Positions 1-51,905 are shown, counted from the first letter of the stretch. The stretch: DNA of 51,905 bases from a virus (IMGVR_UViG_3300017963_000332:1-51905); one strand, 5' to 3'. The notes: a model not told the origin generated them from the sequence alone. Program-made: numbers and translations.

Positions 1-123
1 CTTTTTTTTTTTTTTTCTTCTCTCCTAGAAATACGCGTAAGTGTATGCGCGCGCGCGTGTTACGTGAAACGTGCCACACCCCCCACCTATTAGAACTCGT
101 AAGCCGTGACCCGTAGCGTTGTC
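1..123. repeat. Terminal direct repeat, copy 1 (123 bp, identical to 51783..51905)
   Basis: C-T15-CTTCTCTCCTAGAAATACGCG...CCGTAGCGTTGTC recurs exactly at the other end of the window. Unique unit is 51,782 bp. Confidence 0.95.
56..65 (-). promoter_or_regulatory. ACGTAACACG box (site D, minus orientation)
   Basis: Plus strand reads CGTGTTACGT. The same 10-mer occurs at 171-180, 51637-51646 and 51066-51075. Confidence 0.5.
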
Positions 124-170
124 TGAGATCGAGACACGTTTTACGCCGTTTTTTTCGCTAAACCCATATC

Positions 171-180
171 ACGTAACACG
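171..180 (+). promoter_or_regulatory. ACGTAACACG box (site A)
   Basis: Exact 10-mer within TCACGTAACACGTTACACGAAAAA in the intergenic control region. Confidence 0.5.
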
Positions 181-275
181 TTACACGAAAAATTGGTCTT
201 TTTATGTCGATAACCTCGCGCATTTCAAAATATATAAATTATATCTATATATGTCTATTTTTTGACTACCCTAGA

Positions 276-304
276 AGATACTGTGTAGATACTGTATAGA
301 TACT
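276..304 (+). repeat. Three tandem 11-bp repeats AGATACTGT(G/A)T upstream of the rightward promoter
   Basis: AGATACTGTGT AGATACTGTAT AGATACT read directly, with about one helical turn between copies. Confidence 0.6.
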
Positions 305-331
305 TTTTACCCACTATAGTAGACATTTTTC

Positions 332-360
332 TTGACAAAAGACACGTTGCATGCTATACT
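332..360 (+). promoter_or_regulatory. Sigma70-type promoter for the rightward arm
   Basis: TTGACA (332-337), a 17-bp spacer, then TATACT (355-360). The RBS AAAGGAGGTGG and ATG 383 follow. Confidence 0.7.
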
Positions 361-382
361 TTACAAAAAGGAGGTGGTCAGT

Positions 383-934
383 ATGGCAAAATATCACAAG
401 TTTTACGTTCCTCAAGACCTGTGGGATCTAATTGTGGAGCAATCAGCCCATGTCCCGGGCACAACTGTACGGGAACTGGCGAAGCAACACCTGCGAAATG
501 GAGTGTTCGGCACGGATGACGCTGCACTTAAATCTAGCAGAAAAAAAATATCTAAAACTATCTCTACAGAAAAAAAGAGATATAGAAAGGTATGGGTTCC
601 GACAGATTATGGTGAAGGGTACTGGATTAAAGAGAGCGTTGATCCTGACAAATTTTTTAATTGGATCAGGCAGATCATGATCTCAGGCGTCCGGTGTAAC
701 TCTGTAACGTTCGTTCAGCAGGCGCTTGAAGGAACACTGTACTATGAAGATGAGGAAGTGCCCGATGAGGACGTTATCTACCCAGGCGACACAGCTTTTA
801 ACGTTGTACGCGAAATGGAAGAGCTGGAGGCGCCAACGACTATTAACGCTAAGTTTGGTAAGCTTCCGCGCGATGCTAAGGCGTTTAGCGACGTTTACGA
901 GCTGCCTAAGCTAGAAGGGATGGTGGTGAAATAA
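383..934 (+). CDS. Hypothetical protein (183 aa), first gene of the rightward arm
   Basis: ATG 383 lies 5 nt after AAAGGAGGTGG. The track ORF 332..934 starts at an upstream TTG with no RBS. Confidence 0.7.
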   Translation: MAKYHKFYVPQDLWDLIVEQSAHVPGTTVRELAKQHLRNGVFGTDDAALKSSRKKISKTISTEKKRYRKVWVPTDYGEGYWIKESVDPDKFFNWIRQIMISGVRCNSVTFVQQALEGTLYYEDEEVPDEDVIYPGDTAFNVVREMEELEAPTTINAKFGKLPRDAKAFSDVYELPKLEGMVVK

Positions 935-935
935 A

Positions 936-1145
936 ATGGACCGTGACAAGGCAATACAGGCGATTTCAGGCATAATTAGGCGTAACTTTGGCATGTTTGC
1001 CTCTAGTTTGCCTACCAGAATGACAGCAATCAACATATATGAGGAGGTGATAAATGGACGTAAGAATGCTAAAAAACAAGGTTCTCCTAAAACAGCACAA
1101 AAGGGAGGAAAAGACAGCAGGAGGGATAATTCTCCCAGAGGATAG
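936..1145 (+). CDS. Small hypothetical protein overlapping the groES-like start
   Basis: ATG sits 1 nt after the upstream stop. The last 92 nt overlap the better-supported 1054..1317 gene in another frame. Confidence 0.3.
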   Translation: MDRDKAIQAISGIIRRNFGMFASSLPTRMTAINIYEEVINGRKNAKKQGSPKTAQKGGKDSRRDNSPRG

Positions 1146-1317
1146 GCAGCTTAAGGATGAACCCGTGGCACGTGTCATAGCTGTCGGAGAGGACGTTAAA
1201 GCGTTCTCAGAGGGCGATGACGTGGTCTTTGGCACATATGCCGGGACACGTGTCACGATAGATGGTGAAGAGTGCCTTATATTAAGGGAAGAGGACGTTT
1301 TAGGGGTATTTCAATGA
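1054..1317 (+). CDS. groES: GroES/Cpn10-like co-chaperonin (87 aa)
   Basis: GAGGAGGTG RBS. KTAGGIILP, ARVIAVG, GDDVVFGTYAG and IDGEECLILREEDVLGV line up with the GroES pattern (KSAGGIVL, GEVLAVG, GDIVIF, EEVLIMSESDILA). Confidence 0.8.
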   Translation: MDVRMLKNKVLLKQHKREEKTAGGIILPEDRQLKDEPVARVIAVGEDVKAFSEGDDVVFGTYAGTRVTIDGEECLILREEDVLGVFQ

Positions 1318-1505
1318 TCCGCTATAATTCGGGGTTTATGTCTGTCTCAGAAACAGCCACTTTACTGGGCATCTCCAGACAAGCCGTGCGTAAGGCAATA
1401 GCACAGAATAGGCTGGATGCCTACCTCATTGGCACGCAATATGCCGTTAAGATAAAGGACGCTATAGACTTCGGGTTTGATCGGTATCATAAAAAGTATA
1501 AATAG
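1314..1505 (+). CDS. Helix-turn-helix DNA-binding protein (excisionase/MerR-like HTH), 63 aa
   Basis: ATGA start/stop overlap with groES-like gene. The segment MSVSETATLLGISRQAVRKAIAQNRL is a typical HTH. Confidence 0.6.
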   Translation: MIRYNSGFMSVSETATLLGISRQAVRKAIAQNRLDAYLIGTQYAVKIKDAIDFGFDRYHKKYK

Positions 1506-1508
1506 TTC

Positions 1509-1538
1509 TTGACTTTTAGGCAAAAGTGTGCTCATAAT
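1509..1538 (+). promoter_or_regulatory. Possible internal sigma70-like promoter ahead of the terminase genes
   Basis: TTGACT (1509-1514), an 18-bp spacer, then CATAAT (1533-1538). ATG 1544 follows with no obvious RBS. Confidence 0.35.
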
Positions 1539-1543
1539 GATGT

Positions 1544-1954
1544 ATGAGTGTGTCTAAGACAATACGGGACAAGTATATACAATACCGGACAAACCCGGAC
1601 AACGACGACTCTCCTGACTCATATTTTTGCTCTGCAAACGGGTTTGCTCTCGACGAGCTTAAGAAGCTTTTGCGCGAGGACGCCCACATATTTAAGGATA
1701 TATTACAAGCGCGCCGGGCTAAGTATTCCGGCATGATGTTAAAGATAGATGACGCAATGTTTAGAGCCGCCAAGAGTGGAGACACCAAGGCGGCTGATCT
1801 TTTATATAGGCGGTTTGATGGATGGAACCCGAAGATAGTGGAGGAGAACAACCACTTCTATAACTTCACGGATCTCGTGAAACGGGCTGCTAAGAAGGTC
1901 AAACCAAGTAAATCTGTCCAGAAAAGAGTGATCCCTGATGACGGAACAGATTAG
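1544..1954 (+). CDS. terS: Putative terminase small subunit (136 aa)
   Basis: Lies immediately upstream of the large terminase and overlaps it by 17 nt. The helical AAKSGDTKAADLLYRRFDGW segment is typical of small terminases. Call rests on position and pattern only. Confidence 0.5.
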   Translation: MSVSKTIRDKYIQYRTNPDNDDSPDSYFCSANGFALDELKKLLREDAHIFKDILQARRAKYSGMMLKIDDAMFRAAKSGDTKAADLLYRRFDGWNPKIVEENNHFYNFTDLVKRAAKKVKPSKSVQKRVIPDDGTD

Positions 1955-3362
1955 TGACGATCAAGCCAGAGATGTTATGGCGATGTATCAGAACGATCCT
2001 GTCGCGTTTCTACGGGATATACTGGGTGTGGAGCCGTGGTCTAAACAGGAAGAGATCATCAAGTCTGTGCGAGATAACGCTAACACATGTGTCGCTTCCG
2101 GACACGGGGTTGGAAAAACATTTATATCGGCTTGTACTGCACTATGGTTCCTCTGTACGCACTATGGATCACGCGTTATTACAACCGCGCCAACTAATCG
2201 GCAGGTGGAAAGTATCCTCTGGGCGGAAATTTGGAGCCTCTACAAAAACGCTAAAGTTCCTTTGGGAGGACGACTGCTCAAAACCAGTCTTAACCTCGAA
2301 GAAAAATGGTTTGCTCTTGGGCTATCTACCGACGATCCAGATAGATTTCAAGGGCACCATGCCGAGCACTTGCTTCTCATCATGGATGAAGCTCCCGGCG
2401 TGGACCCGAAAATCTATGAAGCCGCACAAGGTATTCTGACGCAGACGCACTCAAAATGTTTGTTAATAGGTAACCCGACATCACCCTCGGGTCCGTTCTT
2501 TAATTATTTTAATAATAAGCTGTGGAATAGCTTTCACATCAGTTGTTACGACTCGCCAGCAATCAGGGAGCCAGAGAAATTCCCTGCTCTGACTACCATG
2601 AAATGGATCGAGGAACGTAAGGAGGAGTGGGGAGAGTTTTCCCCAATGTTCATCTCGCGTGTCAAAGGTGAATTTCCCATGGAAGGGGAAGACACGTTGA
2701 TCCCTCTAAACTGGTGTGAAAGAGCCGTAGCACGCTGGCACAAGAACAAAGACGCTAAACGCGTCACGGAACATGTGTATCTTGGCTTAGACGTAGCTCG
2801 TTATGGAACCAATAAAACGGTCCTCACCAGTTATACGCCTCCGCGCGTTACCCTCATTAAAGCTATCCAGAATAAATCTACCACAGCAGCAGCAAACTTG
2901 GTTATTAGCGAAGCTGTTTCAGCCGGAGCAAAGTTCCAGCAAGTCACGATTGACGATACTGGGATAGGCGGTGGGGCGACTGACCGGTTACGTGACATTA
3001 ACTATCCCGTCATCGCGATCAATTTCTCCCAGAAGCCTTCCGATCCATTCCATTTCAGGTTGATAAGAGATGAAATGTATTGGCATCTTCGTGAGTTGTT
3101 TAGAAGCGACGAGATCGAGATACCGCCGAATGAAGCTCTGATAGCGCAGTTATCTGCTATTAAATACAAGATTAATGCCCGCAATGGTCGCATCGAGATC
3201 GAGACTAAAGATGAGATGAAGAAGCGCGGGCTCCCTAGTCCTGATGAAATGGACAGCCTTGCGATCGCAGTCCACGGAGCAAGGAGAAGCCGAGGATCAA
3301 GCGCTTACAGGGGGAAAATCAGGACGGGACGTTATAAACCGGCAGACATAGTGTATTATTAA
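1938..3362 (+). CDS. terL: Terminase large subunit (474 aa)
   Basis: Walker A-like VASGHGVGKTF and Walker B LLLIMDEAPG, with a C-terminal nuclease-sized domain. Lies directly upstream of the portal. Confidence 0.9.
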   Translation: MTEQISDDQARDVMAMYQNDPVAFLRDILGVEPWSKQEEIIKSVRDNANTCVASGHGVGKTFISACTALWFLCTHYGSRVITTAPTNRQVESILWAEIWSLYKNAKVPLGGRLLKTSLNLEEKWFALGLSTDDPDRFQGHHAEHLLLIMDEAPGVDPKIYEAAQGILTQTHSKCLLIGNPTSPSGPFFNYFNNKLWNSFHISCYDSPAIREPEKFPALTTMKWIEERKEEWGEFSPMFISRVKGEFPMEGEDTLIPLNWCERAVARWHKNKDAKRVTEHVYLGLDVARYGTNKTVLTSYTPPRVTLIKAIQNKSTTAAANLVISEAVSAGAKFQQVTIDDTGIGGGATDRLRDINYPVIAINFSQKPSDPFHFRLIRDEMYWHLRELFRSDEIEIPPNEALIAQLSAIKYKINARNGRIEIETKDEMKKRGLPSPDEMDSLAIAVHGARRSRGSSAYRGKIRTGRYKPADIVYY

Positions 3363-3374
3363 GGAGAAGACACC

Positions 3375-3512
3375 ATGCCTAAAGGAACAAAAGTAGAGAG
3401 ATGTTACACAAAATTGAAGAAAACAAAAGGTAAAGCAAGCGCGGCTAGAATTTGCCAAGCTTCAACAGGGCAGTCCTTGAAAACAGGAAAGCCACCTAAA
3501 AAGAAGAGGTGA
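3375..3512 (+). CDS. Small basic protein (45 aa, MPKGTKVERCYTKLKK...)
   Basis: AAGGAGAAG RBS 5 nt upstream. Too short for the ORF track and translated by hand. Confidence 0.4.
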   Translation: MPKGTKVERCYTKLKKTKGKASAARICQASTGQSLKTGKPPKKKR

Positions 3513-3515
3513 GAC

Positions 3516-3677
3516 ATGGAAGGAAGTATTAAGCAAGCTCGAAAAGGGTTACGACCACCGGTAAAGGAGTATCCGAAACCTACTCCGCCTCCAGTACAAC
3601 AGCAAAAAACGTCTGGAGCAAAGCCTAAGTCAATGACCAGTGGAAAATGTAAAGGCGCTACACCCTGGCTAAAATAG
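3516..3677 (+). CDS. Small Pro/Lys-rich protein (53 aa)
   Basis: ATG sits 3 nt after the previous stop and the ORF fills the gap before the portal. Hand translated. Confidence 0.35.
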   Translation: MEGSIKQARKGLRPPVKEYPKPTPPPVQQQKTSGAKPKSMTSGKCKGATPWLK

Positions 3678-3686
3678 GAGATATTC

Positions 3687-5972
3687 ATGGCAGAACAAGA
3701 TAACATCAACCAAGATGAATTCTTCGACGGTGTAGAGCCACAAAACGAACCTGACGAAAACATAGGCGCTTCCGACGAGACTAACTTTTTTAATCCTTTG
3801 TTATTACGGTTGGAGAAAGAGGATCAGGATAAGTTAGTTAAGATTATCAAAGAAGATTATGATAATGGAATGCGCGCACGTGAGAAGGGCGATTGGGGAA
3901 CGAACCGTTACGGAGCTGGAGTGGACTTCGACGAGAAATTCGCTGACTTGATACGTTTGTATGAAGGAGCTGACGAAGTTCGTCCTGAACGTTGGATGTG
4001 CGGACGTTCTCTTAAAATTGCGCAAGCTATTGTTGAAATGCTCGTCGCTAGATTACTTCCTGCGATATGGAGTGAGGACCTGATTCGTTGGCGTGCAGTA
4101 GAGCCGACGGATAAAGAACGTGTTGAAGCAGTTAATAAAATTATGGAATGGGTCTTTAATACGTGGATGAAGATTGAACAGAATATCTATGACATCGTTC
4201 GTTCATGTATCATGATGGGAACAACTTTCGTTGAACCGTTTTGGGAAGTTAAGAAAAAAGATTTTGACGAGATAGAGAAAACTCCCGTCGTCGATGAGGC
4301 TGGACAACCGCTTCTCGACGAGAAAACAGGTGAGCCACTTGTCGTCGAGCAAAAGATGTTACGCGTTCATGAAAAACCGGCTATACGAGTTATTCCTATT
4401 ACGCGTGTTATCACTCAGCCGGGATGCACAGATATTCAAAAAGAGCCGGTTATAAAAGTTGAAGATTTTTATTACCACGAGCTTGAACAATTACAAAAAG
4501 AAGGGTTGATGGAAAATGTTGACGACAAGCTAAAACATGCCGTTGACAAAACATTGATAAGCAAGTTTGGTGAAGAGCTATCAAAAGCTGAAAACATTGA
4601 CGACATTTATGCAAAAAGACGCGCACATGTCGTCGAGACATTGATATGGTACGGTAATTATGACGCTGACAAAGACGGTTTCCCAGAAGAGATTTGCTGC
4701 ACGATAGCGCTAAAAGAAGAACTATATTTAAGAGCATTTAAGACGGTAAAGGTAAATAGAAAAGGTGAACGACCAATTCGTCAAATTAATTTTATCGATC
4801 GCATTCATAAGCTTCTTGGAATTGGTGTCTTGGAACAAGTCAAACCGTTGGCGGAGGAAATAGATGCCGTCTTCAGACAAATCCAAGATGCTAATACGCT
4901 CTCGATCCTTAAATGGGGATTTTATGATCCTAATTCAGATTACTCCCCCGACGAGCACGTCGCCAAACCAAGAGCCATGTATCCGGTTACAAATCCATCG
5001 CAAAATGTCTTCTTCCCCGACATGCAAATCCCCACCGAAAGACTCTTAAACGCGATTCGGCTTGTGCTAGAGTTTGTGGAGAGATTAACTGCAGCGTCAA
5101 GTTTTGTTATGGGTAAGGAAGGTAATTTCTCCGGAGGTTCCGGTACCGCGACTAAAACAGCAGCGATCGTTTCATCTGCGGAGGTTCGTTTTAATCTCCC
5201 CACTGCGAATATGCGAAGAGGTCTAGGTACTGTCCTAACTGATATTTTTGATCTGTGTCATCTCAATATGCCCCCAGGACTTGAGAGACGTATATTAGGA
5301 GAAGATAGCCAGCCTATATTTGAAACTTCAGATGAAGTAAAAGCGGCGTTCGCTCAGGAAATGGACGCTTATTTACTTCCTAACGCGTCGTTTGGAGATA
5401 TAGGAACTGAGCGTGAGCTGGCTATCATGCTTTATGATAAATTTGTGTTAGGCGGGAATCCGTTTGTTGTTGGGAACCCTACTAAACTATATAAAGCAAC
5501 CGCAGCAGTATTCAAAGCATTCAAAGAAGACCCGAGCGAGTGGCTTGGGACTGGACCATCCGAAAAACCAACAAATGATCCTAGCGAAGAGCACACCTAT
5601 ATGAGAGAAGGCGTGGTTATTCATGCTGAGCCTCAAGAGAATCACTTAGAGCATTTGATGGTACATAATCAGGCAATTAATTCGCCTGATATTTTACTAT
5701 GGTCTAAAGAGATGGTTGAGATGCTTCGTGTGCACATGCAGGAGCATGAGCAGATGATGTCGTTGATAATGCAATTCCAAAGCGGTCAAGGAGGAGGAAA
5801 TCTTGGAAACCAAGACGAAGGTGGAACAGTTGGCAGAGGAAAAGCAGCTAATGGAGGAAGCGCTGCTCCAACTGCGGGACAACCCGGTGCTACAGGAAGC
5901 GCTGCGCCGGCTGCAGAAGTTGCGAGCAATCAAGCGCAAGGGACAACACTCGGCACTCCAAAGCTCGGATAG
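3687..5972 (+). CDS. Portal protein (761 aa) with a Gly/Ala-rich disordered C-terminal tail
   Basis: TAGGAG RBS. Size and position between terminase and scaffold support the call. No motif-level proof. Confidence 0.7.
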   Translation: MAEQDNINQDEFFDGVEPQNEPDENIGASDETNFFNPLLLRLEKEDQDKLVKIIKEDYDNGMRAREKGDWGTNRYGAGVDFDEKFADLIRLYEGADEVRPERWMCGRSLKIAQAIVEMLVARLLPAIWSEDLIRWRAVEPTDKERVEAVNKIMEWVFNTWMKIEQNIYDIVRSCIMMGTTFVEPFWEVKKKDFDEIEKTPVVDEAGQPLLDEKTGEPLVVEQKMLRVHEKPAIRVIPITRVITQPGCTDIQKEPVIKVEDFYYHELEQLQKEGLMENVDDKLKHAVDKTLISKFGEELSKAENIDDIYAKRRAHVVETLIWYGNYDADKDGFPEEICCTIALKEELYLRAFKTVKVNRKGERPIRQINFIDRIHKLLGIGVLEQVKPLAEEIDAVFRQIQDANTLSILKWGFYDPNSDYSPDEHVAKPRAMYPVTNPSQNVFFPDMQIPTERLLNAIRLVLEFVERLTAASSFVMGKEGNFSGGSGTATKTAAIVSSAEVRFNLPTANMRRGLGTVLTDIFDLCHLNMPPGLERRILGEDSQPIFETSDEVKAAFAQEMDAYLLPNASFGDIGTERELAIMLYDKFVLGGNPFVVGNPTKLYKATAAVFKAFKEDPSEWLGTGPSEKPTNDPSEEHTYMREGVVIHAEPQENHLEHLMVHNQAINSPDILLWSKEMVEMLRVHMQEHEQMMSLIMQFQSGQGGGNLGNQDEGGTVGRGKAANGGSAAPTAGQPGATGSAAPAAEVASNQAQGTTLGTPKLG

Positions 5973-6128
5973 TCAGCGAATCGCGCTGCTAGAGGCTGAA
6001 ATAAGCGGAATTGATGAGATTTTTAAAATTTTAGACGGGTTTCAGGTCACTGTTGACAAGATGCCCGCTCAAACAACCGATGGGACGCCCACTCCTATCT
6101 TTAAGTACTAACGTGGAGGAGAAACATT

Positions 6129-6962
6129 ATGAGTAAACAAGAAGAAGAAGAGAAAATAGTAGACCCAGCTTTGGATGAGGATATTGGCGATCCTTTAGAT
6201 CCAGCTGAAGATGATGTTGAGATCGACCTAGAAGAAAACGAAGAGGAAGAGGAAAAAATAAGTCCTGATAATAAAGCATTCGCCGAGATGCGTATTGAGA
6301 ATCGGGATTTAAAAAACACAGTTGAAGAGCTAAAAAGAACAGTAGAGCAGTTAAATCAGGCGCCTTCTACTGTCCAACAACCTGTTCAGCAGCAAACAGT
6401 CGCGTCTGATGACCCTAGGAATTGGACGGAAGAGCAATGGGATCAATTAGCTAAGCAGGATTGGAAGAAGGCAGTTGACTTACGCTCATCTATTCAAGCA
6501 GAAGATAAGTATAAAGAACAGAAAATGTCTTCTGAATTTTCTAGAGTTCAGGAAGAGTCCAAGGCAAGAGTTCTTGAACGCCATCCTGAATTGAATGATC
6601 CAAATAGTGAAAAGGCGAAAATATATAGAAATATTGTTGTGGCAAATCCCGAATATACCGTCCAGAAAAAAGGACCTCTATCTGCTATGTACGAGATGGA
6701 GGATTACATGGAAAAGCACATGGGGTATAAAAGGGAAGAGATCGTGAAAGCTGAACGAACAGCTCGCGAAGAAGAAGCAGCGCGTCATAGTCGAGTAGCA
6801 TTAACCTCTACTGCGGGCAGACATTCCGAGGCAGGAGGATCGAAGATTACGCTCACTAAAGATGAAGTGGACTTTTGTAATCTTCAAGGAATTGACCCTA
6901 AAACATACGCGGCTAATAAAAAGAAGTTGGCTGCATCAGGTAGAGGAGGTATCCAATTATGA
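6129..6962 (+). CDS. Putative scaffolding protein (277 aa)
   Basis: GGAGGAG RBS. Very acidic N-terminus (EEEEK, EENEEEEEK) and coiled-coil character, lying between portal and capsid genes. Confidence 0.5.
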   Translation: MSKQEEEEKIVDPALDEDIGDPLDPAEDDVEIDLEENEEEEEKISPDNKAFAEMRIENRDLKNTVEELKRTVEQLNQAPSTVQQPVQQQTVASDDPRNWTEEQWDQLAKQDWKKAVDLRSSIQAEDKYKEQKMSSEFSRVQEESKARVLERHPELNDPNSEKAKIYRNIVVANPEYTVQKKGPLSAMYEMEDYMEKHMGYKREEIVKAERTAREEEAARHSRVALTSTAGRHSEAGGSKITLTKDEVDFCNLQGIDPKTYAANKKKLAASGRGGIQL

Positions 6963-7558
6963 CAGACTCAAATAAATATAGAGCCAAAAAAAAGGCTGAA
7001 CAACTTTCCCAAGAATCACCGGAGACCAAACCGGTGGAGGAGCCTACGGCAGCTCCTCAAGAGACGAACTCTGACCCTAAACAGGTCCAAGTTCTGTCAA
7101 ACCAAGATACTCAGATTTCTGACTTAGTAAAAGAGCAGCCTAAGAGTATTTCGGAGATAGAATCAGCGGAGTCGCGTCCAATGAATATTCTTGAGTTGCC
7201 AGAAGAATGTGCAAAGCTTCACAAAAAGAAGTATCGCTTTAGATGGTTAGCCAAAACAAGGCACCTTGAAGCAAAGCTACGCACAAGTATTTGGTCATTG
7301 TGTACCAGAGAAAATTCTCCTTATATCAAACCAGGACGCTTTAAAGCGCACGGAGCAGTTGAGCAAGCTGGCATGTTACTAGCGTTCACTACCGAGAAAT
7401 TGGGAGCAGAACGTGAAGCAGCTCCAGCTAAGAAGAGCGCTAATCTTGTAAAGCATTATACCGAGGATTTGCCAACACGGGAAGCCGAGGGATTTTACAA
7501 GCCTAAAGATCTTGGGGATAAAGATGAAGGAGGAGAAGGTTTTGAAATGGAGTATTAA
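6959..7558 (+). CDS. Head-module hypothetical protein (199 aa)
   Basis: ATGA overlap with the upstream gene. Clean ORF in the head module. Confidence 0.6.
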   Translation: MTDSNKYRAKKKAEQLSQESPETKPVEEPTAAPQETNSDPKQVQVLSNQDTQISDLVKEQPKSISEIESAESRPMNILELPEECAKLHKKKYRFRWLAKTRHLEAKLRTSIWSLCTRENSPYIKPGRFKAHGAVEQAGMLLAFTTEKLGAEREAAPAKKSANLVKHYTEDLPTREAEGFYKPKDLGDKDEGGEGFEMEY

Positions 7559-7576
7559 TTTAAGGAGGAGTAACCA

Positions 7577-8137
7577 ATGGCTAACACAGATTTTCCAAGA
7601 GGTCTACAGCCGTACGGAAATCTCCTGCAGGTAACTGAATATAAGCTGTCTTCAGCATATGCTCAGGATCTTTTTATTTGGGATCCGGTAGTAGTTAACG
7701 GTACTGATCGCAATGTCATTATTGCGACGGCAGGTACGGGGAATGCTATTACAGGAAGTATCGTAGGTATCTACGACTCAAATAAAGTTCCTTTGCAGTA
7801 CTGGGACAGTGGACATTCTGGGGTTGGGTACGTGCTTGTAGCAGACGATCCACGCCAGTTATTCATTGCCCAAGGAGATGGTGATACTTCTTATCTGGAC
7901 ATCAATGATTGCAACGGTAACATTAATTTAGTTTCAGGTTCAGGAAGTACTGTGAACTATCTTAGTGGTTGGGAACTTGATGACTCAGATACTGGAGGTA
8001 ACACCGCTGGGGATCAGATTCGTCTTCTTAGACCGAATCAGGTTTCAGGGAACACAGTAGGGATCGCAAATTGCGATTGGCTGTGTAGAATTAATAATCA
8101 TACTGCTAATGCCGGAATCGTCGGTGTAGGCGTTTAA
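7577..8137 (+). CDS. Head-module structural protein, possible decoration/cement protein (186 aa)
   Basis: AAGGAGGAG RBS, lying directly upstream of the major capsid gene. Beta-rich and Gly-rich. The function is inferred. Confidence 0.45.
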   Translation: MANTDFPRGLQPYGNLLQVTEYKLSSAYAQDLFIWDPVVVNGTDRNVIIATAGTGNAITGSIVGIYDSNKVPLQYWDSGHSGVGYVLVADDPRQLFIAQGDGDTSYLDINDCNGNINLVSGSGSTVNYLSGWELDDSDTGGNTAGDQIRLLRPNQVSGNTVGIANCDWLCRINNHTANAGIVGVGV

Positions 8138-8148
8138 AGGAGATATAA

Positions 8149-9039
8149 ATGAATAGATCACAATTCAACAAATCAGTAGTACCCGGTTTGTTCTCCTTCA
8201 TGACGTCCTCGTTTCAGTCAAGACCTGCATTTTGGTCTAAAGTAACGACGGTTAAGTCATCCCGGAGAGCATATGAGGAATCGGCTTACTATTCTGGTTT
8301 AGGGCTATTGCCTGAAAAGCCGGAAGGTGAGAAAATTGTCTACGATGATTTCATCCAAGGTCCTACCAAGAGATGGACGCATGCAACTTATGCACTTGGT
8401 GTAAGGATTACGGAAGAGATGATCGAGGACGCGTTGTATCCTGACATCCCTACAGAGATGTCTGATATGACTAAAGAGTTAGGTCACTCTGCAAAAGAGA
8501 CCATTGAGGTTTTAGTCCATGATATTTACAATGGAACATCTAAAACCGCGGGTGATGGCGTTGCTGTCTTTAGTGCGTCTCACACTAAATTAGGTGGTGG
8601 GACATGGTCCAACCTCCTTAACCCAGCTGCAGACCTAGCTGTTGCTTCATTGCGTACAGCTATCACTGAGATGGAGAACACAACTGATGATAGAAGCAAG
8701 CAACAGGTTGTAAAACCTAAATATATCATGGTTGCTCCTGATGGTGAATGGACTGCTCGGGAAATCCTAAACTCAGCATATGATCCTGAGTCTGCAAATA
8801 ACGCGATTAACCCTCTGCAAAGTCGTAACTTGCAGTTGATCGTTAATCCTTATTTGACTGATGACGATGCTTGGTTCTTGATCGCAGATAAGAATCCTTT
8901 CATCACATTCATGAGACGTAAGGTGAAGTTTGCTAAGGATGGGGATTTTGAAACTGGCGATGCTAAGTTCAAGACCAGCTTCAGAATCAGTACTGAGGTG
9001 AACTACCCTCTCGGCGTTTACAAAAGCGCTGGAGCTTAG
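8149..9039 (+). CDS. Major capsid protein, HK97-fold type (296 aa)
   Basis: AAGGAGAT RBS. Size, position and sequence pattern (YYSGLGLLPEKPEGEKIVYDD...ITEEMIEDALY...NPYLTDDDAWFL) resemble Mu gpT-like and HK97-like capsid families. Followed by a strong hairpin. Confidence 0.75.
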   Translation: MNRSQFNKSVVPGLFSFMTSSFQSRPAFWSKVTTVKSSRRAYEESAYYSGLGLLPEKPEGEKIVYDDFIQGPTKRWTHATYALGVRITEEMIEDALYPDIPTEMSDMTKELGHSAKETIEVLVHDIYNGTSKTAGDGVAVFSASHTKLGGGTWSNLLNPAADLAVASLRTAITEMENTTDDRSKQQVVKPKYIMVAPDGEWTAREILNSAYDPESANNAINPLQSRNLQLIVNPYLTDDDAWFLIADKNPFITFMRRKVKFAKDGDFETGDAKFKTSFRISTEVNYPLGVYKSAGA

Positions 9040-9048
9040 TAATATATA

Positions 9049-9084
9049 GAATAGGTGTAAGGTACACCTATCTTACACCTATTC
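9049..9084 (+). terminator. Stem-loop after the capsid gene (13-bp stem)
   Basis: GAATAGGTGTAAG, a 10-nt loop, then CTTACACCTATTC. There is no clear U-run, so it may be an attenuator or a transcript-stabilising hairpin. Confidence 0.5.
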
Positions 9085-9146
9085 TACACTTGTCACGAGT
9101 GGTTTAAGTCCCAGTGCAACTCTGGGAGACAGGAAGGAGAGTTAAA

Positions 9147-9659
9147 ATGGGAGTAACCAAATTTCCATATGGTGTCGGTTATGATAACGATAATAAAATT
9201 GATTCAAGTGGTTTGACGATTGGCGGTACAGCTTTAACAGCGACTATTGCTGAATTAAACGCTATGTCTGGGGGCGGACTTTCAGACACAGAGCTTCAAA
9301 TCCTTGATGGTGCTACTGTGACCACTACAGAGCTGAACAGGCTCGATGACTCTGCAGAGACAGAGACCATTGATTCTGGAGCTGCTGCAGACGCAACAAT
9401 CTTCCATACCGCTATTGACAACACCACAAGTGGCGCAGGTGCTATCACGCTTGCTGCTCCTGGTGCTGCAATGCTCGGTAAGGTTAAGATTATTGAGATG
9501 ACAGTTGATAATGGTGATGTTACCTTAGCGTTAACGAACGTTACAGGCGGAAGCGCTGCTACAACTTGTACTTGGTCAGCAGTTGATCAGGCGCTTGTTT
9601 TAGTTGGCGGAACAAATAAATGGCATGTAATCGCTGAATCAGGCGTTGCCTTAACCTAA
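9147..9659 (+). CDS. Structural protein (170 aa) with ELN..LDG-type fibre motifs
   Basis: ATG 9147 follows AGGAAGGAGAG. The track ORF begins at an upstream GTG. Contains IAELNAMSGGG..ELQILDGATVTTTELNRLD. Confidence 0.6.
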   Translation: MGVTKFPYGVGYDNDNKIDSSGLTIGGTALTATIAELNAMSGGGLSDTELQILDGATVTTTELNRLDDSAETETIDSGAAADATIFHTAIDNTTSGAGAITLAAPGAAMLGKVKIIEMTVDNGDVTLALTNVTGGSAATTCTWSAVDQALVLVGGTNKWHVIAESGVALT

Positions 9660-9680
9660 TCACAACCCAAGAGGGCTTCT

Positions 9681-10277
9681 ATGGCATATGGAGCACTACA
9701 ACTTTGGGACTGTGATAGGTGCGGTTTTACATACAATAAGCAAGAATTATCACGCCAGCGGGGGTTATTGCTGTGCAGCGACTGCAGAGACGATACGAAG
9801 AAGATCAAAGTTCCGAACATTAAGTGGCTGTCGCCTAGAGATAATAGTACGACAACCACAGCAGTCAACTCCCCTACTGTTTACACAATAACTGCCGCTG
9901 GCGGTATAAATGCGTTAAGACAGTCCCGCGAGTATGATAATGAAGGCGGACGACGTATATTTCATATGTACGTTGTAAGTGACGGCGGAGCTATCGATAT
10001 TACCGCATCTCCTCAAATCGTTGCCGGTCAGCAAGGCGACGTTCTTACCTTACACGGAACTTCAGATACAGATACAATTAAACTTGACGATTCTGATGGT
10101 CTTTTAGCTAATACGGATAAGCAAATGATTTTAGCAGATGGGGACACCATAACTTTTGTATATAACGATTTTACTTCAGACCCTTACGGTCAATGGGGCA
10201 CGGACGAATGGGGTCTTGATTGGGGCGGAATAACCACTGGTTGGGTGGAGACGTCACGATATAAGGGAGGAATATAA
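9681..10277 (+). CDS. Structural protein with N-terminal Cys4 zinc ribbon (198 aa)
   Basis: CDRCG...CSDC near the N-terminus. Abuts the fibre gene. Confidence 0.6.
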   Translation: MAYGALQLWDCDRCGFTYNKQELSRQRGLLLCSDCRDDTKKIKVPNIKWLSPRDNSTTTTAVNSPTVYTITAAGGINALRQSREYDNEGGRRIFHMYVVSDGGAIDITASPQIVAGQQGDVLTLHGTSDTDTIKLDDSDGLLANTDKQMILADGDTITFVYNDFTSDPYGQWGTDEWGLDWGGITTGWVETSRYKGGI

Positions 10278-11963
10278 ATGGGAACGACTACAACCAATTA
10301 TAATCTATATAAGCCTGACGTCGGTGAAACTGGTTGGGGCGCATCTCGTAACTCCTCCATCGATGTCGTTGACACGACAATGAAGACGAATGAAGATAAT
10401 ATAACAACGAATACTGCGGCTATTGCGCTGAATACAACGCATAGGACTTCCGACGGCACGGACCATGCTAATGTTGTCCTCAATGATACGCATAGAGCTT
10501 CTGATGGAACGGACCACGCTAATGTTGTTCTTAATGATACGCATAGAGCTTCTGACGGCACGGACCATGCTAATGTTGTTTTGAATGACACGCATAGAGC
10601 GTCTGATGGAACGGACCACTCTGCTGTAGTTTTGAATAATACCCATAGGACAGGCGACGGAAGTGATCACGCGGATGTGGCAACCAACAGCGCTCACGTT
10701 GGAACCACACATGATTACGCGTTTATTACAGGGAATGATGGGGCGACAGACGTTACAGCGGCTGAGCTTGAAGAGCTTACGGATGGTTCCGTTACGGCGC
10801 TTCATAGTCATGCCGGAGGTGGGATTACGTTGCAAACTGCTTTTGATGCTGGTCAGACGATTACGATAGCTGATACGGATAACCAAACATTGGCTATCAC
10901 TAATAATGATACGACCAACGACCCAGAAACTGTTACCATTACAAATGCTGGAACTAACCATGCTTTGAATATAACTCAGAGTGGTGATTTAGCTGGTGGT
11001 GATTATGGTTTATATGTCTATTCTAACACAGCACAATCAGCGTCTAATTTAGTACGTATTCATTCTGACAATGCAAGTTCCAATCAAGCTGTTGCAGCTA
11101 TTATCAATGATGGAACTGGGCAAGCTCAATATATAGGACAAGTTGGAAATGGTACAGCAGTAGAAATAGACAATGACGGAACAGGACATGGCTTATATAT
11201 CCATCAAGATGGAGCATTGGCTTCATCTAAAGCAGGCATAAACCTTTATTCAGCTGCAACGCATGGTGCTGGGAGCTACCTGTTGAACGTTACTGACGAT
11301 GATCCAAGTTCTAATGCTGGGCACACTACAGCTTTTATACGCGGCGATAGTGCTGGTAAAGTTATGCAGATTCAGCACAACACAACAGTGCTTGCTACAA
11401 ACCAGCACGTGCTGTATATAGAGAATACTACAGCAGATATTGCGGCGGATGCAGCGACAGTTAAAATTGTTCAGAGCAGCGGTAGTGCGACAGAACCTGT
11501 CCTTGAGATAGCAAATTCAGGCTCAGGAGCTGATATTGAAAAAGCATCTGGAAATTTGACTCTTAATGATCCTAATGCAGGTCCATTGACTTTGTCTGAA
11601 CTTGCCACATCAGGCATTTCTTTCATCATAGATGGAGGAGGCTCTGCGATCACAACAGGTATTAAAGGTGATCTTGAAATACCTTTTGATTGCACAATTC
11701 AGCAAGCGACACTTTTGCTTGACCAATCAGCTACGTTTACTCTTGATATCTGGAAAGACACTTATGCTAACTTTCCTCCAACGGTAGCTGATACTATAAC
11801 GGCTGCAGCCAAGCCAAGCACAAGTGCAGCGACTAAAGACCAAGACTCTACGCTTACAGGATGGACGACATCCGTATCAGCTGGAGATATTATAAGATTC
11901 AATGTGGACGCTAACGATAATGCGACACGTGCAACTATTTCATTGAAAGTGATTAAGACATAA
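10278..11963 (+). CDS. Tail fibre/spike protein with His-rich 17-aa repeats and a beta-helix-like body (561 aa)
   Basis: GGAGGAAT RBS. Five copies of THRASDGTDHANVVLND, then repetitive N/G/T-rich segments (NHALNITQSG, GHGLYIHQDG). Confidence 0.65.
   Translation: MGTTTTNYNLYKPDVGETGWGASRNSSIDVVDTTMKTNEDNITTNTAAIALNTTHRTSDGTDHANVVLNDTHRASDGTDHANVVLNDTHRASDGTDHANVVLNDTHRASDGTDHSAVVLNNTHRTGDGSDHADVATNSAHVGTTHDYAFITGNDGATDVTAAELEELTDGSVTALHSHAGGGITLQTAFDAGQTITIADTDNQTLAITNNDTTNDPETVTITNAGTNHALNITQSGDLAGGDYGLYVYSNTAQSASNLVRIHSDNASSNQAVAAIINDGTGQAQYIGQVGNGTAVEIDNDGTGHGLYIHQDGALASSKAGINLYSAATHGAGSYLLNVTDDDPSSNAGHTTAFIRGDSAGKVMQIQHNTTVLATNQHVLYIENTTADIAADAATVKIVQSSGSATEPVLEIANSGSGADIEKASGNLTLNDPNAGPLTLSELATSGISFIIDGGGSAITTGIKGDLEIPFDCTIQQATLLLDQSATFTLDIWKDTYANFPPTVADTITAAAKPSTSAATKDQDSTLTGWTTSVSAGDIIRFNVDANDNATRATISLKVIKT
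10437..10691 (+). repeat. Five in-frame tandem 51-nt repeats (17 aa: T-H-R-x-S/G-D-G-T/S-D-H-A-N/D-V-V/A-L/T-N-D/N/S)
   Basis: Read directly. Copies differ mainly at synonymous positions; the last copy is degenerate. Confidence 0.9.
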
Positions 11964-14900
11964 TGGCTGGATTAGATAGTAATACAAAATTATTGCTTCA
12001 TTTTGATGGTGCAGATGGGTTAAGAACTGCGTACGCTCATTTTAAATGCAATGACAATGCAGCCAGCACAACTGTGACGGATGATGGGTCAGGTGGGAAT
12101 AATGGAACTTCATCAACGAATACGAGTAATCTTAGCACGACAGGAAAAGTTAATGAGGCGTTTGATTTAGTCGCAAGCAATTCAGAGTATTTTGAAAGTG
12201 CTGGAGCTGGTTCAGGTATTGCAAGCGACACAACAGGATCCCTCTCTTTCTGGGTTTACCCAACTGCAGACGATTCAAATTACTATGTGTCTATCGCAGA
12301 TAAGAGCGCGTATGAATTCTTATATGTAAGAAGACTTGCTACGAACGATAAGATTGCTGTTCATTGTTATCTTGGTGTAACGAATTCTTGGCAGTGGCAG
12401 ACGGCAGATAATACCTGTCCTATAAACACATGGACGCACGTTACTGTTGTTCAAAATGGGACAAGTCCTTCTGTGTATATTAATGGTAGTGTTAGTGGTT
12501 CTCTTACGACATCAGATGACACCACCACTTGGCTTGCTGATGTGACAGCTGTTGATGCCTTTATTGTAGGAGCTTATTATAATTCTGGATATACTGGATA
12601 CCCTGATGCAAGAGTAGATGATATTCGGTATTACAAATGGGTATTAACTTCTGATGACGTGTCAACTCTTTACAATGGTGGCGACGGAACAGAAGCAACG
12701 CTTATAGAAGACGCTTCTGGAAATCATACAGATATTGTTTCTTACAATACAGCACAACTTGACTCATCTCCTTTTTATACAACAACCGTTGCTTCGTTTA
12801 ATGGGTCAAGTTCGTATGTTTCAATGGCAGACTCTGCTGATTGGGACTTTGTAGGCAACAATACAGACAGCAAGACTGTTGAATGCTGGTTCAAATTGAA
12901 AGCTACAACTTCAGCGACGCTGTTCAGTCATTACGAAGCCAATACTGACCACTGGAGAGTGTTCTATGCTTCTGGTAGTGGCTTTAAGTTCTACTGTGAG
13001 CATACTGGAGGCACAGGTTCTATTGACTCTGGGTATGGTGGAACTGTTGACGCTGGTTTATGGCATCATCTTGCTCTTGTTAAAGTGGCTGATGAGTATG
13101 CCATCTATATAGATGGACAGCAAGTTAACTATGTACAAGATTCAGATACAGATACTTTTTCTGGCTTGTTCTACATAGGGCAGAAAGGGAACAGCACTGA
13201 ATGGGTTGATGGCTTCATGTCAGAGATTAGGTATTATGTCGGCAATCCTTTTTCTGCCTCACCAACATCTGGAGAAACAGATACAATAACGGTACCTACG
13301 TCACCTCATACATCAGACAGCAATACAAAACTTCTTCTTCATCTTGACAAGAATTTTGATGACGATGGAAACACTGGACATACTATACAAAATTCAAATG
13401 TAACTTTTGATAAACCAGGAAGATTTGGGGGAAGTTCATTAGTACTTGATGGAAACAGTGATTATTTAACGCTTCCGGATAGTGCTGATTGGGATATTGG
13501 AGCATCGTCGTCCTCTAATTGGGTCGTTGACGGGTGGTTTAACTTCAATTCAGTTGGGGCTAATCAATATTTGATATGCCAATTTGAAGATGGAAATAAC
13601 ACTTGGTCGTTAGTTTACAATACAGGGACAAGTTCACAGTTCGTGTTTGTGTCTGGCGGCGTTGCCAAAATAAATATGGCTGGTCCTGTGTTGTATACGG
13701 ATAGATGGTACCACTTAGCTGTGTGTAAACTTGGAGAATTATGGGGACTTTATATTGACGGAATTCAGGTTGCTTATGATACTACATCCGACACAGATAC
13801 TTTCTCAACAATACTTACCATTGGGCGACGACCAGACGGAACAAGATATTTTTCGGGTAACGCTGATGAATTACGAATCCAAAATAGTGATTATTTCAGC
13901 TCTGCTCCTCTTCCAGAGCCGTATGCTTGGTATCGCCTTAATGAAGTAAAGACAAGCAATACAAATGTAAGAGATGATGGTAGCGGAGCAAATGATGGTA
14001 CTGCGTCTACAAACACAACAAATCTTGGTGATACACAGGGTAAAGCTATTGGGCAGTTAGGAACAGCTGGACATACTAATGGAACTGACCCTAATGGAAC
14101 TACTGAATGTTCTGTTGCAAACGATACGAGTCTTGACTTGAGCTCAAGTACAGACTGGACTATTGAGATGCGGATACAGTGGCACCAGGCTGCTGCTAAC
14201 TGCTATTGGATGATTGGAAGATGGGATTCCGGTAACAGACAGTGGTTTATGGTTCTGTCTAATGGAACAACTTCCACAGGGTATCTCAGATTTGCCTATA
14301 CAACAGATGGAAGTTCTAATGTTAACGTTGACTTTGGTAAATCAGCTGGAGATTTTGTTCCTATTCTTGAGAAATGGTATCACATCGCTATGGTCAGAAC
14401 AGGGGGATACATCTATGCTTATATAGATGGAAAACTCTATGGAACGCCACATTATATAGGCACTACCAATTTCTATGGCGGCTCATCTGCTGTTCGCTTT
14501 CCTTCAAGTTTAACAACTTATGGGGCATCAACTCATTGTTCTTTTGAAGAAGTAAGGGTTTCTAAAGGTATTGCTCGGTGGACTGACGAGTTTGATGTGC
14601 CGACAACGCAGTATACTTCAGATGCTAACACGTCACTGCTTGTTCACGCAGATGGTTCTATTGTGGATAGCAGCAGCAATGGGCACACAGTAACAACAAC
14701 AGATGTTGGGTTAGGCGGATATGATTTTAATGGAAGTTCTGAATATATTGAATGTGATGCTCTTTCTGCTGACATAAAAACAGATACTGTTGGTTCTGTA
14801 TCAATGTGGATAAACCCAGATTCGTCTCATAAAGCAGTTCTTTTTAGCATTGGAGATACTGATGCTGATTCGTATTTTATGATAAGAACGAATTTAACTG

Positions 14901-15340
14901 GGACAAACTTTGAATTTGCTGTGCGGTCTTCGGCAGGAAATGATGAGTGGAGAGGAACAGCAGGAACAACGACTACATCTTGGCAACATATTGTTTTAGT
15001 TCAAGATGGGACCGCGCCTAAATTTTATATTGATGGTGTTGAGAAGACTATTACATTTTCTGCCTCAGCTGATTTAACTGCTTGGATGAATGATGCTACA
15101 AACATTGACAATGGAATGATTGGTTGTAGTGATTGGGCAGGGGATGGAAAACTAAACTTCTTCAATGGAATAATGGACGATTTCCGTTATTACCAAGGCG
15201 TAGCCTTAACTGCTGATCAAGTTGCCAAGATATATAATGACGGTAATGGCAGAACAGAGCCACAGGATACTATTGATGTACCAACAGAAGAGTATTCTGA
15301 AGACGCGGTAGGCTATAGTCAGGGGGTTATCATCGTATGA
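11963..15340 (+). CDS. Giant fibre/receptor-binding protein with five tandem LamG-like (concanavalin A-like lectin) modules (1125 aa)
   Basis: Five copies of the W-x-H-[ILV]-[ATV]-[LMV]-V...Y[IV][DN]G core: WTHVTVVQNG, WHHLALVKV, WYHLAVCKL, WYHIAMVRT, WQHIVLVQDG. Also DDIRYY, SEIRYY and DDFRYY, with linkers DSNTKLLLHFDG, DSNTKLLLHLD and DANTSLLVHADG. Confidence 0.75.
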   Translation: MAGLDSNTKLLLHFDGADGLRTAYAHFKCNDNAASTTVTDDGSGGNNGTSSTNTSNLSTTGKVNEAFDLVASNSEYFESAGAGSGIASDTTGSLSFWVYPTADDSNYYVSIADKSAYEFLYVRRLATNDKIAVHCYLGVTNSWQWQTADNTCPINTWTHVTVVQNGTSPSVYINGSVSGSLTTSDDTTTWLADVTAVDAFIVGAYYNSGYTGYPDARVDDIRYYKWVLTSDDVSTLYNGGDGTEATLIEDASGNHTDIVSYNTAQLDSSPFYTTTVASFNGSSSYVSMADSADWDFVGNNTDSKTVECWFKLKATTSATLFSHYEANTDHWRVFYASGSGFKFYCEHTGGTGSIDSGYGGTVDAGLWHHLALVKVADEYAIYIDGQQVNYVQDSDTDTFSGLFYIGQKGNSTEWVDGFMSEIRYYVGNPFSASPTSGETDTITVPTSPHTSDSNTKLLLHLDKNFDDDGNTGHTIQNSNVTFDKPGRFGGSSLVLDGNSDYLTLPDSADWDIGASSSSNWVVDGWFNFNSVGANQYLICQFEDGNNTWSLVYNTGTSSQFVFVSGGVAKINMAGPVLYTDRWYHLAVCKLGELWGLYIDGIQVAYDTTSDTDTFSTILTIGRRPDGTRYFSGNADELRIQNSDYFSSAPLPEPYAWYRLNEVKTSNTNVRDDGSGANDGTASTNTTNLGDTQGKAIGQLGTAGHTNGTDPNGTTECSVANDTSLDLSSSTDWTIEMRIQWHQAAANCYWMIGRWDSGNRQWFMVLSNGTTSTGYLRFAYTTDGSSNVNVDFGKSAGDFVPILEKWYHIAMVRTGGYIYAYIDGKLYGTPHYIGTTNFYGGSSAVRFPSSLTTYGASTHCSFEEVRVSKGIARWTDEFDVPTTQYTSDANTSLLVHADGSIVDSSSNGHTVTTTDVGLGGYDFNGSSEYIECDALSADIKTDTVGSVSMWINPDSSHKAVLFSIGDTDADSYFMIRTNLTGTNFEFAVRSSAGNDEWRGTAGTTTTSWQHIVLVQDGTAPKFYIDGVEKTITFSASADLTAWMNDATNIDNGMIGCSDWAGDGKLNFFNGIMDDFRYYQGVALTADQVAKIYNDGNGRTEPQDTIDVPTEEYSEDAVGYSQGVIIV

Positions 15341-15489
15341 CTGGTAAGGTTATTATCTCGTTTCTTATCTTGGCTATTGCGTTGCTTTGGGTTAAAGTAA
15401 TGGTATTAGAAGACAATATGTTTAAATTTAATAACGCGATCAAAACATTAGCCGGAGGGTTGATGGAACTCAAAAGAGGAGGGCACTAA
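15337..15489 (+). CDS. Small membrane protein (50 aa, one TM helix)
   Basis: ATGA overlap upstream and TAATG overlap downstream. Hydrophobic segment IISFLILAIALLWVKVMV. Hand translated. Confidence 0.45.
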   Translation: MTGKVIISFLILAIALLWVKVMVLEDNMFKFNNAIKTLAGGLMELKRGGH

Positions 15490-15833
15490 TGGCTCATATG
15501 GGTGTGTATCAATTATGGACGGCAGAAGCCATAGCAACGTCTAGCGCAGTTACATCTGAAGCGATTGATATTGCTAATCTTTCTGCTGCAGCAGTACACG
15601 TTACTGCTTTAACCGGAACAACTCCAGACGTAACGTTTACTTATACGCTTAGCAATAGTAAGGAAGGCACATATGTTGCTGGAGATGCTACCATAGGCGC
15701 TAACGTAAGCGCGGCTGGTATCTTTGACTTTACTCCGGAAGCTGGGAGATTTATAAAGATCACAGCGACTAACAATAGCGGCGCTAACATTGCTACTTTG
15801 ACAGCACAGTTAGCCGTCCAAGAAATGACTTAA
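15489..15833 (+). CDS. Hypothetical structural protein (114 aa)
   Basis: Translationally coupled ORF with beta-rich composition. Confidence 0.6.
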   Translation: MAHMGVYQLWTAEAIATSSAVTSEAIDIANLSAAAVHVTALTGTTPDVTFTYTLSNSKEGTYVAGDATIGANVSAAGIFDFTPEAGRFIKITATNNSGANIATLTAQLAVQEMT

Positions 15834-15843
15834 GGAGGTCGAT

Positions 15844-16353
15844 ATGGGTTTTGCTAAAGGACCTCGTGATGAGGTTAAAGAAGAGAAGACCGTAACCATC
15901 ATTAAAAAGGTCATCCAAGAGCCTAAGTTTGAAGAGGTGCAGATAGCTAAGCCTGTATTCAAAGAGGTGATCGTTGAGAAGCCTGTTATTAAAGAGGTTG
16001 AGGTCGTTGTGGAAAAGCCGGTCATCAAGGAAATTGAAAAAGTTGTTCAAGTTCCTAAGTATGTCACAAAGGAAATTGAAGTTCCTAAGGTTAAGACTAC
16101 TCCGGTTAATGTCACAGATGCAAAGATCGTTGAAAAGATCGTGCATGTTACTCGAGAAGTCCCTAAGATGAAGGAAGTGGAATACGTGGTACGAGTTCCT
16201 AAGATCGTGTATGCGGAGACGGTTAAAGAAATAATCGTTCCTGTTCTTAAAGAGAAAGAAGTGATCGTTGAACGACCTAAGTTCTTAGAGAAGGTTGTGG
16301 AGTTGATCAAACCTAAATACGTATGTCAAAAATGCGGACATGAGGTGAGATGA
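15844..16353 (+). CDS. Val/Lys/Glu/Pro repeat protein with a C-terminal CxxC motif (169 aa)
   Basis: AAGGAGGTCGAT RBS. Degenerate repeats: EKPVIKEVEVVVEKPVIKEIEKVVQVPKYVTKEIEVPKV...VRVPKIV...ERPKF, ending in CQKCGHEV. Confidence 0.6.
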   Translation: MGFAKGPRDEVKEEKTVTIIKKVIQEPKFEEVQIAKPVFKEVIVEKPVIKEVEVVVEKPVIKEIEKVVQVPKYVTKEIEVPKVKTTPVNVTDAKIVEKIVHVTREVPKMKEVEYVVRVPKIVYAETVKEIIVPVLKEKEVIVERPKFLEKVVELIKPKYVCQKCGHEVR

Positions 16354-16952
16354 GAGCGACCCAGCATACAAAAGAAATAGGCGATTATGATTATTATAAC
16401 AATTACACGCTCACAAATCTATACGTTGAGCAGGTATTTGGATATTACTTATCGACTATAAACATAACGAACGACTCTACAACAGATTCATGTCAGTTCA
16501 GTTATGACGGTGCTACGCTAGCTGGCGAGGTTAAGCCGGGCGAGAGTGTTACGCTTAACGTTAACCAGAAGACGAGCATCTATATTAAGGGAACAGCTGG
16601 CGGGGATAATGTTCGAATATGGGGATACGTGAACGTGCGTGCTTCTGCGGTCACGACAACGTTTGTCCCTCTAGGCGTTGTTAATAAGTCTTATGAAGAT
16701 ACGGTGACCGCAGGGAATAGTCCGATAACTATTGACTTTAACGCTGATTCAGGGAGGAACGCTAAGGACGGGTGGATTAACTGTGATGGAGAAGGAGACC
16801 TAACTGTTGCATTCTCCCGTGACGGTATAACATTTGGAGACGCGTGGACAATGAAAAAAGGTGAGAATACAGGGTTAAGAAATTTTGATATTGACAGCTT
16901 GCGGATCACGCATAGCGGGATAGACTCCGCTTATAGGGTGGTGTTGATCTAA
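16350..16952 (+). CDS. Hypothetical structural protein (200 aa)
   Basis: ATGA overlap with the upstream gene. Beta-rich. Confidence 0.6.
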   Translation: MRATQHTKEIGDYDYYNNYTLTNLYVEQVFGYYLSTINITNDSTTDSCQFSYDGATLAGEVKPGESVTLNVNQKTSIYIKGTAGGDNVRIWGYVNVRASAVTTTFVPLGVVNKSYEDTVTAGNSPITIDFNADSGRNAKDGWINCDGEGDLTVAFSRDGITFGDAWTMKKGENTGLRNFDIDSLRITHSGIDSAYRVVLI

Positions 16953-17006
16953 TGCCGTTAAAAGGACAAGCAAAAGTGGCGCATCATTCTTGTAATAGTA
17001 GTAAGA

Positions 17007-17414
17007 ATGATAAGACTGTCGAGGAGGTGTTGTCTTATCGCGGACTTTAGACCAGCTTTTACGGTTATTGAAGGAGACGTTGATGTTTCATCACAAGCTT
17101 CGTCTGTAGCTGTAAGCGGCACACAAACTAGCGTCGGGTATAACACAGAAACAACTGTGCTTACTCTTACGGCTAACGGAACACGGAATTTAACCCACGT
17201 TTCCTGTTCCGGAGACGCGTATGCAGAATGGCGGTTATATATCAACACTGTCAAAGTGGAGACGCTTAGGTCAGGCGGAGGATTAGGATACAACGTAGAG
17301 TTTACGTGGAGAAATCCTATCTCATTGACCACAGGGACTGTTGTAGATGTGAAAGTAATTCATTACTATAACGGTGAAACAGCAGACTTTAACGCAACAG
17401 CATATGGATTCTAA
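17007..17414 (+). CDS. Hypothetical structural protein (135 aa)
   Basis: Clean ORF, but the start is uncertain because the GAGGAGG lies downstream of ATG 17007. Confidence 0.5.
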   Translation: MIRLSRRCCLIADFRPAFTVIEGDVDVSSQASSVAVSGTQTSVGYNTETTVLTLTANGTRNLTHVSCSGDAYAEWRLYINTVKVETLRSGGGLGYNVEFTWRNPISLTTGTVVDVKVIHYYNGETADFNATAYGF

Positions 17415-17416
17415 AT

Positions 17417-17647
17417 ATGGCAGATCTACCTGTCCCTCAAAATTGGTTAGTTAGCCCTGATGCTGCTATCGAAGAAAAATGGAGGCAGATTCAAATTCAG
17501 GAGAGAAAATCTCGGATTGTTCGACACCAGCAGGACATCGAGGACCTTAAGAATGGTAAAATAAAAGAGCTGGAGATAAAAATAACGATGCTAGAAAAAG
17601 AGATACGGCATCTTGAAGAAAAACAACCGGTTGATGTACAGCCTTAA
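17417..17647 (+). CDS. Small coiled-coil protein (76 aa)
   Basis: Heptad-like segment DIEDLKNGKIKELEIKITMLEKEIRHLEE. Confidence 0.55.
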   Translation: MADLPVPQNWLVSPDAAIEEKWRQIQIQERKSRIVRHQQDIEDLKNGKIKELEIKITMLEKEIRHLEEKQPVDVQP

Positions 17648-17659
17648 AAGGAGGTAGCC

Positions 17660-18715
17660 ATGGCAGATGGAAGTTATCCCGGCTTAGTCTCCCGTACAAG
17701 AGACGTTAACTCCGCTAGTAATGTAATTTTTACTCAACTTGCGGACAATGGAGGTAATGCAGTAACGGTTACTGGAAACAAGCTCGACGTTAACGCAACT
17801 GTTAACTTAGAGAATTCATACGTGGACGATAGCGCTTTTACTATCGGAACGGATGAGGTAGCCGCCAGCGGTTATTTAGCAGACGAGACTGCTCCTGATT
17901 CAGTAGATGAAGGAGATATAGGTCTTGCTAGGATGACCCTGGACAGGAAGCAGTTGATGGTTATAACTGATGGTTCGACGGATGCAAATAGATTGGGTAT
18001 TGATGCCAGTGGATACATCACAAGCAATATCAATGGAACTGTTACGATCGATGCTAATAGTTCAGATGTCACTGTTGATAATGCAGGCGGTGCTTCTGCT
18101 GTAAACATTCAGGATGGCGGTAATTCAATAACCATTGATGGTACTTTAACAGGTATCACAAATGATGTAAACATCGCTGACGGAGGAAACGTTATCTCTG
18201 TTGATGATGCCGGCGGGTCTATTACGGTCGACGGTTCTGTGACTGTATCGGCAACTGACTTGGATATTAGAGATTTGTCTGATTCCACAGACAGTGTGTC
18301 TATTGGTGATGGAACAGATACCCTTGGTATCAACACCGATGGATCAATTAACGTTAACATCGTGTCTGCGGTGATCACAGGTGAAGTGCATGATTTTGAT
18401 CAAGGTAGTGCTATTGCGTCTGATGGTACGTCTAATCATGATTATGCAACAGCGAATACTACTTTCTTACTCAAATCAGTTATTGTATCTGGAAGTGGTA
18501 ACGTTAAGTTTGAAGTTCAAACAGGTCCTGTTGCTTCTTTAGCAACGGTAGCCGTTGGGTTTTTGAATGGGCGTCAAGGAGATACGAAGCAAATCTTCTT
18601 TGATCCACCTGTTGAAGTTCCAGCGACTTCTACTGGTACTACACGTGTCATTAGAACAAACCGTCAAGGGGCAGCAACGGATGTGTATTCAACAATAATT
18701 GGTACTGATATTTAA
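17660..18715 (+). CDS. Structural protein with short D/G/T/V-rich beta repeats (351 aa)
   Basis: AAGGAGGTAGCC RBS. Contains ITIDGTLTGITNDVNIADGGNVISVDDAGGSITVDGSVTVSATDLDIRD. Confidence 0.6.
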   Translation: MADGSYPGLVSRTRDVNSASNVIFTQLADNGGNAVTVTGNKLDVNATVNLENSYVDDSAFTIGTDEVAASGYLADETAPDSVDEGDIGLARMTLDRKQLMVITDGSTDANRLGIDASGYITSNINGTVTIDANSSDVTVDNAGGASAVNIQDGGNSITIDGTLTGITNDVNIADGGNVISVDDAGGSITVDGSVTVSATDLDIRDLSDSTDSVSIGDGTDTLGINTDGSINVNIVSAVITGEVHDFDQGSAIASDGTSNHDYATANTTFLLKSVIVSGSGNVKFEVQTGPVASLATVAVGFLNGRQGDTKQIFFDPPVEVPATSTGTTRVIRTNRQGAATDVYSTIIGTDI

Positions 18716-18743
18716 TCAGTCCTAACTAGAAAGGGTGGAAGCA

Positions 18744-18935
18744 ATGTCGAATAATCGTTTACCTAAGAAAAAGAAGCAAGTTCGAGATGTTAAATCAGAC
18801 ACAGTAGAACCTGCGAAAAGACAGATAGAGATTAGGACAGGCAATGTTTCCACCCTTACTATTCAACTATTGAACGCGATCAATGAGAATTTGGTTGTGC
18901 TTATAGAGGAAGTGAAGAATGGCAGACTTAAATGA
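18744..18935 (+). CDS. Small hypothetical protein (63 aa)
   Basis: ATG 18744 follows AAAGGGTGGA. The track ORF starts at an upstream GTG. Confidence 0.5.
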   Translation: MSNNRLPKKKKQVRDVKSDTVEPAKRQIEIRTGNVSTLTIQLLNAINENLVVLIEEVKNGRLK

Positions 18936-19428
18936 TTTAACCCAGAACGTCAATATCTGGGACGATGCAAAGAGCAAAGCGGTTGATGTCATAACAGAGG
19001 CAGGCTATGACAGGCTTGCTGTTCAGGCACAGATAGAGGGCGGCTCATTTAGCTTAAAGCCTTTTGTTCCTGTTGTGACCTTTAATGCTACAGGAACTTC
19101 CTTGACAACCTCGTGGACAACAATACTTAATTATACAGGCGGCGAGGGGAGGCTTGACTTTATCTCTGTATCGACAGGAACATCTAATTATAAAGTAAGA
19201 TTGACGATTGATGGGTCAGAAATATTTGATATTGAAATGGATGACCTTAACGCTCTCGGATTAACCAATGCTGTAAATGTCAATATATGGGCAGAGACTG
19301 CTTTGAAGAACTTCAGGTATAGACCACTTGCACCAACGGACTTTACCTCAAGTCTTAAAGTAGAACTTGCTATGACAACAGGAACAGGAACAGCCTACTG
19401 GCTCATTAACTATAGGACACAATCATGA
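18919..19428 (+). CDS. Hypothetical structural protein (169 aa)
   Basis: Overlaps the upstream gene by 17 nt. Clean ORF. Confidence 0.6.
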   Translation: MADLNDLTQNVNIWDDAKSKAVDVITEAGYDRLAVQAQIEGGSFSLKPFVPVVTFNATGTSLTTSWTTILNYTGGEGRLDFISVSTGTSNYKVRLTIDGSEIFDIEMDDLNALGLTNAVNVNIWAETALKNFRYRPLAPTDFTSSLKVELAMTTGTGTAYWLINYRTQS

Positions 19429-19754
19429 TAAACCAAGAAAAAACATTTGATGCTGAGGCAATCCGAGATACAAGTTCACATAATGGTTCAGTGGTTTATA
19501 ACGGAGATTTCGTAATTAAATCTCTCATTGTTGAAAACGGGTTGAACCAGGCAGTGACATTTCAGTGTCAAGGTTCAGCACATTCTGACTTCAGCAATGT
19601 GTTTAATATAGGCTCGTCGTGGGATGTCTCGGCAAGCACAAACTTATTTCAAACATGCGACAGTTATATCCCTTATTGGCGTATTGTTGCACAGTGCAGC
19701 ACTGTTCCGACGAGTGGAACTTTAACTGTTATTATATTGGGGGTGTCGTCATAA
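19425..19754 (+). CDS. Hypothetical structural protein (109 aa)
   Basis: ATGA overlap with the upstream gene. Confidence 0.6.
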   Translation: MINQEKTFDAEAIRDTSSHNGSVVYNGDFVIKSLIVENGLNQAVTFQCQGSAHSDFSNVFNIGSSWDVSASTNLFQTCDSYIPYWRIVAQCSTVPTSGTLTVIILGVSS

Positions 19755-19942
19755 TGGGAACTTTAGACCAACCAACAGGAACAAATGTAACACGCAAGAT
19801 TAAGATTATTGATACAACTGGATATACTCCATCACAGCTTGAGACAGCGTATAACACCAACTATGGGCAGAAGGGTTGGAGAATTATTCAGGTTGTTGCT
19901 CTCGGCAGCAAGAACTATGTTATTGCGGAAAAAGAAGAATGA
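19754..19942 (+). CDS. Small hypothetical protein (62 aa)
   Basis: TAATG overlap. This is an internal ATG of track ORF 19619..19942. Confidence 0.5.
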   Translation: MGTLDQPTGTNVTRKIKIIDTTGYTPSQLETAYNTNYGQKGWRIIQVVALGSKNYVIAEKEE

Positions 19943-20109
19943 TAAGGACGTGTGACAAGTGTGGAGAGGCAGACGAGTATAGTGACGGATACCAGACACA
20001 CATTTGCACGAATTGTAGGAGTTTAATTCCAGCGTTGAGGAAAACAGATGGGATACATACCAGCGGAGCAGACAGTAGCGATAATAGAAGCGACAAAGGA
20101 CAAACCTAA
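19939..20109 (+). CDS. Small zinc-ribbon protein (56 aa)
   Basis: ATGA overlap. Contains CDKCG...CTNC. Confidence 0.45.
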   Translation: MIRTCDKCGEADEYSDGYQTHICTNCRSLIPALRKTDGIHTSGADSSDNRSDKGQT

Positions 20110-20191
20110 TTATTGGTGGTTATTAATAATAGGAGTTGTGCCAGTTGTTGTCGGTTGCTTTGTCAAATTTGTCCTGGATAAAAAAAAATAA
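20048..20191 (+). CDS. Possible small membrane protein (47 aa)
   Basis: GAGGAAAACAG RBS and hydrophobic NYWWLLIIGVVPVVVGCFVKFVL. Overlaps 19939..20109 by 62 nt in another frame. Hand translated. Confidence 0.35.
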   Translation: MGYIPAEQTVAIIEATKDKPNYWWLLIIGVVPVVVGCFVKFVLDKKK

Positions 20192-20243
20192 AAGAATTCA
20201 GGAAACAGTTTGAACAAGGTAAACCAACGCACAATATAGACTA

Positions 20244-20576
20244 ATGGGACGACCAAGGAAAAAACCTATGAATGGAGACAGCAAGATTATCTATGATGCA
20301 GTGGCTTCTATTCAAAAAGACATCACTGCTCTTTCAGGTGCTGTCGCTACGAATACGGCTAAGGTTGATGAACGACACGAATCAAATCTCAGGGCGTTAG
20401 AGAACATGTCAGGGGATGTAACCATAATACGATCGCAACTTCAAAACCTTCCTTGTGGAGAGACCAAGGCTAAGATTGATGCGAACGAGAAAAATATAGG
20501 TAGATTATGGAAGTTTACAGTAGGAGGGGTTCTTTTAATAATCGCTGGAGCAGCGGTTAAGATATGGCTGTTATAG
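20244..20576 (+). CDS. C-terminally membrane-anchored coiled-coil protein (110 aa)
   Basis: C-terminal segment FTVGGVLLIIAGAAVKIWLL. Confidence 0.55.
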   Translation: MGRPRKKPMNGDSKIIYDAVASIQKDITALSGAVATNTAKVDERHESNLRALENMSGDVTIIRSQLQNLPCGETKAKIDANEKNIGRLWKFTVGGVLLIIAGAAVKIWLL

Positions 20577-20905
20577 ACGTAGACCGTCATATACTGTCTC
20601 AGATAATTATGCTTCAAACGAAGATAAAATTACTGTCGGCGAAGTATGACATAGAGTGGCAGAGGGTAATTGAGGTAAGAGATAAGACAGACGCTCTTTT
20701 ATTTAGTGAGGCTACTCCGCCTATATCAGAGTTTAAAACCCTTAGGAATAAAATATTTAGGGCGACGCGGCAATGCCAGAAATACGCTAATGAGATAGCT
20801 GGAATGATATATAAACAAGAAGCATTACTGTTACACTTAGTCGGCGAGATAAAGTGCGCTGACACGAAAAAAGGAAGAGAAACTGATGGCAATAACATGG
20901 ACTAA
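20564..20905 (+). CDS. Hypothetical protein (113 aa)
   Basis: ORF overlaps its neighbours by 13 nt and 20 nt. Confidence 0.5.
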   Translation: MAVIDVDRHILSQIIMLQTKIKLLSAKYDIEWQRVIEVRDKTDALLFSEATPPISEFKTLRNKIFRATRQCQKYANEIAGMIYKQEALLLHLVGEIKCADTKKGRETDGNNMD

Positions 20906-21482
20906 AAATTGGTCAGCGTCTGATGACGGTGTGATCCTCAAAGGGTCTGATCTCAAGAACATTCAGGACGATGTCAGCTCTGGCATCGAAGGGAATGCTA
21001 CGACTATTCAAGACGTCCCTGTCGAAGCGCCTGTTGCAGGTGATGACGGTAAAGCATTGTACTATGATCATGCAGGGGGGAAGTTTGATTATATCACTAT
21101 CATTCCTTCCGGATTGATCCTTATGTGGAGCGGTTCTGTGGCAACCATCCCTAGCGGTTGGGTTATATGTGACGGCAATAACGGCACGCCTGACCTTACA
21201 GATAGATTCGTTATACATGCAGATGCAGATGCTGCTGGAACAAATAACGTTGGAGATACCGGCGGAGCTTCAACGCACACTCACGGAGCTGGGTCGTATA
21301 ATGTGGATAAGGACACTTTCTTCGGGCAACGAGACTTTGTAGAAGGGTATATTGCCGTCTCTGAAGATGCTGGCGAAGGTAAGGCACCTAGATCTAATTC
21401 TGACTTTACGGTTTCAGGAACTTCTGCGAGCGGTGATAATGTTCCTAAGTATTACGCATTGGCATATATAATGAAAACCTAA
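20886..21482 (+). CDS. Tail fibre protein with a phage tail-collar-like domain (198 aa)
   Basis: LILMWSGSVATIPSGWVICDGNNGTPDLTDRFVIHA matches the tail-collar pattern (G.I..W.G....IP.GW.lCDG.NGTPDLrdrF). The N-terminus MAITWTKNW is shared with 26148..26372. Confidence 0.7.
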   Translation: MAITWTKNWSASDDGVILKGSDLKNIQDDVSSGIEGNATTIQDVPVEAPVAGDDGKALYYDHAGGKFDYITIIPSGLILMWSGSVATIPSGWVICDGNNGTPDLTDRFVIHADADAAGTNNVGDTGGASTHTHGAGSYNVDKDTFFGQRDFVEGYIAVSEDAGEGKAPRSNSDFTVSGTSASGDNVPKYYALAYIMKT

Positions 21483-21495
21483 AGGAGGAAGCATA

Positions 21496-21678
21496 ATGGA
21501 AAATAAACTATGGTACACAAGTAAGACGCTGTGGGTTAATGTTATAGCCATTGCTGGAGTTATTTCAAGCAACGTATTCGGCTACACGATCTCTGCTGAG
21601 ATGGCTGTGTCCATCTTATCTGCGATCAACATATTCCTACGGTTCATTACAGGCAAACCTATTGTTTGGGAAAAGTAA
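21496..21678 (+). CDS. Putative holin (60 aa, two TM helices)
   Basis: AAGGAGGAAGC RBS. Hydrophobic segments TLWVNVIAIAGVISSNVFGY and MAVSILSAINIFLRFITG. Confidence 0.5.
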   Translation: MENKLWYTSKTLWVNVIAIAGVISSNVFGYTISAEMAVSILSAINIFLRFITGKPIVWEK

Positions 21679-21690
21679 GGAGGAAGTGGA

Positions 21691-22026
21691 ATGAGAAAGT
21701 GGTTATTAATTGCGTTACTAGTTCTAGCAGTTGGAATCGTTGGATGTGCTAAAGAAGCCGAGGCAAAGTGTGGTCCAAAGAAAGACGTTTGCGACACACC
21801 GCTCGGGTCAATTCTTAACAAATGCGTGAAGCACCCTTCACCAGATAAAGAGCTTATGCCTATTGGCGTTGGGCTTGACTTGATTCTGCTAGAATCTGAC
21901 GTTGAAGACATTACTTATAAGATTACATTAGAATACAAGTATGATGTACGCAATAGCGAACAGCAAATGTATGGCGTTGTCACGTTGAAACTTGCTGATA
22001 TTATTGCGAAAGTTAAGGGAGAATAA
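21691..22026 (+). CDS. Lipoprotein (111 aa), possibly spanin-like or a superinfection-exclusion protein
   Basis: AAGGAGGAAGTGGA RBS. Signal peptide MRKWLLIALLVLAVGIVG-C with an IVGC lipobox. Confidence 0.6.
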   Translation: MRKWLLIALLVLAVGIVGCAKEAEAKCGPKKDVCDTPLGSILNKCVKHPSPDKELMPIGVGLDLILLESDVEDITYKITLEYKYDVRNSEQQMYGVVTLKLADIIAKVKGE

Positions 22027-22028
22027 CT

Positions 22029-22286
22029 ATGGCTGTACCTCTTGCCGAGCGGATAATGAAAGTTGTTGAAGAAGGGTTAGGGCTCTGGAAGACCTTCATT
22101 GCCACTCGGCAAGAGGCGTATGAGCGCAAGCAGGACAAGAATCAAGTTAAAGCTATTGAAGCTGCGGAGAAAGGGTTCTTTGCTATGGATGCTCTGCTCA
22201 ATAAACTGAACTTGGATGAAAAAGAATTTAGGAAAGATTTGAAGTTGATTGCAAGGTACCGTAAACATTTCTTTCATTATCATTAA
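22029..22286 (+). CDS. Small helical protein (85 aa)
   Basis: ORF starts 2 nt after the previous stop. Confidence 0.5.
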   Translation: MAVPLAERIMKVVEEGLGLWKTFIATRQEAYERKQDKNQVKAIEAAEKGFFAMDALLNKLNLDEKEFRKDLKLIARYRKHFFHYH

Positions 22287-22295
22287 GGAGTCATT

Positions 22296-22808
22296 ATGGG
22301 GTGGATAATTTTACTCACGCTGGTAGCAACATACGTCTCAGCTTCTCTATATAGAATGGGAGGATGTAGCTCGACTGATTTGTTGCTTGAATATGGATGG
22401 GTTCCGGCTCCTATTCGTAATCTACCTAAGAAGCGGGACGTGGGATGTGGCATAGTAACAGGGCTTACTATGTGGATGATCCTCAGCTTCATAGGTGTAA
22501 GCAGTCCTTGGTGGATATACCTAATTACATTTGGAATACTTTGGGGAGCACTTAGCACGTATCACGATACAATGTTTTACAACTGGATGAAACCAGATGA
22601 TAACTTCTGGCTGCACGGGTTCTTTTGCGGACTAGCTTATATATTCTTCGGTATTCATACTGGTTTATGGTTAATGTTAGGGATTAGAGTCGCTGTAATT
22701 GCCATATTTATGGGAGTTTGGTGTCACATACTTTTCAGTGACGCATGGTGGGAAGAGAACGGTAGAGGGGGCATACTCCCTCTCTCTTTGTTATTGTTAT
22801 TGATATAG
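22296..22808 (+). CDS. Polytopic membrane protein (170 aa, about 5 TM helices)
   Basis: AAGGAGTC RBS and multiple hydrophobic, Trp-rich segments. Confidence 0.6.
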   Translation: MGWIILLTLVATYVSASLYRMGGCSSTDLLLEYGWVPAPIRNLPKKRDVGCGIVTGLTMWMILSFIGVSSPWWIYLITFGILWGALSTYHDTMFYNWMKPDDNFWLHGFFCGLAYIFFGIHTGLWLMLGIRVAVIAIFMGVWCHILFSDAWWEENGRGGILPLSLLLLLI

Positions 22809-22888
22809 GCGGCGTTTAACACAATGTCGTAACCCAACTGACAAGCCGTAAGGCACTATACCATCGGACACTTGTCACTTGCGCCGCC
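22808..22888 (+). other. Structured 81-nt intergenic element closed by a 7-bp GC stem
   Basis: GGCGGCG (22808-14) pairs with CGCCGCC (22882-88). An internal TGACAAG/CTTGTCA stem is present, and TTTAATTT follows. Confidence 0.3.
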
Positions 22889-22908
22889 TTTAATTTAAGG
22901 AGAACCAA

Positions 22909-24087
22909 ATGGGAATCATTAAAAGTACAACCACATCGACGGGAATCATACCGTTCACTGAGCTGTATGAACGTCTTCTTAATTTAGGACGAATTGATTC
23001 TCCCAACAATATCGATTTCGCTAAAGGGTTGATCAATGATTCTTACACACGGACGTTACCTAGAGTTGAAGACTGGGACATACTCATTAAGGAAGCTAAC
23101 CTCGTTATGATCCCTACGTACACAACAGGAACGGTGTCGTGTACGGTAGGGAGCACGTCGCTTACAGGAAGTGGGACAACGTTTACCTCTGCAATGACCG
23201 CAGAAGCTGGGTATAAGATTTATATTCAAGGCAACAGGGACATCTACACGTTTGAGTATGTGTCAGCTACAAGCGGCACAATCTCACCGGCTCTATCAGG
23301 ACCGACTGACGCGTCCGGTGCTACGTTCAAACTGTTCAAGGATGAGTACGACCTTGCGTCAGACTTTGACAGGTTCCTTAAGAACGGGTCTATTTACGTT
23401 AACACAGGAGGACGGAACAGAGACGTCATTAAAGAAGTGCCACGTGACATGTTCCGCGAAGACTTCGTTAACGCAGCGTCAGACCCGATACAGAGGTGTA
23501 TGCGGACAAGGATCAATGCGACTACCGGTAACCGAATGGTTCGCATCAATCCGTATCCAAAGGAAGCGTATAATTACCCGTACGAATATTTTTATAAAGT
23601 AACGCCCATGTCTGACTATAGTGACGGTACGATCAGTGTTACGAACGGATCAACGACCGTTACTGGAACAGACACGCTCTTCTCTAGTAATGTGGCTTCA
23701 GGAGAGTACTTGCGCGTCAATGGCACGGGGATCGCGGACTCATCTATATGGTATAAGATAGCGTCTATAACCAGTGACACGGAGCTCGAGCTGGAGTCTA
23801 ACTATGCTGGTGAGACAGAAGCGTCTTTGGACTATATGATATCACAGGCACCTACTGCGTTTCCGTCAGAGTTTCATGAGTTCATTCTCTATGACGCTCT
23901 CTTGATAGAGACAGGTGAACAGGGTGACCCGAATGCTTCAGCGTTTACATTGAGACGTGAAAGCATTCTTACAAGCTTAAAACAAAACTATAAGTCACGT
24001 AGGACTAACACGCAATACAGAGTCGGTGACGACGGTATTCGAAGTGGTATGTACGATCGTGACGACGACGTGAGCTACAGGAGATAG
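22909..24087 (+). CDS. Putative head-tail adaptor or tail tubular protein (392 aa)
   Basis: AAGGAGAACC RBS. Contains two copies of a roughly 75-aa domain (GT.S.T.GST..TG.GT.F....G..I.....Y.....) also found in the next protein. Function inferred from gene order. Confidence 0.4.
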   Translation: MGIIKSTTTSTGIIPFTELYERLLNLGRIDSPNNIDFAKGLINDSYTRTLPRVEDWDILIKEANLVMIPTYTTGTVSCTVGSTSLTGSGTTFTSAMTAEAGYKIYIQGNRDIYTFEYVSATSGTISPALSGPTDASGATFKLFKDEYDLASDFDRFLKNGSIYVNTGGRNRDVIKEVPRDMFREDFVNAASDPIQRCMRTRINATTGNRMVRINPYPKEAYNYPYEYFYKVTPMSDYSDGTISVTNGSTTVTGTDTLFSSNVASGEYLRVNGTGIADSSIWYKIASITSDTELELESNYAGETEASLDYMISQAPTAFPSEFHEFILYDALLIETGEQGDPNASAFTLRRESILTSLKQNYKSRRTNTQYRVGDDGIRSGMYDRDDDVSYRR

Positions 24088-24088
24088 T

Positions 24089-25906
24089 ATGGCGATAGGT
24101 AAACCTATAAGTACTGTTGCAATAGAAGACCTTGGGGCAACCGGTTGTAACTATGACGAAGACCTGACGTCCCTTAAAGAAGGTGAGTCGCCTAATTCGA
24201 TAGACATAGAGTTTGATCAGACAGTCGTGCGTAAGCGACCCGGGTACGAGTCGATCACGTCTTCCCTAGGAACAGGGTGGATAGGACGTGGACTGGTGAG
24301 TTTTGCCAACGATTCAGGCGTTCAGAAGCTCGTGGCTCATCAGTATCAGAGCGTGTACACGCAGGATAACTTAGGGTCCACGCAAACCGTGATACGTTCT
24401 GGAGCACCGAACGTTAACTCGTTCTTCACGACAGCGAACAGATATTTGATACATACGTTTAATGATAACTCGACCGAGTATTATTGGGACGGAGCAACAT
24501 CGTCAATGCAGATACTCAGTGCAAGTGCTCCGGGGTTCAAGCATGCTATTGAGTCGCAAGGGTATCTCTTAGGCGGAAACATATCGTCGTCCCCATTGCG
24601 TGTCTACTATGAGCTGACCTCGTCGATGCTCGGTGGGAGCTATAACGACTTTTTTACTTTATCCGGTGGACGAGATGATGAGATCACAGGCTTCTTTATC
24701 CTTAATGGAAGGACGTATGCTAGTACGAAGACAGCTATATTTCGTATTAGCTTTGTTGGGGGCGTCACTGTCTTCGAGTTCAAGAACGTTATTGATACGA
24801 CGGGCGCGGTTCCTAGGACTGCTCAAACGGTTGTCACGGATGAGTTTGGCGAAGTTGTTCTCTTCCTAGGGTACGACCTTAACATCTATATGTTCGACGG
24901 ATCGTTCGTGCGCGTTGTCTCAGACAAGTTCAGGAAGGCTAACAACGACACGCCTATCGCTCTTGAGTATATTGACCGTAACCTGATAGAGAACTGTAAC
25001 GCTGTGTTTGATCCCGTCAAGAGAGTGTACAGATTGTTCGCGACGAAGAAGGGAGACGCGTCAAACGAGTATGCGTTTAACATTGACGTCCGTAATCTAG
25101 GGTACTACCCTTACCAGAACATGACGTTCCACTCTACTGCGATCGCGCAGGATGCTGTTGGTAGGCTGTTCTTGGTTGGCTCTGACTACAATGGTAAGAT
25201 ACACAAGCTGTTCACAGAAGTGAACAATGACGATGGTGTTGTCATTGTTGAGAACTACGAAGCTCCGCCTATCTCTAAGGCTATTGAGCGGTACAAGAAG
25301 ATACAGACCGTTGACTTGAACTTCACTCCGGTCGGTAACCACACGTTGATCTATGAGGACAGGACAGACTTTGACAAGACGTGGAAGAGCCGTGGAGTGA
25401 TCAATATGTTTGACACGAGAGACAGGTTCCTTAACCAGAACTCCGTGCTGGGAACAACAGCGAAGCTGGGAAGTGACTTGTCTGTCCTAGATGAACGTGT
25501 GAATATCCCCGTAACAAATAATATTTATAGGTTTCGGTTACGCACGGGAGGAACTGAAGGGGAGGTATGTAAGTATACAACCGGAACGATTGCCGGATCT
25601 GGAGGAGGAACGAGTCTTACCGGTACGGACACGGTGTGGACGTCAGACATGACGTCGGAGAACGGGTGGAAGATATGGGTGAATGACGGTGACCATAAGA
25701 ATTACGTCTATGATTTTGATTACGTGTCTGCCACATCAGCCACGGTTTCGACCATGACTGGATCGTCTCCGGCGGATGACTTCACAGGTGCGTCGTACGA
25801 GTTGTTTAAGACAGGCGATCCAGCATGTGCGAAGGGGTGGGAGCTGTTGAAGATTGACTATAACGTTAAAGCTGGTACTGTAGGGAAGGGAACGAAGATA
25901 AGATAA
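24089..25906 (+). CDS. Putative tail tubular/nozzle protein (605 aa)
   Basis: Starts 1 nt after the previous stop. Beta-rich, with a C-terminal copy of the shared domain. Function inferred from gene order. Confidence 0.4.
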   Translation: MAIGKPISTVAIEDLGATGCNYDEDLTSLKEGESPNSIDIEFDQTVVRKRPGYESITSSLGTGWIGRGLVSFANDSGVQKLVAHQYQSVYTQDNLGSTQTVIRSGAPNVNSFFTTANRYLIHTFNDNSTEYYWDGATSSMQILSASAPGFKHAIESQGYLLGGNISSSPLRVYYELTSSMLGGSYNDFFTLSGGRDDEITGFFILNGRTYASTKTAIFRISFVGGVTVFEFKNVIDTTGAVPRTAQTVVTDEFGEVVLFLGYDLNIYMFDGSFVRVVSDKFRKANNDTPIALEYIDRNLIENCNAVFDPVKRVYRLFATKKGDASNEYAFNIDVRNLGYYPYQNMTFHSTAIAQDAVGRLFLVGSDYNGKIHKLFTEVNNDDGVVIVENYEAPPISKAIERYKKIQTVDLNFTPVGNHTLIYEDRTDFDKTWKSRGVINMFDTRDRFLNQNSVLGTTAKLGSDLSVLDERVNIPVTNNIYRFRLRTGGTEGEVCKYTTGTIAGSGGGTSLTGTDTVWTSDMTSENGWKIWVNDGDHKNYVYDFDYVSATSATVSTMTGSSPADDFTGASYELFKTGDPACAKGWELLKIDYNVKAGTVGKGTKIR

Positions 25907-26145
25907 TGGCTAAGGTTGGAGATTTTGATCTAACGAAAGAGAGGTTGGAGCTTCAGGAGTTTGCTGAGAGCGTCCGTCTTCTCTTAAATAAAGGGAATAT
26001 AGAGGTTGAAGTGACTGCGGCTTCAGAGCCTGCGTTTAATGCGCCACAGGAAACTAAGTTTGTGCTCTCTATATTCGGAGCGCAGTACAGATTATATATC
26101 AGTTATCTAGGAGATTGGTATTACGTAACACTTACCAAATTATAA
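25906..26145 (+). CDS. Small hypothetical protein (79 aa)
   Basis: TAATG overlap with the upstream gene. Confidence 0.5.
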   Translation: MAKVGDFDLTKERLELQEFAESVRLLLNKGNIEVEVTAASEPAFNAPQETKFVLSIFGAQYRLYISYLGDWYYVTLTKL

Positions 26146-26147
26146 TT

Positions 26148-26372
26148 ATGGCAATAACATGGACAAAAGATTGGTCAGGATCGGACGACGGAACAATATT
26201 AAAAGGTACTGATCTGCAGAATATTCAGCAGGATGTGTCTGCGGAGTTTGCTACGGTGTTAACAACTTCCGATATTGGGGACACAGTACAGGCGTACTCG
26301 GCGACCAAAGATTATATATTCTGGGAAAATGAGGCTGTTGCGTACGATAACAATGCAGTCTACATCACATAG
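26148..26372 (+). CDS. Short fibre-like protein sharing the MAITWTK N-terminal module (74 aa)
   Basis: MAITWTKDWSGSDDGTILKGTDLQNIQQDVS closely parallels the N-terminus of 20886..21482. Internal ATG of track ORF 26115..26372. Confidence 0.55.
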   Translation: MAITWTKDWSGSDDGTILKGTDLQNIQQDVSAEFATVLTTSDIGDTVQAYSATKDYIFWENEAVAYDNNAVYIT

Positions 26373-26381
26373 GAGGAAACA

Positions 26382-26759
26382 ATGGCTGACCTTAAGGAAA
26401 AAGCAGCATCCTTGCTCAGTACGACAACCGTAGCGTTAAACGCAGACGCAAACACAACGCTGTACACTGTCCCTACTGGAAAGAGATGTGTGCTATCACA
26501 TGCAATTTTAATTGCCGGAGCTGACTGCGGTGGAACAGATGTTAGCATCGGTCAGAACGGCGCTACGACTGACTTCCTAGCGACGACAGACTTGGGTAAC
26601 ATTGACGCTCAGTATGATGCTGCGATCTTGCAGCCTATACCTGCAGCGAACGTGTTACTTAGCAAGTCCTATGCGGCAGGAACGGTTATAGAGATGACAG
26701 TTTCTAACAATGCTGGGGGAGCAACTAACACGGTGCTCTTGTACGGCACTCTATATTAA
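26382..26759 (+). CDS. Hypothetical structural protein (125 aa)
   Basis: TAGGAGGAAACA RBS. Beta-rich. Confidence 0.6.
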   Translation: MADLKEKAASLLSTTTVALNADANTTLYTVPTGKRCVLSHAILIAGADCGGTDVSIGQNGATTDFLATTDLGNIDAQYDAAILQPIPAANVLLSKSYAAGTVIEMTVSNNAGGATNTVLLYGTLY

Positions 26760-26770
26760 GGAGAGGATAA

Positions 26771-27544
26771 ATGAGACCAAGTGAAGAGTACACAATCCAC
26801 GTCCTAGATGACGACGAGTTTGATTTACTTCCAGTCGGGCGTCCCAAAGAAGCACTTGGCATGGCAGATTCAAAGCGTAAAATCGCTTGGGTACGTCGAA
26901 CCAATGTGCGTGACTGGGACATGGAAACGATCAGGCATGAGTTCGACGAGCTTATGTCCAAGACCTCTGCGCATGAGATTGACGGTATACGGTACAAAGG
27001 TCTGCTTGCCGCTCTTGGCAACTTCATTAAAGGCGTTATCACAGCGGTTAAAGCAGGCGGAGCTATTAGTGGAGTAGGGAGCACTGCGGCTAAGGCTGGG
27101 GTCGCCGTAGGTAAAGGGCTCCTTGCCGGAGGTAAGCTCGCGGCAGGTGCTGCAGCCGCAAAGGGAGCGTCAAATCTTGTTTCCACTGGTAACCCGTTTA
27201 AGAGCGGTGCTGCAGTCGCTGCTGAGAAAGCGCGTAACGCGCAGGGACAATTACCCGGCTTTCAGCCTTTGCAGGCGACAACGGCATTTTCTCCGTCACA
27301 AGCTAAGGCAAGTGCGCCTAGTCCACTAAGTGAGCTTGAGTTTAATCAAGGATTGTCGAACATTGACAAGAATCGGCTTAGCCAACGATCAAATATCTTT
27401 AGTCAGTTCCGTGGTCTAGGGAGTCCGACAGAGAACACAGCGTTCTCTAGAGCACTTTCTAATGTTGAGTCTGGTTATAAGACAACGCGCCAACAGTTCA
27501 TTGAAGATCAGGAAGAAAGGAAACGCTTAGCAGGGTTCGACTAA
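26771..27544 (+). CDS. Putative internal virion protein, paralog A (257 aa)
   Basis: AAGGAGAGG RBS. The N-terminal domain carrying HEFDELMSKTSAHEIDGIRYKG is shared with 27899..29212. A Gly/Ala-rich region follows. Confidence 0.5.
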   Translation: MRPSEEYTIHVLDDDEFDLLPVGRPKEALGMADSKRKIAWVRRTNVRDWDMETIRHEFDELMSKTSAHEIDGIRYKGLLAALGNFIKGVITAVKAGGAISGVGSTAAKAGVAVGKGLLAGGKLAAGAAAAKGASNLVSTGNPFKSGAAVAAEKARNAQGQLPGFQPLQATTAFSPSQAKASAPSPLSELEFNQGLSNIDKNRLSQRSNIFSQFRGLGSPTENTAFSRALSNVESGYKTTRQQFIEDQEERKRLAGFD

Positions 27545-27936
27545 TGGATGAGTCACAGAAGCAATATTATCATGATATGCTTTCTCGTGGCAGGGGGACG
27601 CTTGGAATAAAGGACGGACATCTGGTCGGTATCGTGACGTACTTCGTCGGAGATGACGACGAGAAATATCTCACGTGCCACGTGCCATGGACAGTAGTTG
27701 ACGACGATCCGAATGGAACGACATTATATATTGACCAGCTGCTGGTATACAAAGGACGCTCAACAGCTGGATACATACATAGAGAATTTACAAAATTGTT
27801 AAAGGAATTAAAGCAGAAGTTTCCTAATATAAAACGAGTGAAGTGGGTAAGAGTTGGAGCCCAGTTCCGTAAGCACGGCAAAATTGAAGGAGTCACACAT
27901 GGCAAAACAATTCACTGTAAAAATATTACCTTCTGA
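27544..27936 (+). CDS. Possible GNAT-like acetyltransferase (130 aa)
   Basis: TAATG overlap. LYIDQLLVYKGRSTAGYIHREFTKLLKE resembles GNAT motif A. The match is weak and pattern-based. Confidence 0.3.
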   Translation: MDESQKQYYHDMLSRGRGTLGIKDGHLVGIVTYFVGDDDEKYLTCHVPWTVVDDDPNGTTLYIDQLLVYKGRSTAGYIHREFTKLLKELKQKFPNIKRVKWVRVGAQFRKHGKIEGVTHGKTIHCKNITF

Positions 27937-29212
27937 AGACTTCGAGAAGCTGCCATTCAAACGTATTCGGGAGAACCCTGGAAGCGTATTCGGTGCCGCT
28001 GATCACAGGACAGGCATTGCCTATGTACGTGACACGGGCTTCGACGAGTTCACAAAGGCTAATATTGAACACGAGCTCGATGAGCTTATGGCGATGACCT
28101 CTCCTCATGAGGAGGACGGCATCAGGTATAAAGATTTCAGCCAATCATTCGGTAACTTCGGAAGCAGCATCCCTGTTATCGGTAAGGCAGCCGGTCCTAT
28201 CCTAGGAGCAGTCGGGCAAGTTCCCGATCTTATTGGTAAAGGGGTTGGCAAGATAGGAAGTTTGTTTGGTGGAGGGGACAAAACTCCGCAGTTTCAATAT
28301 GATCCGTCTAACGCTATGGGACGCGCGCAACAGTTTGCAGCGTTCCAAGGAGCGCAATCAGGTAGCGCTGTACCGTCTGGGAAGATACCGTTTCAAAAGA
28401 CGTCTCTGTTAGATAATATCTTTAGCGGTGTTAAGCAAGCTGGTTCATCATTCATGAAAGGACTGGGTGGAGGACAGCCTACTGGTGCACAGCCATCAGC
28501 GACGGGACCATCTGTGCCAGGTCCCCAAGGCAATATTTTGGATAATATTTTTACCAACGCTGGTAAAGCTGCTCCAGCTCTAGCTGTGAGCGCTATTGGA
28601 GAATTATTCGCGCCTAAAGTTGACAGGGCAGATGTCAGCGGTATCACAGGTCCGTTAAGAGAACGTATTACAGGAGATGCTCTAAGCCCACTATTTCAAG
28701 AAGGCGCTGGAGAGATTAGACGTGTACTCTCTGCGCCTATCGATGCGCCACCGGAGGAAGCCTTCACGCGTGGCGATCAACTGATTCAAGAGCAGCTTGA
28801 TGACGATATAAAATCATTACAGCAGCAGTTCCAAGCATTGAATCCGGGAGCGAACGTAGAGAACAACAGCGCGTTCCTAGAGGAGCGAAGCCGAATGATA
28901 CGTGACGCTATGGAACGACGTGCTGCGGTCAGAGATGAGATAAGCTTCCAGTTTGAGCGAGAACAGCTGCAGCGCAGGCTACAAGCAACACAGATCGCGT
29001 TGAACTTAGACTCGGCACAAACAGCACAGCTCATACAGCTGGCACAGATGGATGCGGAAGCACTTGGAGTTAACTTAGGTCTTGATGCACAAGATGCACG
29101 GGACTTTAAATCATTGTTTAGTCAGTTCGGGCAGTTGATGGTTGAGGGACAGGACTTTACCGGTAACACGCCGACCGCTCCTCAACAACAACCAGCTCCG
29201 GCAAATGTATAG
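27899..29212 (+). CDS. Putative internal virion protein, paralog B (437 aa)
   Basis: ATG 27899 follows GAAGGAG. Contains HELDELMAMTSPHEEDGIRYKD in the shared N-terminal domain, plus Gly-rich and Gln-rich coiled regions. Confidence 0.5.
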   Translation: MAKQFTVKILPSEDFEKLPFKRIRENPGSVFGAADHRTGIAYVRDTGFDEFTKANIEHELDELMAMTSPHEEDGIRYKDFSQSFGNFGSSIPVIGKAAGPILGAVGQVPDLIGKGVGKIGSLFGGGDKTPQFQYDPSNAMGRAQQFAAFQGAQSGSAVPSGKIPFQKTSLLDNIFSGVKQAGSSFMKGLGGGQPTGAQPSATGPSVPGPQGNILDNIFTNAGKAAPALAVSAIGELFAPKVDRADVSGITGPLRERITGDALSPLFQEGAGEIRRVLSAPIDAPPEEAFTRGDQLIQEQLDDDIKSLQQQFQALNPGANVENNSAFLEERSRMIRDAMERRAAVRDEISFQFEREQLQRRLQATQIALNLDSAQTAQLIQLAQMDAEALGVNLGLDAQDARDFKSLFSQFGQLMVEGQDFTGNTPTAPQQQPAPANV

Positions 29213-29221
29213 GAGGATATA

Positions 29222-29707
29222 ATGGGAGCACTATCAACAGGAATTGCAGCCGGAAAATCACTGAGTACTGGTAATGCGATAGGTGATGTGATCAAAGGTA
29301 TCCTTGAGACAGCACGTGCTAAAGGACTGCTAAACGTACAGGCTCAGGGAAACATCGCGCTGGCTCAAGCGAAAGGACTCGTCGGACAGTCCAAGCCGAT
29401 CGTACAGGTCGATAAATCTGGTATTGCGAAACCCGTTCTTAACGAATTTGGGGACCCCGCTATAGTATCTAAATCGACACGTGTCATTACTCCTCGGGAA
29501 GGGAGGACGGAGTCAGACATAGAGTTTGACAAGATGTTTGCTCAGCGCGTAAGAAATATGGCGGCAAAGCAGGGAAACGTTATTGAAGAGTCCGCTGCTG
29601 GCACAGCTACGCCTGTGTCTAATATAGTCACTCAGGGTGCTGGACAAACCCAGTTATCTGATGAAGAAATTATTAACCAATGGCTGGATAGACTAGAGGA
29701 CCAATAA
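29222..29707 (+). CDS. Hypothetical virion protein (161 aa)
   Basis: TAGGAGGATATA RBS. Confidence 0.55.
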   Translation: MGALSTGIAAGKSLSTGNAIGDVIKGILETARAKGLLNVQAQGNIALAQAKGLVGQSKPIVQVDKSGIAKPVLNEFGDPAIVSKSTRVITPREGRTESDIEFDKMFAQRVRNMAAKQGNVIEESAAGTATPVSNIVTQGAGQTQLSDEEIINQWLDRLEDQ

Positions 29708-32700
29708 ATGGGATTAAATATAAGTCCTGCAACTGTACAACGGCTCAGAAATCTACAGCAGTCTGAAAAGTTCCAGACGTTTTCCCCAGAGACACAACAA
29801 CGTGTGAATGAGCTCAGCATGCAGTTTGACGATGAAGGTAACAAGAAGTTCATAACGCGTGAAGACAGATTTCTGGAGAACCCCAGCCTTACAAGTCTCG
29901 CTAAGACTGGACTGTTACAGGTGCCTATCCTAGGAAGCTCGCTCTCCGCTAAGACAGAACGCAACGTTAATCCGTTCGGTATTGCTGGAACTATTCAGTC
30001 AGGTATGGCTAACGTTCAGAAGAATATAGCAGAACGTCCTCCCGTCGAGATACGTGAGCCTGCCGGACCAGTCACGCCTATAACTCAGTTGACGACAGGG
30101 GCACGTGCTCTTGGAGCAAACCTTCTTGACAGTGCTAGTACCATTGTTCCTAGCTTCATGGAAGGAGCTTCTGCGCCACGTGGTGCGGTACAATCCCCGC
30201 TTGGTGTTGAGGCAATGAAGGAACGTGACATCTCCGAGTTCATGAGCCCTGAAGACTTACAAGATCTCCAAGAAGGTAAGGGTCTTCCTATACTTAAGGC
30301 AACCTTTAAATCAACAGCGAATGATCTGGCTGGGTTGATCAATGACGCAGCACTTGATGCTGGTATGAATGCTATGTGGTTTGGCACGGTACCTGCTATG
30401 CGTGCTGGTGCTGTTCGGTTCATGCACCTTCCCATTGGACAACAGTTGGCTAAGGCTGTTAAGGTTGTTGACGCGATCGCAAAGACTGAAGGACCGCTTA
30501 CAAAGGGATACGCGCAACGGTTCGTGTGGGAGATGAACAATAGCATGCGCAACATGGTGGCGCAAAGTCTTAAGAGCGGCTTGACACGTGCCGCGCAAAA
30601 AGGAACTGTCGTCGGTATTGATCCGAAGTATAAAGGATTCTTGTCTGATATATTCCCAGAGTACGCATCTATTGATGGAGTACCAATACAAATCGGTATG
30701 GGCGGAGCATCCGCCGGACAGCTCCCGTCTCCTATGGATGTCGCTCCACAAGCCCCGTTGCAAGGACCGATACAATCTCTTCAAGCAGCGTCGCAACCTG
30801 TTGGCGGTAAATTACCTCCGTTTGATGAGGTGGCTGCATCGCAGGCAATAGCGGCAATGGCAAACGAGCCCCCCGTCGGTGCTGGAACAGCAGCTCCGCT
30901 AGGTACGCCTGCAGCTCCTGTCGGCAAGACCGTTAAGAAGCCTATGATGAAACCCGTTCCTCCGGATCTTGGCATATCGCAGGAGACCTTCAATAAATTT
31001 GTAGACATTATGCAGGACGTTCCTCCTGAGCTTGTAGAGATGGTACACAGAGCTAGTAAAAAGTTGAACGAGCCTTTGAATAAAACGTTAGACACGCTTA
31101 TTGACATAGCCAAAAAAGACCTCGCAGATCCTAACTATAGCAAGAGCACGCCTAAAGAAGAGCTCCCGCAGATAATAAAAGAGCTCGAAAGCATAAAGAA
31201 GGCTAATGAATTGGTGACGCAAGAAACAGAAGGAGCGTCTAAAGATTTATTAACACAAATGAAGAGCGATATTGCGGAAATTGCTAAAGATTCAGGTAAG
31301 TCTGTTGGACAGGTGATAAACGATCTCATTGCTAAAGGAAAGTCTGACCTTACTAAAGTTCCTGATGGACTAAAACCGGGCGTGCAAAAAATACTGAACA
31401 ATCTTAAGCAGATTAATAAAGACTTACTTACAGGCAAACTTGCAGAGCAAGACCAGCTTAAAAGTAAAATAGCGGATATGGAAAAGGAAAAAATCATTCC
31501 GCAGTTTAAGAAGGGCATAAAAATAAATGCAAAAAAGCGAGGGACATCTTTTGAACAAGAAGTAGCACGTGCTAAACAGGCAGCTATAAAAAAGTATGGT
31601 GCGGATAGTGTAAAAGCTAAAAAAATATCGGAACTTTTAGATAGAGCAGTAGCAGAGCTTCAAGCAGAACAGAAGACACCGCTTGAAGAAGGCATGCAGA
31701 AGAGCAAACCAATGGCAGTCCCGGACGATATAATGGACCTCCCACAAGCTTTTGATGATTTAGGAGCTATGGATTTAGACGAGCTCAAGGGAACGCTAAA
31801 GGCGTTGCAGGACAGTAAAGCTCCGAGCGGTATGATCGACGCTGTTAAGAAGCTCATCGCTGAAAAATCTAAACCGATGACACCGCTTGAAGAAGGCATG
31901 CAGAAGAGCATGGAGCACGCTAAAAATATCCTTAAGGATTTGTCGCCAGAAGATTTACAAGATCTGAAGAAAGGTCCAACGTCTCCTGCTATGAAGAAAG
32001 CTATTGATGCGGAGCTCGCATCACGTAAGAATAGACCGCTGACGAAAGATGAGATAGAAAAAGCAAAGGGATTTGTTGAAGATTGGTTCAAGACATTTAA
32101 GCAAGACCTAAGCAAGAGTGCTAAAGCTAACAAGCGCTCCGTCAAACAAGAGATTGAGGCGCTCAAGAAAGATCTTCAAGGTCAAATTAAGAAGGGAGAG
32201 ATTGACGCGTTCCAAGCTAACGTGGCACGTCGCATGTTGCTCAAGCTTGAGGAACTTGAAGGATTGATCGCAAAACGCGAGGGCAAAAAATTACCCATTC
32301 CAAAAAAATCCAAGCCCAAGACTAGTACTAGTAAAGATACTATTATTAAAGGGGACAAGCCATTTAAGTTCTCAGACATGGCAGGGGAGAAAATACCACC
32401 AGATGAGCCGGGTGTTGTTAGCGATCCTAAAGTAATGAAAAGTGCCGCAGGATACTATGTAGGGACTGATTTTACACACCCAGACGGATTTGTGGAGCCC
32501 AATACACGTGACTCGGGTTACTTCAAAACAAAAGAAGCTGCTGAAAAACATTTGAAAGAAGCGTTTGGAGTACCCGCAGAACAGCCCAAAATATCTAAGA
32601 GCGATCTTATCCGGAGAGCAAAGAATGTTCTAGGACGTTTCAACAAACTTCCTGATGCTCTGAAAAATAAAAACAAGTTCATAGGTGAGACGTTACAAAC

Positions 32701-35700
32701 GCTACTTGATAAAGGTATTACTGACAAAGCAGACGCATTGGATATAATTGACACGCAGCTAAAACACGTTAACGCGCTCGAAGCTAAAGCAAAGAAGCCG
32801 TTTACGTTTGAGGGACTTACTGCGGAAGAGGCAGCCAAAGCTGAAGAAGTAGGGAAAACTATAGAAGAAATAAAGAAACAACTTCCAAAAACTACTCCTG
32901 AGACAGATGACCTTCTTCAGATAGGAGCTGATTTTGATTCAGCTGCATCTGATTTGAAAGCACTCAATGATGCTGAACTTGCTAAATTTATTGAGCTGAT
33001 GAAGAAAACAAAAAATCCGGAAGCTATTAATGCAGCTCTGAAAGAGCAGGCACGTCGTAAGAAAGTTCCTACTGCATTAGAAGAAGGTATCAAGAAACCA
33101 AAGAAGAAGTTCTCTCTTGCTGATCAAACTGAAGTTCCTGCGGAAGGATCCGGTAAATTCACGGTCACGAAAGATGGGAAACCGGTCGGAAGTCCACTCG
33201 CTACTCTTCAAGGAGCACAGTCTCAGGCGAACGCGCTTAACAAGCTTACCCCTGCGGATACGAAATACGAGGCACGTGAATTGACGAAAGAGGAGCTTGC
33301 CTCGAAGCAACAACAGGTTAAGAAACAAAAAGTTAAGAAGAAAAAAGCTGTTAAGGCTAAAAAAGAAAAGGTTCCTAAAAAAGCTGAGAAGACTCCTCTA
33401 GAAGAAGGCATTGAGAAAACTGTCGCTCCGCCAAGCAAAACTCCTGTCAGCTTGAGCCCTAAAGATGCCGATAAACTTCTAGGGAAAGAGGTCATTAAAG
33501 GTAAAAAGGTGACGCAAGGGGTTGTTGACGCGGTTAAGAACTTCCTTAAAGCTGAACGCAAGTCTAAGATGCTTACAAAAATGCTTGAGGGAGGTAAGAC
33601 GCTCGAGACTGAAGCGAAACGTAAGGCTATGCAAAACTCACAGCTCGCGTTGGAAGATCTACGTGACACGATAAAAGAAGAAATGGGCGTGAAGTCAGAT
33701 AACTTTGCGATCAAAGTTATTAACAAGATTCTGAATTATCTCCGTGATCTGCAGCCGGGTTTATCTATCTTTGACGTCGGAAAAAATAAGAAACCGATTG
33801 ACGTCGGTCCATTCTTTAAAAAGATGAGTAAGATGATCAGCAAGAAGACGCGTGCGTTGCGTATGAAGAAGTTCAAAGTGGCACGTGAGAAAGCGTTCTC
33901 GTTGATCCTTAAGGAGAACATCAAGGACATCGTAAAGTCCGCTAAGGACATGGGCATATCCGTTGAGGAGTTCATCCTTGCTAACAAGAGCGCCTTCCCT
34001 AATGCGCCACGGTCACTGGCAAGTCTGCAGAACGCGTTACGTCGCACATTTGTAGACGTCCCAGTTGACGTAAAGAACCTGTCCAAAAACGACATAGTTC
34101 AGTTCAAACCAGCTATAACAACGGCTGGTAAGAAAGCCGGTGACGTAGGCGTCGTTGAGGAAGTAGGTAAGACTATTAAAGTAAGGTTCAAGAACGGGAT
34201 AGCGGAGTATACCCCAGAAGAAGCTGCTAAGTTTTTACGTGAATCAGGGTCGGTGCTTAAGCTTAAGGACCTTCCTAGAAGAAAGCTCCCTAAAGTTGTA
34301 GCAGATATATTGGCGAAGAATCCAAAGCATCAGCAGCTTGCTGAGGTTGCTAATGCGGCTATTGAGGCTGCGCTTAAAGATCCTAAGAACCCTATTCTTC
34401 AGTTAGAAGCGACACAACTCACACAAAAATTAGTCCAAGCTTTGACTGAGAAGGTGATAGACGTCAATGATATTGCTTCCATAGCACGTGATCACGGACT
34501 CACGTCCGGGGAAATAATGCGAGAGCTCGTCGTCAGCCTACGAACTAAGTCAACAGAAGCTGGTGAAACACTAAACATTCTCTCTCAACTTCAGAAAAAA
34601 CTGAAGCGAATCCTTAGCCCCGAGGAGCTCTCGCAGTTATTCCCTGAAGGAGAACCTGTCAAACTAACCCCCAACAAGCGGTTCATGTATCGTGTCGGGA
34701 ACCATATAAATAAGACAGCTAACCTCTTCAAAGGGTTCCTTACCTCTCAATTCAAAACAGCAGCACGTAACGCATTTGTTCAGGGATCCGTGGCACTTGG
34801 CGAGTATATCAATCAACTTGCTATAACAGCATACCAAAAGATAAGCGGAACCGGAATACGTGGCAAAGAGTTCGCTGGAGTAGAGGCGTATAATGAAGCT
34901 GTGCAGGGAGCTCTTCATGATATTGTTTCTTTTGTGAGCAATCTTAGAAAGTTAAAGCTAGGAAGGGATAAGGAACGTGCGCTGCTGAAACTGCTCAACG
35001 AGTTTACTCTAGATAGGAAGAACTTGTTTGGTCAGCCGATACATGACGTTGTTGTTAACAAAGGTATCGTGAGGATCATTAACGCGGCGAACATCCTACA
35101 GGAGACAATGTACCGTACACTGTTTGTGGAAGCCGAGTTAGCTAAGTTCGCAAAGCAGCACGGTACATCATTGCAGGATATAAAGTTCTTTAGACAGCAC
35201 GCTGACATCGTGTCAGAGAAAGTGGAAATAGCTCTCAAGAACACGTTTGCAAGCAATCTGCAGAACTCTATATTCGCTGGCGACCTCATAAAATTCTTAC
35301 GTAAGTTCCCGGCTGTAGGCTTTATGGTTGGTAATCCTTTCTTAAGATTTATGTTCAATGCGTACGACATGATCATTCGTAAGAGCCCCATACCACTTAC
35401 CAATTTCTTGAGCCCAGAGTATCAGAGAAAGATTCAAGGTCCTAATAACGAAGAGCAAGTGAAGACATTGGTGAACGCTTTACAAGGCACGTTGTTCTTA
35501 GCAGCTGCTATGGCACTCAGGTCTGACAAGCTTGCTGGTCCGAAGTTCTATCAGATAGACGTTACCCCTTGGGACAAAACGGATGACAAGTTCTGGGACA
35601 CGCGTCCCTTTGCACCAATTCCTCAGTACCTATTTGCCGTCGAGCTAGCGAAGAACATGATGGGTAACAAGGAACAGACAACACTTACGTCCACTGACAT

Positions 35701-36511
35701 GATACAGGCAGTCGTTTCCATATCACGTCTTGCTGGTACGGGATTGGTTGGTCTAGACATGCTACGCGCAGAGCCATTTAAGGAGAAGCAATCGCCAGAG
35801 CAGTCAAGAAAACGGCTTAGCCGTATGGCGCTCAGCTTTGCTGGTCAGATACTTTCTGCTCCGACGGTACCGTTATCACAGTTCCAAGATATTATAGGCG
35901 CATTTGATCCTGCAGAGAACACATACAAGAGCACGCAAACGAATCCGCTCTTTGGTCCGTCGATAAATAACATCCCGTGGCTAAAGAGAATGCTTCCTGA
36001 TCTACAGCAGGTAGGAAGGTCTAAACCACAGCAACCTAGCAGGATGGAAGGGTTGGTAGAGTTCGGTACAGGGTTCCGTATCCAACGCGTTACGGAGTTC
36101 GAGCAGGTGCTTGCGAGACACGGGCTGAGCGGTGTTCGTCCGGGAACGGGAGACCCTGCGCTTGACCAACGTATCATTGGTGAGATGAACTCTGAAGAAG
36201 CGCAGAAAGTATTCCGAACATTGATCAACGATCCTCTGTTTAAGAATGAAACAGACCGTAAGGTAAAGAGAGACATGCTGGCTCAGTGGATGAGCACAGC
36301 ATTTAAAGAGGCTAAGGAAGGATTAATGGCGCTTGACCAAGAGTCGTCTGAGTTCTTAATTGAAAGGAAAATAGAACGTAAGATGACTGCGTTCAACAAG
36401 AAGTTTGCGGATAAGCTGATGGACATGACGCTTAAGTTGCTAGAGAAGAGGAAGGACACCACATTTAGTCGGGGAAAACAAAAGGTTCTTTCTCAGCCCA
36501 ATTTGAAGTAG
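29708..36511 (+). CDS. Giant (2267 aa) putative internal virion/ejection protein with a long Lys/Glu-rich helical middle
   Basis: Single uninterrupted ORF that ends the rightward arm. Carries repeated TPLEEG[MI] and SPEDLQDL motifs. Function inferred from size and position. Confidence 0.5.
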   Translation: MGLNISPATVQRLRNLQQSEKFQTFSPETQQRVNELSMQFDDEGNKKFITREDRFLENPSLTSLAKTGLLQVPILGSSLSAKTERNVNPFGIAGTIQSGMANVQKNIAERPPVEIREPAGPVTPITQLTTGARALGANLLDSASTIVPSFMEGASAPRGAVQSPLGVEAMKERDISEFMSPEDLQDLQEGKGLPILKATFKSTANDLAGLINDAALDAGMNAMWFGTVPAMRAGAVRFMHLPIGQQLAKAVKVVDAIAKTEGPLTKGYAQRFVWEMNNSMRNMVAQSLKSGLTRAAQKGTVVGIDPKYKGFLSDIFPEYASIDGVPIQIGMGGASAGQLPSPMDVAPQAPLQGPIQSLQAASQPVGGKLPPFDEVAASQAIAAMANEPPVGAGTAAPLGTPAAPVGKTVKKPMMKPVPPDLGISQETFNKFVDIMQDVPPELVEMVHRASKKLNEPLNKTLDTLIDIAKKDLADPNYSKSTPKEELPQIIKELESIKKANELVTQETEGASKDLLTQMKSDIAEIAKDSGKSVGQVINDLIAKGKSDLTKVPDGLKPGVQKILNNLKQINKDLLTGKLAEQDQLKSKIADMEKEKIIPQFKKGIKINAKKRGTSFEQEVARAKQAAIKKYGADSVKAKKISELLDRAVAELQAEQKTPLEEGMQKSKPMAVPDDIMDLPQAFDDLGAMDLDELKGTLKALQDSKAPSGMIDAVKKLIAEKSKPMTPLEEGMQKSMEHAKNILKDLSPEDLQDLKKGPTSPAMKKAIDAELASRKNRPLTKDEIEKAKGFVEDWFKTFKQDLSKSAKANKRSVKQEIEALKKDLQGQIKKGEIDAFQANVARRMLLKLEELEGLIAKREGKKLPIPKKSKPKTSTSKDTIIKGDKPFKFSDMAGEKIPPDEPGVVSDPKVMKSAAGYYVGTDFTHPDGFVEPNTRDSGYFKTKEAAEKHLKEAFGVPAEQPKISKSDLIRRAKNVLGRFNKLPDALKNKNKFIGETLQTLLDKGITDKADALDIIDTQLKHVNALEAKAKKPFTFEGLTAEEAAKAEEVGKTIEEIKKQLPKTTPETDDLLQIGADFDSAASDLKALNDAELAKFIELMKKTKNPEAINAALKEQARRKKVPTALEEGIKKPKKKFSLADQTEVPAEGSGKFTVTKDGKPVGSPLATLQGAQSQANALNKLTPADTKYEARELTKEELASKQQQVKKQKVKKKKAVKAKKEKVPKKAEKTPLEEGIEKTVAPPSKTPVSLSPKDADKLLGKEVIKGKKVTQGVVDAVKNFLKAERKSKMLTKMLEGGKTLETEAKRKAMQNSQLALEDLRDTIKEEMGVKSDNFAIKVINKILNYLRDLQPGLSIFDVGKNKKPIDVGPFFKKMSKMISKKTRALRMKKFKVAREKAFSLILKENIKDIVKSAKDMGISVEEFILANKSAFPNAPRSLASLQNALRRTFVDVPVDVKNLSKNDIVQFKPAITTAGKKAGDVGVVEEVGKTIKVRFKNGIAEYTPEEAAKFLRESGSVLKLKDLPRRKLPKVVADILAKNPKHQQLAEVANAAIEAALKDPKNPILQLEATQLTQKLVQALTEKVIDVNDIASIARDHGLTSGEIMRELVVSLRTKSTEAGETLNILSQLQKKLKRILSPEELSQLFPEGEPVKLTPNKRFMYRVGNHINKTANLFKGFLTSQFKTAARNAFVQGSVALGEYINQLAITAYQKISGTGIRGKEFAGVEAYNEAVQGALHDIVSFVSNLRKLKLGRDKERALLKLLNEFTLDRKNLFGQPIHDVVVNKGIVRIINAANILQETMYRTLFVEAELAKFAKQHGTSLQDIKFFRQHADIVSEKVEIALKNTFASNLQNSIFAGDLIKFLRKFPAVGFMVGNPFLRFMFNAYDMIIRKSPIPLTNFLSPEYQRKIQGPNNEEQVKTLVNALQGTLFLAAAMALRSDKLAGPKFYQIDVTPWDKTDDKFWDTRPFAPIPQYLFAVELAKNMMGNKEQTTLTSTDMIQAVVSISRLAGTGLVGLDMLRAEPFKEKQSPEQSRKRLSRMALSFAGQILSAPTVPLSQFQDIIGAFDPAENTYKSTQTNPLFGPSINNIPWLKRMLPDLQQVGRSKPQQPSRMEGLVEFGTGFRIQRVTEFEQVLARHGLSGVRPGTGDPALDQRIIGEMNSEEAQKVFRTLINDPLFKNETDRKVKRDMLAQWMSTAFKEAKEGLMALDQESSEFLIERKIERKMTAFNKKFADKLMDMTLKLLEKRKDTTFSRGKQKVLSQPNLK

Positions 36512-38141
36512 TGCTCTCTACATTTACTAAAATAGGAACGCGAAATGAAGTACGATCCTCCATCAACTCAACGATTGACCGCACGAGATGTTGTTCATCT
36601 TTATGAATTTCAATCACGAGTTCATCGTGTATGGTCAAAAGTACGTTGGATTTTTTATCTTCTAACAGCTTGGCTATTTGTATCATTGATTTTTTTATTA
36701 TGCCTGCTGCACAACCCTGTATTAGATAGTTCACACCTTTATACGTCTCCCCCCGAGGACACGTATACCGTCTACCAAATATATCGGTAACATACCCCTT
36801 GTCTAAGATCTTCTGTGGCACGCGCCACGTGAACGTCCGCACTTTCTGATAGGTCGCGTAATATTTGTTGATATACTCCCTAGCCTGAGTGTAGGTCATA
36901 TTGAACTCAGGGTATTGTCGATTGACCATCTCACAGAACTTCTTTGGTCCCATACCATAGATGATGCCAAAGTTAATGTTCTTGCTGAGGTTACGTTTTT
37001 GCTTTGTGACTTCTCCAAACACAGCCTTACACGTAATAGAGTGTAGGTCGTTATCCGTCTTGTTATACTCCTCGATCATCTTAGGTTCCTGAGAGTAGTG
37101 AGCAAGGATGCGCAACTCGATTTGACTGTAATCAAAATAAAAATTGGTATAATCAGGACGACATATAAAAGCACGACGCACATCAACACGAGCGCTTCTA
37201 GGAATATTCTGTAAATTCGGCTTGCTGCAACTGAAACGACCTGTTCGTGCGCCTGTTTGATGGAAGTCGCAATGAATGACATTATTTTCATCAGCTTTCT
37301 CCTGTAATGCTTCTAAGTAAGTAGTTTTTATTTTCTCTAGGTCTCTCTTCTCTATTATAAGCGGAATGAGCGGATGATCGTACTTGCTGAGGTTCCACTC
37401 ATCAAACGCAGGGTTGCCTTTCTCTGTAACGTAATCGCATTTAAGCCCGCAGTCAGTGAATAGATACTCTGCCAGTTGTTTCGGTGATCGCACGTTTATT
37501 CCTTTATGGTCTTCTTTGATTGTTCGTGTGATCTCCGCAAGCCTTTTATTAATTTGTTGAACGTTCTCTTTACAGAAAGCTGTATCAACGAGCACCCCTC
37601 TTTGCTGCATAGAAATAAGACATTTGAGGAGGTCCATTTCTGTCCTGTAAATCGGTTCCTGCATAACTCCTTTTTGACGGTAGAACTTAAAGAGCTCCAT
37701 GGTAATGAGAGCATCCTTTCTGGCATAAGGCTCGATGAGCTCTCTAGGTATGTCTGCATAGCTAGAGAGTTTATGTTTACGCATGTAAGTTTTAATGGTT
37801 TCTTCTTCGTCATTATCCACCCCCAAGTATTTCTTAGCTAAGTCTTTGAGTTTGTTCGTCTGCTCGTCGGAGTTATAGATATGGCTCATGATCATTGTAT
37901 CGTGCACCGTGCCCTTGACCGTCATGCCATAGCGTTTGAGCATCTGAATATCGAACTTAGCGTTGTGGTACACAGTCTCGTTCTTACTGTTTATCAATTT
38001 CAAGTCTAGCGGAACGAGATCGTCTTCCCCTATTGCTATATACTCCGTGTTACCTTTGGTATCACACGTTGTGATCGCGAACGGCTTGTCTCCCTTGTAC
38101 GGGTCCAGTCCAGTTGTTTCGGTATCAACGGCAAGTATCAT
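36465..38141 (-). CDS. Family A DNA polymerase with 3'-5' exonuclease domain (558 aa)
   Basis: ExoI AVDTETTGLD, motif A DYSQIELRILAH, motif B KNINFGIIYGMG and motif C LTIHDELVIE. Confidence 0.92.
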   Translation of the reverse strand: MILAVDTETTGLDPYKGDKPFAITTCDTKGNTEYIAIGEDDLVPLDLKLINSKNETVYHNAKFDIQMLKRYGMTVKGTVHDTMIMSHIYNSDEQTNKLKDLAKKYLGVDNDEEETIKTYMRKHKLSSYADIPRELIEPYARKDALITMELFKFYRQKGVMQEPIYRTEMDLLKCLISMQQRGVLVDTAFCKENVQQINKRLAEITRTIKEDHKGINVRSPKQLAEYLFTDCGLKCDYVTEKGNPAFDEWNLSKYDHPLIPLIIEKRDLEKIKTTYLEALQEKADENNVIHCDFHQTGARTGRFSCSKPNLQNIPRSARVDVRRAFICRPDYTNFYFDYSQIELRILAHYSQEPKMIEEYNKTDNDLHSITCKAVFGEVTKQKRNLSKNINFGIIYGMGPKKFCEMVNRQYPEFNMTYTQAREYINKYYATYQKVRTFTWRVPQKILDKGYVTDIFGRRYTCPRGETYKGVNYLIQGCAAGIIKKSMIQIAKLLEDKKSNVLLTIHDELVIEIHKDEQHLVRSIVELMEDRTSFRVPILVNVESTTSNWAEKEPFVFPD

Positions 38142-38287
38142 TAGACCTCCTTCATAAATAGAACGACTATATTAAGTCCTGCGGCAAACATCCAGTACAA
38201 CGCATGTAAAGGTTGTCTGTGAAACGCATACACTATCCCAGCCCACAAGCTTAGTGAAATAATAAGGACTGGAAAGATGTTCATCAT
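38141..38287 (-). CDS. Small membrane protein (48 aa)
   Basis: MMNIFPVLIISLSLWAGIVYAF...FAAGLNIVVLF. TAATG coupling to the polymerase start. Hand translated. Confidence 0.4.
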   Translation of the reverse strand: MMNIFPVLIISLSLWAGIVYAFHRQPLHALYWMFAAGLNIVVLFMKEV

Positions 38288-38294
38288 TGGTAGT

Positions 38295-38555
38295 TTATCC
38301 CACATCTTTTACCTCCCAATTTTTAATTGGTATGAATAATTTCTCTTCTCCTGCTGACGTCGTACGCTGGAACCCTTTAACCAACGCTTTCTCGACGGGA
38401 ATTGTATACGTTGCTTCTTCTGTAACGTATTTTAATTCTTTGTACCTATTGATGTCATGTTCAGAGAGATTAAACGACCATGCGTCGCAGAACCGAACAC
38501 GTGCGCTTTCCTTCTCGCGCTTACAATAGGTCTCGCCTTCTACCCAGTCATTCAT
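38295..38555 (-). CDS. Hypothetical protein (86 aa)
   Basis: TAATG coupling with the upstream helicase gene. Confidence 0.55.
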   Translation of the reverse strand: MNDWVEGETYCKREKESARVRFCDAWSFNLSEHDINRYKELKYVTEEATYTIPVEKALVKGFQRTTSAGEEKLFIPIKNWEVKDVG

Positions 38556-39841
38556 TAAAAATCCTCCTTAAACTTTTTCTCATCTTTAGGCTTCGCGATG
38601 TATTCTTTCAGGATGTTTAAGAACGCAGGCGTCTTAACATAATACGTGTGCCGTTTGCTGATACATCCATTTTTGAGAAGCTTTGCGATGTGCATCTTTG
38701 CCTCGTCGTACTGCTCACCTGCGCACTCTTCGAAAAACTTTACCGTGATCTGGTACCCGTAGAGCAACTGATAGGCAATATGATCGCCCCACTTTATCAA
38801 CATCTCCATTACCTCTTTTGGGTTTGCGATCTGTTCCGAAGACCGCTTGATGCGGGAGAACATATCGAACCCAAAGTGAGGCGTATCATATTGCTCTTGC
38901 AAGAACAGGTAGATATATTCTACGTGTTCCGGGGTGACAACCACTCGTTCTCCTGACGAGTCGCAAGAAAAAAGTCGGCAAGCCAGAGCGACGGACAACC
39001 TCGCCAGTTTGATCTTTTGCTCCATTGAATTAACTATTGGACAGTCAGATGAGTATTTCTTACCCATCTCTTTACCTAGTTCGAAGCACGCATCGAGTGT
39101 GGCAGACTCCACTCGCACTTGGTCAGGTGATCTGCTCCAAGCCCACAACACTAAGTTATGGCAGAGGTCAGAAGTGTACCTATGCTCGACGGCAGGCTGT
39201 CTCCTCTCATCAGCATCGTCTTCCGTAACCTCTCCCTTATCCAATATAAGCGCAAAATCAAACCGAGCGATGTCCTCCGGCTTGCCTATAAGCGTTTTTA
39301 TAAGCCTAGGTCCTGATCCGACATTATTAATAGAACCGTCTTGCCTAGGGTTAGACAGCCAAACCAAACGGGTTTTGGCATTCGTTCGTTCAGTTTGGAT
39401 TTTAGTAATTTCAGCGATTCCGGAACTCCGCAGGTCGGACATTGTGGCGATGTCGTCCGTAGACAATCCACAAACCTCATCGATAACAAGAAGTCGTCCG
39501 TTGTTAAGTGGTATTCTTCCCCATGAAATTCTCCAACGATTGCGTATTGCCTGGACGCCTCCGACCAACCCTGCAATAGTAGTGTTTTCACCGCTCGACC
39601 GAGCTCCGAGACGGTAGTGGCGGAGTAAGTTTTTTGCAGTTTCAGATTTACCACAGCGCGTGTCTCCTATAATTAAGCATTCCGGATATCCCTTGTCCAG
39701 AACCCGCTTTCCGAAATAGAAACGGAGTGGACTATGAAAGATCAAGTCGATCGCCAAATGTAAATTCTGTCTATTGTATATATGTGTTACATTTGTGCTG
39801 AGGTCTGCATAGATGTCGTCGAGCTTTTCTTTGATTGACAT
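38555..39841 (-). CDS. MCM-like AAA+ helicase ATPase module (428 aa)
   Basis: Walker A GDTRCGKS and Walker B LLVIDEVCG. SGIAEITKIQTERTNAKTRLVWLSNP parallels MCM QQTISIAKAGI..L.AR.s.lAAANP. IARFDFALIL parallels the MCM SRFDL arginine-finger motif. Confidence 0.75.
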   Translation of the reverse strand: MSIKEKLDDIYADLSTNVTHIYNRQNLHLAIDLIFHSPLRFYFGKRVLDKGYPECLIIGDTRCGKSETAKNLLRHYRLGARSSGENTTIAGLVGGVQAIRNRWRISWGRIPLNNGRLLVIDEVCGLSTDDIATMSDLRSSGIAEITKIQTERTNAKTRLVWLSNPRQDGSINNVGSGPRLIKTLIGKPEDIARFDFALILDKGEVTEDDADERRQPAVEHRYTSDLCHNLVLWAWSRSPDQVRVESATLDACFELGKEMGKKYSSDCPIVNSMEQKIKLARLSVALACRLFSCDSSGERVVVTPEHVEYIYLFLQEQYDTPHFGFDMFSRIKRSSEQIANPKEVMEMLIKWGDHIAYQLLYGYQITVKFFEECAGEQYDEAKMHIAKLLKNGCISKRHTYYVKTPAFLNILKEYIAKPKDEKKFKEDF

Positions 39842-41397
39842 TGAAATATCTCCAGTTCTTCTTTAATATCGTCAGTCATTTCGAACTCCTCTATAGAGGT
39901 GTCCGCATACTTCACCTTGTAGCCTAAGTGGACAAGTGACTGGTCCTTTGGGCTAGGGATAGCTAACGTTTCAATCTCGTAATCCGTGTTCGCTAGCAAG
40001 GTCTTCCCTAAAAAATAAAGCTCGCGCTCTACGTAGGTTTGGTTCTGTGTCGCTTCGTCATACCCTATGTCATCGATCGCAGGGATAACGGACACCCTAG
40101 ATATAGATTGGTGCTCCGGCTCCGTGTACTTGTACTTCTTACACGACGGGATAGCAAAAATATCTTTAATAATACGGGTACGTTCTACCGTCCCACACTC
40201 AATAAGGTCTAGGATACGCGGTGTTGTTTCGGATATCATTACATCAGAACATCCTCCGTGATCACCGACACGACACCCGAGACACGTGTTACCGTTGTCT
40301 ATGTTACAGGACACGTTCATACATTTTGGTATTATGAAAGGAGAAGACTCCGTGCCTATAACACGCACCTTTGTCCGCGTGCGCTTATAAAAAAGGCGAC
40401 GCTTATCTATTTGATCTAACGTCGCATCGAATATCTCATCACCCACATTTACGACAGCGTCTGACTCAGGAGAGTATGTGTCTCCTTTTTCGACGAGCTT
40501 CATGAAATCTTGTACTGTATTGCCTGCTTTAATATAATCGGTGAAGTCCGCCCCTTTCTCATCGAGATCAAGATTGACCACCCTAACAAGCTTTGCTATA
40601 TGAATAAGCGTCTTAGCGGCTTTCTCAGCGCCTTCCGTACCTGCTTTATCTCTGTCGTAACAGAAGAACACACGCTTTCCTGCGAGCACCAGCTTCCACT
40701 CTGTCTTCCAGCTTCCCGCTCCTCCAGTACTCGTGACCGCATGCAACCCTAATTGATTAGCTAGGATGCAGTCTTTCTCCCCTTCCATAATAAACACGTC
40801 CTGTTCATCTGATCGCGCGTTCTCTATAGGGAAGAGAGAAACAGTCCCAAACCCTGCTACACTTGTGTACTTATTGTTCTTACTAAACGGGGAATACATA
40901 CGAATGTTGAGGATAACACCGTCTTCTTTTATGGGGATCCAAACTCTTCCAGTATTCTCGTCATATCCAATGTCATACTTGCGGATGGTCTCCTCTGTCC
41001 ATAAACATTTCTCTTTGATTTTGTCTAATATCTTCTTGGATGACAGTAAGAACTCTCGTCTCTCATCGATATGCTCCTGTGTGTACGGGAAATTTTTAAC
41101 AGCGCGTCGCTTTCGTGTAGGATACGCTTTCTTAAAGTCCTCATCAAGGCGACTCTTTGCTTCAGAAACGGGGATATCATCAAGCACAGCCACAAAATGC
41201 TGGATGTTCCCTCCCTTGTATAACTTACACGTAGGGACGAAGCACTTGTAAAGTCCCGTGGACAGGTTAATACTGAAAGACGGGCTCGTATCTCCATGCG
41301 CAGGGCACGGTATCCGTAGCTCACCACTGGATACCGTGCCTTTAGCTTCATCGAGATAACGTGATATTACGTTACGGATGAATGTTGGGGAATACAT
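39787..41397 (-). CDS. DnaG-type primase (CHC2 zinc finger plus TOPRIM) with a C-terminal zinc-containing OB-like domain (536 aa)
   Basis: CPAHGDTSPSFSINLSTGLYKCFVPTC zinc finger and TOPRIM FIMEGEKDCILANQLG...TSTGGAGSW...CYDRDKAG. The C-terminal CNIDNGNTCLGCRVGDHGGC region looks like an MCM N-terminal domain. Confidence 0.8.
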   Translation of the reverse strand: MYSPTFIRNVISRYLDEAKGTVSSGELRIPCPAHGDTSPSFSINLSTGLYKCFVPTCKLYKGGNIQHFVAVLDDIPVSEAKSRLDEDFKKAYPTRKRRAVKNFPYTQEHIDERREFLLSSKKILDKIKEKCLWTEETIRKYDIGYDENTGRVWIPIKEDGVILNIRMYSPFSKNNKYTSVAGFGTVSLFPIENARSDEQDVFIMEGEKDCILANQLGLHAVTSTGGAGSWKTEWKLVLAGKRVFFCYDRDKAGTEGAEKAAKTLIHIAKLVRVVNLDLDEKGADFTDYIKAGNTVQDFMKLVEKGDTYSPESDAVVNVGDEIFDATLDQIDKRRLFYKRTRTKVRVIGTESSPFIIPKCMNVSCNIDNGNTCLGCRVGDHGGCSDVMISETTPRILDLIECGTVERTRIIKDIFAIPSCKKYKYTEPEHQSISRVSVIPAIDDIGYDEATQNQTYVERELYFLGKTLLANTDYEIETLAIPSPKDQSLVHLGYKVKYADTSIEEFEMTDDIKEELEIFQCQSKKSSTTSMQTSAQM

Positions 41398-42108
41398 TTA
41401 GAAGTCTTCTCCCTCTTCGGCTTCTACTTTATTACTTTGTTGTCCTTCAACCTCGAAGTTCAAGTCACGTGTCGCAAACGTATTGTATAACTGCTCTGCA
41501 ACAGCGACGTCTTCAGGGTTGGTCTTACCAGCTTCGTCAACATCAAACACGTACCACGTGCCCATGTTGTTCGTTCGCTGGAGAGATGACAGCTTGTACT
41601 TATTCAACCACATGTCCTGCCCCGTCATCTTACAAAGTGTATAGAGCTTTTTACCCACGTTATAATTTGTCATAGCAAAGCTGAGTACGATAGGAAGCGT
41701 TTGTCCTTCTAGCAACACCAAGAAGTTCATGTATGCCGTACATGTGGGTTTCTCCCCATGCGGACCCCACCTAGTATCCTCAAGAACTCGTGGGTCATTT
41801 CGATCTGTGGTTTGGTACTCGATACCTCCACCTTCATCTCGTGGAATCCACTTGATGTACTTCCTGTGCATTGCAATCGGAATGAAGATGTTTGTCGGGA
41901 GAGGCTGTTTACTAATTTGGTTAACAATTTCGCCCGCACGTCCTTTCCCTTGCTGCACTGACGGAGATAGACCTTGTAGGAGTTCGATACGTGGCAATAA
42001 AAGATCGCTAGTGTCTTCATTTTCAAACCCCCTTGGCGCTGTTGCAGGTTTTGCTACGGCTTGTGTTTCTTTTTTTACTACGCTTTTGTCTGTTTTTCCC
42101 TTTGTCAT
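41398..42108 (-). CDS. Putative ssDNA-binding/annealing protein with an acidic C-terminal tail ending in Phe (236 aa)
   Basis: The C-terminus ...KVEAEEGEDF resembles the T7 gp2.5 and SSB acidic tails. Size is close to gp2.5, and the gene lies beside primase and helicase. Confidence 0.4.
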   Translation of the reverse strand: MTKGKTDKSVVKKETQAVAKPATAPRGFENEDTSDLLLPRIELLQGLSPSVQQGKGRAGEIVNQISKQPLPTNIFIPIAMHRKYIKWIPRDEGGGIEYQTTDRNDPRVLEDTRWGPHGEKPTCTAYMNFLVLLEGQTLPIVLSFAMTNYNVGKKLYTLCKMTGQDMWLNKYKLSSLQRTNNMGTWYVFDVDEAGKTNPEDVAVAEQLYNTFATRDLNFEVEGQQSNKVEAEEGEDF

Positions 42109-42112
42109 TTCT

Positions 42113-42502
42113 TTACCCTCTTATTGTTATGTTGTTTTTAACGAACGTCTTGATCCCGGGAGGTAGTTCTTCTCCGTTCTCAAGCTTCTCCTTATAATAC
42201 CCGTGAACCTTTTTGGAGTGGACTGCTTTAACGACGTCCAAGTCATCGTTCTCGTTCATCCACGCTTCAAAGATTTCAGGGTTCTCTATGGAATAGGTCT
42301 TCGTACTGGTGAGCGAGCACGTCCCTATAGAGCCTACTTTAACTTGTGACTGATCAGTTTCCTGCATATACTCTACCAAATCGTACACAAGCTTAGCAAT
42401 GCTTTCGTTGATGTCCTTGACCTTGTCCTCCATGATACGTTTGGCGGAACGCAGGTTCTTTAAGTCTTCCAGTCCAATAAGGAATGCTTTATGGTCTAGC
42501 AT
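42113..42502 (-). CDS. Hypothetical protein (129 aa)
   Basis: Clean ORF in the replication module. Confidence 0.6.
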   Translation of the reverse strand: MLDHKAFLIGLEDLKNLRSAKRIMEDKVKDINESIAKLVYDLVEYMQETDQSQVKVGSIGTCSLTSTKTYSIENPEIFEAWMNENDDLDVVKAVHSKKVHGYYKEKLENGEELPPGIKTFVKNNITIRG

Positions 42503-42693
42503 GCCACCTCCTTCACTTTATTGTACTTGTGTAGTAAAAAGTCTCCGAGATTGTCAAACACCGGCTCGGGTTCCGGTTCTGTCGTGTACGAATACCACGC
42601 TGTCGACGATGTGTACAAATCATTCAACGTGGAACTCGTGATTTGGTCAGCTTCGTCAAACCAACACAGATTTGGAAAAGCACAAGTTGCCAT
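42496..42693 (-). CDS. Small hypothetical protein (65 aa)
   Basis: ATG 42693 follows GGGGAGGAGG, with TAATG coupling. The track ORF extends upstream without an RBS. Confidence 0.5.
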   Translation of the reverse strand: MATCAFPNLCWFDEADQITSSTLNDLYTSSTAWYSYTTEPEPEPVFDNLGDFLLHKYNKVKEVAC

Positions 42694-42962
42694 TACATAC
42701 CTCCTCCCCATATAAAGTGGTACCCCAGCGCCATCATTCCTGCGATCATGATAATTGACAGCACTACACGCTTCCACATAGGCTGTGCCCATACGTTACC
42801 TGATAGAGTTTTGCCCGTGATTTTCTTACACACGAGTTCTGCAATACCAAAGATAACGATCCAGATGGACAGGAAGATACCCTGTGGTATCATGCCTGTT
42901 GCAAAACAAAAGATAGGTGCTGCCAGCTGGACCAGCGTGAGTACCCATTCGTTTGGTTTCAT
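42693..42962 (-). CDS. Membrane protein (89 aa, about 3 TM helices)
   Basis: ATG 42962 follows TAAGGAGGTG. Confidence 0.55.
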   Translation of the reverse strand: MKPNEWVLTLVQLAAPIFCFATGMIPQGIFLSIWIVIFGIAELVCKKITGKTLSGNVWAQPMWKRVVLSIIMIAGMMALGYHFIWGGGM

Positions 42963-42989
42963 TTTACACCTCCTTATAAGCAAGGGGAT

Positions 42990-43184
42990 TCACCTGCTTC
43001 CACCTCTCCATTTCTTGATGAGGTTGTCTATCTGTGATTTTCTAATTAGTGCATCGTGACCATATTTATAATCGTTAATTTCAAATTCTAATGTTCCAAT
43101 TTCTTCCAACTCATCAGCACATTGGGATTTGATAAAATCTTCAAACTTATCAAGTCCATCAATTTTTGCCATATTAGGTTTCAT
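42990..43184 (-). CDS. Small hypothetical protein (64 aa)
   Basis: ATG 43184 follows GAGGAGGAGAC. Confidence 0.5.
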   Translation of the reverse strand: MKPNMAKIDGLDKFEDFIKSQCADELEEIGTLEFEINDYKYGHDALIRKSQIDNLIKKWRGGSR

Positions 43185-43338
43185 CAGGTGTCTCCTCCTC
43201 AATAGGCTCTGCGTCCGCAATCCTCTTACGAAGACCTACCATGTAAAGCGCGTCAGCACCTTTGATTGTACAAGTATCTAAGATACTCATGAGGTTGTCC
43301 TTATCATCCTTTGTAATTACGAGATTGTATTTAGGCAT
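43174..43338 (-). CDS. Small hypothetical protein (54 aa)
   Basis: ATG 43338 follows AAAGGAGGCGCT. Confidence 0.5.
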   Translation of the reverse strand: MPKYNLVITKDDKDNLMSILDTCTIKGADALYMVGLRKRIADAEPIEEETPDET

Positions 43339-43351
43339 AGCGCCTCCTTTC

Positions 43352-44707
43352 TTATAATGCCTCAATGATGTCGCCGACAATCATATTGGCTAGGTTTTCT
43401 TTCTTCCTTAAAGCTCTGTGTATTGCCAAGTCTATCGTGTTACGTGCCAAGAGGTCAATGTACGTGACGTTGTTCTCTTGTCCTATTCGGTGCAACCTGT
43501 CTTCGCACTGCACCCTGTCTCCGTAAGAGTAAGAATTTGACATAAATATGCAGTAATGTCCGGAGGTAAGATTGATTCCCATTCCTGTAGTTTGCGTCTG
43601 TCCGATAAAACACCGAGTATCTGGATCATTATTAAATTGTTTAACTCGGTCGATTCTCTCAGTACTCTCACCATGCACCGTAACATGGCTAATCCCAGCC
43701 CGTCTAAAGGCTTCTTCCACCATCTTGATTTCCCGTCGGAATCTACAAAAAAGAACCACTTTCCTATTGCTGTCAAGGTTGCTAATGAAATCAACAACCC
43801 AATCAATCTTAGGGTTAACTTTAAACGCATGCTCTATGCCCTCCGTATCTTTGGTAAATCCTGCTGTGATTTGGCTAAACCTCATCAATCGCGTGAGGAT
43901 CGTGGGAGCCATCACAGTCACGTCTTTATACTCGAAGATAAACTCCTCCTTCAGCTTTTGGTATGCCTTGTGTTGTTCAGGTGGAAGGTCAACCTTAATG
44001 ACCTGATACAGCTTTGACGGTAAGTCAAGGCACTCTTCCTTCGTCTTACGGATCGCGCACGCGAACACGCGTAGCTTAAAGTCGTGCATGTTACGCCACC
44101 CCACTGCCTGCTTGTTCATGTACCCACCCATGACCGCGTACCGTGCCCGGAAACGATAATAGTTCACGCCAAAGATAGTCGGGTCAAGGATTTTGTATTG
44201 TGCGAATAGGTCTAGGGGAGAATTCATTACGGGTGTGCCGGTCATGATGATCCTGCGCTTACACGTACGTGCGATCTCAACGCAGGCTTTAGACTGTTGG
44301 CTCTTGGGGTTCTTAACAGCCGTGCTCTCATCTAGCGCGAGGTAGTCATAGCCGATCGCGGAGAGCTCTCTGTACAACTTGCGCGTGGCTTCATAGTTTA
44401 TGACGTGTACATCAGCTGGCTTCTTGATGAGCGCGAGCTTCTGCTCTGGAGTGCCTGTGATTAGGACATAAGAGAGGTCGGAGTGCTTCTCAATTTCGTC
44501 AGCCCAATTCTCTACGAGTGTATTCGGGCAAATTACGAGGGATTTGAAACCTTCGGTGTGGTTAAAGGAGAATACGTCGAGGACAATTTTGCTTTTGCCT
44601 AGACCAGGCTCAGCAAACAACCCGTAGTACGGAGCATGCTTCATCTTATCGAAGCACTCCTGCTGATGCTTGAACGGTTTTGTTTTCATCTTAAAGGTCG
44701 TGTTCAT
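43352..44707 (-). CDS. SNF2-family (SF2) helicase/translocase (451 aa)
   Basis: Motif I EPGLGKSK and motif II LALDESTAVKN. The C-terminal helicase block reads FIGQTQTTGMGINLTSG...EDRLHRIGQ. Confidence 0.9.
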   Translation of the reverse strand: MNTTFKMKTKPFKHQQECFDKMKHAPYYGLFAEPGLGKSKIVLDVFSFNHTEGFKSLVICPNTLVENWADEIEKHSDLSYVLITGTPEQKLALIKKPADVHVINYEATRKLYRELSAIGYDYLALDESTAVKNPKSQQSKACVEIARTCKRRIIMTGTPVMNSPLDLFAQYKILDPTIFGVNYYRFRARYAVMGGYMNKQAVGWRNMHDFKLRVFACAIRKTKEECLDLPSKLYQVIKVDLPPEQHKAYQKLKEEFIFEYKDVTVMAPTILTRLMRFSQITAGFTKDTEGIEHAFKVNPKIDWVVDFISNLDSNRKVVLFCRFRREIKMVEEAFRRAGISHVTVHGESTERIDRVKQFNNDPDTRCFIGQTQTTGMGINLTSGHYCIFMSNSYSYGDRVQCEDRLHRIGQENNVTYIDLLARNTIDLAIHRALRKKENLANMIVGDIIEAL

Positions 44708-45026
44708 GGTGTCTCATTCTGTCTAGTAGGTGTGGTAGTAAATCTTTGAAGGGGTACGCAGTTTGCCCCAATCCCCACAACCTGCTCTTATTAGAGTAGG
44801 TGATAATTGCCGCGTACCCCGTGTTTTTAATGATGTCCTTCAATGTGAATACCTGCAACTCTGTGGGTTTTCCATAGTCTACCTTCATTTCGATCCCTAT
44901 GAAGCGCCCTAAGTAGCACCCGATTATGTCAGGCACTCCTGCCTTAAACCTATCTGAAGCTTTCCAAAAATGTCCGTGTTCCTTAAGACTTCTTAGAAGC
45001 TTTGTTGTCGCTTGGCTTTCGTTCAT
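44691..45026 (-). CDS. VRR-NUC-like PD-(D/E)xK nuclease (111 aa)
   Basis: GVPDIIGCYLGRFIGIEMKVDYGKPTELQ fits the G.PD...E.K...Q pattern. Its partnership with an SNF2 helicase is typical. Confidence 0.65.
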   Translation of the reverse strand: MNESQATTKLLRSLKEHGHFWKASDRFKAGVPDIIGCYLGRFIGIEMKVDYGKPTELQVFTLKDIIKNTGYAAIITYSNKSRLWGLGQTAYPFKDLLPHLLDRMRHHEHDL

Positions 45027-45330
45027 CTTTAGTCCTATATTGAAGTCCTTGAAGGTGTGCCTTGATACGGTTGAACTCTTCTTGCGTGATTTCGTGCCCT
45101 ACTCTATATGCTAGGCTCGTACCACCGATAAACCAAAAGCTTACTGTGTCAGCCGTTCCGTACTCCTCATAGTCTTTAGCCGTGAGGGTATGTGCAGGCT
45201 TCTCTTTAGACTCTTCCTTAATACGCTTCTGTGGTACGTCATGCTCGACAGCTAGGGATAGAGTCATAGATAGGTTAACGTTGATCCCTTCTCGTATCTT
45301 CAATAAGACTGGTGCGTTGATGTGTAACAT
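44983..45330 (-). CDS. Hypothetical protein (115 aa)
   Basis: ATG follows GGGAGGAAGC. Confidence 0.55.
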   Translation of the reverse strand: MLHINAPVLLKIREGINVNLSMTLSLAVEHDVPQKRIKEESKEKPAHTLTAKDYEEYGTADTVSFWFIGGTSLAYRVGHEITQEEFNRIKAHLQGLQYRTKDERKPSDNKASKKS

Positions 45331-45345
45331 GCTTCCTCCCGTGAT

Positions 45346-45549
45346 TTAGAGTTTATCTATGAATTGGTAGTCACATTTAGACGCGCCTATGCTTCTCATC
45401 AGCTTGCGCATGACCTTTAAGCAACTATTCTTCTGTGTGTACGTTTCGCTTGTTAGCAAAATCTTGTAGTTACGCGAACGTATGCGCCACCAAAAATAGA
45501 CTTTGTTGCGCGCATTTTTCGCACGGAACAGCTCGAAATGGTAGTCCAT
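45346..45549 (-). CDS. DUF1508 (YegP-like) domain protein (67 aa)
   Basis: ATG 45549 follows AGAAAGGACAAATC. FELFRAKNARNKVYFWWRIRSRNYKILLTSETYTQK matches the YegP repeat pattern. Confidence 0.55.
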   Translation of the reverse strand: MDYHFELFRAKNARNKVYFWWRIRSRNYKILLTSETYTQKNSCLKVMRKLMRSIGASKCDYQFIDKL

Positions 45550-45658
45550 GATTTGTCCTTTCTTGCCACGTGATAAAGTTTTCTTTTGCTTGTGATTTAC
45601 TTCGGGTTGGATTTTTGTGTGGGTGTGCATAAGTTCGTTATCCTTTTTGGTAGGATAT

Positions 45659-45686
45659 ATAATACTCCTTTATGCGTGTTTGTCAA
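45659..45686 (-). promoter_or_regulatory. Sigma70-like promoter (minus strand)
   Basis: Minus strand reads TTGACA (45686-45681), a 16-bp spacer (AACACGCATAAAGGAG), then TATTAT (45664-45659). Confidence 0.45.
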
Positions 45687-45689
45687 TAA

Positions 45690-46007
45690 TTATTTTTTGA
45701 CGTGGAATGTCGTCGAGACAGGCAGGGGCTCTCCTTTCGCTACTGCGCGTCTTATTTTGTCAAGCTTGGTTACTTTCTCAACTAACTTCTTACGTTTGTG
45801 GTTGCGTACCCACTCTCTTTGCTTTGCTTTCTTTTCCATTTTAGCGCGTTGCTCTCGTCTACGTCGGTACTTGTCACGGTTTAGCTTGATACATCTAGCG
45901 CACTGCACACACCCTTCCTTTACATATGCGCGTAAGCACTGTGTACATATGCCTTTGGTCTTGGCGTAATCAGTTATAACGCGTCGGATTTTGTTTATTT
46001 TGGGCAT
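45690..46007 (-). CDS. Basic zinc-ribbon protein (105 aa)
   Basis: ATG 46007 sits 7 nt after AAGGAGG. Contains CTQC...CVQCARC and an Arg/Lys-rich C-terminal half. Confidence 0.55.
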   Translation of the reverse strand: MPKINKIRRVITDYAKTKGICTQCLRAYVKEGCVQCARCIKLNRDKYRRRREQRAKMEKKAKQREWVRNHKRKKLVEKVTKLDKIRRAVAKGEPLPVSTTFHVKK

Positions 46008-46125
46008 CTTCAAGCCTCCTTACACGTTCTTCAAGGTTATTTAAGCGTTCTCCCATCTGTGCAAATACCTCAATGACCTTCTCTAACATATCCCCTATGC
46101 GCTTATGTGCGTCTATTATGCTCAT
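45970..46125 (-). CDS. Possible small coiled-coil protein (51 aa)
   Basis: ATGA coupling to the upstream gene. Overlaps the next gene by 38 nt. Hand translated. Confidence 0.35.
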   Translation of the reverse strand: MSIIDAHKRIGDMLEKVIEVFAQMGERLNNLEERVRRLEDAQNKQNPTRYN

Positions 46126-46331
46126 TCTATACCCCTTTCGCGATCACGTAGCTCTTCATAATCGGTGTACTGGCAGTCCGATAACATAACGACCGTGTCG
46201 CGTATCTCATCAGGACACTCTTCTTCCTGACACCGTTCGATAGCCTTTTCACAAGCTGTATCTTCATCATCTGCTTCGACCTCATAACGTACTGTGTTCT
46301 CAAACATAACCTTTATGTCATAGACTGCCAT
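46122..46331 (-). CDS. Small, highly acidic Cys-containing protein (69 aa)
   Basis: ATG follows CAGGAGGTG. Contains EADDEDTACEKAIERCQEEECPDE. Confidence 0.55.
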   Translation of the reverse strand: MAVYDIKVMFENTVRYEVEADDEDTACEKAIERCQEEECPDEIRDTVVMLSDCQYTDYEELRDRERGIE

Positions 46332-46345
46332 AGTACACCTCCTGT

Positions 46346-46897
46346 TTAACCCTTGCTACAAACAACTACACGGGTTTCTACGGTTTGTATATCACAAGTG
46401 TAAGCATCAGCACTCACACTCCTTATGAGACTTGCCACGTCTCCCTCTGCGTCAGTTAATCCTAACACGTTCGTCTTTTTACGCAAGTCGTTATCTGCAG
46501 GTGTGATATCCTTCTTTGTGCGTTGGAACTTCCCTGCACTCTTGCCATTACGTAAAGTGATATACCTAAACGTCACTTTACTAGGGTCAGCACCGATTGC
46601 CTTACATATAAGACGCGTGTTGCGCTTAATTGTTTCAGGCGTTGTTTGGTCAAACGTAATCGCGCCGCGAAAGTCTACTTCACGTTCGGAATACATTGAC
46701 ATACCTAATCGTTTCAGCTTATTAGGTATCGGCAAACGCTTTCTGTTAGAGTAATGATTGATGTCTAACTGCGCGCCAATGATTTCTACCTTCTTTGGTA
46801 ACGCGTCAAGCACCTCATTGACTAGCACACCATCAAGGCAGTACTGCGTTTTAGCTACTTCTTTCTTCGCCAACTTCTTTGTTCCCGTTTTTCCCAT
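46346..46897 (-). CDS. Hypothetical protein (183 aa)
   Basis: ATG follows AAGGAGGAAACAA. Confidence 0.6.
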   Translation of the reverse strand: MGKTGTKKLAKKEVAKTQYCLDGVLVNEVLDALPKKVEIIGAQLDINHYSNRKRLPIPNKLKRLGMSMYSEREVDFRGAITFDQTTPETIKRNTRLICKAIGADPSKVTFRYITLRNGKSAGKFQRTKKDITPADNDLRKKTNVLGLTDAEGDVASLIRSVSADAYTCDIQTVETRVVVCSKG

Positions 46898-47096
46898 TTG
46901 TTTCCTCCTTTTCTACGTACAACTCGGTTAGGTGCGCGACTGTGTGCTTTAACTGTACCTTCGTGCCACAATCGTCGCACTCGTGAATCGTGATTAAGTC
47001 TAGGTCGTTGCCTACGTCGATAATTGAGTGACAATCAGGACACTCTATCGACGACGTATCTACATACGTGTCTACATAAACCCATTGAACTCGCAT
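46851..47096 (-). CDS. Zinc-ribbon protein (81 aa)
   Basis: Contains CPDCHS...CDDCG. Confidence 0.5.
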   Translation of the reverse strand: MRVQWVYVDTYVDTSSIECPDCHSIIDVGNDLDLITIHECDDCGTKVQLKHTVAHLTELYVEKEETNGKNGNKEVGEERSS

Positions 47097-47115
47097 AAGC
47101 TGTGTCCTCTCTAAA

Positions 47116-47171
47116 GGCAGAACGCGCTACCCAAAGGGGTTTCTGAAAGAGTAGCGCGTAAGTGTTCTGCC
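47116..47171 (-). terminator. Compound GC-rich hairpin between the HTH gene and the next gene
   Basis: GGCAGAAC-GCGCTAC pairs with GTAGCGC-(6-nt bulge)-GTTCTGCC. On the minus-strand RNA it is followed by UUUAGAGAGGA. Confidence 0.4.
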
Positions 47172-47177
47172 ATACGT

Positions 47178-47393
47178 TTATACAACCCCTTTGGCACGTA
47201 ACAAACTTCTTGATACACGGCAAGGTCTAAACCAACCTAGTTCCCAACGTTTGACACTCATTAAACCAACGTCAAGCCAGTCAGCATATTCCTGACGTGT
47301 CATACCACGTTCACGTCTATCGTTGCGAACAGCCTCACGCCAGTTTATCTGTCTTGCTAGTTGTCGGTTTAGTGTTGATGTATTCCACGACAT
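47178..47393 (-). CDS. XRE-like helix-turn-helix regulator (71 aa)
   Basis: ATG follows AAAGGAGGAACGCG. The HTH segment is MTRQEYADWLDVGLMSVKRWELG. Confidence 0.6.
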   Translation of the reverse strand: MSWNTSTLNRQLARQINWREAVRNDRRERGMTRQEYADWLDVGLMSVKRWELGWFRPCRVSRSLLRAKGVV

Positions 47394-47574
47394 CGCGTTC
47401 CTCCTTTCCTGAAGTATCGACCACGTCGAACGAGAACACTTCTCCTTCCGTCGGGTCTAGGGTTTGGATAGAGTTCTTGAAGATACGCGTTGCTTCTTCT
47501 TCGCTAGACGCTTCAATGAACTCCTCATAATGCAAGTACTCCTCATAGTTAACGCGAAACAGCTTCACACTCAC
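47335..47574 (-). CDS. Small acidic protein (about 77-79 aa)
   Basis: GTG start. The second GTG at 47568 has better spacing from AGGAGG. Confidence 0.5.
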   Translation of the reverse strand: MSVKLFRVNYEEYLHYEEFIEASSEEEATRIFKNSIQTLDPTEGEVFSFDVVDTSGKEERDVVEYINTKPTTSKTDKLA

Positions 47575-48064
47575 CTCCTATGTTGTATTTACGCACGAGA
47601 AAGTCGCCCAAGTTATTCTCACGTTGTGCTGCGTAACGCGCGTAGGAACTCAATGGCTTTCGCCGTAGTACCTGTAATTTATCTTCCCACATATCTCCGT
47701 CTATCTGCGTGTCAATGTAGTAATGCTCATAGACAACATCATCAATGCTCTTACACGCAGCCCAACCACGCACATATCTGCGAACTTTGTTAGGCTTGTA
47801 CAACGCTGTTCCGTCGTGAAACGCCCTGAATATCCAATCAGGTACAGTGTCACGTTGCCACCTAGCTCTTCTTGACTGATACGCAACCATCTCATACCCG
47901 ATACAAGGTCTATTCCAGTACTGCTGGTCATCTGTATGAGGCTCGTACATACGCCCAAACGTAAGTTTACCTTGTGTCCTCGCCCAGTAACTAACGTGGG
48001 TTTGAGTAATGATACGTTTCTCTAACAAGTTTGCGTAACTAAAGTTTCCTCTGTTAGTCGGCAT
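47549..48064 (-). CDS. Hypothetical Trp/Tyr/Arg-rich protein (171 aa), last coupled gene after the JAB gene
   Basis: ATG follows GAAAGGAGGGTGGT. Overlaps the JAB gene end by 11 nt. Confidence 0.6.
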   Translation of the reverse strand: MPTNRGNFSYANLLEKRIITQTHVSYWARTQGKLTFGRMYEPHTDDQQYWNRPCIGYEMVAYQSRRARWQRDTVPDWIFRAFHDGTALYKPNKVRRYVRGWAACKSIDDVVYEHYYIDTQIDGDMWEDKLQVLRRKPLSSYARYAAQRENNLGDFLVRKYNIGGECEAVSR

Positions 48065-48728
48065 ACCACCCTCCTTTCTCTAGGTCAAACGCGTGCTTCT
48101 TACGTTTACCTTTGAAAGCACTTTCTACTAATCCACCCGTACAGAAGTTGCTGTTATGTCCGAAGTTGCTGTTATGTCCATAGCCACCAAAGTACTGGTA
48201 CGTTGTCTTCTCAATGTTCTTGACACCACGTACGTTCTCGACGGGTTGAATAACAGGCAAGTCACGTACTATATCAGCGTCGAGAAACTTAACCATACCA
48301 CACGGCAAAGTAGTTGCTCGCACACCTACAAAGTCACCATCATTGTTAACGACAATGTTGTTCTTTATAGGTGATGTGTTCGCGCAGTCGTGGTCAGTCG
48401 TGCTGAAGTATGCTTTCATACTTCCGTGTGAGTGAACGCCTATCACGATACCCATACTGCGTATCCGTTCTAGGTCAAAGCACTCGTTGTTCGTTACTGA
48501 AGCAGTTGATACCTCTTGCTTGGGTATGTAGTAGTCGTTTGCGTAGACCACGTTACCTTCGCGTTCCTCGCCTATGAGTAACATCTGCCACTCGCTCTGT
48601 ACATCTTCACAGAGCTTGTCAATAACGGCAAATATCTCGTCGGAGAGTATGAACGTAGCACGTGTATCTTCGCAGTAACTGCACTCATCTGCTTCGTCTA
48701 CCTTCTTGTTGTTAGACCAAGTAGTCAT
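48054..48728 (-). CDS. JAB/MPN (JAMM) metalloprotease (224 aa)
   Basis: Exact JAMM signature HSHGSMKAYFSTTD (H-x-H-x7-S-x2-D) with an upstream SEWQMLLIGEE glutamate. ATG 48728 sits 8 nt after AAGGAGG; the track start 48737 is a GTG inside the RBS. Confidence 0.8.
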   Translation of the reverse strand: MTTWSNNKKVDEADECSYCEDTRATFILSDEIFAVIDKLCEDVQSEWQMLLIGEEREGNVVYANDYYIPKQEVSTASVTNNECFDLERIRSMGIVIGVHSHGSMKAYFSTTDHDCANTSPIKNNIVVNNDGDFVGVRATTLPCGMVKFLDADIVRDLPVIQPVENVRGVKNIEKTTYQYFGGYGHNSNFGHNSNFCTGGLVESAFKGKRKKHAFDLEKGGWYAD

Positions 48729-48729
48729 A

Positions 48730-49443
48730 TTATGCACCTCCTTGCGTTAGTAATTGTTTGACGTCTACGTTCACGTCTTTAGCGCCTAGATACGCGCTGA
48801 ATATACCAAACCCTGCAGCGAGTGCAGAGCTTACTGCGTTAGCATTAGTTTGACGATATCCGGGTGTATACGTGTCAGGCAACTGCCACGTGTTCATATC
48901 AGGATAGCTACCCACCTTGAAGCCGTCGTAACCCATCTTCCTATACCTAATGCTTTGTACGTTCCTATCACAACGCATTTTAGCAACATACGCGCTTATC
49001 TTCTGCTGGATACGTGCGTCATCAGTTGTATCCCATACGTTAAGCGTGTATCTATCGGATGAGTAATAGTACGTCCTATTGTTCGCTGTCAGCTTGTTAG
49101 AAAACTCTCCAAGCAAGCCTAGCGTGTCTTCTGTTATGTGCGTTGTCATACACGTTACAATGGTGTCAGGTCGCATAGTTCTTATAAGCCTACGTAACGC
49201 GACTGCTTTGTTGATACCTATCCACGTTTGTGGAACTGGTAGACGTGACAGATTAGAAGCATCTATCTTATCCCCGTCCATAAGCACTAGGTAACGCGCT
49301 TGTATCATCACAAGCATAACGCCTAGCCAGAAGCCTATACCACCACACCCGATAATAATGTGTCGTTCGTGTTCTTGATTAAGTCCAAGCTCTTGCGCCA
49401 TCAACGCCTGTCGGCTCTCATCTACGAGTGTTATACGCTCCAT
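48730..49443 (-). CDS. ThiF/MoeB/E1-like adenylyltransferase (237 aa)
   Basis: HIIIGCGGIGFWLG Rossmann motif, LVLMDGDKIDASNLSRL, IGINKAVA and VWDTTDDARIQ match conserved blocks of the E1 adenylation domain. Confidence 0.8.
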   Translation of the reverse strand: MERITLVDESRQALMAQELGLNQEHERHIIIGCGGIGFWLGVMLVMIQARYLVLMDGDKIDASNLSRLPVPQTWIGINKAVALRRLIRTMRPDTIVTCMTTHITEDTLGLLGEFSNKLTANNRTYYYSSDRYTLNVWDTTDDARIQQKISAYVAKMRCDRNVQSIRYRKMGYDGFKVGSYPDMNTWQLPDTYTPGYRQTNANAVSSALAAGFGIFSAYLGAKDVNVDVKQLLTQGGA

Positions 49444-50204
49444 ACGTTATCACTCCTTTCATTTATGCTAATGATTTTATCACGCGTATACAAACTGCGT
49501 AATGGGTAATCCATATCTCCTATGTGTACTGTTTGATTAGCAGGACTCATAAGGTTTACCCTATTCATCTCACGTTCCAAGTCTTCATCTGACAAGCGCC
49601 AGAACGCTTCACCTGTGCTGTTACCTGTACACACATCACCACTACCAAATGTGTGAAACGTGCGAAACAACGGCGTAAACAGCTTCTTGGTACGTGAGCA
49701 GTAGCCTACCAGTAGAGGTATGCTGAAGGAAGGCTTGATGTTAACGTGTAGCGTGCCACGTGGCAATTCCATTACGTTATCAACCACTTCTCTGAAGTAC
49801 TCACGCACACCTTGAACTTGATTAGGCGAGTACGTGATAACGCGCAGTTCTAGGAAGTAGCCGTTGTGTTCCATAACAGGCTTACCGAACAAGCGTTGTG
49901 GTATTGTGATAGCGCCACGTCCGTCAAAGCTACGCACGTGTTCTATCTGTTTGTGCCAGTCCTCTTGCGCGTCACTTACAATGCCCTTGTTAAGCTGATC
50001 AACGTGTCGCGCGTGTCTTTGCTCGTACAACTCTTTAAGTTCTTCATTGATGTCAATGCTCTTTGCTTCAATGCGTTTGATCGCGTAATACGTGTCACCG
50101 ATACGCATTATGTCGGTGTTCACGTCATACATCTCGGATTTCACTTTATCTTTCACGTGCAAACCCCTTTCGTTAGCCCCTAGGCTGAAACCTGTACATA
50201 TCAT
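49431..50204 (-). CDS. Candidate E2 (UBC)-like protein (257 aa, or 241 aa from GTG 50156)
   Basis: LFTPLFRTFHTFGSGDVCTGNSTGEAFW resembles the UBC active-site loop (HPN..G.IC....W). Overlaps the E1-like gene by 13 nt. GTG 50156 has a GAAAGGGG RBS. Confidence 0.4.
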   Translation of the reverse strand: MICTGFSLGANERGLHVKDKVKSEMYDVNTDIMRIGDTYYAIKRIEAKSIDINEELKELYEQRHARHVDQLNKGIVSDAQEDWHKQIEHVRSFDGRGAITIPQRLFGKPVMEHNGYFLELRVITYSPNQVQGVREYFREVVDNVMELPRGTLHVNIKPSFSIPLLVGYCSRTKKLFTPLFRTFHTFGSGDVCTGNSTGEAFWRLSDEDLEREMNRVNLMSPANQTVHIGDMDYPLRSLYTRDKIISINERSDNVWSV

Positions 50205-50257
50205 ATCAGCTTTAGGCTACGCTTCGGTGAATAGCCTCGGTACGTAGGGTATGTGTT

Positions 50258-50713
50258 TTACCTGCAGTTAACTAACGCGTGTGCGTGTTCGTTCAGCACG
50301 AACCAAGTGTCCACACCAGCTTGGTCAAGTGCTGCACTTACGCGCAACGTGTTCAAGTTAACCTGATCAGGTAGGTCTTCCAGTTTACCCACAACGTTCC
50401 CGTTGTAGTACACCTTGAAGCTGTTACCTATGCCCTGCTCTTCGGCTTGACGTGCTATCCAAGCCCCTGCCTCTGCGCGAGAGACCGTGTTGTTACTGGG
50501 TAATGAACTTGTGTCAAATGTGTTCATTGTGTCACCCCTTTCTTGTGTTACGCTCCCAGCGTATCGCTGGTCACGTTGTGTGTTAACACACGTGTCACCA
50601 CCCTCTGTGATGACAATATCTTGCTTGTCAAACAGCTTGCCACAGTCAGTACACTCATACTGCGTGCCTGTATGGTCTAGCTCTAGGATAAAATGCTCAC
50701 ACGTATCACTCAT
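50258..50713 (-). CDS. Zinc-ribbon N-terminus plus candidate ubiquitin-like (beta-grasp) C-terminal half (151 aa)
   Basis: GGAGGTG RBS at 50713. Internal ATG 50527 has its own AGAAAGGGGTG RBS. FKVYYNGNVVGKLEDLPDQVNLNTLRVSAALDQAG resembles the ThiS/MoaD-like C-terminus and is followed by an 18-aa tail. Confidence 0.3.
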   Translation of the reverse strand: MSDTCEHFILELDHTGTQYECTDCGKLFDKQDIVITEGGDTCVNTQRDQRYAGSVTQERGDTMNTFDTSSLPSNNTVSRAEAGAWIARQAEEQGIGNSFKVYYNGNVVGKLEDLPDQVNLNTLRVSAALDQAGVDTWFVLNEHAHALVNCR

Positions 50714-50772
50714 CTACGATCACCTCCTCCCGTGATTTATTATATCTCTCTCCCTCCCGTATATATAAGGAA

Positions 50773-50805
50773 AGGCACTCACCTACACAACGTAGGCAAG
50801 TGCCT
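50773..50805 (-). terminator. Hairpin with a 14-bp stem, 5 nt after the stop of 50810..51001
   Basis: The minus-strand RNA AGGCACUUGCCUAC-GUUGU-GUAGGUGAGUGCCU forms the stem with two G-U pairs. UUUCCUUAUAUA follows. Confidence 0.45.
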
Positions 50806-50809
50806 CGTG

Positions 50810-51001
50810 TTAGCCACAATTAGCAAACGTGAACGTATCGGTCTTTAGTATACGTCGTTCTATCTCGGTACTGCGTAATGAAAACGCGTGGTCACGTGTA
50901 AAGCGAACAGCATCACGTATCTCGTTAAATCTAACCTCGTGATAATCGCCGTACTCGTCATAATGCGTGGAATATCTGACAACGATAACACTTTTGAACA
51001 T
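50810..51001 (-). CDS. Small early protein ending in Gly (63 aa)
   Basis: ATG follows GGGAGAAAATC. The C-terminus is ...TFTFANCG. Alternating beta/alpha/beta-like pattern. Confidence 0.5.
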   Translation of the reverse strand: MFKSVIVVRYSTHYDEYGDYHEVRFNEIRDAVRFTRDHAFSLRSTEIERRILKTDTFTFANCG

Positions 51002-51026
51002 GATTTTCTCCCACGTGTAGTAAGTT

Positions 51027-51066
51027 AAAAAAAAACAAGTGCAAGGTGGACTATGCCACCTTGCAC
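51027..51066 (-). terminator. Rho-independent terminator (minus strand)
   Basis: An 11-bp stem GTGCAAGGTGG/CCACCTTGCAC with a 6-nt loop, followed on the minus strand by UUG-U9. Lies 10 nt after the stop of 51077..51385. Confidence 0.75.
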
Positions 51067-51075
51067 GTGTTACGT
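51066..51075 (-). promoter_or_regulatory. ACGTAACACG box (site C, minus orientation, tandem with a second GTAACACG)
   Basis: Plus strand CACGTGTTACGTGTTACTG is CAGTAACACGTAACACGTG on the minus strand. Confidence 0.5.
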
Positions 51076-51076
51076 G

Positions 51077-51385
51077 TTACTGCCTCGGCTTTACGAACAT
51101 TGTTAGCGCCATACGTACGCGATGTAATACTTCGCCTTTCGCGTTTTTAATCGAGCCACGTGGAAACGTCAAAATCGCATATAGTTCTTTGCCTGACTTT
51201 GTACTGACGCCCTCATTGAGCAGTTCTTCGAGCTTCGCCACAATACTCGCGTCTATCATTGATAGGTCAAATGTGGCGCGTGTTCCGTTCTGCTCATCTT
51301 CGCGTGGGAAAGTATAATTATTGACCTTCGCCTCGCTTTTGGTGGCTGTTTCGGGTACAGCCGTCATCTGTGAAAGTTTTAACAT
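51077..51385 (-). CDS. First early protein of the leftward arm (102 aa)
   Basis: ATG 51385 follows GAAAGGGGTTTCTG. Lies between the promoter and a strong terminator. Confidence 0.6.
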   Translation of the reverse strand: MLKLSQMTAVPETATKSEAKVNNYTFPREDEQNGTRATFDLSMIDASIVAKLEELLNEGVSTKSGKELYAILTFPRGSIKNAKGEVLHRVRMALTMFVKPRQ

Positions 51386-51456
51386 CAGAAACCCCTTTCG
51401 TATATACGCTTTATAGGCGCGTATTAAGCCAATGCTGGATTTTTTCCAGCCCCCAA

Positions 51457-51485
51457 AGTATGCCACAAGGCGCAAAATTTGTCAA
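51457..51485 (-). promoter_or_regulatory. Sigma70-type promoter for the leftward early arm
   Basis: Minus strand reads TTGACA (51485-51480), a 17-bp spacer, then CATACT (51462-51457). Confidence 0.55.
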
Positions 51486-51580
51486 GCAAAATGCCGTAAA
51501 TCGTTGTGGCGCAACAGCTTACGAAATGCTCAAAACGGCACAAAACAAAATCTTGCCCAACCGACAGATGGACTGTCCCG

Positions 51581-51616
51581 GACACACCCGGACAAACCCT
51601 GACAAACCCTGACACC
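51581..51616 (+). repeat. 10-bp iteron array GACA(C/A)ACCC(G/T), about 3.6 copies
   Basis: GACACACCCG GACAAACCCT GACAAACCCT GACACC read directly, with one helical turn between copies. Confidence 0.75.
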
Positions 51617-51636
51617 TCGAGTAGTCTTATAATGAT

Positions 51637-51646
51637 ACGTAACACG
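51637..51646 (+). promoter_or_regulatory. ACGTAACACG box (site B)
   Basis: Lies within TACGTAACACGTGACACGTG, immediately before an A14 tract. Confidence 0.5.
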
Positions 51647-51782
51647 TGACACGTGAAAAAAAAAAAAAACGTGTAGAAATTTTCTTACTAAAAAAACTTT
51701 AATCCTAGTAATTATTACGCGCCACGAGAAACGGGGGTAATAATTATTATTAAAACTAAAAAAGAAAAAATTTTTTATATGT

Positions 51783-51905
51783 CTTTTTTTTTTTTTTTCT
51801 TCTCTCCTAGAAATACGCGTAAGTGTATGCGCGCGCGCGTGTTACGTGAAACGTGCCACACCCCCCACCTATTAGAACTCGTAAGCCGTGACCCGTAGCG
51901 TTGTC
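51783..51905. repeat. Terminal direct repeat, copy 2
   Basis: Exact copy of bases 1-123. Confidence 0.95.

Follow-up and report, generated by a model that had tools for sequence, protein, structure and literature searches.

Four consecutive genes occupy positions 48054-50713, on the minus strand, of the 51,905-nucleotide phage sequence analyzed here (IMGVR_UViG_3300017963_000332, referred to as the window). They follow the order small tag-like protein, His/Cys protein, E1-type enzyme, and JAB peptidase, and the ORF scan indicated that they are translationally coupled: the His/Cys-family gene overlaps the ThiF gene by 13 nt, the ATG of the JAB gene lies 1 nt from the ThiF stop, and the JAB gene overlaps the p171 gene by 11 nt. 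The phage is a tailed one, and the cassette lies in its early/replication arm. Domain searches of the flanking ORFs in the window and in related loci detected no cyclase, CD-NTase, or effector domains, and neither transporter nor immunity genes were seen near the cassette. An earlier note on this DNA had described four coupled minus-strand genes beside replication genes in the early arm, with no cyclase or effector nearby; this description held, and the ORFs and every motif that it quoted were recovered in place.

Table 1. Features of the cassette and its surroundings (positions in the window)
Feature	Position	Strand	Description	Basis
p79	47335..47574	-	Lineage-specific small accessory gene with RVNYEEYLHYEEFIEA motif	Conservation
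p171	47549..48064	-	Lineage-specific accessory gene, coupled to JAB	tblastn
JAB/JAMM metallopeptidase	48054..48728	-	224 aa from ATG 48728	Pfam Prok-JAB
JAMM motif DNA	48393-48434	-	Within the JAB ORF	
E1-like ThiF-family adenylating enzyme	48730..49443	-	237 aa, single adenylation domain	Pfam ThiF
His/Cys-family protein	49431..50204	-	257-aa ORF, candidate Cys carrier	Family alignment
C192 codon	49629-49631	-	Invariant	103-sequence alignment
H184 codon	49653-49655	-	Invariant	103-sequence alignment
Small-protein gene, long form	50258..50713	-	151 aa	ORF scan; identical protein in databases as P0010
Variable C-terminal tail	50258..50317	-	G133-R151, 19 aa, plus stop codon; predicted JAB-removed propeptide	
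Conserved modifier module	50318..50527	-	70 aa, M63-A132, end ...RVSAALDQA	Family alignment, AF2
63-aa ORF	50810-51001		End FANCG	ORF scan

The cassette is found only in phages, namely, uncultured tailed phages. The four-gene core was syntenic in 12 of 12 sampled phage loci, among which identity fell to about 40% in the module of the small protein and about 25% in the His/Cys protein, and it occurred in none of 185,579 cellular genomes. The His/Cys gene was always second in the cassette in the sampled loci, and the JAB gene was linked to the modifier gene in every locus checked. Judging from the Pfam ThiF and Prok-JAB matches and from protein-level conservation in distant relatives, these features exceed chance. 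Just downstream of the cassette, two distant phage lineages carry a ParB-N-like gene. By tblastn, p171 was conserved in L001, L002, L003, L007, and L010 (31-60% identity) and was not found in L016-L018; the lineages that have p171 also have p79. Profile searches, including Pfam, PHROG, PADLOC, and NCBIfam, gave no family match for p171, and the only match for p79 was a weak PHROG of no assigned function. The 63-aa protein encoded nearby had been put forward as an alternative Ubl; its conservation does not reach beyond the closest relatives, and we therefore do not count it as part of the system.

The gene at the operon head, with an SD sequence (GGAGGAGGTGA) upstream of its ATG at 50713, encodes a 151-aa protein composed of an N-terminal Zn-ribbon-like domain, a linker, a conserved module, and a tail. 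The Zn-ribbon-like residues are C4, H6, and C20-x-x-C23; residues 10-29 form three strands in the AF2 model (pLDDT about 84), and TFIIB/RPA12-type Zn ribbons made up about 20 of the 50 best Foldseek matches. This N-terminal part is confined to close relatives. The module (residues 63-132), which has its own SD (AAAGGGGTGA) and its own ATG at 50527, defines a family of 136 proteins, which sequence comparison marks as new; from Met to Ala, the median length is 66 aa. All 120 members examined possess the end motif [DNE][QN]A. Half of these (60) stop exactly on the Ala; among the others, short tails of 1-3 aa occur in 32, and longer ones of 4-26 aa, unrelated in sequence, in 27. The tails vary across the family from none, through 1-3 aa, to hydrophobic WF-type or Lys-rich ones, and that of the 151-aa protein has a pLDDT below 50 in the AF2 model. 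A C-terminal Gly or Gly-Gly is absent from the members examined, the terminal residue of the motif being Ala in 120/120. Ala ends combined with variable, unrelated tails are, at the level of sequence, the hallmark of a modifier activated at its C-terminus and trimmed by a protease, and such a precursor/mature pattern is typical of Ubls. The C-terminus of the small protein is clearly the part that matters, and of the 151 aa only the last module, of 70 aa, is the candidate modifier. The earlier proposal of the 151-aa protein as a Ubl was correct in pointing to the C-terminus of a small protein with a tail, but not in its terminus, as the conserved end is Ala132 rather than Gly. In the ORF, which ends in ...LRVSAALDQAG followed by 18 residues, Gly133 was rejected as the mature terminus; by the family end motif it is the first residue of the variable tail.

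The AF2 model of the module (pLDDT 84-94) has the order beta-alpha-beta-beta-3(10)-beta-beta, with a five-residue free C-terminal tail beyond the last strand; the first beta-strand of the canonical beta-grasp was not predicted in this model. The fold search gave matches enriched for the beta-grasp: among the 50 best Foldseek matches, all weak, 16 were Ub, MoaD, ThiS, UBX, or SUMO-like. None was significant (best E 0.6; the 16 at E 1.3-4.7, TM [target] 0.29-0.40), and Pfam and PDB sequence searches revealed no sequence link to the ThiS, MoaD, or ubiquitin families. A beta-grasp fold of the module is suggested by these matches, not proven. One fusion of the Ubl to the second gene is known (P0005), on a 2x-coverage contig in which a frameshift can be demonstrated within a few codons of it, and may be an artefact.

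The second gene encodes a 257-aa protein, or one of 241 aa from the likely true start, GTG 50156 after AAAGGGG. It contains the motif LFTPLFRTFHTFGSGDVCTG...FW and belongs to a family of 122 representative clusters, in which H184, C192, S220, and W255 were invariant across 103 sequences; the H184-x7-C192 spacing becomes x(6-8) in distant members. On the evidence of database searches, this family is also new. Pfam, PADLOC, NCBIfam, and PHROG gave no match for the protein, Pfam gave none for any of the 103 relatives, a PADLOC scan of the 103 members returned E2 matches in only 2, at noise level, and the family profile found nothing among PDB sequences. The structural model, built from a 9-sequence alignment, was of moderate quality overall (pLDDT 69, pTM 0.52; core pLDDT about 80-90) and had no Foldseek match (best E, 0.93 in PDB and 0.11 in BFVD). 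Alignment with canonical E2s by hhalign covered 17 columns with a probability of 0.45%, and this sole local match pairs H184 with the His of the E2 HPN motif and C192 with the E2 catalytic Cys. A UBC catalytic loop had been suspected here. Its candidate Cys, and with it His184, indeed proved invariant in the 103 sequences, but the likeness is confined to the 17-column motif; no homology emerged by HMM, profile-profile, or fold search, whether to the UBC fold, with its alpha1, four-strand meander, Cys loop, and alpha2, or to the E2 families PF00179, Prok-E2_A to E, and PADLOC E2. In E2s, a conserved His sits some 8-10 residues ahead of the catalytic Cys; we regard the upstream His and invariant Cys here as a motif resemblance only.

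The adenylation blocks attributed to the third gene were confirmed. Its product carries GCGGIG, DGDKIDASNLSRL, IGINK, and DTTDD and matched Pfam ThiF (PF00899) well above the cut-off (E = 1.1e-12; 48.1 bits versus 28.1). In an alignment of E1s from six divergent phages, GCGGIG, DGDxIDxSNLxRL, NKA, and DTTDD were invariant, and no conserved Cys was found outside the GCGGIG loop. Canonical Ubl E1s, Cap2, and BilD carry a catalytic Cys in the crossover loop or in a Cys domain; in the six phages, a conserved Y-x-x-G-Y-R takes its place in the crossover region. PADLOC Cap2 E1-E2 models were among the best matches (E down to 1.2e-9), NCBIfam ThiF and 6A-MBL cap2_3 matched below their cut-offs, and the PDB relatives were UBA5, MccB, Cap2 (7tsq/7tsx), and TcdA, with E values of about 1e-5 to 1e-4. 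With MccB among the top relatives (E = 4.6e-5) and a plasmid relative located in a RiPP-like cluster, it is conceivable that the E1 activates the Ala carboxylate for joining to a nucleotide or metabolite, or for cyclization, in the manner of MccB/PaaA, with tailoring done by the 257-aa protein and removal of a leader or tail by the JAB. However, the E1 lacks the N-terminal peptide-clamp domain of MccB, the AF2 model presents the substrate as a folded 66-aa domain rather than a short peptide, no transporter or immunity genes accompany the cassette, and the cassette is phage-only and placed in an early operon. We consider ligation of this type very unlikely.

The fourth gene could be read from a GTG as an ORF of 227 aa (48054-48737); the real start is the ATG at 48728, after AAGGAGGTG, as first given. 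The sequence ...EWQ...HSHGSMKAYFSTTD supplies a zinc site (227-aa numbering: E49, H102-x-H104-x7-S112-x-x-D115), which substantiates the exact JAMM signature and upstream Glu reported before, and Prok-JAB (PF14464) matched at a borderline level (E = 1.3e-5; 25.5 bits versus a cut-off of 25). The full JAMM motif was intact in 9 of 9 loci scanned, including L010, L017, and L018, whose modifiers have no tail beyond the Ala. That the JAB is kept where nothing needs trimming implies that the peptidase has a job beyond maturation, and it probably also reverses conjugates.

An adenylating enzyme, a JAB, and a small protein could also be parts of a sulfur-carrier pathway, in which the JAB trims the small protein, the E1 adenylates it, and a persulfide delivered by the Cys of the 257-aa protein converts it into a thiocarboxylate for thio-modification of a nucleotide, tRNA, or cofactor. 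The small protein would then parallel ThiS, MoaD, or CysO, and the trimming that of QbsD or Mec+. Operons that combine a JAB, an E1, and a small carrier for sulfur transfer have been described (Iyer et al. 2006). The weak fold matches include MoaD and ThiS, an E1 without a catalytic Cys is possible in simple ThiF/MoeB-type enzymes, and the best NCBIfam matches of the E1 were ThiS adenylyltransferases (E = 1.4e-11). These ThiF matches, however, were well under the family cut-offs (44 versus 159 bits) and covered the nucleotide-binding half only. Moreover, a sulfur carrier would be expected to end in Gly-Gly, whereas the 120 modifiers examined have the Gln-Ala-type end throughout, and neither the window nor related loci contain a rhodanese, cysteine desulfurase, PP-loop protein, or thiazole/molybdopterin synthase. 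The Lys-rich or hydrophobic tails and a JAB kept without need for trimming fit conjugation better, and sulfur transfer appears distinctly unlikely to us.

The early arm, in turn, is the usual site of clusters of anti-defence genes, and in a related phage an Acb2/Tad1-hairpin gene follows about 4 kb downstream. Where the function of such host systems is known, it is antiphage; the E1 resembles Cap2, and the Ala end of the modifier resembles that of CdnD. The cassette might thus interfere with defence: the JAB would strip conjugates made by the host, whether of Ubl (Bil) or of cGAS (type II CBASS), and the Ala-ended protein and E1 would act as a decoy or sink for Cap2-type enzymes. Yet a deconjugase alone would do for this purpose, while four coupled genes with intact catalytic residues, among them an ATP-dependent E1 and an invariant Cys protein, are co-inherited in every lineage, and homology to Cap3 or BilC is below significance. 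Such interference we judge unlikely.

With slightly more confidence than doubt, we read the window as encoding a phage-borne, Ubl-like C-terminal activation and conjugation pathway of four core genes with a non-canonical Cys carrier. The modifier would be the module of ~66-70 aa, here with a 19-residue tail and possibly also in a longer Zn-ribbon fusion, ending in ...L-D-Q-Ala, and the JAMM peptidase would trim the residues past the Ala. The exposed Ala carboxylate would be adenylated by the small homodimer-type E1, which, having a conserved Cys only within the GCGGIG loop, probably forms no E1~thioester. With the help of His184, Cys192 in the 257-aa protein may then accept the modifier as a thioester, in an E2 role without detectable UBC ancestry. 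From there, the modifier would be passed to an amine on a phage or host target early in infection, perhaps for host takeover or counter-defence. Points against a conjugation reading are the Gln-Ala rather than Gly-Gly end, the failure of all methods to detect UBC homology in the 257-aa protein, the non-significant beta-grasp matches with the first strand not predicted, and the missing sequence link to the ThiS, MoaD, or ubiquitin families. More tentatively, as a possibility that we hold doubtful, the cassette may be a complete tagging pathway with an Ala-terminated modifier of ~66 residues, a Cys-less E1, an E2-like His/Cys carrier of new fold that evolved independently of UBC, attachment of the tag to host or phage proteins as infection begins, and its removal by the phage JAB. 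If true, viruses would have their own counterpart of the host Bil, CBASS, and Bub systems, which might even serve as a counter-weapon against them.

The cassette looks like a virus-owned, ubiquitin-style tagging set, of a kind described so far only as host-encoded; as the earlier note had supposed, the literature searched contained no characterized phage-encoded Ubl-conjugation system. Among host systems, Bil (BilA Ubl, BilB E2, BilC JAB, BilD E1) has the same four kinds of component, namely, modifier, Cys carrier, JAB, and E1, and its JAB matures or deconjugates the modifier, the role proposed for the phage JAB. However, Bil is a host-encoded antiphage system and the present cassette is phage-encoded, the present E1 is a single 237-aa domain whose only conserved Cys lies in the GCGGIG loop, the E2 of Bil (BilB) has a UBC fold whereas the His/Cys protein showed no UBC signal, and the modifier terminus is Gly in Bil and Ala in the phage family. 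Type II CBASS shares with the cassette a JAB antagonist (Cap3) and an E1 of the Cap2 type. The related Cap2 has been proven to accept a C-terminal Ala, the peptide of E. cloacae CdnD (...GRFA) having been crystallized in it as an AMP conjugate, and by analogy the Ala of the phage modifier may be activated likewise. In contrast to the phage cassette, type II CBASS is a host system with a CD-NTase and an effector, its Cap2 is an E1-E2 fusion whereas the phage E1 and Cys protein are separate genes, and its substrate is the tail of the enzyme itself rather than a dedicated mini-protein.

Bub (6E/DUF6527) operons combine an E1 without a catalytic Cys, a non-canonical E2, and a JAB that exposes the Ubl C-terminus; the lack of a catalytic Cys in the E1 and, as proposed, the JAB cleavage of a precursor and a non-canonical E2-like carrier recur in the phage, so that Bub is a precedent for the first two. 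Bub, however, works through oxyesters on Tyr and Ser and has a Ser protease, DUF6527, whereas the phage has an invariant Cys carrier and no DUF6527, and the Bub Ubl differs in its multiple beta-grasp domains and Gly end. The 6D-type/PRTRC systems (ParB-related, ThiF-related; plasmids and ICEs) likewise bring together mobile ThiF, JAB, and small proteins. PRTRC_A was the only NCBIfam match of the JAB, far below its cut-off (14.8-19.8 bits in phage JABs versus 101.8), PRTRC_ThiF scored 12.3 bits versus 144.75, and, within the PRTRC set TIGR03734-03742, B-F gave no match in the phage cassette proteins. Furthermore, the 6D E2 has its His downstream of the Cys, whereas that of the phage His/Cys protein is upstream. 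In phages, the only Ubl/JAB pairing noted earlier is that of the lambda/T1 tail-assembly proteins TAPI (Ubl) and TAPK (JAB plus NlpC/P60). That pair belongs to a tail-assembly module without an E1 or Cys carrier, whereas the present cassette has an E1 and is part of the early/replication arm.

The 51.9-kb window is the genome, or near-genome, of a tailed phage. Its plus arm encodes the large terminase, portal, major head protein, baseplate/tail-fibre proteins, and a 2267-aa ORF, and its minus arm encodes a family-A DNA polymerase, an MCM-like P-loop protein, a DnaG-type primase, a Pam3 gp34-like protein, and an SNF2 helicase; the strand switch coincides with a GC skew flip. The four-gene cassette, about 2.6 kb in size, sits at the far end of the minus (early/replication) arm, and all ORFs and motifs quoted in the earlier note were found. 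No nucleotide-level relative of the cassette region (47500-51100) was detected among 50,697 deposited phages, and neither this region nor the 257-aa protein gave a megablast or tblastn match in cultured phages, in which the sole match of the E1 was a crAss-like ThiF (40% identity, 24% of the E1 length).

Coordinates of the cassette, its surroundings, and features of related phage loci (L001 to L018)
Feature	Sequence	Position	Strand	Remark
2267-aa ORF	Window	29708-36511	+	Structural arm; no family match, Pfam included; may be a giant protein of the virion or its interior
DUF1508 protein	Window	45346-45630	-	Early gene; E = 2e-5
81-aa protein	Window	46851-47096	-	Early gene; LysW-like Zn ribbon (E = 1e-4)
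p79	Window	47335-47574
p171	Window	47549-48064
JAB	Window	48054-48728	-	Start at ATG 48728; AAGGAGGTG ahead of it, within final codons of ThiF gene
ThiF/E1	Window	48730-49443	-
His/Cys protein, 257 aa	Window	49431-50204	-	Probable start at GTG 50156, AAAGGGG ahead; agrees with 241-aa database protein P0001
Small protein, 151 aa	Window	50258-50713	-	Modifier module, residues 63-132
Starts M1 and M63 of small protein	Window	50527-50713	-	Shine-Dalgarno ahead of both
Imperfect inverted repeat	Window	50774-50806	-	AGGCACTTGCCTAC...GTAGGTGAGTGCCT; between 63-aa ORF and small-protein gene
63-aa ORF	Window	50810-51001
Stem-loop and T-run	Window	51066-51039		Upstream of small-protein gene
1-nt frameshift in small gene	L001	1774-1805		2x-coverage contig
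Metallophosphatase and radical-SAM/SPASM genes	L017	5754-6803		About 1.5-2.5 kb downstream of cassette
ParB-N-like protein	L016	8191-8931		Right downstream of cassette
ParB-N-like protein	L018	8088-8879		Right downstream of cassette

The genes from the 257-aa ORF through ThiF and JAB to p171 are translationally coupled, as shown by their overlaps and gaps of 13, 1, and 11 nt, and on the upstream side 53 nt separate the 257-aa ORF from the small-protein gene. This gene has two ribosome-binding signals and may yield both a long form fused to a Zn ribbon and a short, module-only form; in some relatives, the 88-aa short form is the only one annotated. Beyond the inverted repeat comes an A/T-rich stretch containing a TATAAT-like box, uncalled by a consensus scanner; this arrangement may mark the start of the cassette transcription unit. 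The 63-aa ORF, suggested earlier as an alternative Ubl, was discarded, being confined to the closest relatives (present in L003-L006; missing from L001, L002, L007, and L010) and having no family match.

Wide conservation of the small protein is limited to residues 63-132, and its N-terminal CxH...CxxC region occurs in close relatives only. Searching with a profile of this module brought up 136 proteins, whose median length between Met and the terminal Ala is 66 aa. The conserved region ended in [D/N/E][Q/N]-Ala in all 120 modifiers examined (DQA in 92, DNA in 20, NQA in 5, NNA in 2, and ENA in 1), and the tail past this Ala was absent in 60, of 1 to 3 residues in 32, and of 4 to 26 residues in 27, the longest class comprising unrelated types, such as hydrophobic WF... 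and Lys-rich tails. A conserved end with variable tails is the classic signature of a reactive C-terminal carboxylate and trimmed precursors, and points to the small protein as such a modifier. The predicted C-terminally reactive small protein stands, but its Gly terminus does not: the proposal of cleavage after DQAG gives way to predicted cleavage after Ala132, and Gly133 is where the tail begins. Ending in Ala is compatible with this enzyme class, since the C-terminal peptide of Enterobacter cloacae CdnD, trapped as an AMP conjugate in Cap2, ends in ...GRFA. That the cassette is instead a sulfur-carrier pathway is quite unlikely, being weakened by the Ala terminus and by the lack of any sulfur-transfer partner. 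Lys-rich tails (P0211-P0214, P0220, P0234, and P0242; for example, AKKPAKGKSKKSCR) might be self-conjugation sites or nucleic-acid-binding tails.

The module showed no sequence similarity to Pfam or PDB entries, even with a 96-member profile. In an AlphaFold2 model built from 106 sequences, residues 71-130 were predicted at pLDDT 83-94 in the order beta(76-78), alpha(79-92), beta(99-103), beta(106-108), 3(10), beta(117-119), and beta(123-127), after which come a free ALDQA tail and an extension of low confidence. Foldseek gave no significant match to this model (best E, 0.6). Among its top 50 matches, 16 were of beta-grasp type (ubiquitin, Ubl, MoaD, ThiS, UBX, or SUMO-like; target-normalised TM, 0.29-0.40) and about 20 were TFIIB/RPA12-type Zn ribbons, which fit the N-terminal domain. 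Read together, the model and these matches suggest, but do not prove, a beta-grasp-like domain of minimal size whose first strand is reduced. In L001, the frameshift places MWNATN in another frame behind a strong Shine-Dalgarno sequence (AAAGGGGG); because of this frameshift at 2x coverage, the modifier-His/Cys fusion P0005 may be an assembly artefact and was downgraded as evidence of a Ubl-E2 precursor.

The 257-aa protein has nine close homologues, and an exhaustive profile search extended its family to 122 representative clusters, of which almost all measure 235-300 aa. Across 103 sequences, H184, C192, S220, and W255 never varied and P127, G194, and N217 hardly did, giving the motif TFHTxxxxxxCTG...FW...NxINxFSxA. 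None of the 103 members matched Pfam, and no PDB sequence was found with the family profile. Weak PADLOC "E2" matches in two of the 103 were set aside as no stronger than those to Cas13a, PD-T4-6, and SP_VI. Against three canonical E2s (among them UBE2D2, verified against 1ur6), hhalign returned one 17-column match (probability, 0.45%; E, 0.13), pairing H184 with the HPN His and C192 with the E2 catalytic Cys; against a Cap2, nothing relevant emerged. An AlphaFold2 model from a nine-sequence alignment was of moderate quality (mean pLDDT, 69; core 101-250 mostly 70-90), and neither the PDB (best E, 0.93) nor BFVD (best E, 0.11) yielded a fold match to it. What stands of the E2 assignment made in the earlier note is therefore only a likeness of motif; the fold search, run with so moderate a model, is negative but no refutation of a UBC fold. 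Because of its invariant His/Cys pair and its place between the modifier and a Cys-less E1, the protein is nevertheless the obvious candidate thioester carrier.

The E1 and JAB assignments were both borne out. The E1 matched Pfam ThiF (E, 1.1e-12) and PADLOC Cap2-type E1-E2 models (E down to 1.2e-9); NCBIfam matches to ThiF and 6A-MBL cap2_3 were all under the cut-off and covered the nucleotide-binding half only. Six phage orthologues kept the motifs (GCGGIG, DGDxIDxSNLxRL, NKAVALR, WDTTDDA, YRKxGYxGF, and GYRxxxANA), and their alignment contained no conserved Cys outside the GCGGIG loop. The closest solved structures by sequence were UBA5, MccB, Cap2, and TcdA (E, about 1e-5 to 1e-4), and the E1 cannot be assigned to a subfamily. 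Its plasmid relatives were identified as a Cap2 of CBASS and an enzyme resembling MccB, the two being equally distant. We regard MccB-like small-molecule ligation as a very improbable function of the cassette. JAB matched Prok-JAB barely above threshold, and its E...HxHx7SxxD zinc site was intact in all nine loci scanned. The site is intact in L010, L017, and L018, where the modifier gene already encodes the mature form, which argues that JAB acts on conjugates as well.

All 12 loci examined, drawn from ENA, JGI, Logan, NCBI, and IMG/VR assemblies, had the genes arranged as small protein, His/Cys protein, ThiF, and JAB, and HMM scores confirmed the second gene of the most distant loci as a His/Cys family member. 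The contigs are 41-53-kb phage contigs, several sharing a SU10-type portal and divergent early/late arms. In the lineage of the window, JAB is followed by p171 and p79 (31-66% identity), and in L016-L018 by other small proteins. Interference with host defence by individual components, which we consider unlikely, would leave this obligate four-gene set unexplained. On the contig of P0242 (ENA ERZ1426852), from a related phage, a gene with the Acb2/Tad1 hairpin domain shares the early arm with the cassette, lying about 4 kb downstream of it, and a Band_7 protein comes next. Acb2/Tad1 is an anti-CBASS/anti-Thoeris sponge family, and the gene weakly hints at a counter-defence neighbourhood. A cassette pattern scan of 185,579 bacterial and archaeal species, one genome each, gave a single locus, on a 41-kb phage-like contig (L010/L015; NCBI GCA_964633605.1, CAZWGF010000001.1) with a SU10-type portal, an SNF2 helicase, and the cassette, binned into a MAG of a Candidatus Woesearchaeota archaeon. 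The placement probably reflects wrong binning; failing that, it hints at the host. Since the sole cellular locus is phage-like, the cassette is essentially phage-specific.

The best-supported reading, which we hold to be somewhat favored, is that JAB would trim the tail to expose Ala132, the E1 would adenylate this residue, and Cys192 of the His/Cys protein would accept the modifier as a thioester and pass it to a target, with JAB reversing conjugation as well. Its purpose may be host takeover, phage-protein modification, or counter-defence. A conserved phage-only version in an early operon would reverse the host-defence picture of E1/E2/JAB/Ubl systems; if so, bacterial viruses would themselves employ tagging of the ubiquitin kind, much as viruses of eukaryotes exploit ubiquitin. 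The His/Cys family may be a non-UBC answer to the E2 step, and both it and the modifier family bear on the origin of the E1-E2 relay and the minimal size of a Ubl. Both are open to direct tests, and so compact a cassette should be easily reconstituted.

Iyer et al. (2006) described bacterial operon types 6a-6e combining E1-like, E2-like, JAB, and Ubl proteins, and in phages noted the tail-assembly TAPI/TAPK pair alone; our full-text literature search turned up no account of an E1/JAB/modifier cassette encoded by a phage. [quoted passage not shown] The cassette shares the logic of all three but belongs to none: it has neither the CD-NTase nor the effector of CBASS, neither the tandem-domain Cys-bearing E1 nor the UBC E2 of Bil, and neither the Ser-E2 nor the DUF6527 protein of Bub. 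Bub nevertheless provides precedents for an E1 without a catalytic Cys and for a JAB cleaving a Ubl-containing precursor. The ParB-N-like genes beside the L016 and L018 cassettes (mutual E, 4e-64) recall PRTRC, the plasmid ParB-related/ThiF-related cassettes, although PRTRC membership was excluded by scores far under the cut-offs. Compared with these systems, the cassette represents a new form of the Ubl-type pathways of prokaryotes, restricted to phages and containing two protein families without earlier description, the modifier (136 members) and the His/Cys protein (122 clusters).
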